A stretch of DNA of 59,400 nt, counting the filler, from Basidiobolus ranarum (Eukaryota): assembly GCA_040143965.1 (NCBI GenBank). It is 8 parts of 8 records of this genome, joined end to end, with 100 filler letters (N's around TTAATTAATTAA, not from the genome) between each part and the next. Parts side by side here need not be neighbours in the genome. Positions count along the whole stretch, not along the records: positions 29,782 to 37,113 come from JASJQH010001136.1; 7 more parts are not named here. One strand, 5' to 3'. Of the stretch, positions 1 to 59,400 are shown piece by piece. The stretch's first letter is position 1, and every line of letters starts with the position of its first letter. The notes beneath the pieces are model-generated. The model did no database searches and was not told where the DNA came from. It worked only from the letters and a program-made list of their open reading frames with translations. A program made the translations under genes and the position numbers.

Positions 1-610
1 AAGCGAAGTTACTCTGTTGCCAGCAGTCAATACGTAACCAAGAATGTGGCCCATATATGTATGGGGGTAGTTGAGGACTTAGGAACTGAAAACTAGGTTT
101 ACAACCGCCTCTGTTCTAGTTTCCTAGCCAGGTCAGCGCCTTGTACGACCGTTCATGCGAGTGCCACTCTAGCCAAAGCAGTATTCAATTTACCAGAAGT
201 ACCGGTTCCTGCGATCATGGACTGTGTAGGCACCAGGATAGCTCCGTTCGCGGATTCCTCGAAAGGTGTCAATACAAAGGGTTCAAGTCTATCAAAAATG
301 GGGGCAAATCTATTACCCATTTGTTCTTTGCATACCGCTCTCCTTAACATCATTATTTTTATCAAGAGGAGCTTGAAGGATTTGTTAACAATGGAACACT
401 TAATGGATTACATCTCACCCTCGTATTGGCAATACCAGAAAGTATATGCAACATGAGCTGCTTCGTACATGCGATCTTTTGAACAATCAAAAAAGAGCAT
501 TCTACGTTTGCGGGTTAGCTTCGAGAATGGTTAAGGATGTTGGATGGACTGCAAATACAATGAGATGTATGAGGCTAGACTTCGATTCAAAATGTTCAAG
601 GAATCTAAAT
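1..610 (+). pseudogene. Decayed diflavin reductase FAD/NADPH-binding region (CYP102/CYP505- or CPR-type), 5' truncated
   Basis: Motifs occur in the expected order across shifting frames: KRSYSVASS, LCSSFL, FNLPEVPVPAIMDCVGTRIAPF, VRGFLER, LFFAYRSP*HHYFYQEELE, QHELL, AFYVCGLASRMVKDV. Frameshifts and stops present. Confidence 0.75.
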
Positions 611-1228
611 CACAATTCATCTTCTTATCAGCAACTAACCTATTGTCTGATAAAGTGTTGCGGTGAATGTAGTAAATGTTGTTGCGTATCCTTAACTAAC
701 CTATTAAAGAAAACTTAATAAATGATCTCGGTTCAGACTGTCTATTGTGCACCATATCTGGTCTAATCGACAATCTTGAATAATATGTTTCAGATATATC
801 TACGTCTCGATCTTAAATAATGTGTTTTAGATGAGTGGTTATTTGATAGCTACTGCTATTCAGATACGTAATTCGATCATGTTCTGCTGAGTTAACCATT
901 TAGGAAAGAACTTATCAAGCTTTCTTATATCTGTATTCTTCAGATATCCCTTTGATTTAAGTATTAATAAGTAAAATTTCAAACCAAAAGGTATGCTGAT
1001 TTGGTGGAGATTACATTAAATGCATTATTACCGTCTCAGTGTGCCATTATAATAAACGGAAGACCTGTATTGCCAGTATTAGGAAGTAGTATATTTTCTC
1101 AAGTCTCAACATCAACAGTGTATATTTAAAGGAGCGTTTTTAATTGTGTTTCAACTTGATATTTTCTGTATGAATGAATAATAAAAGCCCATGCCTTTCT
1201 TTTACATCTCTTCTAATTCGCTTCAAGC

Positions 1229-1513
1229 CTAATTATCGCGTACGCATATTCCACTTCCACCGGGAAGTCCTGGATGATCGGGCTTACAATCGAATCCTTG
1301 AGGACAGTTGATGCGAGCGCTTGGGTTACACCTCTGAGTCTTATTGCGGACACATATTCCGCTCCCACCAGGGCGTCCTGGGCTATCTGGCTCACAGTCG
1401 AATCCTTGTGGACAATTGATCCGAGCACTTGGATTACACCGTTGCTGAGTGGCTGCACAAGACCAAATGGCAAGCATCATGAGGAGAAACGGTAGCTCGA
1501 TTTTTAGAAGCAT
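1229..1513 (-). CDS. Small secreted cysteine-rich protein (94 aa) with two ~36-aa repeats
   Basis: Hydrophobic signal-peptide-like N-terminus, then two near-identical C-x7-C-x5-C-x13-C units (QRCNPSARINCPQGFDC.PD.PG.PGGSGICVR). Intact ATG to TAG. Confidence 0.8.
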   Translation of the reverse strand: MLLKIELPFLLMMLAIWSCAATQQRCNPSARINCPQGFDCEPDSPGRPGGSGICVRNKTQRCNPSARINCPQGFDCKPDHPGLPGGSGICVRDN

Positions 1514-2266
1514 TTCGTTATTGTTGGAGATTAGTTAGAACAAGGCCTTCCTTTTATGATGCGTACACCGCATATTTGATCGATCATTATGGCGTAATCA
1601 CATGGTGAATCTGACTGTTCCCACCAAGTATTGATTGGCCTTGGAATATTGGATCATGGTAGGCCATCAAAATGATGCGTCAACTAGAACATTTCAAATG
1701 ATGCTGAGATACATATCGAGTGGCGAAAGTAGCTTGTAATTAGCTTAGCTATTGATCATCTCCACAATAGCATCCGCCTAGTCTATTGTTATTCATTAAT
1801 TGGCTTTCATGCTGGTGGAACAGGGTCAACTCTACTAAATCTATTCCTAATACGAAATTTGTGTAAAAGTAAATAACTAACAGCGTACAACACCAATAAT
1901 TGCGAATGCATGTATATAAGAGTTATTTATATGGAGCAATCAGAGAATTTCTCACATGCAGATTGACCTAGTGACAATTGAATATTCCCATAACTAATGT
2001 TAGACTTGTTTTATTTGACCAAGCCGAAATATGGGGCATAACCTGGGGATCTAATTCCGTATGATTTACCTTCCCAATTATTGTGCTAAATTATTGGGCC
2101 ATGAAAAGTCAGTATGATCTAGCACTCTACTACTTATGCCAGGCTGCTCTCTTGGTAAGAGTGTATAATCGTAACAATTTGATTGGTCAAAGGGGGCAAA
2201 AGTCATTCCTGTAAGAGTGCGCTTTTCCTCTTGGTTAGGGTTAGGAGTCTCATGATATTTATGTCA

Positions 2267-3130
2267 ACTGAGACTCACAATATGGACAAGTCTACATAAA
2301 CACTCAATACACATATGCTTACCGAGACTCGTGATCCACACAGTTCTAGCAAGACTCTCAACTTTAACAATTCTACCAAGACTCTGGATACTCACAAGTT
2401 GACTGAAATTCATGATGATCTATTATCTTGACACTTGCTAGCTATCTTCACTATGAAAAAGAACACATAAAACTAAATGAACCATTTAGTTTAGTGTGTG
2501 TCTCAAAGAATACTAGTTACTCACTACCTGCACAGTGTGTCTGAACAAATTCAATATTACCTTTTCATTTCTATCAAAGCCTAATATATCTAGCACCTGA
2601 AGAACACCAAGCCTAGCTGCCTAGCAAACTAACTCTCTACCATAATGTAGCAAGTCACTGCTATTTTGCAGACACATATAAGTCAGATTAGCTCAGCTAA
2701 TATCTCCAAGATTTCACACTTGACTGTTTCTTTGATTCAATCAAATTCAACTCTTTTTATCACATTCTCTTTGACCCAGCAGTGAGCGATCAGTTTGTGA
2801 TCAAGGGCAGTTATATCTGAGGACTTTGATGACTTGTTTAACAAACTTGGTAGGATTGTAATATTTAATGATTTTGAGAATTCCAAAGAGGTATGATAAC
2901 TTCAATAAGTAGTGTTGGCATTCTCTGCAAGACTGTGTGAAACGAAGGCAGTCAGATTTGATATTGGGATAGTGCTAACCATCAGAGAATGACATCCTCA
3001 TTAGTGTATAAGCTCTAAGGTTTCCTGATAGGTGGTGTGGCTGAATGAAATTCTTCCTTTCATCTTGAGATGACCAAATTCTGGAATTTATCCCAGGGAT
3101 TCAGGATAGCCCATGTGAGGCATTGCTAAG
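2267..3130. mobile_element. Ty3/gypsy retrotransposon relics: gag zinc-knuckle-like piece (+) and integrase HHCC piece (-)
   Basis: + strand ~2587-2680 reads LAPEEHQA*LPSKLTLYHNVASH. - strand ~3075-2900 reads ERKNFIQPHHLSGNL...DG*HYPNIKSDCLRFTQSCRECQHY. Strong CpG depletion. Confidence 0.55.
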
Positions 3131-3822
3131 TATTCGAGTGCCCCACATTCCGCCTTTTAATGCCACCTGACTCGCCTCGGGAGCAGAAAAAGGATGCGCA
3201 TCGCGATGACCTGCATGACAAGCGTACTCTTCCTAGCTGTTAGCGAGGGGTACTGACTGCCCAGTCGTTATCGCCTTTAGTTTTCCGAAGCTTCAATGTT
3301 TGATTTGTATGATAACCGCAAAGCCAGTATTTGTGGTCGAAGATCGTTTATAGGGCTTGTGATCTTTTGAAAAGATTTTTCTTTTCAAGGTTTCCACAAT
3401 TCTGAAGAATTATTGAGAGTAGCATACAAACCTGATGGCTAACAAATTGGCCAAGTACAGCCCTAAGAAATATGCTACCGTTCACACCGCTTCCACTCAA
3501 CTAATCACTCATGCATACCAACCCTAACTTCTTTCTTAATGAGTTTGTCTTGAAGTACAGTTAAACTTGGTGGAAGTCTCTTCAATTTTGACAAGCTCTC
3601 AAAACAAAACAATGGCATGGATTGAACTAGATAACCATTATGAAGTTTGTTGAGGGTTTTATGCAGGTTGGACAGCTCTTAAGCTATTTTTTGCAATTAG
3701 TTCCCTTTTACAAGGTCAATTTTCTCGATATATAAGATGTCGACGTAATAAGTGCTTTTCAAAGTAGTTGCTACAACAATGATAGTATATTGAAGTGGGA
3801 AATATTGAGATACTACTGCTAT

Positions 3823-6136
3823 TTAAAGCTTACTTCGGCTAAAATATCCAGCTTCAGATCCTCCTTCAACTTGTGTCGATTCTTCTAACATCAACTTACT
3901 AGAAGGAGGCACATCTACAGCCGGATTTTCCACAAAGAAATTGCAAGGCTTCATTGTAAACCCACAATATTCAACGGGCATGATTGGGAAATCTTCTGCT
4001 CTAACCACATGTGTCAAGCCGAAATTGTACCACAGTACAATGTCCTCCTGCTCAATATTCTTTTCTTCCTGTGCCCATTTGTACAACGTGTCTTCTCCAC
4101 TTGATTGATTCACATAAAATCCAGCAGGATACAACTGATCTTCCCTGAATGGCGTCACCCACAAAGATTTGTATGCGTACGGGGCACGTTGTCCCACTAT
4201 CGAATCCGGTTGAGCAAACATCGGAAGCAAACTTTTATTGGTAATCTTCCACCCAACAGGTCGCTTTGTGGACGGGTGCAAGCAGTCTTGGTTGATAATC
4301 TTCCAGAACTTTCCGGTGTTGTAGTCAGGGTTTTCTTGCCCTTCGTGGGTTGTTTTCAGGATGATTTCGTCAACCGTGAAGGCGTTGCCCCATGGGTTTT
4401 TAGGATGACCGGTAGGGTATGGGTACGGTTTGACTTCTACTTTGCTGACTGAGTTGAGTAGACCATCAATCATTGGGTCGATGCGGGCAGTAAAAAAGTG
4501 TTGATGATGTTGACCGTTGACCTGAGGCGCAACCGTTTCACCAAATTTCTCGGGTGTTTCGTCTATTGCAAGGACTGATGTGTTAATAATACCTGTGGCC
4601 TTGACTTCGCATTCAAATGTACCATCTTGGTAGAAGTAATAGTAGACACCATAATCATAATTAGCGACTATGGATGTAAAAGCACAATTTAGTACAGATC
4701 AGTTAGCATTGTGCATGCGCTGCTTTGATATCACCTGTAGCAATGTGTGAAATGACCAAACGACGAGAACGAACAGAATCTGAGCGACTGGTTCTCCTGT
4801 CCGAGTGCTTCCACAATAGTCCATAATCTTCTTCATGAATGCAGATGGCGTTGGAAACAGTGTAGGCTTTTCCATTATCATCACTGAAGACTGCGTCCAG
4901 ATAAAAAATACTTCCAAGACAATCACATCCTAAATCTAATAGAATACTAGCCATTAGGTCGTCATTTGGATCGCAAAAGCTCGTATTTTCAGTATATAGA
5001 GACTTACTCAAAGAATTGGTGGAATATCCAAGCCCATACTCACCAACATCAAAAGCTTGCTTGCGATTGAATGGGCTTTCAGGATCAGCGTAAGGAACCA
5101 CCATTTCAGAAATACCCAGCCGATAGAACAAAGGTCTTTTTTCTTTTCCGTCTTGGTAACTCACGTTGCGAATAACAAGCCCTTCCCGATACGTCATGGA
5201 TACATGCATGCTCCATTTTTGCCAATCAATTTGGGACCCATTCTTCACCGTGAATGAAACCCCGTGCGGTTGTTGAATAATTATCGGCTTGACGTCCTTT
5301 CGAAGATTGGTTTGACCAAAAACTTCAGGAACAAAGTTGCGGCTTTCAAATGGGATGGTGGCACGTTCGTATTTGCTGCTTTTAGGTTTTATATAATCGA
5401 TGTCGATGACTTTTCTCTCGCCAAGATCTGTAATATATATCAATTATTGCGTACATGTTCGTTAGTATGAAGCAGTGCAACTCAACACAAAATACAACAG
5501 CAACAGGAGTACATAAACTTTACCAACAACAGGGGTGAAATTCAATGGATGAGCATAGGGATTGTCGAGCATACTTGTTTTTCCGTACAAGATACCCTGC
5601 AATACTCGCTTACCAGGCCTCTTTGTATTCTTACCAATAGACCATGTGTCCACAACTACATGCGACATGTCTTTGAATCCTGCCTTTAGGCATTCTCTAA
5701 TTACCTTCTCGTCTTCCAAGATGATCTTTTCAAGCAATATCTGCTCGTCGGGTGTGATTGTAGGTTGCATGTGAGGAACATGCTCAAACTTTGTAATGGC
5801 TCTTCTGTCAAGCGAGACGATGCATTCAAAGCATTCCATACTTTTTCTTTCAAGAAGGACAATGAGTGCTTCACGCTCGATATGAGTAGTGATAGGCTCG
5901 CAGGTGGTTGACCAACCAAGATAGGACATCATGAGCTTCTTGTTGGGTTCTCGAATGGTGACAATTTTGAAGATAAAGTGTTTATCTTTCTTTTCATCAC
6001 GGACAATTTGACAGGCTTGGTTGATCTCGTCAGCAGAGAGCTGGTCAAATGGATGTGGGAGCTGACGGCCGATATCAGAGCCATTTGTAGAAGCAGGAGG
6101 TTTTGCCAAACTTTTTTTTAATCCTTGTATCATCAC
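3823..6136 (-). CDS. Copper amine oxidase (~690 aa, 4 exons)
   Basis: Exons 6136-5524, 5427-5008, 4935-4735, 4667-3823 with GT-AG introns. TPQ motif TVANYDY, copper ligands in HHQHFF and THVVRAEDFPIMPVE, plus AFDVGEYG and LGCDCLG. Confidence 0.95.
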
Positions 6137-6789
6137 CAGATATTGAGATGTTATAAAGCAATCAATAATGGTCTCTGCTGTTTGTGCATATATATACTGC
6201 TTGCTAGTGTATCATTATGCGTCAAATGAAACCGCTAGTATGATGAAGCTGAAACAGCTATTACAAGTATACAAGAGGAGCAAATAAATTCAGGGGAAAG
6301 TGGCATCATAATCAGTAAAATGTTATAAAAGCCTGGATGATGCCAACTTACTATATAAAGCATTGCCGCTACATACTAATAGCAATAATATCGCAATACT
6401 GGAAGCATTACTTGGCTATAATAACACAATGCTATTGATTTGGGCGATTCAGATAGCCATGGTTAATTGATATATTGCTTGATAACGTCACGAGACTACA
6501 CTCCTCCAGTTTTTGGCTTTACTGTGTCACACTTAAGTAATATAATGGTGTTCTTGTTGGGCAACTTTAATACTTATGGTCAGAAAGAGGAAGAAAAGTA
6601 CTAAGTGGTGAACTTTATTAAGTTAATATATTAGGCTAAGCCAATAGTCAGGGGTGACAAAAAGCACCAGATGGTGTGAACCTCATATAGCTTGTAACCA
6701 ATTTGAATAATGTGACAGGATAATAATCTCCATATATATTATGATAATATGGCATCATATGCATCCCTAACATTATCACCAACTCATTC

Positions 6790-7358
6790 ATATATATATG
6801 CTAATCTGATTAACAATGTAACAGTAAAATCAGTGATCAATATAATGCAAAGGGTTAAGGAGACTCCAGACTATATTAACCTTCCAACACAGGGCTCTTT
6901 TCAATGTGCTCATGGGTTTTTGCATTGTTTGAGCATAAAAACAGCAACAAAGCCCAATCCATGGACATGGAGCAAGTATCCCTATAACTTGAACTGTTTT
7001 GTTCTTGTGATAATCTGATGGCTTTTCTAGGAAAGCTGCAAGACAGACTTCTTGGTGAGATAGATCAAGATATGCAATATAATTGTTTTAGCCTAGATAT
7101 AATCTATTCAAGTAGTGACACTTTTACTTATGGCAGGACATTTGTTGACTTCAAGTCATGGATATTTTGGCTATATTTTTTATAGAAATTTGCCAAAGTC
7201 CAAGAGCTCATTGTCATTATCAATGGTAACAGGAGTCAGCTATTTGCAAAGTGTCAGTGTTATTCTAAATTTCAGATGTTCAGCAGTTTTTCCACCATTA
7301 GTTTGCTGGCAAAGCATATTGATGTTGTTGAGTTATGTCTGATGAGTCAAGTATATAT
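6790..7358 (+). mobile_element. CACTA/EnSpm transposase C-terminal relic
   Basis: Clear DNA similarity to 53490-53970 (+) and ~58095-58650 (-). YANLINNV...INLPTQGSFQCAHG continues the CACTA transposase frame of the 58-59 kb copy. Cut by a linker. Confidence 0.75.
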
Positions 7359-7458
7359 NNNNNNNNNNNNNNNNNNNNNNNNNNNNNNNNNNNNNNNNNN
7401 NNTTAATTAATTAANNNNNNNNNNNNNNNNNNNNNNNNNNNNNNNNNNNNNNNNNNNN
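7359..7458. other. Artificial contig linker
   Basis: N44-TTAATTAATTAA-N44, which places stops in all six frames. Confidence 0.99.
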
Positions 7459-8617
7459 ACGTTAGTTTGTTTACATCTTGACAAAACTATAAATGTCAAC
7501 TCAATAAGTGAAAACCACCAATTTCTCTAATTCTCCAAACCACTTCCAGCAGGCTCCCAAATACTTTAACAGTAACCTGCATCTGTTCTGTAAAAAATAT
7601 TGTTTCTCAAGCTCACAAGGTGACTTGCCTTCGAATTACTATTAAGACACCAGATGGTCCAACCAATTGCCAATATTTTTGAATTAAGTTTATGCAGTGA
7701 GCATTACTTTGGTATAAAAATAGTTCCGTGCTTCAGTGTTGAATTGTATCAATTAGAGCAGTCTCAATGCCATTGTATGTACGGAAAATATGAAAACCTG
7801 TACAAAGTCTACTTCTTTTGTTGACACTCTTCTAGGAGTAATGCAACTATATATGTCGGTGTACAACAAAGAATCTCAATAGAATGGATATTATTCACAC
7901 CTAGCATGAATATGGTGGAGAACACTATCCTCTTTACAGACTTGAGTATAAAAGGTTACTAACTGCGGCGTTAGCTGATATGTCACACATTCTAAGTCAA
8001 CTAAGTGAGGTATTCAATAGATTCGCGAAAATATCTAAACGTTTATTTCAACTCCTCAGATTGACATCACATCTATGGCATCCTGTTACGTTCTGGTAAA
8101 TATATATATTGCGTTAGATCTCTGATTGGATTTAATCTTTTTGAGCTCATATATATGTTAGTTTCTCATAACTCCATTATGATTTTCTCACCTGATTGGA
8201 CTCCATTAACCAATCATTCAGTTAGCTCGATGAGACTTTTCGTCATAGTAGAGTAAAATTACCTCGACTCTCCAATGCTGTTCTTAATTAACCAACATTT
8301 ACATCTTAATACGCATATTGGAATCAATCGGGATTGTTAATGTATCCGATGTATGAATACAATAATAAAATAGGGGAATGTTTTATGACAACTACGAACC
8401 TAGACCTTTCTACAAAATAAATTGACATGTCCTCTTTGAAGATCGTTTATTGTTTTCCACCTACGGTGAGAAAAGGGTGCAGGTATGTCAAGTAATAGAC
8501 AATACATTCATGTACATTAGCAGAGCACAAGCTATCTACTCTGATGTAAAATAAAACCTAGGGATACCACCATATTTATAGCACAAAAAGAAGGAATCAA
8601 TATGGAATAGATATCGA

Positions 8618-9587
8618 TTAACCAAAGAATGAGTAATAGTGTTTAGGTTTTGGCTCATGATTCTCATCATAAACCTGATCGAATTGAAGCACAAAGTAGA
8701 TTGTTTCACCATCTTTAGAGCGACATGTATACCGAATGGGATGTCCTTCTATGTATTTTTCCACATTAATGGATATTCCAAGCTTGGCGTCAAATGTATT
8801 AAAGTCCATATGAGGGGCAAAGAAGTCGAAAGCGTATACTTGATTTGTATCGTATATAAATTTACGACGAACATCAATATCAAAGAAGTGTTTACGACGC
8901 TTGGCAGCTGTCATTTCTTGACCGGTGATACTTGCGTTATGTTCCTCAAGTCTATATTCTCCTCCCCATTTCCATGGCCCTAAAGTTTTTTCCAAGGCAG
9001 GGTCCTTTCAAAAGAAATGAAATATTAGCTTCCGCACTTAATTGAGAATAATGGAGGCAAAACTTACATCTATGGGGTTGATATCCTTAGTAGGAGCAGG
9101 CCAACTAGTGAAAGCGTTGATGGCACATATATATGGGCTCATAATCCAAGGCTTATCAGTATCGTTATTTGTTTCCATAGCAGGGTCGATGTATTGCGCA
9201 GCTCTTAAGCCTAACCAGAAAACATCCGGAATAGGGATCTATAATCAATGGTAAGGTTATAGCTCAAAATCGGTGCAATAGAAGGTGATATAATGGGTAC
9301 TCTACCTTTCTATCGAAATCGGTTCCAAACCAGATATCTTCAGCAGTAACGTGTTTTTTAAACCTACCTTCGACGTGCATGGAGAAACGACGGTTGTGAT
9401 GGTTGAAGTAGTCACTGTTTTTAATTGGCTGTGAACCATCAGGTGTTATCCCTTCGAAGTCCTTAATACGAATAGCCACACGACCGATAAACTCCGGAGA
9501 GTCAACAATGAAGGGATGAAAGTCATCGTTCACTTTAATTACCTTCAGGTTGTCGTAGGCTGGGCCAACACTTACTTTGAGGACCAT
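8618..9587 (-). CDS. DUF1769 (UPF0590) family protein, 3 exons
   Basis: Exons 9587-9306, 9238-9068, 9004-8618. Motifs LKVSVGP, DSPEFIGRVAIRIKDF, WFGTDFD, YIDP, PWIMSP, RRKHF, PIRY. Confidence 0.85.
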
Positions 9588-10329
9588 GATGTATTAATGT
9601 AGAGAGATAAATTATTAGATAAAAAATACAACTGAATAGTGTCCAAAACTGCAGGATTTTATGGTCATTATATAGTCCACTGTTTTGTCTAGTCGTCAAC
9701 ATCGTGTTAGATGTCCAAATTTTCAGCCTCCAATGAGTTCAATATCCTTGTTGATTATATTCGAGATTTAAGGTCTTTTTCATCCAAAATATTACACTGC
9801 CAATAGTAGCAGCTAGAAATGCCATATTATTCCAATTTGGGAGCTTCACTAAGTCATGTGTATCGAGTTGACCAATGGAAGGGTAAGTTTAGCTCACCAC
9901 CATCGAAACATCCTTAATTCTTCTGGAAACACATGTAGCAAATTCCGTTTGCGTAATGACGAACTTACTGGTGGATAGCTAACCACGTAAATAATTATTC
10001 TTGGCATTCTAACAAACCCGATTCATCGGATTCACTCCTATCGGCACTATACGTACTGCATGATTGCTGGCTTAGAGAAGGAAACCCAAGTATGTTGAGA
10101 TTCATGTATACGTAAGTAAGCGAAGAGTATAATTGACGATATCCGTTCATTGAGCATCAGCAATGGCTCTCTTGGGTAAACTTCAACATCTGAATATCAA
10201 GTTACAATTACCAACTCATGCGTAAGGATCGTTTGCTAAAATGGGTAAACGCAATGTTCATCTACCCTGTTTGAGGAACTATATTGGGCTTTTGTTACTT
10301 TGGGTTATCCGTCCATAAAGGAAAGTTAT

Positions 10330-10790
10330 ACCTATTATGAAAATCTTGGCGGTATGATGATGACAGAAATGGATGCTTCGGATACGTCTTTCCATTGATA
10401 GACTAACCCTTTCTACTGAATAGTTCAACCTTATTGTCGTTAGTTAGAATTTGGATGTTACGAGTACGTAAAGAACATCAGAATTCTGTGCACTTACCCG
10501 AGTAAAGAGAAGATATACAATAAATAGATGACTCTAGAAGTCTTTTGAATATATTTTCCGTCCAAAGTTTTAAGCAGCATTGTTTGTTACTCTTAATTTG
10601 GAACTCATCGATAAGCGAAGGGAAAACTCGAATCCCAAATTGGACATCATCACCAATTTCGTCATCGATGCTAACAAATAAAACTTTGGATTGTCCTGCC
10701 AAGGATAAACACGCAGGCTTAATTGAACTTGTACCGGAATTTAGTGCGACAATAAAATATTACCAAAACATTGGCACCTCAGATTCCATA
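10330..10790 (-). pseudogene. Unidentified decayed coding fragment
   Basis: About 95-codon frame with one internal stop ending at a GTAAG donor (10497), followed by further protein-like sequence. Family not recognised. Confidence 0.25.
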
Positions 10791-12220
10791 TTTGACTAGT
10801 AGCAGATCTGCTTATGTTGGGAAATTGTGCTGGACATCATCAATTATTGAAATTTGATTTCACCAAGAACAATTCAAAACGGCACTGTGAAGATAACAAG
10901 TATAAAACGACTATACACTATAGAGGCGGGTAGTGCAGGCACATAGACCACGTTTTGCTAGATGAATTAAACAAATATTAGTTAAGACAGCAGCATCGAG
11001 TGCTTATAAGATTAGCAGATGTAAGGAAGAGTAGAGCAACAAGCTAACAGAGTACTTTTTGTTCAAACACCAAACAGAAAACTTTGAAATTGCATAAACA
11101 TGTGGAATAAATTACGCTAGATTTTCTCAATAGGCCGAGTTATAAACATATAGAAGTATAATCTAAACCTAAGCTTTTATTCTGAACAAGTCCAACCAGC
11201 TCTAAGCTGATGAACACACACATCCTGTCAACTATGAAAAATATTCCAAAGGACGGATATATACCTCAATAGGTTAGAAAACCAAACCTCTGTAACTCGT
11301 ACTTACCAGAATTGGAGTCATTATGGCTAAAGCAAATACCTCACAACCATAATTACAATCTGACAAAATTGTCATATAGTTCAATCCCATAATCATTGCA
11401 AGCTGAAAATTGGTGAACAATATAAACTCTACAATCTATGAAATATAAACTCAAGATTGAACTTTACAAAACTTAATTATATACATTATGTCCATTACTT
11501 AAAGGATAAAGCTATTAACAAACTTGTTACACAGGAGAGATTGAATTCATGAATTCGTAAGATCCACTGCGGAGTTGCCATAAATCATTGGAAACCCCTA
11601 AACAAAGCTCTAAATCAACTTTTACTTTTAGTATATGTTGCGACGTCTTAAACTTATATCAACAAAGTACACCGAAGTATTGGAAATCTCTGCTTAGTTT
11701 ACTAAAGATTTGCATTTTATCAATGGTAGACTAGCTACCATTCATTCATACGAAATATATATACAATTTGATATTTTGATGGATAAAATTCAACATAGAC
11801 ACTAATTGAAAGGAGAGGGTTAAAAATATACCAACAATTGACCTGCTTTGAATAAGCAATTGCGGACTAATCGTAACTCCAAAAATGAGTGTGTATGTAT
11901 ATTTTGTAGGGGATATAGCATTACGACAGAAGCATAGTGAGATGAGAATACAAAATGGAGTGAAGAAGATGAGGTGTTTGAACAAGGCGGAGTATCAAAA
12001 GTGTAATCAGGTCGAGAGGTACGCGAGCAGGCAAATGGAATTTAACAAATGGAGCAAAAATATTGGTTGTTAAGTGGAACAAAAATTCGCTGGTGAAAAA
12101 ATTACGCCCTGGGCCATGAGAGTTTCACTACACAAGCTACCGGATCCTAATTAAAGATCAGATATTATCAGTGCCACAAGACTACGCATGTGAAATGCTC
12201 GTGGTAGAGTATCGTTGCAC

Positions 12221-13830
12221 TTATAATCTATCCAACTCTTGAATCAAATTAGTTACAGTGCTGTTGTTGGTAGTGTATGCGGCATAATCATCGATCTCAT
12301 ATTTAGCTGAACTCTCAGTAGATGCAGGCTCCAAAACCTCATCTTCATCATCACTTTCATAATGATAAAGATCAAAGATAGAATGGCGATAAGTATCAAC
12401 CTTATCGGTAGACATGCGGGATTGCGGTGATTTGTACACGAGATCACATTCCTCACTAATTTTAGTGGTTACTCCGTGGTCGATGCCGGTTTCTAACTCC
12501 ATATCTGTGCCAACAGAATTGGTATGGTTAGAGTCTAAAAGGGGGTTCGTTGGATCGATGAAAGAGTCTTCAGAACTTGACGGAGACATAGACGCCAGAA
12601 ATTCAAGAATAGAGTCTAAAGCAAAATGGTGTTAAAGTAAGGAAGATATCAGGAGTTAATTGATGAAGAAATGTTACCTTCTTCAGGAAGTCTGGAATTG
12701 TGTTCAGGGCCTTCCATTGTTGAAAGAACATGTTCGTAATCTTCAGAATCCTTAGCATAAATGACGGCATCGCGCCACTTCGTCTTCTCCGGATTTGTAG
12801 ATAGTGAGTGGCGAATACAGCGAGTTGTTTTTTTGGATACTACATCAATCTAAGTACCATCGTCGGACTTGACTCGCTCTTTAGTCTCGATATCAGTCCA
12901 CTTAGGGGAAGTAGTGATGTTAGGATGAGAAAACCGATGGAGTGGTGAGGAAACTTCCGTTAAAGAGACTACATCAGAGTTTGGAATCTCACATTCAGCT
13001 AACGGAGTCTCCTCAGATTCTGAGATGGTAGAGGATATGATATCTGTATTGGAGATACAGTCAGCTTTGAATTGTTTCGCTAGAGCAACTCTTTCCCACT
13101 CGGTTGTTTGCTGATTGAATGATTCCGAAAGGATTGGAAAGGGTGAATAACTATCTAAAACCTCAGAATTACTCACTGTCCAGTCGTTCCCAGCGACTGG
13201 AGCATATGAGGCTGACAGGCCTTCTCTGTTGTAAGTCCCATAGCTAGAATGCTTATCACTGGAGCCATCCGACGTAAAAGATGATAGAGAACTACCAGAA
13301 AGGAAGCCATTATGTTTGGTCACTTTATGAGAGCTTAGACGCAAAATTTCTCGTTCACTAAGCTGCCTTTGCAATGTATGCGTGCTGCTTTTGGAGGATT
13401 GTCTAGAAAGTTGTCCGGATAAACCAGCTCCATGTGAAGGGTTCAATGCTTGTGATGTAGTTGTTGACTTCTCCACGCAAGCTAGCTCCTTTGCAGGTTT
13501 CGCAATTGGGACTGCTTCGATAAATGAACTTGCTGTGACAAGAACTGGAGGTGAAATTTTCTCCCGGCTCAGCCGATTACGATTGAATTTCTTATTCAAC
13601 AATGCAGATAGCCTTCGTATTTTTGATGGATTACGGTTGAGTGCACCATTTGCTCTCAATTGATCATTCTTCAAACTTTCGATTGTAGCCGAATGAAGAG
13701 TCTCAGTCAACATATCGTGAGACTTATATTGTTTTTTTATCAGGTGCTTGTGTTTACCGAAGGTCTGCTTGTCAGCTAGTGGCGATCGAGACCCATCACT
13801 ATATGAATTGAACCTAGGCCTTTGCAACAT
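12221..13830 (-). CDS. Ser-rich hypothetical protein with one in-frame TAG (12852-12850) and one intron
   Basis: The frame continues open after the TAG (IDVVSKKTTRCIRH...RLPEE) to a GT-AG intron at 12677-12616, which joins in frame to ORF 12589-12221. Confidence 0.65.
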
Positions 13831-14806
13831 GGCTACTTGAATTGTCGTTTATGAAAGTGATGATATATTCTTTCCCTGCCAACAGAAAAGCTTCCTGAGC
13901 TTTAACAGATACGAGGAAAAATGCGAGTAATATCCAAGCCAGTGGCTACAAAAAAACGATATCTATAACTGACCGCTTTAAGAAACGACAGTGGCAACCT
14001 TTGGGAGGAAGTTATTCACAACAGGGTAGAGATAGAATTGACGATTTAAGGATGACTTAGTGGGTCCCACTGTTTGATTTTATTCATAACACAGAAGGAT
14101 CGAATCCCCAGCAATCCTAGTAACTGAAATTGGCAATGCATATTATTCATTGAATCGAGTGTTGTGTTACGGTTCACTCGCTACTAGATTTGATTTGCTT
14201 GAAGCTAGAGCAGCGAATAAACATCCAATTTAGTTTTTTTCGGACGCTAATCATACTAAACTGCCTCTTGTTTTCAAAACTCATACCGGAGTTTCATTGT
14301 GGATATACGATTGGTTACTGCCAGGGGAGTGTCCGTTAATACAAAGACCAAATTTGGGCATAATCAACCATTTCAGGTTGAATTTGTAAATTTATCAAAA
14401 TCTTGGTTTCATTTTAATCAGTACTGAGCATATTAATCAGGTTAATTTCATAGTGGGGCATTAGGCTCCATCTCACTTTATAAGCAGTACGCTGGAAAAT
14501 GCACCCAGATCTCTAAAAATATCTGATATATCTATGCCTTGGCATGCGTGAATTTTTGCAATATATTCAAGTTCCAGAGCAATCCGAAGCAAAAAAAGTT
14601 GTTTAAGTACAAATGAGGATGTGGCTTTGCAATTACTTTGAGTTAAACAATCGAGTGCTAGATTATGTCTCATGCTTTGAATAACTTCTATTTCATAGCA
14701 GGGGGTTGAGTAATGTTGACATTATTTTAAGAAAACACTAAAGAAGTTATTGTATGGGAATGTACCATGTTATAAATAGACCTAGTGCGATTTAGTAGCA
14801 TGTCAT

Positions 14807-14906
14807 NNNNNNNNNNNNNNNNNNNNNNNNNNNNNNNNNNNNNNNNNNNNTTAATTAATTAANNNNNNNNNNNNNNNNNNNNNNNNNNNNNNNNNNNNNN
14901 NNNNNN
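14807..14906. other. Artificial contig linker
   Basis: N44-TTAATTAATTAA-N44. Confidence 0.99.
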
Positions 14907-15018
14907 ATGTCCAACAATACTATTTTATAGTAAACTCTAAGTAGCAACTATTCACTTCAATAACATCTTAGTGTCTTATTCTCATATCAAAATTCCTGCT
15001 CACCTAATCACTTTTATA

Positions 15019-15445
15019 AGGCTATAAGCCCCCACCTTGCTGTTAAAGGAACATCTACCGGTACTTTTTCCAATCTGTTTGCATCAATAAGGAAGTTTGA
15101 TGGTGAAGACTCTTACCATTAGAAGTTCAAGATGCAAATAGTGCTGGAAAACAAGGATCTCAAGGAATTTCTAACAGAAAATAAAAAGTGTAAAGGGACC
15201 ACCAGAAGCTTTCCTTTCCTTTCACAAGAAGCAGAGGAAAGCACACTTTACACTCTGTCTGCATCTTGGCTACTCTCAATTGAGACACATATACTCAGCC
15301 AAAAAAGTCACAAATACTTAGAAAATATTGTAGGGACTCTAGAAGACTAAATGTCTAGCTAATAGAATATATCTTAGATTAAAATTATTCACTATTCAGA
15401 TGAACTCTGGTGATGCAATGGCTAGTCATCTAAATCAGATACAAG
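15019..15445 (+). mobile_element. Ty1/copia gag relic with degenerate PBS
   Basis: PBS-like aggctataagccc at 15019. IRKFDGEDSYH*KFKMQIVLENKDL and LANRIYLRLKLFTIQMNSGDAMASHLNQI match copia gag (DUF4219/UBN2-like). Confidence 0.8.
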
Positions 15446-15509
15446 CTAGGGCATATCTAAAGTTTTTGGGGATTTGGAAGTGTTTGGGACATGACTTGGA
15501 TCTGTGAAT

Positions 15510-15841
15510 TGGTCTCATATAGGCCCACAAGTGTTTCACAAGCAGTTTGGTTGTTTTTAGATCATTATGTGTGCCTCAATTGAGAGTTGCTGAGATGTAG
15601 ACAAAGTGTAGAAAGTGGTCTCCTCTGCTTATTGTTGAAGGCAAGGATAGCTTTTGCTGGATCCTATGGCTCTATTTCTTCATGTGCAACAGATCCCCAC
15701 AGGTTTTGTCTTCTTGCACCACTTGCTTCTTGGCCTTGGAAAGGTGAAAGTCCTCACCATCAAACTTCTAAGTGGATGCAAAAACATGGGTAATAGTACT
15801 GGTAGACATTCCTTTAACAGCTAGCTTAGGGCTCATAACTT
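15510..15841 (-). mobile_element. Second Ty1/copia gag relic, convergent with the first
   Basis: PBS-like aagttatgagccc at 15841-15829. Reads KFDGEDFHLSKAKKQVVQEDKNLWG...STLCLHLSNSQLRH...CETLVGLYE. Confidence 0.75.
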
Positions 15842-16857
15842 GATAAATAAGTTTAAGGGATTTGGAATTTTTTTGGACAACATTTGGATCTGTAAATTAG
15901 ACACTTAGGTATTATTGAATTGAATATGTCCTGTTTATAGTTAACTACTTATTAGGACTATTACATTGGAATTTTGTAAGTAGCAACTCTTATTTAGAAG
16001 TTAATTATTCATATTTTGCTTATTTAGCACTCAATTCAGTCATTCAAAAAATGCGTTAATTGCTCTAATTGATCCGACATTCACTTCACTTGTTGAGTAT
16101 ACAAATTGAATGGCAACAGAGTGACTTAATACAGCCAACTTGGTTTAAACTTTTTCATAATAAAAGAGCTTCATATTATCGGAAACCTTCAACATATATT
16201 AGCCACTGTGAATATAATAAGATACTGGGTACATGAAAGGACAATCGACAGAAATACTCGTACAGGACTGAGCATTTGAGTCTGGTTTCTTTCGATTTTA
16301 TTTTTAGCAGCTTTTACGGGTTACAGGGCGACATGGGCTAAAACATCCCGCTTTTAGGAAAAGACCTTGAGGGAGGTACACCAATTGGCAATACCTGATT
16401 TTACCTTCATCAACACTAACTACAAGTACAATGAAATAACTTATTTGAAGGGGAGGTGAGAACATGGGAACTCATATAGAGCCTATTTATGCTATTAAAT
16501 ATAATCGCGAGAGTGTGCATTATGGTAGCACTCTCTTACCATAGGTAACTTAATCACACTAAATATTCGTTAGTGTCGTGACAACCAGAGAATTATTCAA
16601 TTGTATACTTGCTGTATCTCTACATATAATGAAAATCACCGTTAAATTTATCTACTTACGAAATTCACATTTATCAACAGATGTTTCACAAACACCTGGT
16701 ACGAAGTATTAACAATCCAATACAGTTGTTGTATAAATACATATATACATCTCGTAAGGCTCGTTTGAATATTCATTTAATTACTTTCATATAAATAGTA
16801 ATGTATCAATTGGTACAAGAAGAGCAAGGGGTTAGTAAGATTTTAACCATGTACAAG

Positions 16858-17585
16858 TTACAATCTCATGCCAAGCTTATATTCCATGGAAGTATGAACA
16901 TCCATCATTTCAGTAGATAAAGCAGCATCTAGTTATTCAGGAATTAATCAAAATGTTCTACAAAGATAACATAAAAATAGAATACTTACCATTTAAGTAA
17001 TCTTCGAAATCGATATGTTCATCTTTACCAGTCAAAATGTCGAGACCAATATTTGAAGAAGGGAGTACAGGAAGGCGTTGGTTCTATATTTGTTGGTCAA
17101 AATAGTTCTTAGTACAAGTTAGAGGCTTAGGTAAATCTAAAATCTCGTACACGAGAGACAATATCTCTTTCCATAAGAATTCTAACTGGAGCATGAATTC
17201 CATAAAGTTGACGTTGCATATTCAACTTGAGGTTGGTCTGAGTTTCATCCCACTATATGAAATCGAACTAAGTATTATTGGCTCCCTTCAAAGAGTATGA
17301 TCAAATATCATAAGTATTCTTACGTTCTTCAATTTTGCTTCCAAAGGATGTCCTGCAGTGACTTCACTAGCAACCGACTTGAAACCATGACGAAGAGTAT
17401 CGTGTACTTTGAACGAGTTTGCAGTATCACAAAGACTGTGTTTCTCGGATTGAGAAGTGAAATTACCAGGAAGGATTCTAAGAGAGTTGGAAGCCTAAGT
17501 AAGCGATTGAGATAAATTCTGATCAATAAAAAGGGTTGGACAAGAGATCTTCAAAATGGCAAAGTAATAGGATAAAAATTACCAT
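16858..17585 (-). CDS. UMP1: Proteasome maturation factor Ump1/POMP, 5 exons
   Basis: Exons 17585-17583, 17494-17324, 17252-17151, 17083-16990, 16928-16858. Motifs HDTLRHG, HPLEAKLKNW, YGIHAPVRILMER, LDILTGKDE, HTSMEYKLG. Confidence 0.93.
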
Positions 17586-18432
17586 AGTACACCGTAAAGA
17601 GATTGAAGTAATTCAAGTTCACTTGTGTATATTAAAGTCTACCCTGAGCTGGTTGCCAATTACTACACTAATTTTCATTGACGCAACCAAATCTAGGATT
17701 ACGTACACTACTCCATTACATTCATCACTATTGACCATGTACCGATTGGGGAGGAAAATATATTGTCTAACTATATCAAAATTATTTACCTCTAGTAGAA
17801 ATGCTAATCGAATTCCAGAACTATGTTCAACTTAAACCTCATTCTGCATCTCATGCTGGATGTAAAGCATGAATTGGTATATCTATCCAGTGAGAGATCC
17901 ACACTTGATTATTTGAATTTATCGACTATTTCGGATATGAAACCCTCTAACGATGACAGTGGCCAAGACAAATGCCACATGAGTTAATCTAATGGAAGAG
18001 TGGAAGATCCTTCGATAATCAGAGTTGAACTCCAATTCAAGCAACTACACCAACAACCTGGACAACTCTATTTGCAATGAGGGGACAAGAGCAAAGGCAG
18101 CGTCTGAAAAATTCAAAATTCGGCACAACTTATACAAAGTATGTCAGTTACAGTGCCACATCTCGACTATGCAATCAAAATTATATTCATGGGATGTAAT
18201 ACAGACATGGTTATATGCTCTGAAGGAGTAATCCAACCAATCATCAAGGCCAATCATAGATATTCTTGAAGGAAAATAAACAATATTCACTATATTGTTA
18301 TCAGCAACAACAGAGTTCCCTATAATAACTGTTATCAGCATTTTCTTCCTAGCAACACCAGGAAAACGAATCCACACTTCTTGGATATACATACTTATTC
18401 ACCAAAAGTTATAACCCGAATCTATCAATACT

Positions 18433-19249
18433 ATGAGTGATAACCGGGAGGTTGGAAATCTCGCATTCTGGAGTGTATCTAGTGAAAAGATGGGTTATGG
18501 CGTAGATAAATTAATAGACGATAATGTAGAAACTTTTTGGCAGTAAGTATACGAGTGAGAAGTCAACCTACTTCTTGGCATTACTTTTTCTCTATATATC
18601 CTCGAAAGGTATTCGAATTGTAGTGAAAATAAACTAAAGTTTCGGTTTGATATTAGGTCTGATGGTGGTCACCCGCACTATATAAATATCCAATTCACAA
18701 AGGAGATGACTTTAAGTGTAAGTATAAGCCATTGAATCTGTTGTATTGCAATTTGAAGTACTGATTTGAAGTGCGATTTTTAGCAAATATCTATATATTT
18801 AGATTACAAGCAGGATGAAAGTTATACTCCTCTAAGAATGGCTTTTAATGCTGGTACAGGAGTACATGATCTACAGGTATGAAGATAATATTTTGTATTG
18901 GCCAAAGTACATTATTGATACGGTGTTTATTCAGCAAGTACAAGTGATCGAAATAGGCGAGGTTGTGGGTTGGGTCAATTGTCCGTTGATATCTTCGGAC
19001 AAAATTTCGCCATTCCGAGCACGTTACTTTCAAGTGGTTATCTACGAAAATCATCAAAACGGTAAAGATACACACATAAGACAGATCAAGTTATATTCAC
19101 CCATTAAGTAAGTGCCGTCTGTTACACACTCAGTAGCTTTGCCGATGATTAACTTCCATGAAATGATTTCATGTAGGCCTCCTATTGAAGAGCCTGATTC
19201 ACTAGAATATGATACCGTTGATTTTTTGATGCACTCGATGATCAGATAA
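18433..19249 (+). CDS. APC10: Anaphase-promoting complex subunit 10 (Doc1), 5 exons
   Basis: Motifs [36 protein letters not shown] and the C-terminal IR tail. Confidence 0.93.
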
Positions 19250-19600
19250 CTATACAGTTCGCTTTTGTAACCATGACTATAAATATTTTGAATTCTTTTT
19301 ATCGTGTGTTCAGTTCAATATCCTTAGAATAGATTGAACAATATTTCATCCCCATTGCCGGTGCATCATTGATACCAAGTCTTACAAGTAATGTTGAAAA
19401 GTATCAAACTTCTACAAGAGAGTTGAGGCTTCATGAAAGAGAAGAATAACGGGAAATAGTTGTGTAAAATCATAGAAGGTGATAAGACAAATGTCCTGAA
19501 CAAAATCACATATCAACAGACTGACAAGTAAGCAACTTCCAAGAATCTCAAACGATTAAATAAATGAATGGATTGAAGTGAAGAATTAGTGTTATCAGTA

Positions 19601-21211
19601 TTATGCTTCGTCCGCTGTTGCTTCGTGTAAAACGACTTCAACATTGTGTGAGAGAGCAGGTGGACAGCATGCCGATTGGTCACAAGCTGAGGAACAGCGA
19701 AGTAAGCAATGGTCCTAAAGGATATGTAAATGTATTAGACACAATTTCATATCGCAAAAGAGCTGATGTGTAATAGAACGAGAGAAGAAAGCATAGATGA
19801 AGATAAATACATTAAGGCTTTGTGATTCGGCATCTTGGATTTTTGCTGATTCAAAATACTCTGGTTGAATAGTGACCGAATGAACTCCATAGACATGTAA
19901 CAAATCTTTGATACGAGTAGCAATTCCCATATATATATTGCTATCTGTTACATGAACATGAACTGAAGCAATGGTCTTGGTGTCAGATAGTTGCCATACG
20001 TGAAGTTCATGAACTGAGATCACCCCGGGAATCTAAGAAAATATGAAGTTGAGAACTGGAAACCATTGAATGACTACTCTATAGTACTTACGTCTTGGAT
20101 TTGATTTTCCAGGATGTCCATTGGAATCGAATTGGGCACACCATGCAAAAGGATAAAGCATGTGCTTTTGACTAAAAAAATATTTCATTAAAGAATTTAG
20201 AGTTTTACTTCCATTAAAGGAAGCTTATTTGGTAACTCACCGAGAGGTAGCGAGAATGTTAGGATCAATCCAGTGATTATCAGACTGATGATAGGATCCA
20301 GCAAGAATCGTTGAGGAAACTCGCATTTCCAGATGATGAGAGAGCTTACAATAACCGCAATGCTGCCAAGTGCGTCTCCCAGGACATGCAGGAACACCCC
20401 ATGCATGTTAAGATGTCCTCGTTCCTTTTGTTTTCCTTCTTGTTTTTGGTCACTCTCAACATGAGTAAATAGGCCAGAATCAATAAGCGAGGTATCTTCA
20501 TCAATTTGGCCTTGATGTTCTATATCATCGCGAATGCGGCGAACTTCATCAGCAGTTTGAATGATAGAAGCTGGAGTATGGAGAGGATTAGGATCCGAGT
20601 GAGAATGGCAGTGACCATGAGCATGACCATGCTCTGTAGAGAAATGAAGCAATTAAAATGATGACATATATGTATAAGCTCTTCGAAAATTCAAAAACCA
20701 ACCGTGGAATAGACCTAGGCCAATGAGGTTTACTATAAGACCCAATCCGCCCACAATAAGAACAAATACGGGATTTTCGATTTCTATAGAAATTCAAGGG
20801 TTAGCTCAAATCTCATGCTGAGCTTAAGAAGTAATACCTCTTGGTTCGAAGAATCTCTGAATAGCTTCGACAAAAATAGAGAAGCATAAGGCGATCAGAA
20901 ATACACCGTTAATTAAAGCACCCAAAATCTCCGCACGTTGCCAACCGTAAGTATATTGGGCAGAATGACTCTTCTCGCCAAGCTAAGATGATATATAAGT
21001 ATGTTTGTGCTGAACGAATGTTTAAGAGCAACAACTAAAACGGTACCTTTATAGCGTACAAGGCAACGCACAAGCTGAGCAAATCACTCAACATGTGAAA
21101 GGAATCAGCAACCAAGGCAATAGAACCGGCGGCATAGCCTACAATTAACTCAGCAAAGAAGAATGTAGTTGTGAGGAGAAGCAAAATTGTGAGGCGGGTT
21201 GTCCTCTTCAT
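19601..21211 (-). CDS. Cation diffusion facilitator zinc transporter (Zrc1/Cot1/ZnT1-like), multi-exon
   Basis: ALVADSFHMLSD, TYGWQRAEILGALING, His-rich loop, NMHGVFLHVLGDALG, VHELHVWQL, HSVTIQPE and a C-terminal Cys cluster. Confidence 0.93.
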
Positions 21212-21599
21212 AGTAAGGTACAAGAAGTGTCGAACAATGTTTAGAGAAGAAAGAAGTCAATTTTAGCAAACTCTAAGACAAATTATAGGGAAATCTATCC
21301 AATGTATCCAAGGGATATTGTGTCCTTAGTGGCGATTAGTCGGTTTATTGTAGTAACTAGCAACCGAATAAATCGCAGTTCAATCAATAGCTATTTCACA
21401 GATTATTATTTAGAGTGTGGTAGAAATCAACTTTGACTTACTGGCTTCAGCAGACATTAACATCAAAAACCCTCATGTAGAGGATAGAGCTCAGATTCTT
21501 ATCAGATTGAGCAATGATATTGCGAATAAACTAGAATTCGAAATAATTAATATTTCAGCCAATATGGTTAATCTAAGGTCCTTTTTTGTAGGGTAATTC

Positions 21600-22249
21600 A
21601 GAATTACGGACCAATAACATTCGCCACTGATAAGATGGGTCTGTCACAGATTTTGAAATAGAAGCGCCTTTCAAGAAACCATGCTAGACAACGCTACATG
21701 TCAACGTGATCGTTCATGAGCGCTATTTTGTAAACAAGTCTGTAGAGGAAATGAATTCGATCTGAACGATAGTTACAATCATAGAGTCGCCACCAAATCT
21801 AGAATTAAATACTCGCTGATTATTTATAGCCATTTACGAAATCATGGCTTTGGATAATAGCGTTCCATATAGTCATTGTATCCCATTGGACACATCACAC
21901 ACATCCAATTCCTCTCTCGCCGTAATTGGAGCAAATATATCTACTGTTCGCAGTAAGCCATTGGGCTGGGTTTTGAAGTACTGCTATCCACTTGGACTGT
22001 GCATTATTTTGCACAATTGCAATTTAAGGTGCGATAATGGCTCAGTTCTGGATGTGTCTAATTCAGTCATGGCACGGTTGCCGCTTATTTGTATAACCAA
22101 TTTTATCTCGAGGTCAGTATTTGGTAATCTTGCAACACTTCCAAAAACATCTTGCACAGCTCTAATGTATAGTTATGCTCCGAACGAGTTCTCGCTACTA
22201 TCCGCATGTCACGCAAATAACCTATGGCCTCCTCCAGCCACTTCCAATT
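21600..22249 (-). pseudogene. Possible WDR6/Trm734-like WD40 pseudogene fragment
   Basis: Minus-strand frame with several stops reads LEVAGGGHRLFA...LYIR and FAPITAREEL, resembling WDR6 CGG.HR.W and LFSAG.REEL. The plus-strand ORF 21844-22305 is its antisense. Confidence 0.35.
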
Positions 22250-22349
22250 NNNNNNNNNNNNNNNNNNNNNNNNNNNNNNNNNNNNNNNNNNNNTTAATTA
22301 ATTAANNNNNNNNNNNNNNNNNNNNNNNNNNNNNNNNNNNNNNNNNNNN
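22250..22349. other. Artificial contig linker
   Basis: N44-TTAATTAATTAA-N44. Confidence 0.99.
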
Positions 22350-22560
22350 GATAACTATATTATTATAAACAGATGCTTAATCTATGTAATTTTCAATAGT
22401 AGATGATTTGCTGCTAGATTGACCTCGTAACCTATTGTAGACACTCGAAATTATATTCAAACCAGGATTCTAGAAGTTGTTGAAATAAAATGAATATCCT
22501 GAGCCTCTATATATTTGAGAAGGTGGCAAAAATATTTAGTCGAGATTGTTTAGCTTTGCG

Positions 22561-22674
22561 AGTAGGAATCAAAGGACTATGGTAGTAGGAATCAAAGGAC
22601 TATGGTAGTAGGAATCAAAGGACTATGGTAGTAGGAATCAAAGGACTATGGTAGTAGGAATCAAAGGACTATGG
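22561..22674. repeat. Perfect 23-bp minisatellite, ~5 copies (agtaggaatcaaaggactatggt)
   Basis: Directly visible head-to-tail copies with no spacers. Confidence 0.97.
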
Positions 22675-23086
22675 ATACACGTGTCTCACGCAAGCGGTTT
22701 GGGTTCATCCTCAAATGATTCTCTAATATTTCGGATATTCTAATATAATATGAAGTAATCAGAAAAATAAGGAGTTTAACTATAAAAGTATACTAGATGA
22801 TTCAAGTGCAAGTTTCAAAAACCAGAACAATCAAGGGTTTATTACGCTTATTGAGTATATCTAAATACTCCTCCAACTACTTATTTAAATCAAATATTAA
22901 CATCGAATCAAAAACTTTTTTACCTATGTTGTTGTGACTATTCTGTAAAGTATATCCTTTACTTCCCATTTTATAACCATATTACTGAGACGAGTTCTTC
23001 TTTTCTGTCTCTCTCTCTCACCCATTCTCCCACTTCACCATCATCCCTTTGTTACAAAATCATTTTATTGTTCACTTTTCGTGGAG

Positions 23087-23739
23087 ATGACTACCTTACA
23101 CTATCTCGAATATTATAAAAGATTTATCGCGATTATCTGTCGCCAAGCTGGATTTAAAGGGATATCTTCGACAGCTCTAGAAAGTTTAGCAGATATTACC
23201 TTGTTATGTAAGGGTCATTTACATTTTGAAGTTGAGAAGAGGACAGATATTTATTAGTATTATTTACCAACATTCACTCTTTATAGACATGAAAGAGGTC
23301 TTGGTATCAGCTCATGGTTATGCCGAGTTGGCTTCTAGAACTCAACCTAATATCGCAGATATCACACACGCTTTTACTGAACTTCGTATAGATATCGGTC
23401 AATTGATAGAGTTCAATCTTCAAATGGAACAAATTACCATTGAGATGAAAGGTATAGAGAGTAAATCAGTAAAATCTCACCTTGCCACGATATTCACCAT
23501 ATTTCCTCTCTTTCTCGCTAACAGACCGAACGAATAGATCCAACAAACTGAAAAAAAAATTGAACAAGATTGACGAGGAGAGCAAAGTAGAAAAAGAAGT
23601 TTTAGTTCCCGAAAATGTTATCATTGAAGAGAACACCATTGCAACATTTCCCGAATATATCCCTTCTCATTTACCACCACTTCCCACCCTTTTATCTGAA
23701 TCAGAACTAGAAGTACTTTCATTACCAAAGAAACCTTAG
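23087..23739 (+). CDS. Bromo_TP histone-fold protein (TAF8/TAF3-like), 3 exons
   Basis: IAIICRQAGFKGISSTALESLADI, AHGYAELASRTQPNIADI, and PEYIPSHLPPLP. Two GT-AG introns keep the frame. Confidence 0.8.
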
Positions 23740-24180
23740 TGAAAATTTGGGTAATTTTGATGGTTTTATAACATACTTCTGGTTGTTACATAATCATTTA
23801 GAGAAAGTTGTACATTTAAGGATATGTGCGGTTCTTTCTTAATATCATTTGATGTAAATACTCTTCTTTTTTTCCTTTTTCCCACACTCACATCGCCCCT
23901 TTCGTTTATCATTTTTAACCCATTATTCCATAGAGATGTAAATAAAAGTACCGAGCATTATCTTTATAGTTCGATTAATATACTCTTACTAATATATAGA
24001 GTGATACCGGCCAACTAAACATTCGACTTGAAATAAAGTTCGATTTAATAAAATAAAAAAAGTCAAAGGACACTTGTTAGTTAGTGGTAAATCTATATTT
24101 TTCCATGGTTCACTTTCTGAAATGTAACGGAAAGTGAAGAATAACAAGCGAGCTACACCATTAAACTATGCGGATGGTTT

Positions 24181-24560
24181 TTAAGCTTGTGGTGTATCAA
24201 GTTCTTTTTGCGCAAGTTTCTTTTCATTTTTACGTTGTTGTGCGTAATAAACTGAGCCACCGATAGCAGCTAACAAAGTAAATCCTTGAAAAATCACTCG
24301 ATAACGAAGCATGCGTTGTCCCATGACTCGATTACCACGTCGGAGATTAAAAGTGGCACTAATCAGTGCACCAACAGTACCCAAACAACCTAAATTTCAA
24401 AGAAACCACGTCAAATAAAAGCACTAAATGTGTTCGCCAAACTTGAGTTCATACCTATAGTAACCAAAGGCTCTTCTTTAGATTTACGTACAACTCTGGC
24501 CCAAGGGGATTCATATTCAGGTAAACTAAATATATCTTCTTTACCGCGGTCGGAACTCAT
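24181..24560 (-). CDS. RCF1: HIG1-domain respiratory supercomplex factor 1, 2 exons
   Basis: KSKEEPLVTIG|CLGTVGAL and the motif QRMLRYRVIFQGFT. Confidence 0.9.
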
Positions 24561-25163
24561 TGAAGGTGAAAATAGACTAACAAGTAATGCTTTACAATGA
24601 ATGGACTGTTAAAAATTTCTTTACTAGACTTCAGGTGGAATACTCTAGATTTATATGAACACTGATTCTAACTCGATCTACTCCGTCATTCCTTCTTCTA
24701 ACCCTAACCCTTGTATTTCACACAATCTGTTTTGTTCAAATCGATCTATCCTTATTGAATGTGGTTTTCTCGCTGGATAGGGCAATAAGCACCCCTCCTA
24801 AATCTTAACCCTCCGCTATATCGTGATATAAACCAATGAATTGATCAGACTAATGTACATATATATATATCAGCTTAACCCTAGGCGATCAAAAAAAAGG
24901 TTACGTATTCAAGGGAGAGTCATGGAGAGTGAATAATTTGTGATGGAAAATGATTCATTGATTGTTCATTTGGAGTTGGATTCACATGATGACATCTAGT
25001 ATGATCGAACTAGAACTAGAACCAGATTGGATTGGGTTGGAGAGTAACGAATGCTTTTGTTATCACCTAGATGCATTCTATGAAAGGAAGGTGGACAACA
25101 AGAAGAGATGCAGAAGGGTGGGGGTATGATGGGGGAGGGGAATAGTGGATGGGGATAGATTAC

Positions 25164-26999
25164 CTAGGCCATGTTCAATGAGGCAAGTTGTGCTTGACAT
25201 TCGATGATCTATAGAAAGTATTAGATATGCTGTGGATGGTTGTAGTGAATCTGTTTAACATTACCTCAAGTGCTTGCTTAACCTCAAGATGGACGCGAGC
25301 AGAGGCGATCCAATCCTTAGCAATGTTCTTTGGCCATCCCTTCAACTGATTGAATTCACGAGTGGCAGTTTCCAAATCATTCTCTCTGAGATAATACTCA
25401 ACACGAGCGAGGATCGATTCAACATCCTCTCCTTCGACTAACCCTTGCTTCTTAAACATCAACTTGGACAAGAATACAGACATGAGATGTGACACAAAGC
25501 CACCATCTTCAGGGATAAGAGAGGCGCGTCTGACTTCTTTGCTGACAACTTGGAAACGTTCGAGAAGATCGGGCAATGAATCAATGCCAGTTTCTTTAAC
25601 ATGTTCACTAATTGATCTAGCAACAGTGGAGATCAAAGGAAATTGTGCCCCAAGCTTGCTAACAACGGAAACCTCATCAGTAAAGGGTGTTTTGTGTGGT
25701 TGGTTGATTGCGGCATGAAGAGCTTGGACTGCACATAACAATTGGTTCACACGAGCGCTTCGTTCGATGTAAGAATCATTATCGAAGCAAATTGACTCCA
25801 ACCCATTCAAACGAGACATGATTTGATCAATATTGGAAAGGCGTCCACCTCTTTCTTTATCTAAACGAATTTGAAGCTCTCTACTCCAGCGTCTTTCGAA
25901 GTCGTTAGCTTGCTTTTCCAAAGACTTAGAAAGTTGGCTGAAATACTCTTTCTTCAATTCATTCTTCTCCTTGGAATACCGTTCCTTCAAGTGTGCTTGA
26001 AGATCAGCAAGTTGTTGGGCAGCCGAATCTTTCTGCTTCTCTAAAGTCTCGGTAAAGTGCTTGGTTTGCTTTTCTATCTCCTCTTGAAGTGCTATTTTCT
26101 CATTCTCTTTAAGAGAAGTGATATGGTTTTGAAGTTCCTGAATGGCTTCTTTAGCTTTTTGAACTAGACCAATATGGTTTTCTTTGGTGAAAGTATCATC
26201 ATTCATTGATTTGAGGACATCGTTGATATTGCTCAAAACTTTGTTGACGGTAGGGTCTTCTGATTCAAATTTGGGAACATCAAACAAGGCACTCTTGATT
26301 TTTCTGAAAGTTTCTCCAGCATCTTCTACAGCATGGCTAAGCGCCTCGGCAGGAGGACGGATAGTGACATCTTCTTGTGTGTCAGTAACGATGGTAGAAG
26401 TGGGAATGAATGCAGGTTGCGAGATAGCAGTGGCTTCGGATTGGATCGAGATCTTTGGAATAGAGATATCATCTTTAGGGAAGCCGTACTGAGGCTCCTC
26501 TGTCTTTCTAAGCTTATCAATCATCTGTTTAGCATCGCTGGTGTATTCAGCGAGTTTGTTATACAATTGGCTTCCATATTCAGGAAGTTTCTTGGCTTCA
26601 CTTTGGAGGCGACCCAATGGGTCTTTTTCGAGTTCGATCTCTCTAACAAAATTCTTAGCACCAGGTACATTCTCGGTAAATACTTTTCTGAAGTTCTCGT
26701 CTTTCAAAGAATAAAAACTAGACCCAACATAACCGGCTCCTCCTAATACAGTCAAAAGTGATACAGTCTTCAATAAAGAGCCTTTCTTCTTTGGAGCTAC
26801 TGGGGTAACCGTTGGAGGGGTGGTAGCTTCAGTTGTATAGGCCTAAGGGAGAATACGTGGTTTATTTAATACTGAAATATTTCTCGAGAATCAGTTGTTA
26901 ATGTACCTTTCTAAGACCCTGTACTCGACGGGTATGTGCTTTGAGAGTAGCTTGAGAAGCTAAAGATCTCTTTGCGGGAACTTGAACACCTCTGATCAT
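25164..26999 (-). CDS. MIC60: MICOS subunit Mic60 (mitofilin), 3 exons
   Basis: Presequence exon, single TM segment, coiled coil, and mitofilin domain (G.DVESILARVEYYL, FNQLKGWPK.IAKDWI..AR..LEVKQALE). Confidence 0.93.
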
Positions 27000-27463
27000 C
27001 TTCAATTATCTAGAGAGCATGAAATATTCAGCAAGCTTATTCAATTGGAATAAGGAATTCACACCAAGACATATAATGAATTTTAAAAAAATATTTACCC
27101 CAAGTTAACAAGTGATAACAAGAAAGTCAGCTTTCCTCGAGAATGGAGTGAGTAATCCCGTCGTGTAATTGAATTCTTTATTGGGGGAAACCAATTTTGG
27201 GGCATAAAATAGCAAATCAATCTGACTGAAGCTACTGAAAATCTCGCTCAAATATCTCTTATTTTTCTTGTTGCCCCGCATAATTGACCCAAACTTTATG
27301 TTGTCAACCCTTGAATTATATTTACTTTGAACCGAATTGATTAGTATGTAGTTTAAACGGACGAGCTTTATTCAAATTCAATGAATAGTAAAAAATCGCT
27401 AGTAGTTGAATCATACTATCAATCCACTATATAATACCTCAATCATGTATTATTAAAGGTAAA

Positions 27464-28059
27464 TTAGGAGGTGCAGCCACGACAAGCACCTGGAAAAACA
27501 TGAGTGCCACCACCTACATTTAATGAACCAACTAGAGAAAAGGAGTTAGCTTATGCTTAATAAAGAGAAGATAAAATACTCACTGGTAGCGCCAAAATCG
27601 TTAGAATTATAAGGAGCCTAATAATGGATATAGTGTTAATGAAATTGCATGACTAAATGTATTTCATAAACATTTTATACCTTTGGGCGTAAGTAAGCCT
27701 TTTTATCAGTTGCCTTTTCTTTTATAAGAGTTTCCTCTTTATTCTTTGGATTCTGGAGCTTGGTGACAGCTGCTTTTTTGAGTTTATCAAGTTCGTTTTT
27801 CCTTCCTTGAGGCATTTCTATTTATGAAAGTAAAATAAATTCAAAGGCGTGTGGTGAGAAAAACATATCCAGAGTAGTTTTATATTTGATTCATTCTACA
27901 CTTACCTCCTCCGATTGTGTAAGGAAACCATTGTTTGAGTTTAGGTAGCAAAGCAAAATGCCATAGCAGCAGTGCAAAAAGTACGTAGTAGCCGTAATTC
28001 TCTAGAAAGTCAACAAACTGATACCATACTCTATTGTAAGGAAGTTCTACAACTGCCAT
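27464..28059 (-). CDS. Selenoprotein S/K-like single-pass protein with C-terminal CxxC (130 aa, 4 exons)
   Basis: Exons 28059-27906, 27817-27681, 27617-27584, 27531-27464 splice in frame. FLENYGYY plus TM segment, Lys-rich coil, then LRPKAPYN and a Gly-rich tail ending GACRGCTS*. Confidence 0.7.
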
Positions 28060-28408
28060 TATTGCTTGTAATTTGCTGAATGTAGTATAGATAATTTGTA
28101 CAGTAAACGCAGTCAAAATGTAATAAGTCAAAGTATTAGATATAGGAGACCATCAAAACAATCATAACTTGAGCATGCATGCACTGGTAGTGATTAGTAA
28201 CAAATGAGTGACTGACTACGATATACGCTAATAAATACCTAAAACATTTGCTTAACAAAGTTTATTGGAAATCAAATACTGAATATCAAGAAAAGCAATT
28301 ATAAAAAATTATCCGAAAATTGTATCTTCACTCAATCTTCTATCTGAATGTGAGATTGTAATACCATCATTTTTGACACAGCTCGACTTGAAACCAAGCT
28401 GCTCTCAA

Positions 28409-29397
28409 ATGGAGAACTCCAACTTTAATGAAGAGACTAGAGCAGCACGCTTGCGTCGCTGGTTAGGAACCGATGAAACTTTAGAAACTCCTACATGTAC
28501 TGTACATTCATCTAGCCAAATACTAGATGATATACATTCTCCACAAAACATTTCTATGTATGGCTTCTTCCTCGGATGTTGGTTTACCATAGGTTTGGGA
28601 ATCTTGTGTTTTACAAGCTTTTGGCATTTGGGAGGATATATTCTATGTCTTTCCGTATTCCACCATCTAGAATATCTCCTTACAGCACTTTACAAACCGG
28701 AAAATTTACAGTTAGATTGTAAGCACTTTTAGAATGTACTTTATTATTTTCTTTCCTCTCACTATTGTGGTTTCAATAGCTTACTTACTAAGCCATAGTA
28801 CCGCTTATATGGCAGCAATATTTTCGGGGATTTTCGAATATCTTATTGAGAAAATTCTATTTCCTGCTTTCAAAGGGTCCGCTCTAGTATGTACAACTGG
28901 TAAGTTATTTCGTAGAGGCTTTAGAAAATTGATTTTTTTAACCACCCGAAAACATAGGCGTTCTGTTGATCGTTGTTGGTCAGGTAATACGGACACTTGC
29001 TATGCATACAGCCAAATCGAACTTTAATCACCAAATTGTTGATCATAAATCCCGAGAACATACATTAGTAACTTGGGGAATTTACAGGTAAATTTATTAT
29101 TCACTGAAGTTAATTTGTTTCTTGTGATTAAGACGGCACAACGTCTATTTAAGATTTCTACGACACCCAAGCTACTTTGGGTTCTACGTGTGGGCAGTGG
29201 GAATGCAATTACTTCTATCCAACCCTATCAGTCTTGGTCTATATCTTTACGCGTTGAACAGATTCTTTGCTGGTCGTATTGTTTATGAAGAGCGTACGCT
29301 AAATCGATTCTTTGGCCAAAGGTATAAGGTGTATTGTGAAAATACATGGACATGGCTACCGCTGATATATCCCAGCTCTAGTCAATCAACTGAATAG
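28409..29397 (+). CDS. STE14: Isoprenylcysteine carboxyl methyltransferase, 4 exons
   Basis: FHHLEYLLTA, GQVIRTLAMHTAKSNFNHQI, H.LVTWGIY, LRHPSYFGFYVW, RIVYEE. Confidence 0.92.
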
Positions 29398-29582
29398 TTA
29401 TCACCGAAACCATCGTATTACTAAATAAATACTAATAATTCAATAATTGCTCAATCATAAAATTATATCTCAAAGAATGAAGTTCAACAATCAGTTTTAT
29501 TGCGTAAAGCCCAGCTTAATCACATTTTCATAATATACATGAGCATAAACTTCATAATCATTTATGTCCTCACTGAGGATAT

Positions 29583-29681
29583 CTAGCAGTTGATTTGCTT
29601 CCAGGTGACCTTGACACGGCCATCATCTAAGTCGGCTATCTTCTTGAATGCTGAAGGTGTGAGATCAATGTCTCCGCTACG
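29583..29681 (-). CDS. RlpA-like/DPBB (expansin-related) protein, C-terminal end only
   Basis: SGDIDLTPSAFKKIADLDDGRVKVTWKQINC*. Cut by a linker. Confidence 0.8.
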   Translation of the reverse strand, partial: RSGDIDLTPSAFKKIADLDDGRVKVTWKQINC

Positions 29682-29781
29682 NNNNNNNNNNNNNNNNNNN
29701 NNNNNNNNNNNNNNNNNNNNNNNNNTTAATTAATTAANNNNNNNNNNNNNNNNNNNNNNNNNNNNNNNNNNNNNNNNNNNN
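29682..29781. other. Artificial contig linker
   Basis: N44-TTAATTAATTAA-N44. Confidence 0.99.
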
Positions 29782-30426
29782 CCCGACATCATAACTTACA
29801 ACACCTTGCTTAAGGGATATCTCATGCACAGTGAATTTGAGAAAAGAGATCAGGTCTATCAGGAAACCATCTCAACTTCACAGCCTGACATAATCACCTT
29901 TAATACGTTGATTGAGGGATACTCGGTGAGAACTTTAGATCAAGCAGTGGGATGGATTGGAGAAGTGTAAAGGCGAAACCTGGACCCAAATTGCAGCACG
30001 TACAATTCGATTATGAACAGCTATCTCAAAATCAATCGACCTCAGAAATCGTTGGAATATTACGAAGTCTTGAAGAGAATCCAACCAACTTACATCACCT
30101 ATGGCATTTTGATGAATTGTCATAGTTATTTGCGCAAACATCCCGAAGTAGTCTCCTTATGGTCCAAAGCCGTAGAGACGTTTCCTTTGTACACACTCAA
30201 TGGAGCCCTGTCAGTAGTACTAGACTCTTATGGATATCATCCCACTGCTAGCGAATTGCGTACATTCTGGTCGAATTAAAAGAGCGGGACTTTCCGTTCT
30301 TGGAAAACAATCCAAGTGTGTATATTGAAAGACTCTGTCATCTTGGGGATATCGCGTACAGCATCAAGGTATTTTGGACCGAGTGTAAGCAACGTAAATT
30401 AGAGCCTAGCGAGAAAACCGTCGAAA
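29782..30426 (+). pseudogene. Pentatricopeptide-repeat (PPR) protein pseudogene fragment
   Basis: PPR starts PDIITYNTLLKGY, PDIITFNTLIEGY, PNCSTYNSIMNSY, PTYITYGILMNCH. In-frame TAA at ~29968 and a frameshift at ~30275. Ends at LEPSEKTV. Confidence 0.85.
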
Positions 30427-30836
30427 ACCCCTATTTTTGCTTTCGGGAATGGCATGAAGGGAAGGGACTCATCAAAGATCAACGGGCATCAAGTAGGCCT
30501 AACTGGAAGCCTATATCGCCTCTTAAAGTGCCGAGAGAAAGAAAGAGGGCTTTTGGTTATATATGATGACGAATTTCGGACGTCAAAGGTAAAGTTGAAC
30601 AAAATGGCCTTTATTGTTATAAACTAATAACGTCTGTGAGTTAGGTTTGCCACTCCTGCCAGCAAGCAGACTTGACTCCTGCGTTTATCGGTCTAATTAG
30701 CGTCCTAGCTTGCCAAAGCTGTGGGATGATCTGGAACCGAGATGTAAATGCTGCGTAAAATATTTATGATATCTCTAATGAGATACTCAATGAACGAGTT
30801 CAACTACTTCCTTTTTGGCGTTCGCGCCACATTTAA
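30427..30836 (+). mobile_element. Fanzor (eukaryotic TnpB-like) nuclease C-terminal fragment with a 56-bp intron, pseudogenised
   Basis: Exon 30427-30588: TPIFAFGNGMKGRDSSKINGHQVGLTGSLYRLLKCREKERGLLVIYDDEFRTSK. Intron 30589-30644 (GTAAAG, CTAAT branch, TTAG). Exon 30645-30836: VCHSC...VLACQSCGMIWNRDVNAA*NIYDI. Confidence 0.85.
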
Positions 30837-31203
30837 TCGCTGTATCAAACACAGTTTTCACTCCTCCATCAGATATATCGACTATTTTTGATGTATTATT
30901 AATATCACATTACAGAAAACAATTGAAGTCCAAAGCGATTTGTGCACACTATAAAGCAAAATATAAGGTGTTGTGAAAGAAAAGCAAAGCAAAGCAAATT
31001 ACAATAAAATACATATACATGTCAAGTACGAATACACATCAAAATACTAGTGCACGGAGGAGCAGAAAAGTAAGTCAAAATTAGGAAGATACTATACGAA
31101 AGAGGATACTAGAACAAATACAAGAGCGAACCAAAATATAAGACTATCAGACAAAAAACTAAGACCACCTCACATAGTAAGAATAAAAGGGTTTCAAAGA
31201 GCA

Positions 31204-32277
31204 TCAAGTGCTGGAGCACCCTTTGATCAGGTGTCGATGCAAACCGTCTTTTCTTGAGAAATTCTTTTGACAGCTAGGGCATTGGTGGGGCCTTTCACCT
31301 TTATGTACCGTAGCTAGATGGCGACTCAAATCGTGTTTGCGACCAAATGATTTTGGACATTCAGGGCAGTCGAAAGGACGTGCCAACTTCGGGTCGTGTC
31401 CGCGTATGTGCACATTTAAATTGAATTTACGTGCAAAATGTAGTCCACATACATCGCATCCGTATCTTTTATCCTTGGATCCAGACGATTTAACTGAAGC
31501 TATATGAGCTACCGTCTCAAACTGCGAATGTGTTGTTGAAATCAACTGGTGTTCCTGACCATTGGATTGAAGGGAGCACTTTGTCGACTGCCTTTTTGCG
31601 TTGAAGGAAGATATTTCTTCTAATGGCGCGATTAATGCTGGGTGTTTATCTTCGCAAGAGATATCATCGTCGACATGGAATGAACCGCCTTTGCAATAAA
31701 GCGAAAAATCAAGCGAGGTGTGTGGAGTATTGTCTGGATGTATACTATTTGATCCAAAGGTACTCTGATCGAACTCTACTCTAGGAGTTAGGAATGGTGT
31801 AGATTGTACCGAATTGATATCGTAAGAATTGATTTGTGGTGTAGATAGTGTAGGCATTGAGTCTGGAGGATAAAATGGAGTCAAAGGAGAGTAGGGACTA
31901 AAAGGCTGTGCAAAGTTAATTTTTAGTTCGTGGTGTTGAGATGCGCAGGAATTCGTGAAAGACGTCATAAAATGCACGTCAGCAGAGGCTAACTGAGTCG
32001 CAGTTCTAGAGGTAAGTGAAGCATCGGATATAAATGAGGTTTGTGACGGAAGCTTTGGTTGTCTTCGAAATGTTGTAGTTTTTGACGATATCTTTGAGGT
32101 AACAGGCTGAGAACCAAGTTCTGTCTCATGATCGAACAACGTAAAGTCGTTGTTAAAAGTAGGATGACCCGAAATTTTGCTTTTGCGTATAACTGTGGTG
32201 TTGTTTAGTTTACTGCACATATTCGTAGGATTTGTGTTAGCTGATATTGTAAAAAAACGGTCATCAAAAGGCACCAT
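31204..32277 (-). CDS. C2H2 zinc-finger transcription factor (three C-terminal fingers), intronless
   Basis: CDVC...HIRGH, CPEC...HLATVH, CPSC...H with GERP linker. Start uncertain; the frame is open to 32460. Confidence 0.88.
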   Translation of the reverse strand: MVPFDDRFFTISANTNPTNMCSKLNNTTVIRKSKISGHPTFNNDFTLFDHETELGSQPVTSKISSKTTTFRRQPKLPSQTSFISDASLTSRTATQLASADVHFMTSFTNSCASQHHELKINFAQPFSPYSPLTPFYPPDSMPTLSTPQINSYDINSVQSTPFLTPRVEFDQSTFGSNSIHPDNTPHTSLDFSLYCKGGSFHVDDDISCEDKHPALIAPLEEISSFNAKRQSTKCSLQSNGQEHQLISTTHSQFETVAHIASVKSSGSKDKRYGCDVCGLHFARKFNLNVHIRGHDPKLARPFDCPECPKSFGRKHDLSRHLATVHKGERPHQCPSCQKNFSRKDGLHRHLIKGCSST

Positions 32278-32907
32278 GCTCAGAGAGCGTGAAGGTGAGT
32301 AAATACTTGAGTCCAGTAGGGAATAGAGAAAACAAACGTGGCAATAACAGTCTTGTGTGTACAAAGTCAAAATAGAATAAGTATCAGTCGATCCGGAGAT
32401 ACGAGGCCATTTAAACAAATTGACAAGTTTTGACATTCGATTGGCTAGACCCATATTCAAGAATTGGGTGACAGTGGAATAAGAGATAGTTAAAGGTGCA
32501 TATAGAGATATTGAGGCATTGAGACATTACTAAACATAGTATCAAATCATTCACCTTTCAAAAATGAAGTCAATCAGATCAGTAATATTTGTAAGAACAT
32601 CCAATAATAAACAGTGACACCATGTCTTATACTCTTCCACCATACAAAGGTTAATATTGTTATTGAGGCTCTATGTGACCATTATTATCGCATGATCTGA
32701 CCCCGTTATTGATGGACTGAATGTATCGAGATGGTAAGTGAATGTATATCTATTTTACTTTATTTTGATTATTAGGCTTAACAAATTGTTTATTGTGAAC
32801 TCACAAATCATCGCAAATTTCCCAACTGTTTTTATTTCGACCTTGATGAGCAAATATAGAAAAAACCAATTACTGTATCTTTCACAAACATAGAATTTAG
32901 CTCTCTA

Positions 32908-34152
32908 ATGATGACCAGCGAGAAAAAACGAAAGTTTGAAAACGGCGAGTATCCTCAGAAAACAAACGTTAAAACACCAAAGATCCCTGGTCAAAAATTT
33001 TATGCAGTTCATCGCGGGAGACAACCTGGAATTTATCACACATGGTTATAAAACTTCCAATTCTTGTTGAATCTTTAAGTAATTTATTAACGTGCTAGAT
33101 CCAACTATCATATATTCAGGCCAGAATGCCAGGCGCAGATCCTTGGATATACTGGCGCCATTTATAAGAAATTTGATTCCCAAGCAGAGGCAGAAGATTT
33201 TGTTAAGAATGGTTGGCGTGCCAAAGGTTTAAAGCCCAAAATTAAAGGTACCTGCTAGTTCTACCTTAAGTTGCAGATTTTCTTGTGTGGCCTATTCTTA
33301 TCCAGACCATTTACAGAACAAATCAAGGCTCCCCCAGTGCCTGTGGAAGAAGATGAATGTAAGGTCACTTTAAATACTGTTATTACATAAGCGCTCTTTT
33401 TCTTGCTTATCTTGCAATCTTAACTATGATGACTGAACCAGTCGACCTAATTTTTATTTATTAAAGCTGACTATACCATTGTATATACTGACGGCAGTAG
33501 CCGCGGAAATGGTAAGGACCACTGTCGTGCTGGAGTTGGTGTTTATTTCGGCGAAAAAGATCCTAGGTACATATGTTTTTGCTTTATCTCGCGATGTATA
33601 TGTTCTAAGCCTTAATAGAAATGTAAGCGAGCGATTGCTGGGAAAGCAAACAAATCAGCGTGCCGAGGTTACGGTATGCCATCTTTTTCTTAGAGCTTTG
33701 ACCAATAACCATTTCTCAACGACATTTCTTGGTTCAGGCAGCCATTAGAGCAATTGAAAAAGTCGGAGATGATAAGCAACCTTTAGAGATCCGCACTGAT
33801 AGCCAATATTTGATTAAGGGTATCTAAATCGTTTATGTAGCTATATATTAATTCATTGTATTGAATGATGACACTCCTCAGCTATAACCTCTTGGATTCA
33901 TAACTGGAAGAAGCGTGGATGGGTTACTGTCGAAGATAAAAGCGTTGAAAACAAAGATTTATTTATGAAACTCGATGAGTTGATAAACCAAAGACCGGGT
34001 CCTGTCCGCTTTGTAAGGTTTTCTAAATTCTTCGAATATTGAAACAGCTCACATACTATTTGTAATCTTAGAAACATGTCAAGGCACACATTGGAATCCC
34101 TGGCAACGAAGCGGCCGATATGTTAGCAAATGCCGGAGCTACACTAAATTAG
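32908..34152 (+). CDS. RNH1: Ribonuclease H1, multi-exon (a tiny upstream ATG exon at 32731 is possible)
   Basis: Hybrid-binding domain [16 protein letters not shown]. Catalytic motifs [43 protein letters not shown]. Confidence 0.93.
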
Positions 34153-34838
34153 ATTGACAGTACGTTCACACTCTCTTGGTATTATCACTACTCGCCAGTC
34201 TGCATTATATTCCAATGTACTCCATCGATAGCTCGGAATTTGATGTAAATAAAACTATTTCCAGTATATATTTGAAACAATTTGCGTGGCGGTCAGCTCA
34301 AACACGAAATTATCCGATTTATGGTTTTTCATGATGGACTGGGATCTTGCACCTGTATTATGATGCCATGTGATCATTGATTTTCGTCTCTTTATATTCT
34401 TTTTCCATTATCTTTATTGTGGCCAATCATTATAATGAGAATTTTACTATCGCATACGGAACTTAATTGCCATCAATCCGTGAGGAAGAAATATTTAGGT
34501 CCAACCAGAAGGGATTAGTTGATTCATCATGTTCCAAGAATTTGTGGCCTACTATAATTTGTCAAAACATCGCATATTCTCTCACTTTACTCCTTTTCTC
34601 TAATCTTGTATTTTACACTGGAATTTTTACCATCCTTGACACAAACATTCCTATTCCATTCTGCACTTTTCTTTGACGGGCTCAACACGTTCATTACTAC
34701 ATTCGATAGATGTCTATTTTTTGAAAGCTCCCTATTGAAACACCACAATCTTTGATCAGTCGCCAGTTTCTCTGTTAACCTATTTCTGGTTACCAATTGT
34801 GTCTTTTATTAGTCACCATCTTTACTCAAATTTTCACA

Positions 34839-35510
34839 ATGTTATTCCAAAAATGCAATAATAGTTCCCTTAATGGGCAAAAGAAAAGTACTGCTTCCAC
34901 TTCCCCTTGTATTTCAATAGCCCCTCTTTTCCCCCGTCTTACAAAAACCTTTCTTGGATGTAAAGAAGCTTCAAAAATCAAAGGCTGTGAGATGCCTCAT
35001 AGTTGTGCACTGGCCCCCACGCTGTCTCGCCTATGGCGCAATTTATTCCCCAAAGGGATTTCTCCCATGCAACGATTATATGCGGAGCCTTATAATTCTG
35101 TAAACAAGTCAAATTACTTGCATAATGTGGCAGAATCCACCGGTTTGGCTGCGCTTGGTCATAATCATCTCGGATTTACCGCTCAAAGACTCTACCAAAT
35201 TAATCCGACTTCTTCTCTTAATCCTACTCAACACAACTCCAGTGAGCATGCTTCTGAGTATGACTTTTTTGCACATAATAGAGAGAATGCAGATATTCCA
35301 TGGGAGGATTTCCAATTATATGATTCCGATTCTGAATCGGACAGCGGTAATGAAAGCTCACTATTTGCACCCATGTTTGCACCACTAAGTGAGGTACATC
35401 AAGCTCGCCCAATCCACGAAGAAAAATGGGAGAGACACAGTCGCACATCTAGTTCGAACCCGGAAACCGAACAAGGTAATAGAAGAAGAGGATTTTTACA
35501 TACCGATTGA
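34839..35510 (+). CDS. Hypothetical protein
   Basis: 224-codon ATG-initiated ORF with an acidic/Ser stretch. No recognised motif. Confidence 0.4.
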   Translation: MLFQKCNNSSLNGQKKSTASTSPCISIAPLFPRLTKTFLGCKEASKIKGCEMPHSCALAPTLSRLWRNLFPKGISPMQRLYAEPYNSVNKSNYLHNVAESTGLAALGHNHLGFTAQRLYQINPTSSLNPTQHNSSEHASEYDFFAHNRENADIPWEDFQLYDSDSESDSGNESSLFAPMFAPLSEVHQARPIHEEKWERHSRTSSSNPETEQGNRRRGFLHTD

Positions 35511-36266
35511 GGCAGCTTGAATTTTTTGTATTGTTCGGGATTCACTGACTCTAAAACTTCTAATATTTGATTTATTCTACGTTGTACGCAGTTATTCCCA
35601 AATTTCTTTTTTGATTTTCAAAGCATATAGTTTTGCTGTGTTTAATTGTCCTTTGGTCAGTTTCCGGTCCTTTTACATTTAAGAAATTTTATCAACATAA
35701 CACAAAATATATATACATAAATATGTAGTAAACCATTATGTTTAGGGAATACTGGCTTTTCCTTTCGTTTTCATCGATCACGAGTTGTCATTTTGTGGTC
35801 ATTCTACCAAATAAACATACTATTTGATCAACCTTCTCGCGTGCTCCAATCACACACATTGATGAGAAATAGCCTTGTTGACTTAATGTCCATGTATACC
35901 AAGGGTTGGGCGTGACTGAGGTTTGGTGCAATGATTTTCGTATATTTAGCAGAGTTACGTGTTGTCGAACACATTGAATTGACCAGTTTGTAACATTTGC
36001 TGTCACATATAATACTGGATGTCATAAGATCGACAATACGAAACATTAGAGCCGCTGAAATATCCCCTACCCCTTTTGCGCTTACCTGAAACGTAACCAT
36101 CTTCATTTTTCTGACGTGAAAGCCTACTGAGCTGCCAACTCTTTCGTTCTTTTTCGTAAGCATAGACCTTGACTCTTAAAAACCAAGGTGATATCGACTC
36201 TTTTTGTTTGCAAGTCCGTTAGACCCTTATCGCTAATAGAAACTGCTCTGCTCAATTTTGTTTAAT

Positions 36267-37113
36267 ATGCCTACGCATAACCCCACCACACATCCCCCAA
36301 ATCCCATTTCTAACACAACAGAGGAAGTCACGAAACCTGATAAATACACCATACTTGAAAATCCGGAGTTCAGCAGTTCAGATCCTAATGATCTAACCAC
36401 TTTGAGGATAGATAAAGTCAGACTGACAGAGGAATTGGAGACTATTAAGGTAAAATTACTCAAGGAAAGAGACGAGCGCTTAAGACTTCACTTTGAAAAC
36501 GAAAGGGCTCAGAAACGCTCGCAAGAGCTTGAAGAATTGTTACTTTCTAGAGAAAACCGAATAACTTCCCTTGAAAATGATTTGAAAGTTCTAAACAGCA
36601 AGTATGTGGACGAGATTGAGAAGGTTTCGGAATTAAATTTGGCGAAACAACTGGTGGAAGGAGAGTACGTGGAGTTAAGTAGCTCCTTGTTTGAGCAGGC
36701 TAATGGCATGGTCGCTTCTGAAGCTAGACAAAGATTTGAGCTTGAAAGAGTAAATAAAGCCCTGGAGAGTCAACTGGCTGAGATCAGAGAGCGGTTGAGT
36801 AATGAGGTTTCCCAATTAAGAGAGTTGAAAGAAAAATTACAGATCAGTACAAACGTGCAACCAAACTCGAATACAGTTAAATGCTCAAAGTGTGGTGACG
36901 AGGACATTGGTTTGGGCATCAACCTAAGCCTCAATCCAAGTGGAGGTGATGCTGACGAAATGGACATATATTCAAGATTATTGAACGAGTTCGAGGCATT
37001 TTTAGCACGCGGCAGTGATCCTACTATGAATCGAATTTACGGAATTCCTTATATGAAACGATGCTTAGAGGAAGACATAGAGCCTTGTTTAAGACTAGGT
37101 AATTATTCAAACT
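36267..37113 (+). CDS. SEC2: Rab GEF Sec2-like protein, 3' truncated at a linker
   Basis: Coiled coil with ELSSSLFEQANGMVASEAR, plus PYMKRCLEEDIEPCLR. Confidence 0.88.
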
Positions 37114-37213
37114 NNNNNNNNNNNNNNNNNNNNNNNNNNNNNNNNNNNNNNNNNNNNTTAATTAATTAANNNNNNNNNNNNNNNNNNNNNNNNNNNNNNN
37201 NNNNNNNNNNNNN
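37114..37213. other. Artificial contig linker
   Basis: N44-TTAATTAATTAA-N44. Confidence 0.99.
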
Positions 37214-37423
37214 TAAGAAATTAAGAATATCAAAATATAGAGAAGTGGACTTACCATGACCAAAATTGATAATGATTATTCATCATTTTTCGAGACTCTT
37301 TTATACTTATCCTTAAACATGGGTCAAACTTGGTGAAAAAACATGGGTCAAGCTTAATGGGAAGACATGGGTCTGGCCTTATGGAAAAAATCTACGGGCA
37401 ACGTTTAGGCTTAATATCTTACC

Positions 37424-37566
37424 CTAGTTAACCAATGATTAATATCCCAATCTAGTTAACCAATGATTAATATCCCATTCTAGCAAACCAATGATTAATA
37501 TCCCATTCTAGCAAACCAATGATTAATATCCCATTCTAGCAAACCAATGATTAATATCCCAATCTA
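37424..37566. repeat. 28-bp minisatellite, 5 copies (ctag(tt/ca)aaccaatgattaatatccca(a/t)t)
   Basis: Copies start at 37424, 37452, 37480, 37508 and 37536. Confidence 0.97.
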
Positions 37567-37638
37567 ATGAATTTCAAAAGGTTTTATTATTTGTACAAAG
37601 TCTTGTATATTTACAGGAATGATTGATCGAATGCATGA

Positions 37639-38649
37639 TTACATAATAGGCATCGTGCTACTGACGCGGAGGCTGGTATCTTCGATATCAAGCTCTGGTT
37701 TATTATTTTCCAGTGGTGGTTTGATATACCCGTACTTGATACGAATCTCCTTGATGACCGTTGTTACAACTGGATCCCACATGAAGGCAATTCCTGCGAA
37801 GATTCCAGTCCAGGAACTGATAAAGTGGGAGGCTAACGAAGATCGATGAAGTAACTGAATGTAGTATTCGTTATCGATATTGTGGGTGACGACCTGAATC
37901 ATTTGAATAGTGAAAGCCACTAGACCTGGAGTGAAACTGAGGATAGGTACAATAGGGTACATGATGATCCTGACGGCAGCTTGATTCAATTGTCTACTTT
38001 TTTGGCGAACTGCTGGCGGCTGACCATCACTACCATCAGGTCTCCTGAGCAATCTCTTGATCTCGCGATTTCCTTGATAGATAATTCGAAATACGATGAT
38101 CACAATTGCCAAGCAGTAGCTCAGGACGATAAACATCCAGCATTCCGAGGTAATCCACCAGTACACCATAGGCCAAACATTGTGAGGTTTTTCGAGCCAG
38201 CAAACATTCATATACAGTGAGTAGACCAAGCCAGGGATGCTTACCAATATCGCAAACCCCACAGAGACGGGAATATAGCAACGCACCAGTTTGGGCGATA
38301 CTGTGAGTTTCTTGATAAATACTCGCTGAAGATTGTAAGCAATACACCAGGTAATAAATACAGCCGATAGCTTGGCAACGTTTTGAAAGAAAGAGACAAG
38401 ATTGCAAATGAGCGGTGTGGATTTGGCGGCCTTGGAGAAGCTTAAAGAGTGATAAATTAGAATGCAAACCAAGCTCCAGAATGCCAAATTATATGAGGTT
38501 CTCGAGGTCAGATGGCGTCGCCATATCCAAATCATTATAGCACATATGATCACTAATACTAGAAAAATAATTGATATGATACGAAAGTAAGGTGTAACCG
38601 TAAGTTCAAGTTGCTCAAAATTATTGCGATCATTAGTGTAAACTGTCAT
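37639..38649 (-). CDS. 7TM G-protein-coupled receptor-like protein (cAMP-receptor/Git3-like), intronless
   Basis: About seven hydrophobic segments, Cys before TM3, CIAYNLQRVFI, extracellular CW, and RIIMYPIVP. Confidence 0.8.
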   Translation of the reverse strand: MTVYTNDRNNFEQLELTVTPYFRIISIIFLVLVIICAIMIWIWRRHLTSRTSYNLAFWSLVCILIYHSLSFSKAAKSTPLICNLVSFFQNVAKLSAVFITWCIAYNLQRVFIKKLTVSPKLVRCYIPVSVGFAILVSIPGLVYSLYMNVCWLEKPHNVWPMVYWWITSECWMFIVLSYCLAIVIIVFRIIYQGNREIKRLLRRPDGSDGQPPAVRQKSRQLNQAAVRIIMYPIVPILSFTPGLVAFTIQMIQVVTHNIDNEYYIQLLHRSSLASHFISSWTGIFAGIAFMWDPVVTTVIKEIRIKYGYIKPPLENNKPELDIEDTSLRVSSTMPIM

Positions 38650-39549
38650 TGATGCTCATGAGAAGAATTAAATAAATGTACAAGTAAAGGTGCAGGTGCA
38701 AGTGCAGGGTACTAAATCGAATCGAACGATGATCTGTTATTGTAGTACCAGGAGAACCGAGGGCGGGCCGAGTTTTTGTAGTAAAATACAATTTGCTATC
38801 ATTGGATGTTTCTATCTTTGGAGCGGACAAATCATTTTCAATGGAACGGTCTGTATTAGCTATGGAACTTTCTTTTCCGATCAGCTCCACTCATTAGAAG
38901 TTTATTTGAAATACACATAAATATAAATTGGTAGCTGCTTCGTGTGTGTTTCGAGTGTGTTTCAAGTATATTTTAGGACCCGCCTCTTTTTCTTCGCCTT
39001 GTTATTCCTTGTTTCTTCCAACAACATGAGCCTATCTAGATTTTATTGTTCCTAATCGAGTATTAAATACAAACTGTTAATTAAGATAAATATGGATTGG
39101 AGGTTATATCTGGTCTGATCTTGCTTAAAAACTTGTTAATCTATCAACCTGGATTTTACCATATTAGCCATGAAAACTTCCGGTGTAGAAGTCTTTAAAG
39201 CCTTAGAACATTCAGTGCACTGCTTCAATTATTCATTTAAGTATAAAACCCAAATGGGATCAATTACGTCAAAGCCCATGTGCAAGTAAGAATCCACGCA
39301 TCTAGAAGTACCGGATATATACTACAATTAAACCAAATGTGGAGTGCTTGGATGGTGTTTTTACAAGCTTTAACTTCGACTGATGGGGCCTTAGTATAAA
39401 TAGAATTAAGCAATCACCAGCACCTTTATTTGTACGCATTATCCTATGTCCATTTCATCATCTAGTACTAAGAGTTCCGGGATAGAGAGTATAGGTTCTA
39501 TCGGTTCCTGTATACTAACCAACAGAGTGGATTGAAATGATATATAGGG

Positions 39550-39617
39550 ATGGACGATAGACTGTATATGTTGATTGTTATAAATGGATGATAGACTGTA
39601 TATGTTGATTGTTATAA
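39550..39617. repeat. 34-bp tandem duplication
   Basis: atgga(c/t)gatagactgtatatgttgattgttataa occurs twice, downstream of PAN3. Confidence 0.9.
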
Positions 39618-39732
39618 ATTATTGATTCATTAATTCCGAGATTTATTCATTGTTTTTGGAATTTTTGCTAACATTGGTTCACAAAGTTGGCTTGAAAGTT
39701 ATATTAAGAGATGGGATAGAGGTGTGATGTTC

Positions 39733-42662
39733 TCAGCGACGTCTATAGAGTTCCGAGAATGCTTGTTGAATACAATTCTTGAGTTCTCTATAACTTACTA
39801 TTAAGCAGGATTGTTCATCTCGTGACATCAGCATGATTCTTTCATCCAGCCCGGCATCTAATTTGTTTAAGCAGGATAGAACATGTCCCACATCCAATAC
39901 CGGATTCCCATTCTCATCCACCTGATGAAAGACATAGTCTCGGAATAGTTTGATCAAATAGCGATCTCCAGTCTCTGACCAACTTGGATCAAGATCGAAT
40001 CTACATGATGTAAATGGATTAACAACGATGTGACGGTTGGGGAAGTACGATACTGGCCCTAGCCCTGGCCCTAGTCCTGGCCCATATACTACAGGCTACT
40101 TACTCTGGTCTTTCATTGATGAATCCCAATTTCATCATTAGTCTAGCTACTCGGCCATTTTCCAATTCGGAAGATAACTCGCTTTCCAAGAAATCATTGT
40201 AGCTAGAGGAGGCTAAGGTTAGTGGTATTCGAAGCATCAGTATAGATTGTCCCTTACTGATGAGTGCGATTCAATTCCATAAGTATCTTGGGTCCCATCA
40301 TACCAAGGATGTCATCGATGTTCTTGGTGGTCGAAGGCTTACTCAAGAGATATAGGATCACATTCTTGACATCCGGAGGGTAGTGTCGGGCAATGAAATC
40401 AATGGACTTGGGAAGGTTCGATAAAGCATTGGAGGAATTACAGGCCAAACACGCCAATAACTGACCGAACTGCAACAAATCCTCTTGCTATAGTGCATAA
40501 CGTAAGGGGTGAAGAGAAGAGAATAAAAGGTAAGCAAAGTATTGATGAGTAATTGAAAAGCAAGCTAGCTTACTTGATAATGGGCAGTATTTCGGGTGCT
40601 AGCATAAGATAGCATATCATAAATACCGCAGCAATTAAGTCGAATCCTAAATTCAATGTAACTAGGTTAGCTACTTCCTCTCAATATTTCTCAGAATCTT
40701 GCTATACCTATTTTTTCCTGTCAATAGAATTTTAGTGGGATCCAATATACATGCAGCCAGTCCACTAGCATGGAGAGTACGAATGGCGGAGGTGATTTGG
40801 ACAATAAAGCTCCATAATTCCGTTTCAGTAATGCAGTCCGAGTTCTGCGAGTTTCTCACTGAAGGGAGGATGGCGTTGTGGAGGTATTTGTCAGCAAGGG
40901 TGGTGGAGCATGGATGATAGTCATAAACAAACACCAGTGCTAAAAATCCATAAAATTAGAAATCTAATGAGACTTTAATAGTGGATTGAGTAACATACAG
41001 TGATCTCCGAATGCTTTAGTTGTGAATGCTTCACGAACTGAGACGATGTTTGGATGGCTTATCTTGCGCCAATTTTCAATGGTAGACATGGCTGCTTCGT
41101 TCGTTAGGCGATAACCTATAATTGAATGGTTAAGTACACTATGCCTCCAGTTAAATAGCTAAACAAAAAGATGAACCTTCAATTCGTCTAAGAGCGTAGA
41201 TTTTCCCATCAATGCTACTTGCAGCTTTGTATACGGAGGTAGGGTATCCAAAAACCTTGGTTGATTTGCTTTGATTGGGGTGATCTAATGGATACAGTGA
41301 GTGGTACACATGTACTTCGGCAGGAAGAGTTGAGTCCTGTGCTGTTTGAAATATATTAGTAAGTTACGGAATTACTCTGACCACATTCAAGTAAAATGGT
41401 GCCTACGATTCAAGTATTGAATAGAAGCTTCGTTCTTTCTCTGCAATTCCTCCCTAAGATTGTCCGACATGAAGAATGAATGGATTGTCTTGCGGTTAGA
41501 GGGAAGGTTGGAAACATGAGGGAGTGGCGTGGTGTAAAGGTGGTATTGAAGCTTAGACGGAGAGTAGTTACCAGACTGGCATTCCATCAAGACAGGTTAG
41601 TATTGACCAACAATAATTAGAGGCGTAATGATTCCAGTTTTTACCATGCCACTATCTAATTCCATTGAGCCGAGATTATCCGATAGTGATTTTACACCAG
41701 AATTGGACGGTGTTATACCAGCAGAATAATGATTCGAACCAGGTGTATGGTGCTGATAGTAAGGCCCGTTGGAGTCATAAGCTCTATCCCGTCACAAGAT
41801 TATGTAAGCTAGAGTTAATACATTGAGGGAACTAATAAACCAACGTATTCAATCAATACCCCATTTCAAAGTTTGCATTGCTGGGTTCATAGGAGCTCAT
41901 TTGGGTCTCGTTTTTGGCTATGTGTAGAGTAAGATGTGAGTTTAAGTGTACAAACCCAATAATATAGTTCGGATGTAAAATATACCAAAGCCAGTAAGAG
42001 TGTTGGAGCTCTCTGTTATGTCATTAGGTGACTGTCAGACACTGAAAAAACTAAAGAGAAAAATTGACTTACCCAAGGACGTGTTTGACATCAAAGCAGC
42101 TGTTAAAGAGCCCGTAGGATTGAAAGCGGGTGAGGTGATTCGTAGCTTTGACTTTCTATTTCAGTAGTATTATTGATTAGATCGAGAACAGAGAGGTAAG
42201 CTGAAAATAAAAAAGAAAGCTCATACGATTCGGGAGAGGTAACAGGAGAAGGAACGTTCGACTAGAAGATAAGTAGTGTCAAAAACATGCATGCGTTTCG
42301 ATTACTTTAAAAGAAGCTTATCGATATATGATATAGAAACATACATTAAGATCATGGTTAAACTCGCAACCTTTTCCTTCATATTTGCAGTACCCGTGAA
42401 TTATTACATTGCGACAGGTACGTGTCTTACTACTTGGAGTGGTTGGGGCACTAGGGGGAGCTTTGGCTGTTGAACATAGTTAGGTTCACGAAAAAAATAA
42501 TAGAGAAATCCACGTTGACTATATGTGTATATATAGTGAGTGAGACTAACGTTTCATTTCTTTCTGTCCTTGGTTTTCTTCGGTAGGAGCGACAATAGGT
42601 ATCGCGGAAGATCCATGAGGAGGTTGAATCAATGGTGTGCCAAAGGTAGGATTGGAGGTCAT
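39733..42662 (-). CDS. PAN3: PAN2-PAN3 deadenylase subunit Pan3, many exons
   Basis: CCCH finger [21 protein letters not shown]. Pseudokinase motifs VYDYHP and [22 protein letters not shown]. Knob domain [22 protein letters not shown]...LNKLDAG. Confidence 0.95.
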
Positions 42663-43162
42663 CGGTATAGTGGAGTTATTTATTTTCGAAAATTCTCTTC
42701 AAAGATACAATCCAGAGAATCAAAACTGTACTACTTTGACTCTTGACAAAATCTAGATTCGTCTTCCGAGTAAAATAGCTAAGAAGGTAACAAATATTGT
42801 TATGAAGAAAGTAACAAAATAGAGTAGTTAATACTCGTATAACTTAAAAATCAGGAGTTAGCGTTGAAGGGAAGCCCAAAATTCATTTCCTCTGATCAAT
42901 TGACCATTGGAATTTTAGCACCCTCAAACTTCAAATAATCAAATGATTAATGCTAATAATACACTATAATATACAGATAGGTTCACTTATCAACTTTACT
43001 CGCAATAGGGAAATTTGCCTAAATTCTTGAATATTTGAACCTTCTTCGACTGGTTGGAGTTAGAATACAATCCTTGTTCAACTAATCTTAATAATAGTAA
43101 ATGCCCGTGAACCTTATTGCTCACATCAACAAGTAGAAATCCTCGTAGCGAACTAAATTGAA

Positions 43163-44135
43163 ATGCAGGCTAACCGTATCCTTCCACCCATCGTACCCCC
43201 TTTTCGATATGGCATGGTGGAAAGCAATGTTTTTCGTGGGGCTTATCCCAAAGAAAGAAATCTTCGATTTTTAAAGCGGTTAGTTTACTTCTTACACAAG
43301 GATTTTAACGAGAGATATTCATTTCCTCTGTAATCTTTTCAAAGACTCAAACTGAAAACTATACTATCCCTGATACCAGACCAACCTACACAAGAATTGG
43401 TTAGTTTTTGTCGAGAGAATGGAATCATGAATATGATGATCCGAGTTAAAAAACCCAAAGAAAATGTTCCTTTGAACTTTTCTAAAGTAGTTCAAATATT
43501 GGAGGTAAGAGGCAGAACTACAGTATTTTTATTGACCACACTATTAATATTGTTGAACAGATCGTTATAAACCCCGAGTACCATCCCCTCTATCTACACT
43601 GTGTCGACGGTACAGTGGTGACCGGTGTGGTTATCATGTGTCTACGTAAGTTGCAGTTATACAGTGTTCCTTCTGCTTTGACTGAGTTTGCTAGGTAAGT
43701 TTCTTGTTGAAATGATTTACCGGATTTTCAGCTAAGTATTTTATCAGATACCTACGAGATGGAGTAGTAGCATCAGAGGAATCGGAGTTCATCGAACGTT
43801 TTACTTCTGAAATCAACATACCAAAGGAAATACCTGACTGGTTATGGGGTGGACAGATTACATTCAAAAAGCATCCAACGTTGAAGATCAAACTGTCAGA
43901 AATGCCACTTGAATTATCCGAGTCCAAGAAAACTGAAGAGAAGAAATCCAATGGTTTGTTGCATGGCTTATGTGCTCTATTTATGTTATCAGTTGCTCAA
44001 GTATCAGACTTATTAGGTGATCTACTAGTGCCCAAAGGTGACATAAATGCCGTAGTTAACGGGTCCTCGACAGTTGATCAAGACAATCTATCACAGACTC
44101 TGCAGGCTTTAGCATTAGAAGGAATTCGTCAGTAA
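43163..44135 (+). CDS. OCA6: Oca6-like (Siw14-family) putative pseudophosphatase, 4 exons
   Basis: PPFRYGMVE..VFRGAYP, LKLKTILSLIP, and P-loop YLHCVDGTVVTG lacking the catalytic Arg, then CLRKLQ and P.WLW.G. Confidence 0.8.
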
Positions 44136-44544
44136 ATATACTTCTTTTCTGTAATCGCACTTCTCTGGAATTGGAGGCCAACTGAGGATTAAAATACATA
44201 AGTCACAGCAGTTATCATATATGCTTGTCTCATAACCTTTTGAAAGTAATGTGAGCTCGAGAGATATTTATTTCATGCACAGAGTTGTTAATTTAGAGAT
44301 TGTGCGGTGGTTATTAAGGATTGGAATAAATATGAGTTTGAGATGCTTGGTCCGAAACTAAAGTATCTTAGAGAAAATACAAGTGATATTTGGCTGAATT
44401 GCATTAACTTTACTGAACTAATTTGGAACATCAAGTGATGCCAAAATTCTTATACACATAGTTGATTGATTATCAGCAATTATATTATTACTAAATATGG
44501 CTATTCTCAACCTCTTCTTTGACCAAGTGATGCTGAATATCAAG

Positions 44545-44644
44545 NNNNNNNNNNNNNNNNNNNNNNNNNNNNNNNNNNNNNNNNNNNNTTAATTAATTAA
44601 NNNNNNNNNNNNNNNNNNNNNNNNNNNNNNNNNNNNNNNNNNNN
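44545..44644. other. Artificial contig linker
   Basis: N44-TTAATTAATTAA-N44. Confidence 0.99.
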
Positions 44645-45218
44645 TCGTCCAAACTAGTCTATAAATCTCATCTTATGTACAATTTCAAGGAAAGGAGTTT
44701 GTGGAGATTTTATAATGTATTATCGGGGATGGAATATATTAAGCTGCAAAGCAAATACCAACTTATAACCTTATTATGCTCATTCTTGAGTCTGATTCCT
44801 TAGCATGTATATATATTCTACTTAATCTAATTAAATTTATACACCATTCTTTGATCACTGTCTATGACTTCTCACACCAAAATTGACGAATTTGTGGGGA
44901 ATATACTTTTAATAATCGAATTACCTCTTGCTTTCATCATGTCCAAGCATACTGATCGAATTAAAATAATAAATAAAATACACAGAAGTGAAAGCTAGGC
45001 GCTCACATGCATCCATGTGAGGGAGAGAGTAACAGAATATATTATACAAACAAAATAATAAATCTAGCCTCCACCGAGCATGTGCTCCAAATCAGTAACT
45101 GGTAACTTTACATAGAACTATTGCAAAGAACTCAGAAATCGCATCAAAATGATAAAGTATCAAGACGAAAGAGAGCAATCTATTGGGAGTGAAAAAATTG
45201 GTTGACAGATGACTTATA

Positions 45219-46103
45219 TCACTTCTCTTTTCTACACTTGGATGTGTAAGGACGGAACCGGTCACCATTGCTCTTTACACTCGATTCTTTAGAAGTATTG
45301 GCTTTGTGTGAAGAATTGCTTGTGTCATTGCTTGTTTGGTTCATCTCCGTGAGTTTTCTCTCCATTGCTTGAATTTTGCTCTCCAAACTAAGATAGGGTT
45401 AGCGATTATATACACTTCACCATCAAACAGGACTTTACCTAGCGTTAGCGAATGATTTGGTCTTTGACAGGTGCGCATTTCGAAATTGATAACCTCCAGT
45501 CTTGTTGACATTGCTTGAGGCCTAGAATATTTTTAAATGGTTCATAACAACCTTAGTTAAATCCAACAGCTCAACCACAGCTATGCATCAACCCTATATC
45601 GAAAAATTCTACTAACCGAACGTGATAAGTTTACTACTAAGGGGCGTCCTCTGAGTTTTCTAGAATTTAGTTCAGACATAGCCTTGATCGCTTCCTATTT
45701 ATCGGAGAAAGGTTTAGTTTGAGGAATTTACCACTCAAGTGCAATGTATGTGCTTATATATTATGCTTTACCTCTCGTTTGCTAAACTCGACAAAGCAGT
45801 ATCCACGTGGTTGACCTTGTAAAGGGCCTGCAGTATGAAAAAGAAAGTCCAAACCAGTGATCTTCCCATGTTTCTGGAACAATTGAGATATGATAAATCT
45901 ATTCATGTGCAAAGGGTGAATAAGTTTGAACAAATCAAATGGCGTGATAGAAAAGAATGAAAAATATGGTGGGATGCACTTCAATGAATAAATAATAGAG
46001 ACATAAAAAGTTATAAGTAACAATCAATTCTTACTCATCAATAGTAGGATCTAGATTTCCAACAAAAAGACGTCGACTTTGTTCTTCTTGAGATTTTGCA
46101 CTC
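45219..46103 (-). CDS. RRM protein, RBM18-like (first exon not resolved)
   Basis: RLFVGNLDPTIDE, DFLFHTAGPLQGQPRGYCFVEF, LESKIQAMERKL and C-terminal RFRPY. Confidence 0.82.
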
Positions 46104-47251
46104 TATATATATACAGAAAAGTAAGTAATTGTCTTCCAAGAGCGCATAACATAATAGAGATAACCACCACATGATTACTAATCGACATATTCAAAGAGTA
46201 AGGAATACCCTCCACAACCAGTACTTTATGACTGATAATAAAAATGATCGTACTGACGTTAATCAAATGATTTTCATTCCATTAAATTCTATTGTCAACT
46301 CTCTATTGGTCACCTATATACAGTGTCTATGAGATATTTAGTTATAAATATTAACCCAACTACATCATCCTAACATCCATCATAAAAGCAGTCATACACG
46401 TTTCTGATATTATATGCCACACCATCAGCCTAACCAAATCCTTTGACGCTCGGATCAGAAACAGTGAGGTAAGACTAGCAGTGTTTATTATCAATAATAC
46501 GAGCCCAATTTGCCAGCCCTTTAAGTGGCATATGATACAAATTTCGGCTCACTACGGTTTGTCTATTAACTTCAAATCGAAACTTGCTCAGAGAAAAGAC
46601 TACTTTAGTTATGAATGAATGGGTAAATACGTAAGTATTAATCGTTAAACGAATAGTCTACCTTGTGTTCAAGTTTACGAATATCATATCACACAACGCT
46701 TCTCAATCAGCTTGAATGAGGAAGAAGATATGCTGAAGTGAGCAACTGTTAGTTGTACACTTGGTAACTCAACTTGTATATGGTAGAACTTGGGAAGATT
46801 TATAGTTTTACCCAGTGTAGCAAGATTTGATTCCCCGTGTGCCCTTCAGATCAACTCCGAAGCCACAAGTCACTACACATTAATTCTTCAAGACTGTCAA
46901 TTTGTGCTACCTGTATCATTACGGCAAGCCTAGTAATAGATCCAAAATGAAATATCGCCAGTTCAGGTCAAAAGAATCACGGCTCTAGTTGCTCTTATGA
47001 AACTGTGTATCATGGCCAAATTAGCTACATCATGGTTTACAATACTATAGATGTTGCAATCTAGAAATTTCGATAATAAAGTGATATGGTGATACGATAT
47101 ATGGGGATTTTTTTTGCTAGCTAAACTACAGAAAAAAATCGAGATTGAGTATAGTAAGAATTTATTCAGGAAACCATCTTGGTGAACTATTCCAAATCTG
47201 TGACCACTAAATTTTTCACACTTCATTCCAAACCACATTCTCTACTGAATT

Positions 47252-48322
47252 ATGTCACAAGTAAAGAAGCGTAATTACCGTAAACGCCTGGTAGAAGAAG
47301 ACGAAGTTTCTAGTCAAGACCAATCTAGAGATTCTACACCTACTGCTGCTGCCGATGATTCTGATGAAATTGGGTTCGTGTTTAATCAGAAATATTCCAC
47401 TTTTACGCGACAGTAATAAGCTTTGGACTATAAGCTCTCCATATATTAATCTTTCGTACATTTGTATTCTGTTGTGTCTTATGTATATACAGTGAAAATC
47501 TACAAGAGCTTTTAGAGTTAAGAAAGTTTCGTAGACGTCAGCAGGGAATAGACGTTCAAGTACTTGATAAAGGCGATCCGAGATCAAAAAAGAAACGTCA
47601 GGCTGATGTAAAGAAAGAGTAAGTATTTCATTTGTTTACGACTTTGACCTGCGAGTCGATATCTGAATTATTCTTAATCTTCCAGTGAGGAAAGCGAAGA
47701 AAAACGTCCAAAAGTTCTCGAAACATTCACAACTCAAACCGACGCTCTAGATGTTGATAAGCATATGTAGGTTTTGTAATACAACCTTAATTGCTCGTAA
47801 ATGTTACCCGAACGTTATCTCTTATTGTTTATTAATGTTGATTCTTTCAGGATGGCGTATATCGAAGAAGAAATGCGTAAGCGCAATGGGAGCACTTCAC
47901 AAGAAGATGCGCTTGATGGAGATAAAAATTCCTCTAACGAATTATTCCAAGTACCTGATCACCTAAAGGTATTAACTCATTTGCATCAATATTTGTGCCT
48001 ATGCACTTTTCTCAACGGCTGCATTTCTTTTAGGTAGAGAAAAAACCAATCAATGAAACAAATATCAATTTGTCTACTACTATGCTTACTGCTATTCCCG
48101 AGGTTGATCTTGGTATCGAGTGCGTATTCAATTTATTTTGTATTAACCAAGGCTCTGTTTTATTAATAACTGATCTTTTTTAGCACGAGATTGAGAAATA
48201 TCGAAGAAACCGAGAAGGCCAAGTTGAGAATGCTATTAAATGAGCGGGATGTCAATGTTGGTTCATCAAAATCGACAGATAAAGTTGTTTTGGAACGGTT
48301 TAAGAAGCGCTATAGAAAATAA
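47252..48322 (+). CDS. C9orf78/Tls1 (Hep_59) splicing-associated protein, multi-exon
   Basis: FTTQTDALDVDKHMMAYIEEEM, MLTAIPEVDLGI, RLRNIEETEKAK, STDKVVLERFKKR. Confidence 0.88.
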
Positions 48323-48702
48323 TGAACATTCTTAGAAACCGCTTGAACGTTTCTCGCTGAAATAGCCTGTAGGTGTTGAATTTTCCCACATATCCACAGA
48401 TAATACCTCAAACCAATAGAAAACGCACGAATGCTGTGCATTTCAAATCTCGAGTCAATTCGAACCATTAGCAATCTTTTTGTTGAAATAAATATAATCA
48501 GGTTTTCACTTGATCTCGCAATGTTCGAAGTAATCTTAACCCTGATGGGACTACATTTATTTGTGAGAAAAACGTCCCAGATTTGGTAGATCCTAGCATG
48601 CGAAAGTCATCATGACCAACCTTTCAAATCCATCGAGATTGCGTAGCTCAAATCCTTTAAAAGCCACCTCCATCTGAACAATGGAGTAGATATTTCTACA
48701 TT

Positions 48703-49695
48703 ATGACCCAAATACAGATGGCTTCTAGGCGTACCAAAGTAGCAGTAGCTCAAGCATGTACTGTTGACGGATATGATACTCAGGCTACTCTACCCAAGTT
48801 AGCCAAACTCTCTAGAGAGGCTAGTGAACAAGGTGCTACGCTTATAGTTTTCCCTGAAGCCTTTTTAGGCGGCTATCCAGTTGGCTCAAACTTTGGTACT
48901 CGGTTTGGTGAGCGAACTCTCAAAGGAAAGGAGGAATTTGTTAAATACTTTAAACAAGCAGTGGAAGTACCCGGTCCTGAGGTGACATTTATCGAAGATG
49001 TTGCTCGCGAGAATAGTTTGTTTATAGTAGTTGGTGTGATTGAAAGATGCAATAGTACTCTATATTGTACAGTTGTTTTTGTAGATCCAAGCAAGGGTTT
49101 TGTAGCCAAGCATCGCAAATTGATGCCTACCTGTATGGAGCGTGTCGCTTGGGGTCAAGGTGATGGTTCCACCATGCCTGTCCTCGATGTGCCTCTTAAA
49201 TCCTCAGTTGAGTCTGAAAATGGTCAAACATTCCAGGCCAAAATTGGCGCTGCTATCTGCTGGGAAAACTATATGCCTTTGTTTAGATACAATTTATACG
49301 CTCAAGGTGTTCAATTTTATTGTGCACCAACTGCCGAGGGGCGTGATTTCTGGATCTCCTCCATGCAACATATAGCAGTCGAAGGCCGATGCTATGTGCT
49401 TGGGTGTAATCAATTCGCTCGCCAGAAAGATTTTCCTGAAGGTCACCCTATTATCGGAGATGTTGATCCTGATGGTATTATGCACGATGGTGGCAGTATA
49501 ATTGTGGCTCCTAGCGGAGAGATATTGGCGGGTCCTTTACGTGAGCAAGAGGGGGTTTTGGTGGCTGAGGTCGATATGGATGATTTAATCAAAGAGAAGT
49601 TTGAATTCGATTGTGTTGGACACTATAGCCGTCCAGACGTTTTCCAACTCTCGGTCAACGAGAGACAAAATTCAGTAGTGAAAAGAACCGATTAG
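48703..49695 (+). CDS. Nitrilase (carbon-nitrogen hydrolase), intronless
   Basis: E-K-C triad in FPEAF, HRKLMPT and ICWENYMPL. C-terminal D.VGHYSRPDVF. Confidence 0.95.
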   Translation: MTQIQMASRRTKVAVAQACTVDGYDTQATLPKLAKLSREASEQGATLIVFPEAFLGGYPVGSNFGTRFGERTLKGKEEFVKYFKQAVEVPGPEVTFIEDVARENSLFIVVGVIERCNSTLYCTVVFVDPSKGFVAKHRKLMPTCMERVAWGQGDGSTMPVLDVPLKSSVESENGQTFQAKIGAAICWENYMPLFRYNLYAQGVQFYCAPTAEGRDFWISSMQHIAVEGRCYVLGCNQFARQKDFPEGHPIIGDVDPDGIMHDGGSIIVAPSGEILAGPLREQEGVLVAEVDMDDLIKEKFEFDCVGHYSRPDVFQLSVNERQNSVVKRTD

Positions 49696-50564
49696 GATGT
49701 GCGATATAACGTCACCTCCCTGATAACAAGCCACATCGATACCAATTTATTAAGAGTCAGTGACTATTTTGTTGTGAATGGCACTATTGTATCAATGGAT
49801 GTAATATAACTCAAAAGAATTAATACAGCTGTTGATCTTTTATCCAAAATATTGGCAATTGTTTGCATCGTTTTGTGCGCACTTTGAAGCAATTCTGGAG
49901 GCTTCTCCACTGCCTAATACTTGAAAGCTACTTGCATGTTCTGTTCATTTAGTAGGTTATTCTCTGCCATTTTGTTGGTAACGCATAGCCCTATGGATGG
50001 ACTACGGGTTCTATTCAGACTTTTTAGCTATTTACGAAGTTGACCAAACATAGAAGAACGAGTATTATTAACTCGCTGATCAGCTATTGTTCCCTCATAT
50101 ATGATCACTATTAAATGGAAGTAACCATGAATTAAGAACGAACCAAATGTGCAGCTGCTTTAAACGTGTATTCGCCGAAAACAAAGTTTTTACCTGAAAC
50201 CATTCTGTCATGTGTGCCAGGACGTTTAGAAGAACAGGTATGTTAGCCCTGATATTTGGCACACACCGGGTTGAGTGAAAGTAACACTATGATTCGGATG
50301 GGCTCGAAATATGAATCCAAGTATAGATCATTTGTAGAGGTCAGATGTCTAACAGTGCTACTATAATACCTGAACAAGCTCAACGGCAACAAGAATATGA
50401 GGGATCTCGTGTTTAATTAGCATATAATCAGGAATAAATCAAATGTACTGCTTTAGTTTAGTACAAATTAGTTAATTTCTGCTCAGCGGACATTGTTGGT
50501 TCGGGTGAAAAGTATATGAATGTATTTATTTATGTATGGAAGAATGAGAAGAATGCGTGAGAAC

Positions 50565-51340
50565 CTAAACCTTAAATGTTGCCTTCTTTCTATTACGGTT
50601 GCGTTTACTTCTAAGGTCAGTTAATTCCCCAATGACTGTCTCGGGGAAAGGAGGGGATGCAAGAGTAGGAGTATAAGTAACTTCAGCAACAGCATCGGGT
50701 TCAGTATCAAATGGACCGTCTAAAATAGGACAAATTAGTTAATAACTCAACCGATGCAATGAAGTGTGGAAAAAAGCACCTTTTCTGTTTTCTTTGTATT
50801 CAAGGTAGACAGGCTTAGGAATCTCGGTGTTGGTACCAGCAGCAAATCGACGCCATTGTAACTTACCGCTTTCGGAGTCAGGAAGTTTTCTCATGTCAAT
50901 CTTGGTTGGGCGTCTAGTAGGTACAGATATAAATAATTATTTTCAATATTATGTTCTTTAGTAAAGTGCTGACCTAGTGTTGGGATCGAGAAGTGCAACA
51001 TTAGATATATGAATAGGCATTTCCTTTTGAACTTTGCCAGATGGTGTAGATTCGCTCATGCGTACGTGATTCCAGACCTATACAAAAATGGTTGTAAGTC
51101 AACTGATTGAGAAGTGCATGTGTATTTGCTTCAACTTACAAGGTTTTTTTCAGCAACCACGACGCTGTTATTTTTACGAAGAACTTGCGCAATTCTGCCA
51201 GTTTCGCCCTTATCCTTACCGGTGACAATCATAACCTCATCACCTTTAACCAAATTCCAGGTCTTCAGTAGATCTCTAGGATTAACCCAATGTTCCTTGG
51301 GCAAAATTCTACTGGAAAGTCTCATAAGATTTCTAGGCAT
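50565..51340 (-). CDS. MRPL40: Mitochondrial ribosomal protein uL24m, 4 exons
   Basis: KOW motif WNLVKGDEVMIVTGKDKGETG, EMPIHISNVALLDP, DGPFDT, PPFP. Confidence 0.88.
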
Positions 51341-51705
51341 GGTGGATTAAGAAGACGAGCTGGAATGTGGAAAATGATTGAGCTCTTGATATTCACTAAG
51401 AAATTTTTTACCCCGAACATCCATTCAAACCCTCAGAATTTTTCTTGGATTAGGTTAGACGGATAAATTAATTAAGCCATATCTATTCTGCCTGTGTTTT
51501 TGAAATATACACTTTCCATTAATTTGGGTATATTGTGATTAAACATGTTTTAAGTAATCCCATCTAAACATTAAGTTTCATAAAAAAATTCAAACATCTG
51601 TCATTCCTAGATAAAATTTTTGAGGATTTCCTAGTTCTCCGTGGTGTATGAAGCTTTTGTATTGTATTTACATTCCTCATACGAAGTGGTCTAGTTCAAC
51701 ACGAA

Positions 51706-51974
51706 ATGCTTTCGAGTTTATCTATAAACCTATGCAGCAAAGTTGCCAAGGCCAGCGTTTCTGCAGCAAAGCTCACTAATTGTACTAATCTTACTTCACG
51801 TACGTTTTTTCCCATGAAACCATATTGGTCGAAAAGCACACAGCTTCTAGCGAATCCATTAATAACACTCTATTTGTAGCATTCGTACGTCATTTCTATA
51901 ACAGCAGTTCTCTATCGAGTGAGTTATTCATATAAATTCAAGCGGATACATCTATTTCACGCCGAACAGCTTTA
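51706..51974 (+). CDS. 5' end of a spliced gene with a mitochondrial-presequence-like N-terminus, cut by a linker
   Basis: MLSSLSINLCSKVAKASVSAAK... with GTACG and GTGAG donors. Divergent from uL24m. Confidence 0.45.
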
Positions 51975-52074
51975 NNNNNNNNNNNNNNNNNNNNNNNNNN
52001 NNNNNNNNNNNNNNNNNNTTAATTAATTAANNNNNNNNNNNNNNNNNNNNNNNNNNNNNNNNNNNNNNNNNNNN
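51975..52074. other. Artificial contig linker
   Basis: N44-TTAATTAATTAA-N44. Confidence 0.99.
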
Positions 52075-53260
52075 AGAACAGTAAGGTGATACTTGCCTTA
52101 AATGTAAAAATTGTGATTATAGCTACCAATAATGATGAAGCTCTCAGGAATATCAAAAGAGATCTATCAGTCTAATTCAAGATGACCCATTTAGGTGAAC
52201 TTATATATTTTTGGGCCTGCAGATCCATACACATATATTGAGCAAGTAAATTACTCTGAATCAGTCTAAATAAATCTCAGATATTCTCAGATGCTACAGG
52301 ATGGAGAGTTGCAAGCCTGATGCAAGTCCCATAAAGCCATGTGTCAAACTAGTCAAAAATCCCATCAAAAATGAAGAAATTGGCCAAATATAGCTCAAAT
52401 ATGTCATTTGAAAGCCCTGACTTTCCTTATCAATATATGGTAAGTAGTTTGATCCATACTATGACTGGAACCTGGCCAGATATATCTTTTGCAGTGGGAG
52501 TAGTTAGTCAACATGTGCAAACCCAAGCTCTGAGCTTTATGCAGCAGTCAAGCAGATTTCAGCTAATTGAACAGGACAATTGATCTGGGATTAAGATACA
52601 CATATTCTTATGAGAACAAGGATTGAATTGGGTTTAGTGATGCAGATTGGGGATGTGATATTGAGGACAGAGGATCTATCACTAGATATATCTTTTTCTA
52701 CAGTGACACAGCCAAGTCTTGAAATAGCAAGAAACAACCCAACATAGCACTTTCAACAACTGAAGCTGAGGACATGGCAGCCTCATATACAACAGAGGAG
52801 GCTATGTGGTTAAGGAATCTGTTCCAAGACTTGGGCAATTTTCAAAGTTCACCTACCATAATTTTTGAGGATAATCAAATTTGTATTCTTTTGCTAAAAA
52901 TCCCAAATTTGATGCTACAAGTAAGCACATTGACATTCAACATTACTTCGTTAAGAAAGCTAACAAAAATAAGCACATCCAACTAGAGCATTGTCTAACT
53001 GAGGACATGATTGCTGACCTTTCTACCAAACCATTACCCAAGCGCTAATTTGAAAATTAAGTTTTCAGTTAGTATTAAGAGATATGAATATTTAGTTGCA
53101 TGGGAGTGTTGAAGTTTATTGTCTTTATCATATTTGTAATCTCTAACTTTATACACCTAACTATTTCATATATCACATATAAGTTAGTTAACATTATTTA
53201 GTCATAATATGACATAACTGCAAATTGGAACATACATTATATATATATGTGAATAATGTG
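52075..53260 (+). mobile_element. Ty1/copia RT/RNase H relic with PPT remnant and probable 3' LTR start
   Basis: FKMTHLGE, WPDISFAVGVVSQ, GFSDADWG, SKKQPNIALSTTEAE, IFEDNQ, KHIDI, DMIADLSTKPL. gggag|TGTTG at 53102-53111. LTR end not defined. Confidence 0.9.
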
Positions 53261-53479
53261 AGAATTGGCAATTGCATATTGAAGCATTCAAACTTACCCA
53301 AATTGCCTCAAAGATAGCTCATTTTACTCCCACATATGTTCTGAACACAACCCCAGTGTTAGTTTTCTGTATTTCCACCAAAATGCATAAATGCATTATT
53401 TCTGGACAATAAATAATTATCTCACAAACCTACTCACCACTCCACTGTTGTAAAGTTCCTCATAACAGCCCATATTTTC

Positions 53480-54345
53480 CCAAGAATAATCACCTTCCAA
53501 CAAGGGGCTCTTTTCAATGTGCTCATGGGTTTTTGCATTATTTGATCATAATAATGACAACAAAGCCCAATCCATGTAAACAGAGTAAGTACCTCTATAA
53601 TTTAGACTAATTTGTTTATGTGATTATTTGACAGTATATCTAGGAGAGCTGCATGATAGACTTCTTGGTGAGATAGATTGAGATATGCAGTTTTATTGTT
53701 TTAGCCATGGGGTAATCTACTCAAGCAATGACATATCTACTTGTGGCAGGTCATTTGTTAACTGCAAGTTGGGGATAGATTAGCTGAATTCTTAACATAA
53801 ATTTGCCAAAATCTAAGAGCTTATTCACATAGTGAACAGTAACAAGAGTCAGCCATTCACCAAGTGTCAGTGCTATTCAAAATTTCAGATGTTTTGCATT
53901 TTTTCCACTGTTAGTTTACTGGTAAAGCATATTGATATTATTGAGTTATGCCTGATCAGTCAAGTTTGTGCATATGTAGAGACTAAAAATAAAGAGTTTC
54001 TTGTATTTTTGATTTTCATTATGGCTGGAATATAAAGCTAAAAATTCCTAAATAAAGGCATGCATATTATTTGAATTCCTATGGTGGTAATCCCAGTAAT
54101 GTGCCATTTGAGAATTAGAGTTTTGCAAAAATTGCCAGTTATTAAAAAACATATGCCAAATTTAAGGATGAATATTTTAACATGTATAAATACCATCAAG
54201 ATACCTTCAAGCAGCCACCATCACACCAGCAAAATCCCTGCAGAATGCAAGCCACCAATATTGTGACAGTTGTCTGACAGTTTTGTGATCCAGATGGGTG
54301 GATCCAATCCAGCTTAAATTGGTTTTATTTTTGTTAGGGGTATGT
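53480..54345. mobile_element. CACTA element copy A: transposase 3' end (+) and convergent accessory ORF 3' end (-)
   Basis: Reverse-complement match to ~57715-58575 across its length. Confidence 0.8.
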
Positions 54346-54875
54346 AAGCCAAACATAAACAACATTTACCAGATTCAGTGATTGCCACTTGTGTGCAAAC
54401 AGTACATGACTTCAGGTTCTTCAGATCACCAGTGAAAGCTAGACAACCATTTGGACATGAAGATAGTATAATTACCAAAGGATTATAAGTCATATGATTG
54501 ACAAGTGCTTTCCACTTGTACCAGATCTGTAGCAAGTAACAGTGGCCAATCAACTATGGTAAAAGTGTAAGAAAACCAATAAACACCTGATTTCTAAGGT
54601 TGAATTGAACTCTCCACTCCTCAATATATCTAAGCAAGAATTCATAGTGGATACCTGGGCATCTGTAATATGGTTAGGTGCACACTGCATTGCTCCACCC
54701 ACAACTTCATTTGACTTTGCACAAATTTTGGAAGTGTTGGTTTCCTGTGCCAATGTAGGTTGTGAATCGGTAAAAATCTATTTGGTAATAATATGTATCT
54801 ACCATGGACTTGTTCCATTGTGCCAGGAATTATTGGACCTTGGATCAATATATTGGAGTAAATGTGATTGAAATT
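54345..54875 (-). mobile_element. CACTA/EnSpm transposase N-terminal relic
   Basis: CPNGCLAFTGDLKNLKSCTVC...YIPL is the Tnp2-type Cys motif. 54545-54625 is repeated in the same orientation at 59274-59355. Confidence 0.8.
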
Positions 54876-54876
54876 G

Positions 54877-55643
54877 ATCATGCCAGAGGGTGATGGATAG
54901 TGCCAAATTGTGCCATGTATATTTTAGAATAATTTATCCAACATGATAAATACAGCACAATCTGGCGCTATCACAGAGAACAAGTCCCATATATATCTAT
55001 GAGGGTAGACTTTATTAGCTTCAAGCAGAATTAGGGATCTTTTTATATTTTTGGTAAAAATGTCAAAGTTAGTTTCCTATAGTGTGATCAAGCATGATGC
55101 ATTTTACATTGATCCATTTTGATACATATTTCTAATAAGTTGTTTCAGATCAAATTATGATTAACTCTGTTGATGAATCTTATTATAGGTTTCTGTGCAT
55201 TTATGTGTAATTAAAATAATTAGGATAATTAACATAAAAAGAAACTTTATTATAAAAAATGTAAAGAATTTTACCATGTTAATTGACATTCTTAGATATA
55301 CATCTTACATGAGCTGCATCAATCAATATTGTGCTGGCCCAATACAAGATTAGTACCATGCTCTGCATCTGTTATATATAGTCCTTCCACATTAATCCAA
55401 AAGCAACTACAGGCTTTCCCATCAACAACTTGTAAGCTATATTTGAGAAATATTATGATTCATATACTTCAATACCTACCAACAAGCAATTAGTCAATTT
55501 GTTTAGCTACTACAATCCTATTGTCAAATCAGATGTCAGTGCACTATCCATAGTAAGAATTGTTCCATTTTATTGGGCCAGATCAGGCCAGCTATAAAGT
55601 GTGCCAGTACAAATTGGCACAAATGGGCAATATCTGGCATGAT
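54877..55643 (+). mobile_element. Truncated copy of the IS5/Harbinger-like element, bounded by inverted repeats
   Basis: 54987-55550 matches the reverse complement of ~56430-56887. Perfect 10-bp inverted repeat atcatgccag (54877-54886) / ctggcatgat (55634-55643), with further internal similarity. Confidence 0.6.
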
Positions 55644-55709
55644 GTTACTTGCCATTTCAGAAATAATGGTTTTACTCATGTGGTATTTTCAGAAAAGTAC
55701 TTGTAGACA

Positions 55710-56664
55710 TTATTGTGCATTCAAAAGGTGATGAAAGCTGTATTCATAGGGTGTTAAGTCTAGTGCTTTTGATGAATTTCTTCGAGTATGAATGTATTGA
55801 GAATTAATCAAGATTTAGACTACTTTGACTAACTTTGATTGGGGCTCACAAAATGATTTTCCTCTATACTTTCCTGCTATAATGCTACATCTCTTTTGGA
55901 ATCCGAAGTTATGTTCTACTCTTGCTCTACAATGGGAAAAAATGCTATTTTAAAGGTTTGGCTCTCTGTAAATATCACTCTTCTGGGTCTCTTGGTAGCT
56001 GTGACACATCCTATCCTCATGTATTCTTCCCCAAAATATGCCAAGTCAGCCATAGTGTTCTCATATCTTACAAATGTTGAATGCTTCCAATCCAAAGCCT
56101 TTAGTCATGATGTCTGCCTGGATATGGCCCACTAGACCAAACAAGATTTCCTTCTAAATATTTCAAAGCCTGGAGCTTTACACAGAGAGCTTTGTATTTG
56201 CAAGAATACAATAGCATTTGGTTGCTTTTGGGCATGTTGATTCTCATAGGAAATGTGTCACAAATACTTCTGCTATGAACACTGTTGGAAAATATGCCAG
56301 GAAATGCAAGGAATTTAGAATCCACAAATCTTTTGTCCCAGGCACCTTCAACATCATTCATCACTGAAGCTAGATAACTCTCACTTACTTGAAGCCCTGT
56401 ATCAATGCTTCTCCCACTTTCCCTACCATTAATAGAGCACTGAAATTTGATCAAACAATTGTTTTTGTAGTAACAAAGCAAATTTACTAGCTGCTTCCTG
56501 ATTGATATTAGAGTAAGTGAGCCACAGTATCTCCCAAATGTAGCTTCTAAGGTGGTGATAGGAAAGCCACTAGTTGCAGTTGGATTAATCAAGAATGACC
56601 GTTTAGAGTTGATGATACTAATCTTGTATTGGGCTGGCACAATATAGATTGATCTGGCTTGCAT
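55710..56664 (-). mobile_element. IS5/PIF-Harbinger (ISL2EU-like, DDE_Tnp_4-type) transposase pseudogene
   Basis: ICDTFPMRI..P...Q.LLYS.KYK...VKLQ....G.LVWSSGPYPGRHHD, then across stops and frameshifts MADLAYFG, TATKRPRR..TESQ and NSIFSHCRARVEHNFGFQKR.SII.GKYRG. Confidence 0.8.
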
Positions 56665-56899
56665 ACAATATATATATAAAAGAACTTCAAATATAATAGT
56701 AAAATTCCCTACATTCTGTATAATAAAATCTCCATTTGAATTAATTATCCTAATTATTACATTTATACCTAATTGCCCAGAATTTATATAATAAAATATT
56801 ATTTTATTTCAATAATAAACCAATATTATAAAAAGATCCTTAACTCTTATTGAAACCAATAAAGTCTAACATTGTAGATATATATGGTAGCTAGAAATC

Positions 56900-58000
56900 A
56901 TGTCAAACAGATTCTTCCTGAGTCATGACCTACCTTAGTACAGGAGACCACCACTTCCAAAATTTAGTGTGTGCAGTAAAATGAAGATGTAGGTGGCACA
57001 AAGCAGCAGTCACCCAATGATTTTCAGATTCCCAGGTATCTTCTTTGAGTCTATGCTTGGCCACAATTGCAGGTTCAACTTTCAAGACAAAAGATGTTCT
57101 AAATGGATATCTACCTCTACTCCATAAGACTCTGCAGTAACTGTTGATGGAGATTGCTGAGCTCAAAGCAACATTTCAGGACACTATGGTCAGGGTTAAC
57201 AACTGGGGTGTCAAGAGAAAAGCAAGACAATTTATTAAATAAGTAATATTCCCCAAGGGAACTTGGAGCAGTCCAGACTATTGTACAGATGTATTGGATC
57301 ATTCTAAATCAAAGATACTCCTGACAACATATCAATTTCACAAGATGAATCTACACCACTCACCACTAGAATTGAGGTAACACCTGCAACAAGAGCAAGA
57401 GTCCATCACATTGGTTCATCAGCTAGTAGTACACACTGACAGCAACACCAGCTGAGAAGAGTCCATGATGCTTCTCCTATTTTTGATGATGAGCATGCAG
57501 CTGAAGAAGAGCTTCAAAGAGAATGGCCTATATTCATGCACATCATTATGCATGATTTAGCTGATTAGACCAAACCAACCAGTGAGCTTTTACATCTGGA
57601 GAATAGTCAGCTGCAACAAGCATGCTATCAGACAGATATACCAGTTTAACTTGTACTACCATGTAATAGCAGAACTTGCTTAGCAAACTACTAAGACAGG
57701 AATGTGTTACAATGCATACCCCCTAACAAAAACAAACCTGATTTGATTTGGATTAGATCCATCCATCTGGATCACAAAACTGTCAGAGAACTGTCACAAT
57801 ATTGGTGGCTTGCATTCTCCCAGGGATTTTGATGATGTGGCGGCAGTTTCTTGATGGTATTTTGATGGTACTCATGCATGTTAAATTATTGACCCTGATG
57901 TTTGGCATACATTACTTAAATTCCGGCAATTTTTGCAAAAATCTAATTTTCAAATTGCAAATTACTAGGCATACTACTGTAGGAATTAGAATTAATATGC
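56900..58000 (+). pseudogene. Accessory ORF of the CACTA element, convergent with the transposase
   Basis: Long stop-interrupted frame from ~57320: ...LVLPCNSRTCLANY*DRNVLQCIPPNKNKPDLIWI.SIHLDHKTVRELSQYWWLAF... The 3' part is conserved in copy A. The 5' boundary is a guess. Confidence 0.55.
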
Positions 58001-58029
58001 ATGCATTTATTTAGATATTTAGGCTTTGT

Positions 58030-59400
58030 ATTACAGCTATAATGAAATTCAAAAAATACAAGAATCTTGTTGTATATAGACTAAACATGGGTATATACTT
58101 GAATGAACAGATATAACTCCATAACATCATTATGCTTTCCATCAAACTAGCATTCGAAAAAATGCTAAACATCTGAAATTTTGAATAGGACTGATATTTG
58201 GTAAACAGCTAACTCTTGTTAACATTCCCAATGAGAATAAGCTCTGGGATTTTGGCAAATTTCCATAAATTATTCAGCCTAAATATTCCCAACTTGCAGT
58301 AAACAAATGTCCTGCCACAAGTGTATGTGGCATTGCTTCAATAGATTACCCCATGGCTAAAATAACAATGCTGAGTATCTTGATCTGTCTCACCAAGAAG
58401 TCTGTCTTGCTGCTTTCCTAGCAATTCTATCATATTTTCACAGAAACAAATTTGTCCAAACTATAGAGGTACTTATTTAGAGTCCATGGATTAAATTTTG
58501 TTGCTGTCAATGTGCTCAAACAATGTGAAAGCCCATGAGCACATTGAAAAGAGCCCTTTGTTGGCAGGTTTATATACTCCCGAGTCTCCTCAACCCATTG
58601 CATTACATCCATCACTGATTTGTGGATACATTGTTAGTCAGATTAGCATACAAAAATACTGACATTTCAACACAGAGCATTATTTCACTGCAGCCATGCT
58701 CCATTGGGAGCTCTCAGAATGTATAGTAAGGGCCTATAATCTCTAAGCATTGTGAAAAATGTTGCAGGGAATGTATTAAATACCAGCATATATTCAGTAT
58801 ATCTTCTTTGATCCTGTAATAAAGTTTTTCATGTCTGATTTCAGAATCTTGGCATAGTTGCTGTATTTGCCTGAGATCTGCCAATGTGAGTTGATGCTGT
58901 AAAAATAGATTAACAATATCCACAAACAACTCCTATGTTGCCAATACTTATGACGTAGAAATTTGTTCATTATTCCACTTGAACATATACAAACCCAATG
59001 CTTCAAGTCTTTGCATTTGAATAAATGCCTAGATGAGTGAATAATGATGGGAGTCCTGTTAAAATATGATGGTATCTCAATGTTTTCAAGCATCTTCCTT
59101 ATTGATTCAAACTTTGATCCTTTCTCATATGGCTCATTCATATTGTATTTTCCACTATATAGCAGTGTAAGTAGTATTGAAATGTTGGTCAATAGTAAGT
59201 GCATAGTGCCTAATTGAAAGGCCTGTCTTCAGCTGATCCCCTTTAGCAATATAATCTTTGGCTTATGACTATTGCCAATCAACTTTGGCAAAAGTGTAAG
59301 AAAACCAATAAACACCTGGTTGCTAAGATTGGATTGAACTCTCCACTCCTCAATAATCAAAGTTGCTTCCTTCACTGTAAGTGTTATGAGTGGACTAATA
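58030..59400 (-). mobile_element. CACTA/EnSpm transposase relic copy B with an internal deletion
   Basis: MHLLLTNI, IPSYFNRTP, FKCKDLKHW, EKLYY, IHSLQH, GPYYTF*ELPMEHGC, YANL. N-terminal sequence (59270-59400) is joined directly to the pre-MHLL region. Confidence 0.85.

Follow-up and report, generated by a model that had tools for sequence, protein, structure and literature searches.

A non-functional, intron-bearing relic of the Fanzor nuclease family in eukaryotic DNA

Described Fanzor and TnpB systems

Fanzors that have been tested are omegaRNA-guided RuvC endonucleases carried by transposons, as set out in passages of two reports (PMC10530073 and PMC11423790). In Fanzors and in a subset of TnpB proteins, the canonical RuvC-II glutamate is replaced by glycine or proline and an alternative glutamate lies about 45 residues downstream; in the mimivirus enzyme this glutamate is essential (E467A), according to the same part of PMC10530073. 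Fungal Fanzors, the introns of their genes and the rearrangement of their catalytic site are already in the literature, as excerpts of these two reports attest. Structures are available for two fungal Fanzor1 proteins, SpuFz1 of Spizellomyces punctatus (PDB 8gkh) and PpFz1 of Parasitella parasitica (PDB 9cf0; described in sections of PMC11423790).

Here we analyse a window (the whole stretch of DNA studied, 59,400 nucleotides) in which an earlier note had read a fragment of an intron-containing Fanzor gene. The fragment has the same C-terminal layout as SpuFz1 and PpFz1: a RuvC-II strand of the Gly type, a ..DEFRTS.. glutamate directly before CxxC...CxxC, then WNRD and RP..F.R. Like the fungal Fanzor1 genes, it lies in a eukaryotic host with spliceosomal introns. 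Unlike SpuFz1 and PpFz1, it comprises only ~120 of 600-900 residues, lacks the WED, REC and RuvC-I regions and carries a premature stop, and the loop of its zinc ribbon has 18 residues, whereas PpFz1 has long insertions there.

The nearest full-length relatives are uncharacterised Fanzor-like proteins of Mucorales: P0028 (Mucor flavus MFLAVUS_002581), P0030, P0036 and P0116. P0028 and other Mucorales proteins have PF07282, as the fragment does, but in the Mucorales proteins, in contrast to the copy in the window, the first 500+ residues are present, and a DPG-type RuvC-I motif lies among them. Closest of all are two short predicted proteins, P0003 (100 aa) and P0004 (128 aa), which cover the same C-terminal region. 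More distant members of the superfamily, namely ISDra2 TnpB (PDB 8exa and 8h1j), LaTranC (9jfq) and the mimivirus Fanzor2 L79 (9b0l), have the TNB zinc ribbon and RuvC-III in common with the fragment, and the TnpB2 subset, with its rearranged RuvC-II, has an alternative glutamate like that of the fragment, as described in part of PMC10530073. TnpB, LaTranC and L79 are, however, intron-less proteins of about 400-575 aa from prokaryotes or viruses, whereas the fragment is intron-bearing, eukaryotic and kin to long fungal proteins.

Exon-intron structure and homology

By sequence homology, two plus-strand frames joined over a 56-bp GT..AG intron (Table 1) encode the last ~120 residues of a nuclease of the TnpB/Fanzor type. 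The translation of exon 1, ...PIFAFGNGMKG...DDEFRTSK, contains the RuvC-II strand with glycine for the canonical glutamate (FAFGNG), a helical linker and the alternative catalytic glutamate (DDEFRTSK). Exon 2 reads VCHSC-x18-CQSC...WNRDVNAA, that is, a CxxC-x18-CxxC zinc ribbon (the TNB domain) and the RuvC-III motif. The intron carries a CTAAT-like branch motif and has a G+C content of 30%, compared with 44-46% in the flanking exons. Because it ends with an in-frame TAG and imposes a frame shift of 2, only splicing can join the two frames.

Table 1 Features of the window, with positions counted along its full length
Feature	Position	Strand	Description
Spacers (seven)	7359-7458, 14807-14906, 22250-22349, 29682-29781, 37114-37213, 44545-44644, 51975-52074		identical, N44-TTAATTAATTAA-N44
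PPR-like (pentatricopeptide repeat) frame	29782-30422	+	Pfam and ESM-Atlas; context, outside the Fanzor gene
Exon 1	30403-30588	+	62 codons; homology from about 30418
Intron	30589-30644	+	56 bp, phase 0, GTAAAG...TTAG
Exon 2 to premature stop	30645-30755	+	37 codons
Premature TAA	30756-30758	+	within the RuvC-III motif (NAA-stop-NI)
C-terminal tail past the premature stop	30759-30836	+	25 codons and terminal TAA (30834-30836), in frame
C2H2 protein	31207-32526	-	next gene downstream of the fragment
RNase H1 gene	32860-34150	+	Cauli_VI N-terminal domain and RNase_H; about seven short GT..AG introns
Open frame with weak DDE_Tnp_4 match	56104-56808	-	235 codons; on a different stretch from the fragment

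Exon 2 alone matched Pfam PF07282 (Cas12f1-like_TNB) with 26.9 bits (E 5.4e-6), for a gathering score of 26.3 bits, and reached 30.8 bits (E 3.3e-7; positions 31-60 of the 60 in the profile) when the stop was read as X. Among PDB sequences it matched LaTranC, Cas12m and the mimivirus TnpB-like protein L79, with NRD.NAA.NI aligned. Exon 1 alone had no match in Pfam or PDB, and word-indexed protein searches returned none either for exon 1 or, among longer proteins, for exon 2. The ESM-Atlas neighbours of exon 1 were uninformative: viral fragments without a family came top, and a cluster bearing PF07282 stood at rank 10 (0.88).

An exhaustive HMMER search with exon 2 against 1.84 billion representative proteins returned 26 proteins at E<=1e-3, 23 of them true relatives, in which the C, W, D and N columns are invariant. 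The other three were rejected: P0002 (3672 aa) is an SprB/Ig/PKD adhesin-like protein with a repeat-driven match, and the matches of P0008 and P0010 were driven by internal repeats. PF07282 was found in all six of the short relatives that were scanned (P0003, P0004, P0006, P0013, P0017 and P0019). In several short relatives, the sequence continues upstream into a counterpart of exon 1 and runs uninterrupted through the junction (..TS(K/R/Q)VC..). A separate, alignment-based search for longer proteins gave 114 proteins of 419-1090 aa, led by Mucor flavus P0028 (657 aa) and Rhizopus microsporus P0030 and P0036, with Rhizomucor pusillus P0116 (863 aa) and Klebsormidium nitens P0120 also among the top relatives; the nearest full-length relatives span 419-863 aa.

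As the relatives were gathered with exon 2 only, exon 1 provides an independent test of the assignment. Alone, it matched seven of the retrieved proteins in a local blastp search (3e-12 to 8e-6), including P0017 (3e-12), P0019 (6e-11) and P0028 (8e-11, residues 533-587 of 657), and on the relatives its match sits directly before the region matched by exon 2. The spliced peptide aligned with residues 533-644 of P0028 in one alignment that spans the splice junction (41% identity, 112 aligned positions); its identity was 54% to P0004 over 85 aligned positions and 50% to P0003 over 105, and exon 2 was 57% identical to P0003 and P0004. On a profile of 14 relatives, exon 1 fell on positions 31-84 (42.3 bits) and exon 2 on positions 85-147 (68.8 bits), with no gap or overlap, and the spliced peptide scored 126.8 bits. 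When all 2515 six-frame pieces of the window, each of at least 15 aa, were searched with this profile, only the two exons matched (E 1.4e-12 for exon 1 and 1.7e-14 for exon 2); the next best piece had an E of 2.3. Since the exons occupy adjoining profile positions, their junction was a phase-0 splice site in the ancestral gene.

Every sequence feature described in the earlier note is present, and several of its proposals are borne out by these results. The 56-bp, phase-0 intron that it had placed between the two frames is present, and relatives run gapless across the junction (..EFRTS-x-VC..C). The C-terminal TnpB/Fanzor signature that it had recognised is upheld by the PF07282 score and by matches of the family profile A1 to Fanzor1, Fanzor2 and TnpB structures, and the profile comparison that it had called for did not place the spliced peptide outside the TnpB/Fanzor superfamily. 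A resemblance of AFG.G... to fungal Fanzors, proposed there, is matched by the alignments of exon 1 itself to Mucor flavus P0028 and others. The start given there, position 30427, is in line with homology that begins at about 30418-30424.

The reading of DE.RTS as the RuvC-II glutamate was right in the Fanzor sense, that is, as the alternative glutamate described in a portion of PMC10530073. Gly15 (FAFG) and Glu57 (DDEF) fall in the conserved columns 'afGdg' and 'deFrTS' of the profile and are 42 residues apart; this spacing fits the rearranged RuvC-II published in that portion. For the RuvC-III aspartate, the motif WNRDVNAA lines up with the W, D and N columns that are invariant in the 23 relatives, and with LaTranC, Cas12m and L79.

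Among solved structures, profile A1 matched the prokaryotic TnpB-like protein LaTranC best (1.5e-8), followed by the Fanzor1 of Parasitella parasitica (1.2e-6), mimivirus L79 (Fanzor2; 4.1e-6), the Fanzor1 of Spizellomyces punctatus (1e-5), Cas12m (7.2e-5) and ISDra2 TnpB (6e-3), so that Fanzor1 and Fanzor2 structures score similarly. The sole PDB match of P0028 was SpuFz1 (1.6e-8), over the RuvC-I region and the C-terminal tail, and the RP..F.R tail is common to both Fanzor1 structures. We therefore call the fragment Fanzor1-type on the strength of its nearest full-length relatives rather than of a tree. Its setting is eukaryotic, with the 56-bp GT..AG intron and with mitofilin, Pan3, Sec2p and an RNase H1 with several short introns as neighbours. 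By homology with the tested Fanzors described in parts of PMC10530073 and PMC11423790, its intact ancestors would have been omegaRNA-guided RuvC endonucleases carried by transposons.

All 23 relatives of exon 2 (within P0003-P0027) are short predicted proteins of 49-238 aa that hold only the C-terminal part of a Fanzor; degeneration is plain to see in several of them. It seems that decayed pieces of the Fanzor C-terminus are common in the source genomes, or that they are commonly called as genes.

Truncation and inactivation

On a 617-position profile built from 11 full-length relatives, the two exons fall on positions 497-552 and 552-593, and the fragment thus represents the last ~20% of a full-length protein. 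Positions 1-496, RuvC-I included, had no match among the 2515 six-frame pieces of the window (next best E 6.7). A DPG-type RuvC-I motif is visible in P0028, P0029 and P0116. Searches of the window with 137 relatives (tblastn) gave nothing outside 30403-30833 better than E 0.007, and neither tblastn nor blastn found a second copy within its 59 kb. The suggestion of the earlier note that intact relatives with their own TAM and omegaRNA may exist in this genome finds no support in the window.

The premature TAA cuts the RuvC-III motif three codons past the asparagine, at a position where the relatives mostly have lysine in the aligned columns. The tail beyond it still aligns with the tails of relatives (the NI..I....RP..F.R region), here degraded to LLPFWRS: the alignment to LaTranC passes the stop, P0003 covers query residues 1-60 and the profile alignment extends to position 147. 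As WED, REC and RuvC-I (~500 residues) are absent and the TAA lies within RuvC-III, no nuclease can be made from this copy. The earlier note had likewise judged the copy dead, and both of its grounds hold, the N-terminal ~80% having no match anywhere in the window and the TAA being present at 30756.

What survives is in good condition. That note had also remarked on a single stop and kept CpGs; there is indeed one stop in 124 codons, and the fragment has 20 CpGs, with an observed/expected ratio of 1.01 compared with 0.66 in the whole window. The four zinc-binding cysteines, the glutamate and the aspartate are all kept. The good state of these motifs suggests that the loss is not ancient, and preservation this unusual could reflect either a very recent break or some constraint. 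We also observed that CpA is low in 30403-30836, with an observed/expected ratio of 0.67 compared with 1.09-1.17 in the stretch and the window, although at 434 bp this is a small sample.

The fragment is, then, a genuine but ordinary, non-functional relic of a described family; it cannot be an RNA-guided nuclease, and it matters little in itself. It does illustrate how a Fanzor relic can be recognised in short, split frames that ORF-based annotation passes over, and it marks the genome as a past host of Fanzor1-type elements. The genome as a whole might hold a nuclease that is intact, possibly editable and shares about 40-57% identity with those known.

Surroundings and probable origin

Seven spacers cut the window into eight stretches of 7358, 7348, 7343, 7332, 7332, 7331, 7330 and 7326 bases, in falling order of size. 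As the window consists of separate stretches joined together, features are not to be linked across the spacers. Its DNA is eukaryotic, probably from a Mucoromycota-like fungus, with ~37.5% G+C, and holds ordinary cellular genes (copper amine oxidase, Duc1, cation efflux, mitofilin, Pan3, CN hydrolase, C2H2 protein, RNase H1 and Sec2p). The fragment is on the stretch from 29782 to 37113 (~7.3 kb), ~640 bp from its left end, and a scan of the open frames of this stretch gave PPR, C2H2, RNase H1, Sec2p or no family; none was a transposase.

Immediately upstream, a PPR-like frame is cut by the left end of the stretch. Pfam PPR_2, PPR_1 and PPR matches cover 29782-29970 and 29971-30276; a TAA interrupts the frame at 29968-29970, and the frame changes near 30260-30280. 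The part from 30252 to 30422 has no Pfam match, and its ESM-Atlas look-alikes are PPR clusters at 0.93-0.95, which we take as a lead only. This frame is either a pseudogene or poor sequence near the end of the stretch. It runs up to the point where Fanzor homology begins, on the same strand and in another frame, which suggests that two damaged genes were brought together by a deletion or rearrangement. Downstream of the fragment, no continuation of PPR was found by Pfam on 30794-30973 or 31051-31254. For an omegaRNA, there was no Rfam match within 29782-32000, and the folding of 30700-31000 was no better than that of shuffled sequences (z -0.46). No terminal repeats or transposon ends were seen around the fragment, where the only repeats were two-copy matches of 14-24 nt.

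Very probably, then, the fragment is the remnant of a 5'-truncated, inactivated Fanzor1-type gene of which only the last two exons survive; these encode a RuvC-II segment of the rearranged type, the TNB domain with its zinc ribbon, and RuvC-III. The parent element may once have been adjacent to or inside the PPR-like gene, and a deletion or rearrangement would have fused the PPR frame, cut short at its 3' end, to the Fanzor gene, cut short at its 5' end. Such a history would be illusory if the gene were intact in the organism and both the truncation and the stop were artefacts of a fragmented or chimeric draft assembly. The eight ~7.3-kb pieces, falling in size from 7358 to 7326 as if short contigs had been sorted by size, leave room for this idea, as do the proximity of the fragment to a piece end, where a mis-join or poor sequence is possible, and the second in-frame TAA and the frame change, beside an A-run, in the PPR-like frame. 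Yet the same piece carries long open frames (440 codons for the C2H2 protein, 291 for the Sec2p-like protein, and the RNase H1 exons), the TAA is a base substitution rather than a homopolymer length error, and the PPR-like reading reaches the Fanzor homology on the same strand, with no room for ~1.6 kb of upstream exons; we consider an artefact improbable. There is a similarly small chance that the fragment is a captured or shuffled piece within a different mobile element, for example a chimera of the Helitron or Pack type that brought PPR and Fanzor sequence side by side. Two unrelated damaged gene pieces do follow each other head to tail on the same strand and meet sharply at ~30400-30424, the retained intron implies copying as DNA and not from mRNA, and Fanzors are associated with various transposons, Helitrons included, in the account given in part of PMC10530073. 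Against capture, the surroundings show neither terminal repeats nor other repeat structure beyond the short two-copy matches, the window has no second copy, no transposase or helicase was found on the stretch, and the PPR frame is cut by the left end of the piece.

Two further explanations turn on the short relatives. The nearest relatives in the library of 1.84 billion proteins are almost all C-terminal-only (49-238 aa), and for this reason one could propose that a Mucoromycota Fanzor lineage systematically makes or keeps 3'-retaining, 5'-truncated copies, the locus being one member of the class and not random debris. Such copies might arise if copying begins at the 3' end, which bears the omegaRNA, or they might reflect a function of the 3' RNA or of a mini-protein limited to the zinc ribbon, for instance the damping of active Fanzors; we give this proposal a slim chance. 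Hardly credible, in our judgement, is the narrower idea that this copy is retained for a putative mini-protein of ~82 residues, linker plus zinc ribbon, from the ATG at 30451 (MKG...), which might for example interfere with active Fanzors. Its motifs are well kept, P0003 begins at the equivalent methionine and the 23 short relatives in the library cover the same C-terminal region, but P0003 and P0014 lack some of the zinc-binding cysteines, P0007 and P0011 drift out of frame-like sequence, and degenerate short proteins are what gene finders yield on decayed copies. Moreover, a 63-aa C-terminal query favours short subjects, and the stop removes part of RuvC-III and the conserved tail. The remnant of a truncated, inactivated gene is accordingly the reading that we prefer.

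An alternative genetic code in which TAA is a sense codon, prompted by the TAA codons in the PPR and Fanzor frames, was rejected: frames in the standard code reach 555 codons, and under table 6 frames opened only to the extent that the removal of two stops gives in any case. The sole transposase-like match in the window, on another stretch, is a weak one to DDE_Tnp_4 (Harbinger/PIF-type transposase; E 1.6e-4, 21.8 bits, under the cut-off of 24.8). The RNase H1 gene serves as a reference within the window for the intron style of the host; its introns, read by eye, measure ~55-110 bp, a size similar to that of the 56-bp intron in the fragment.
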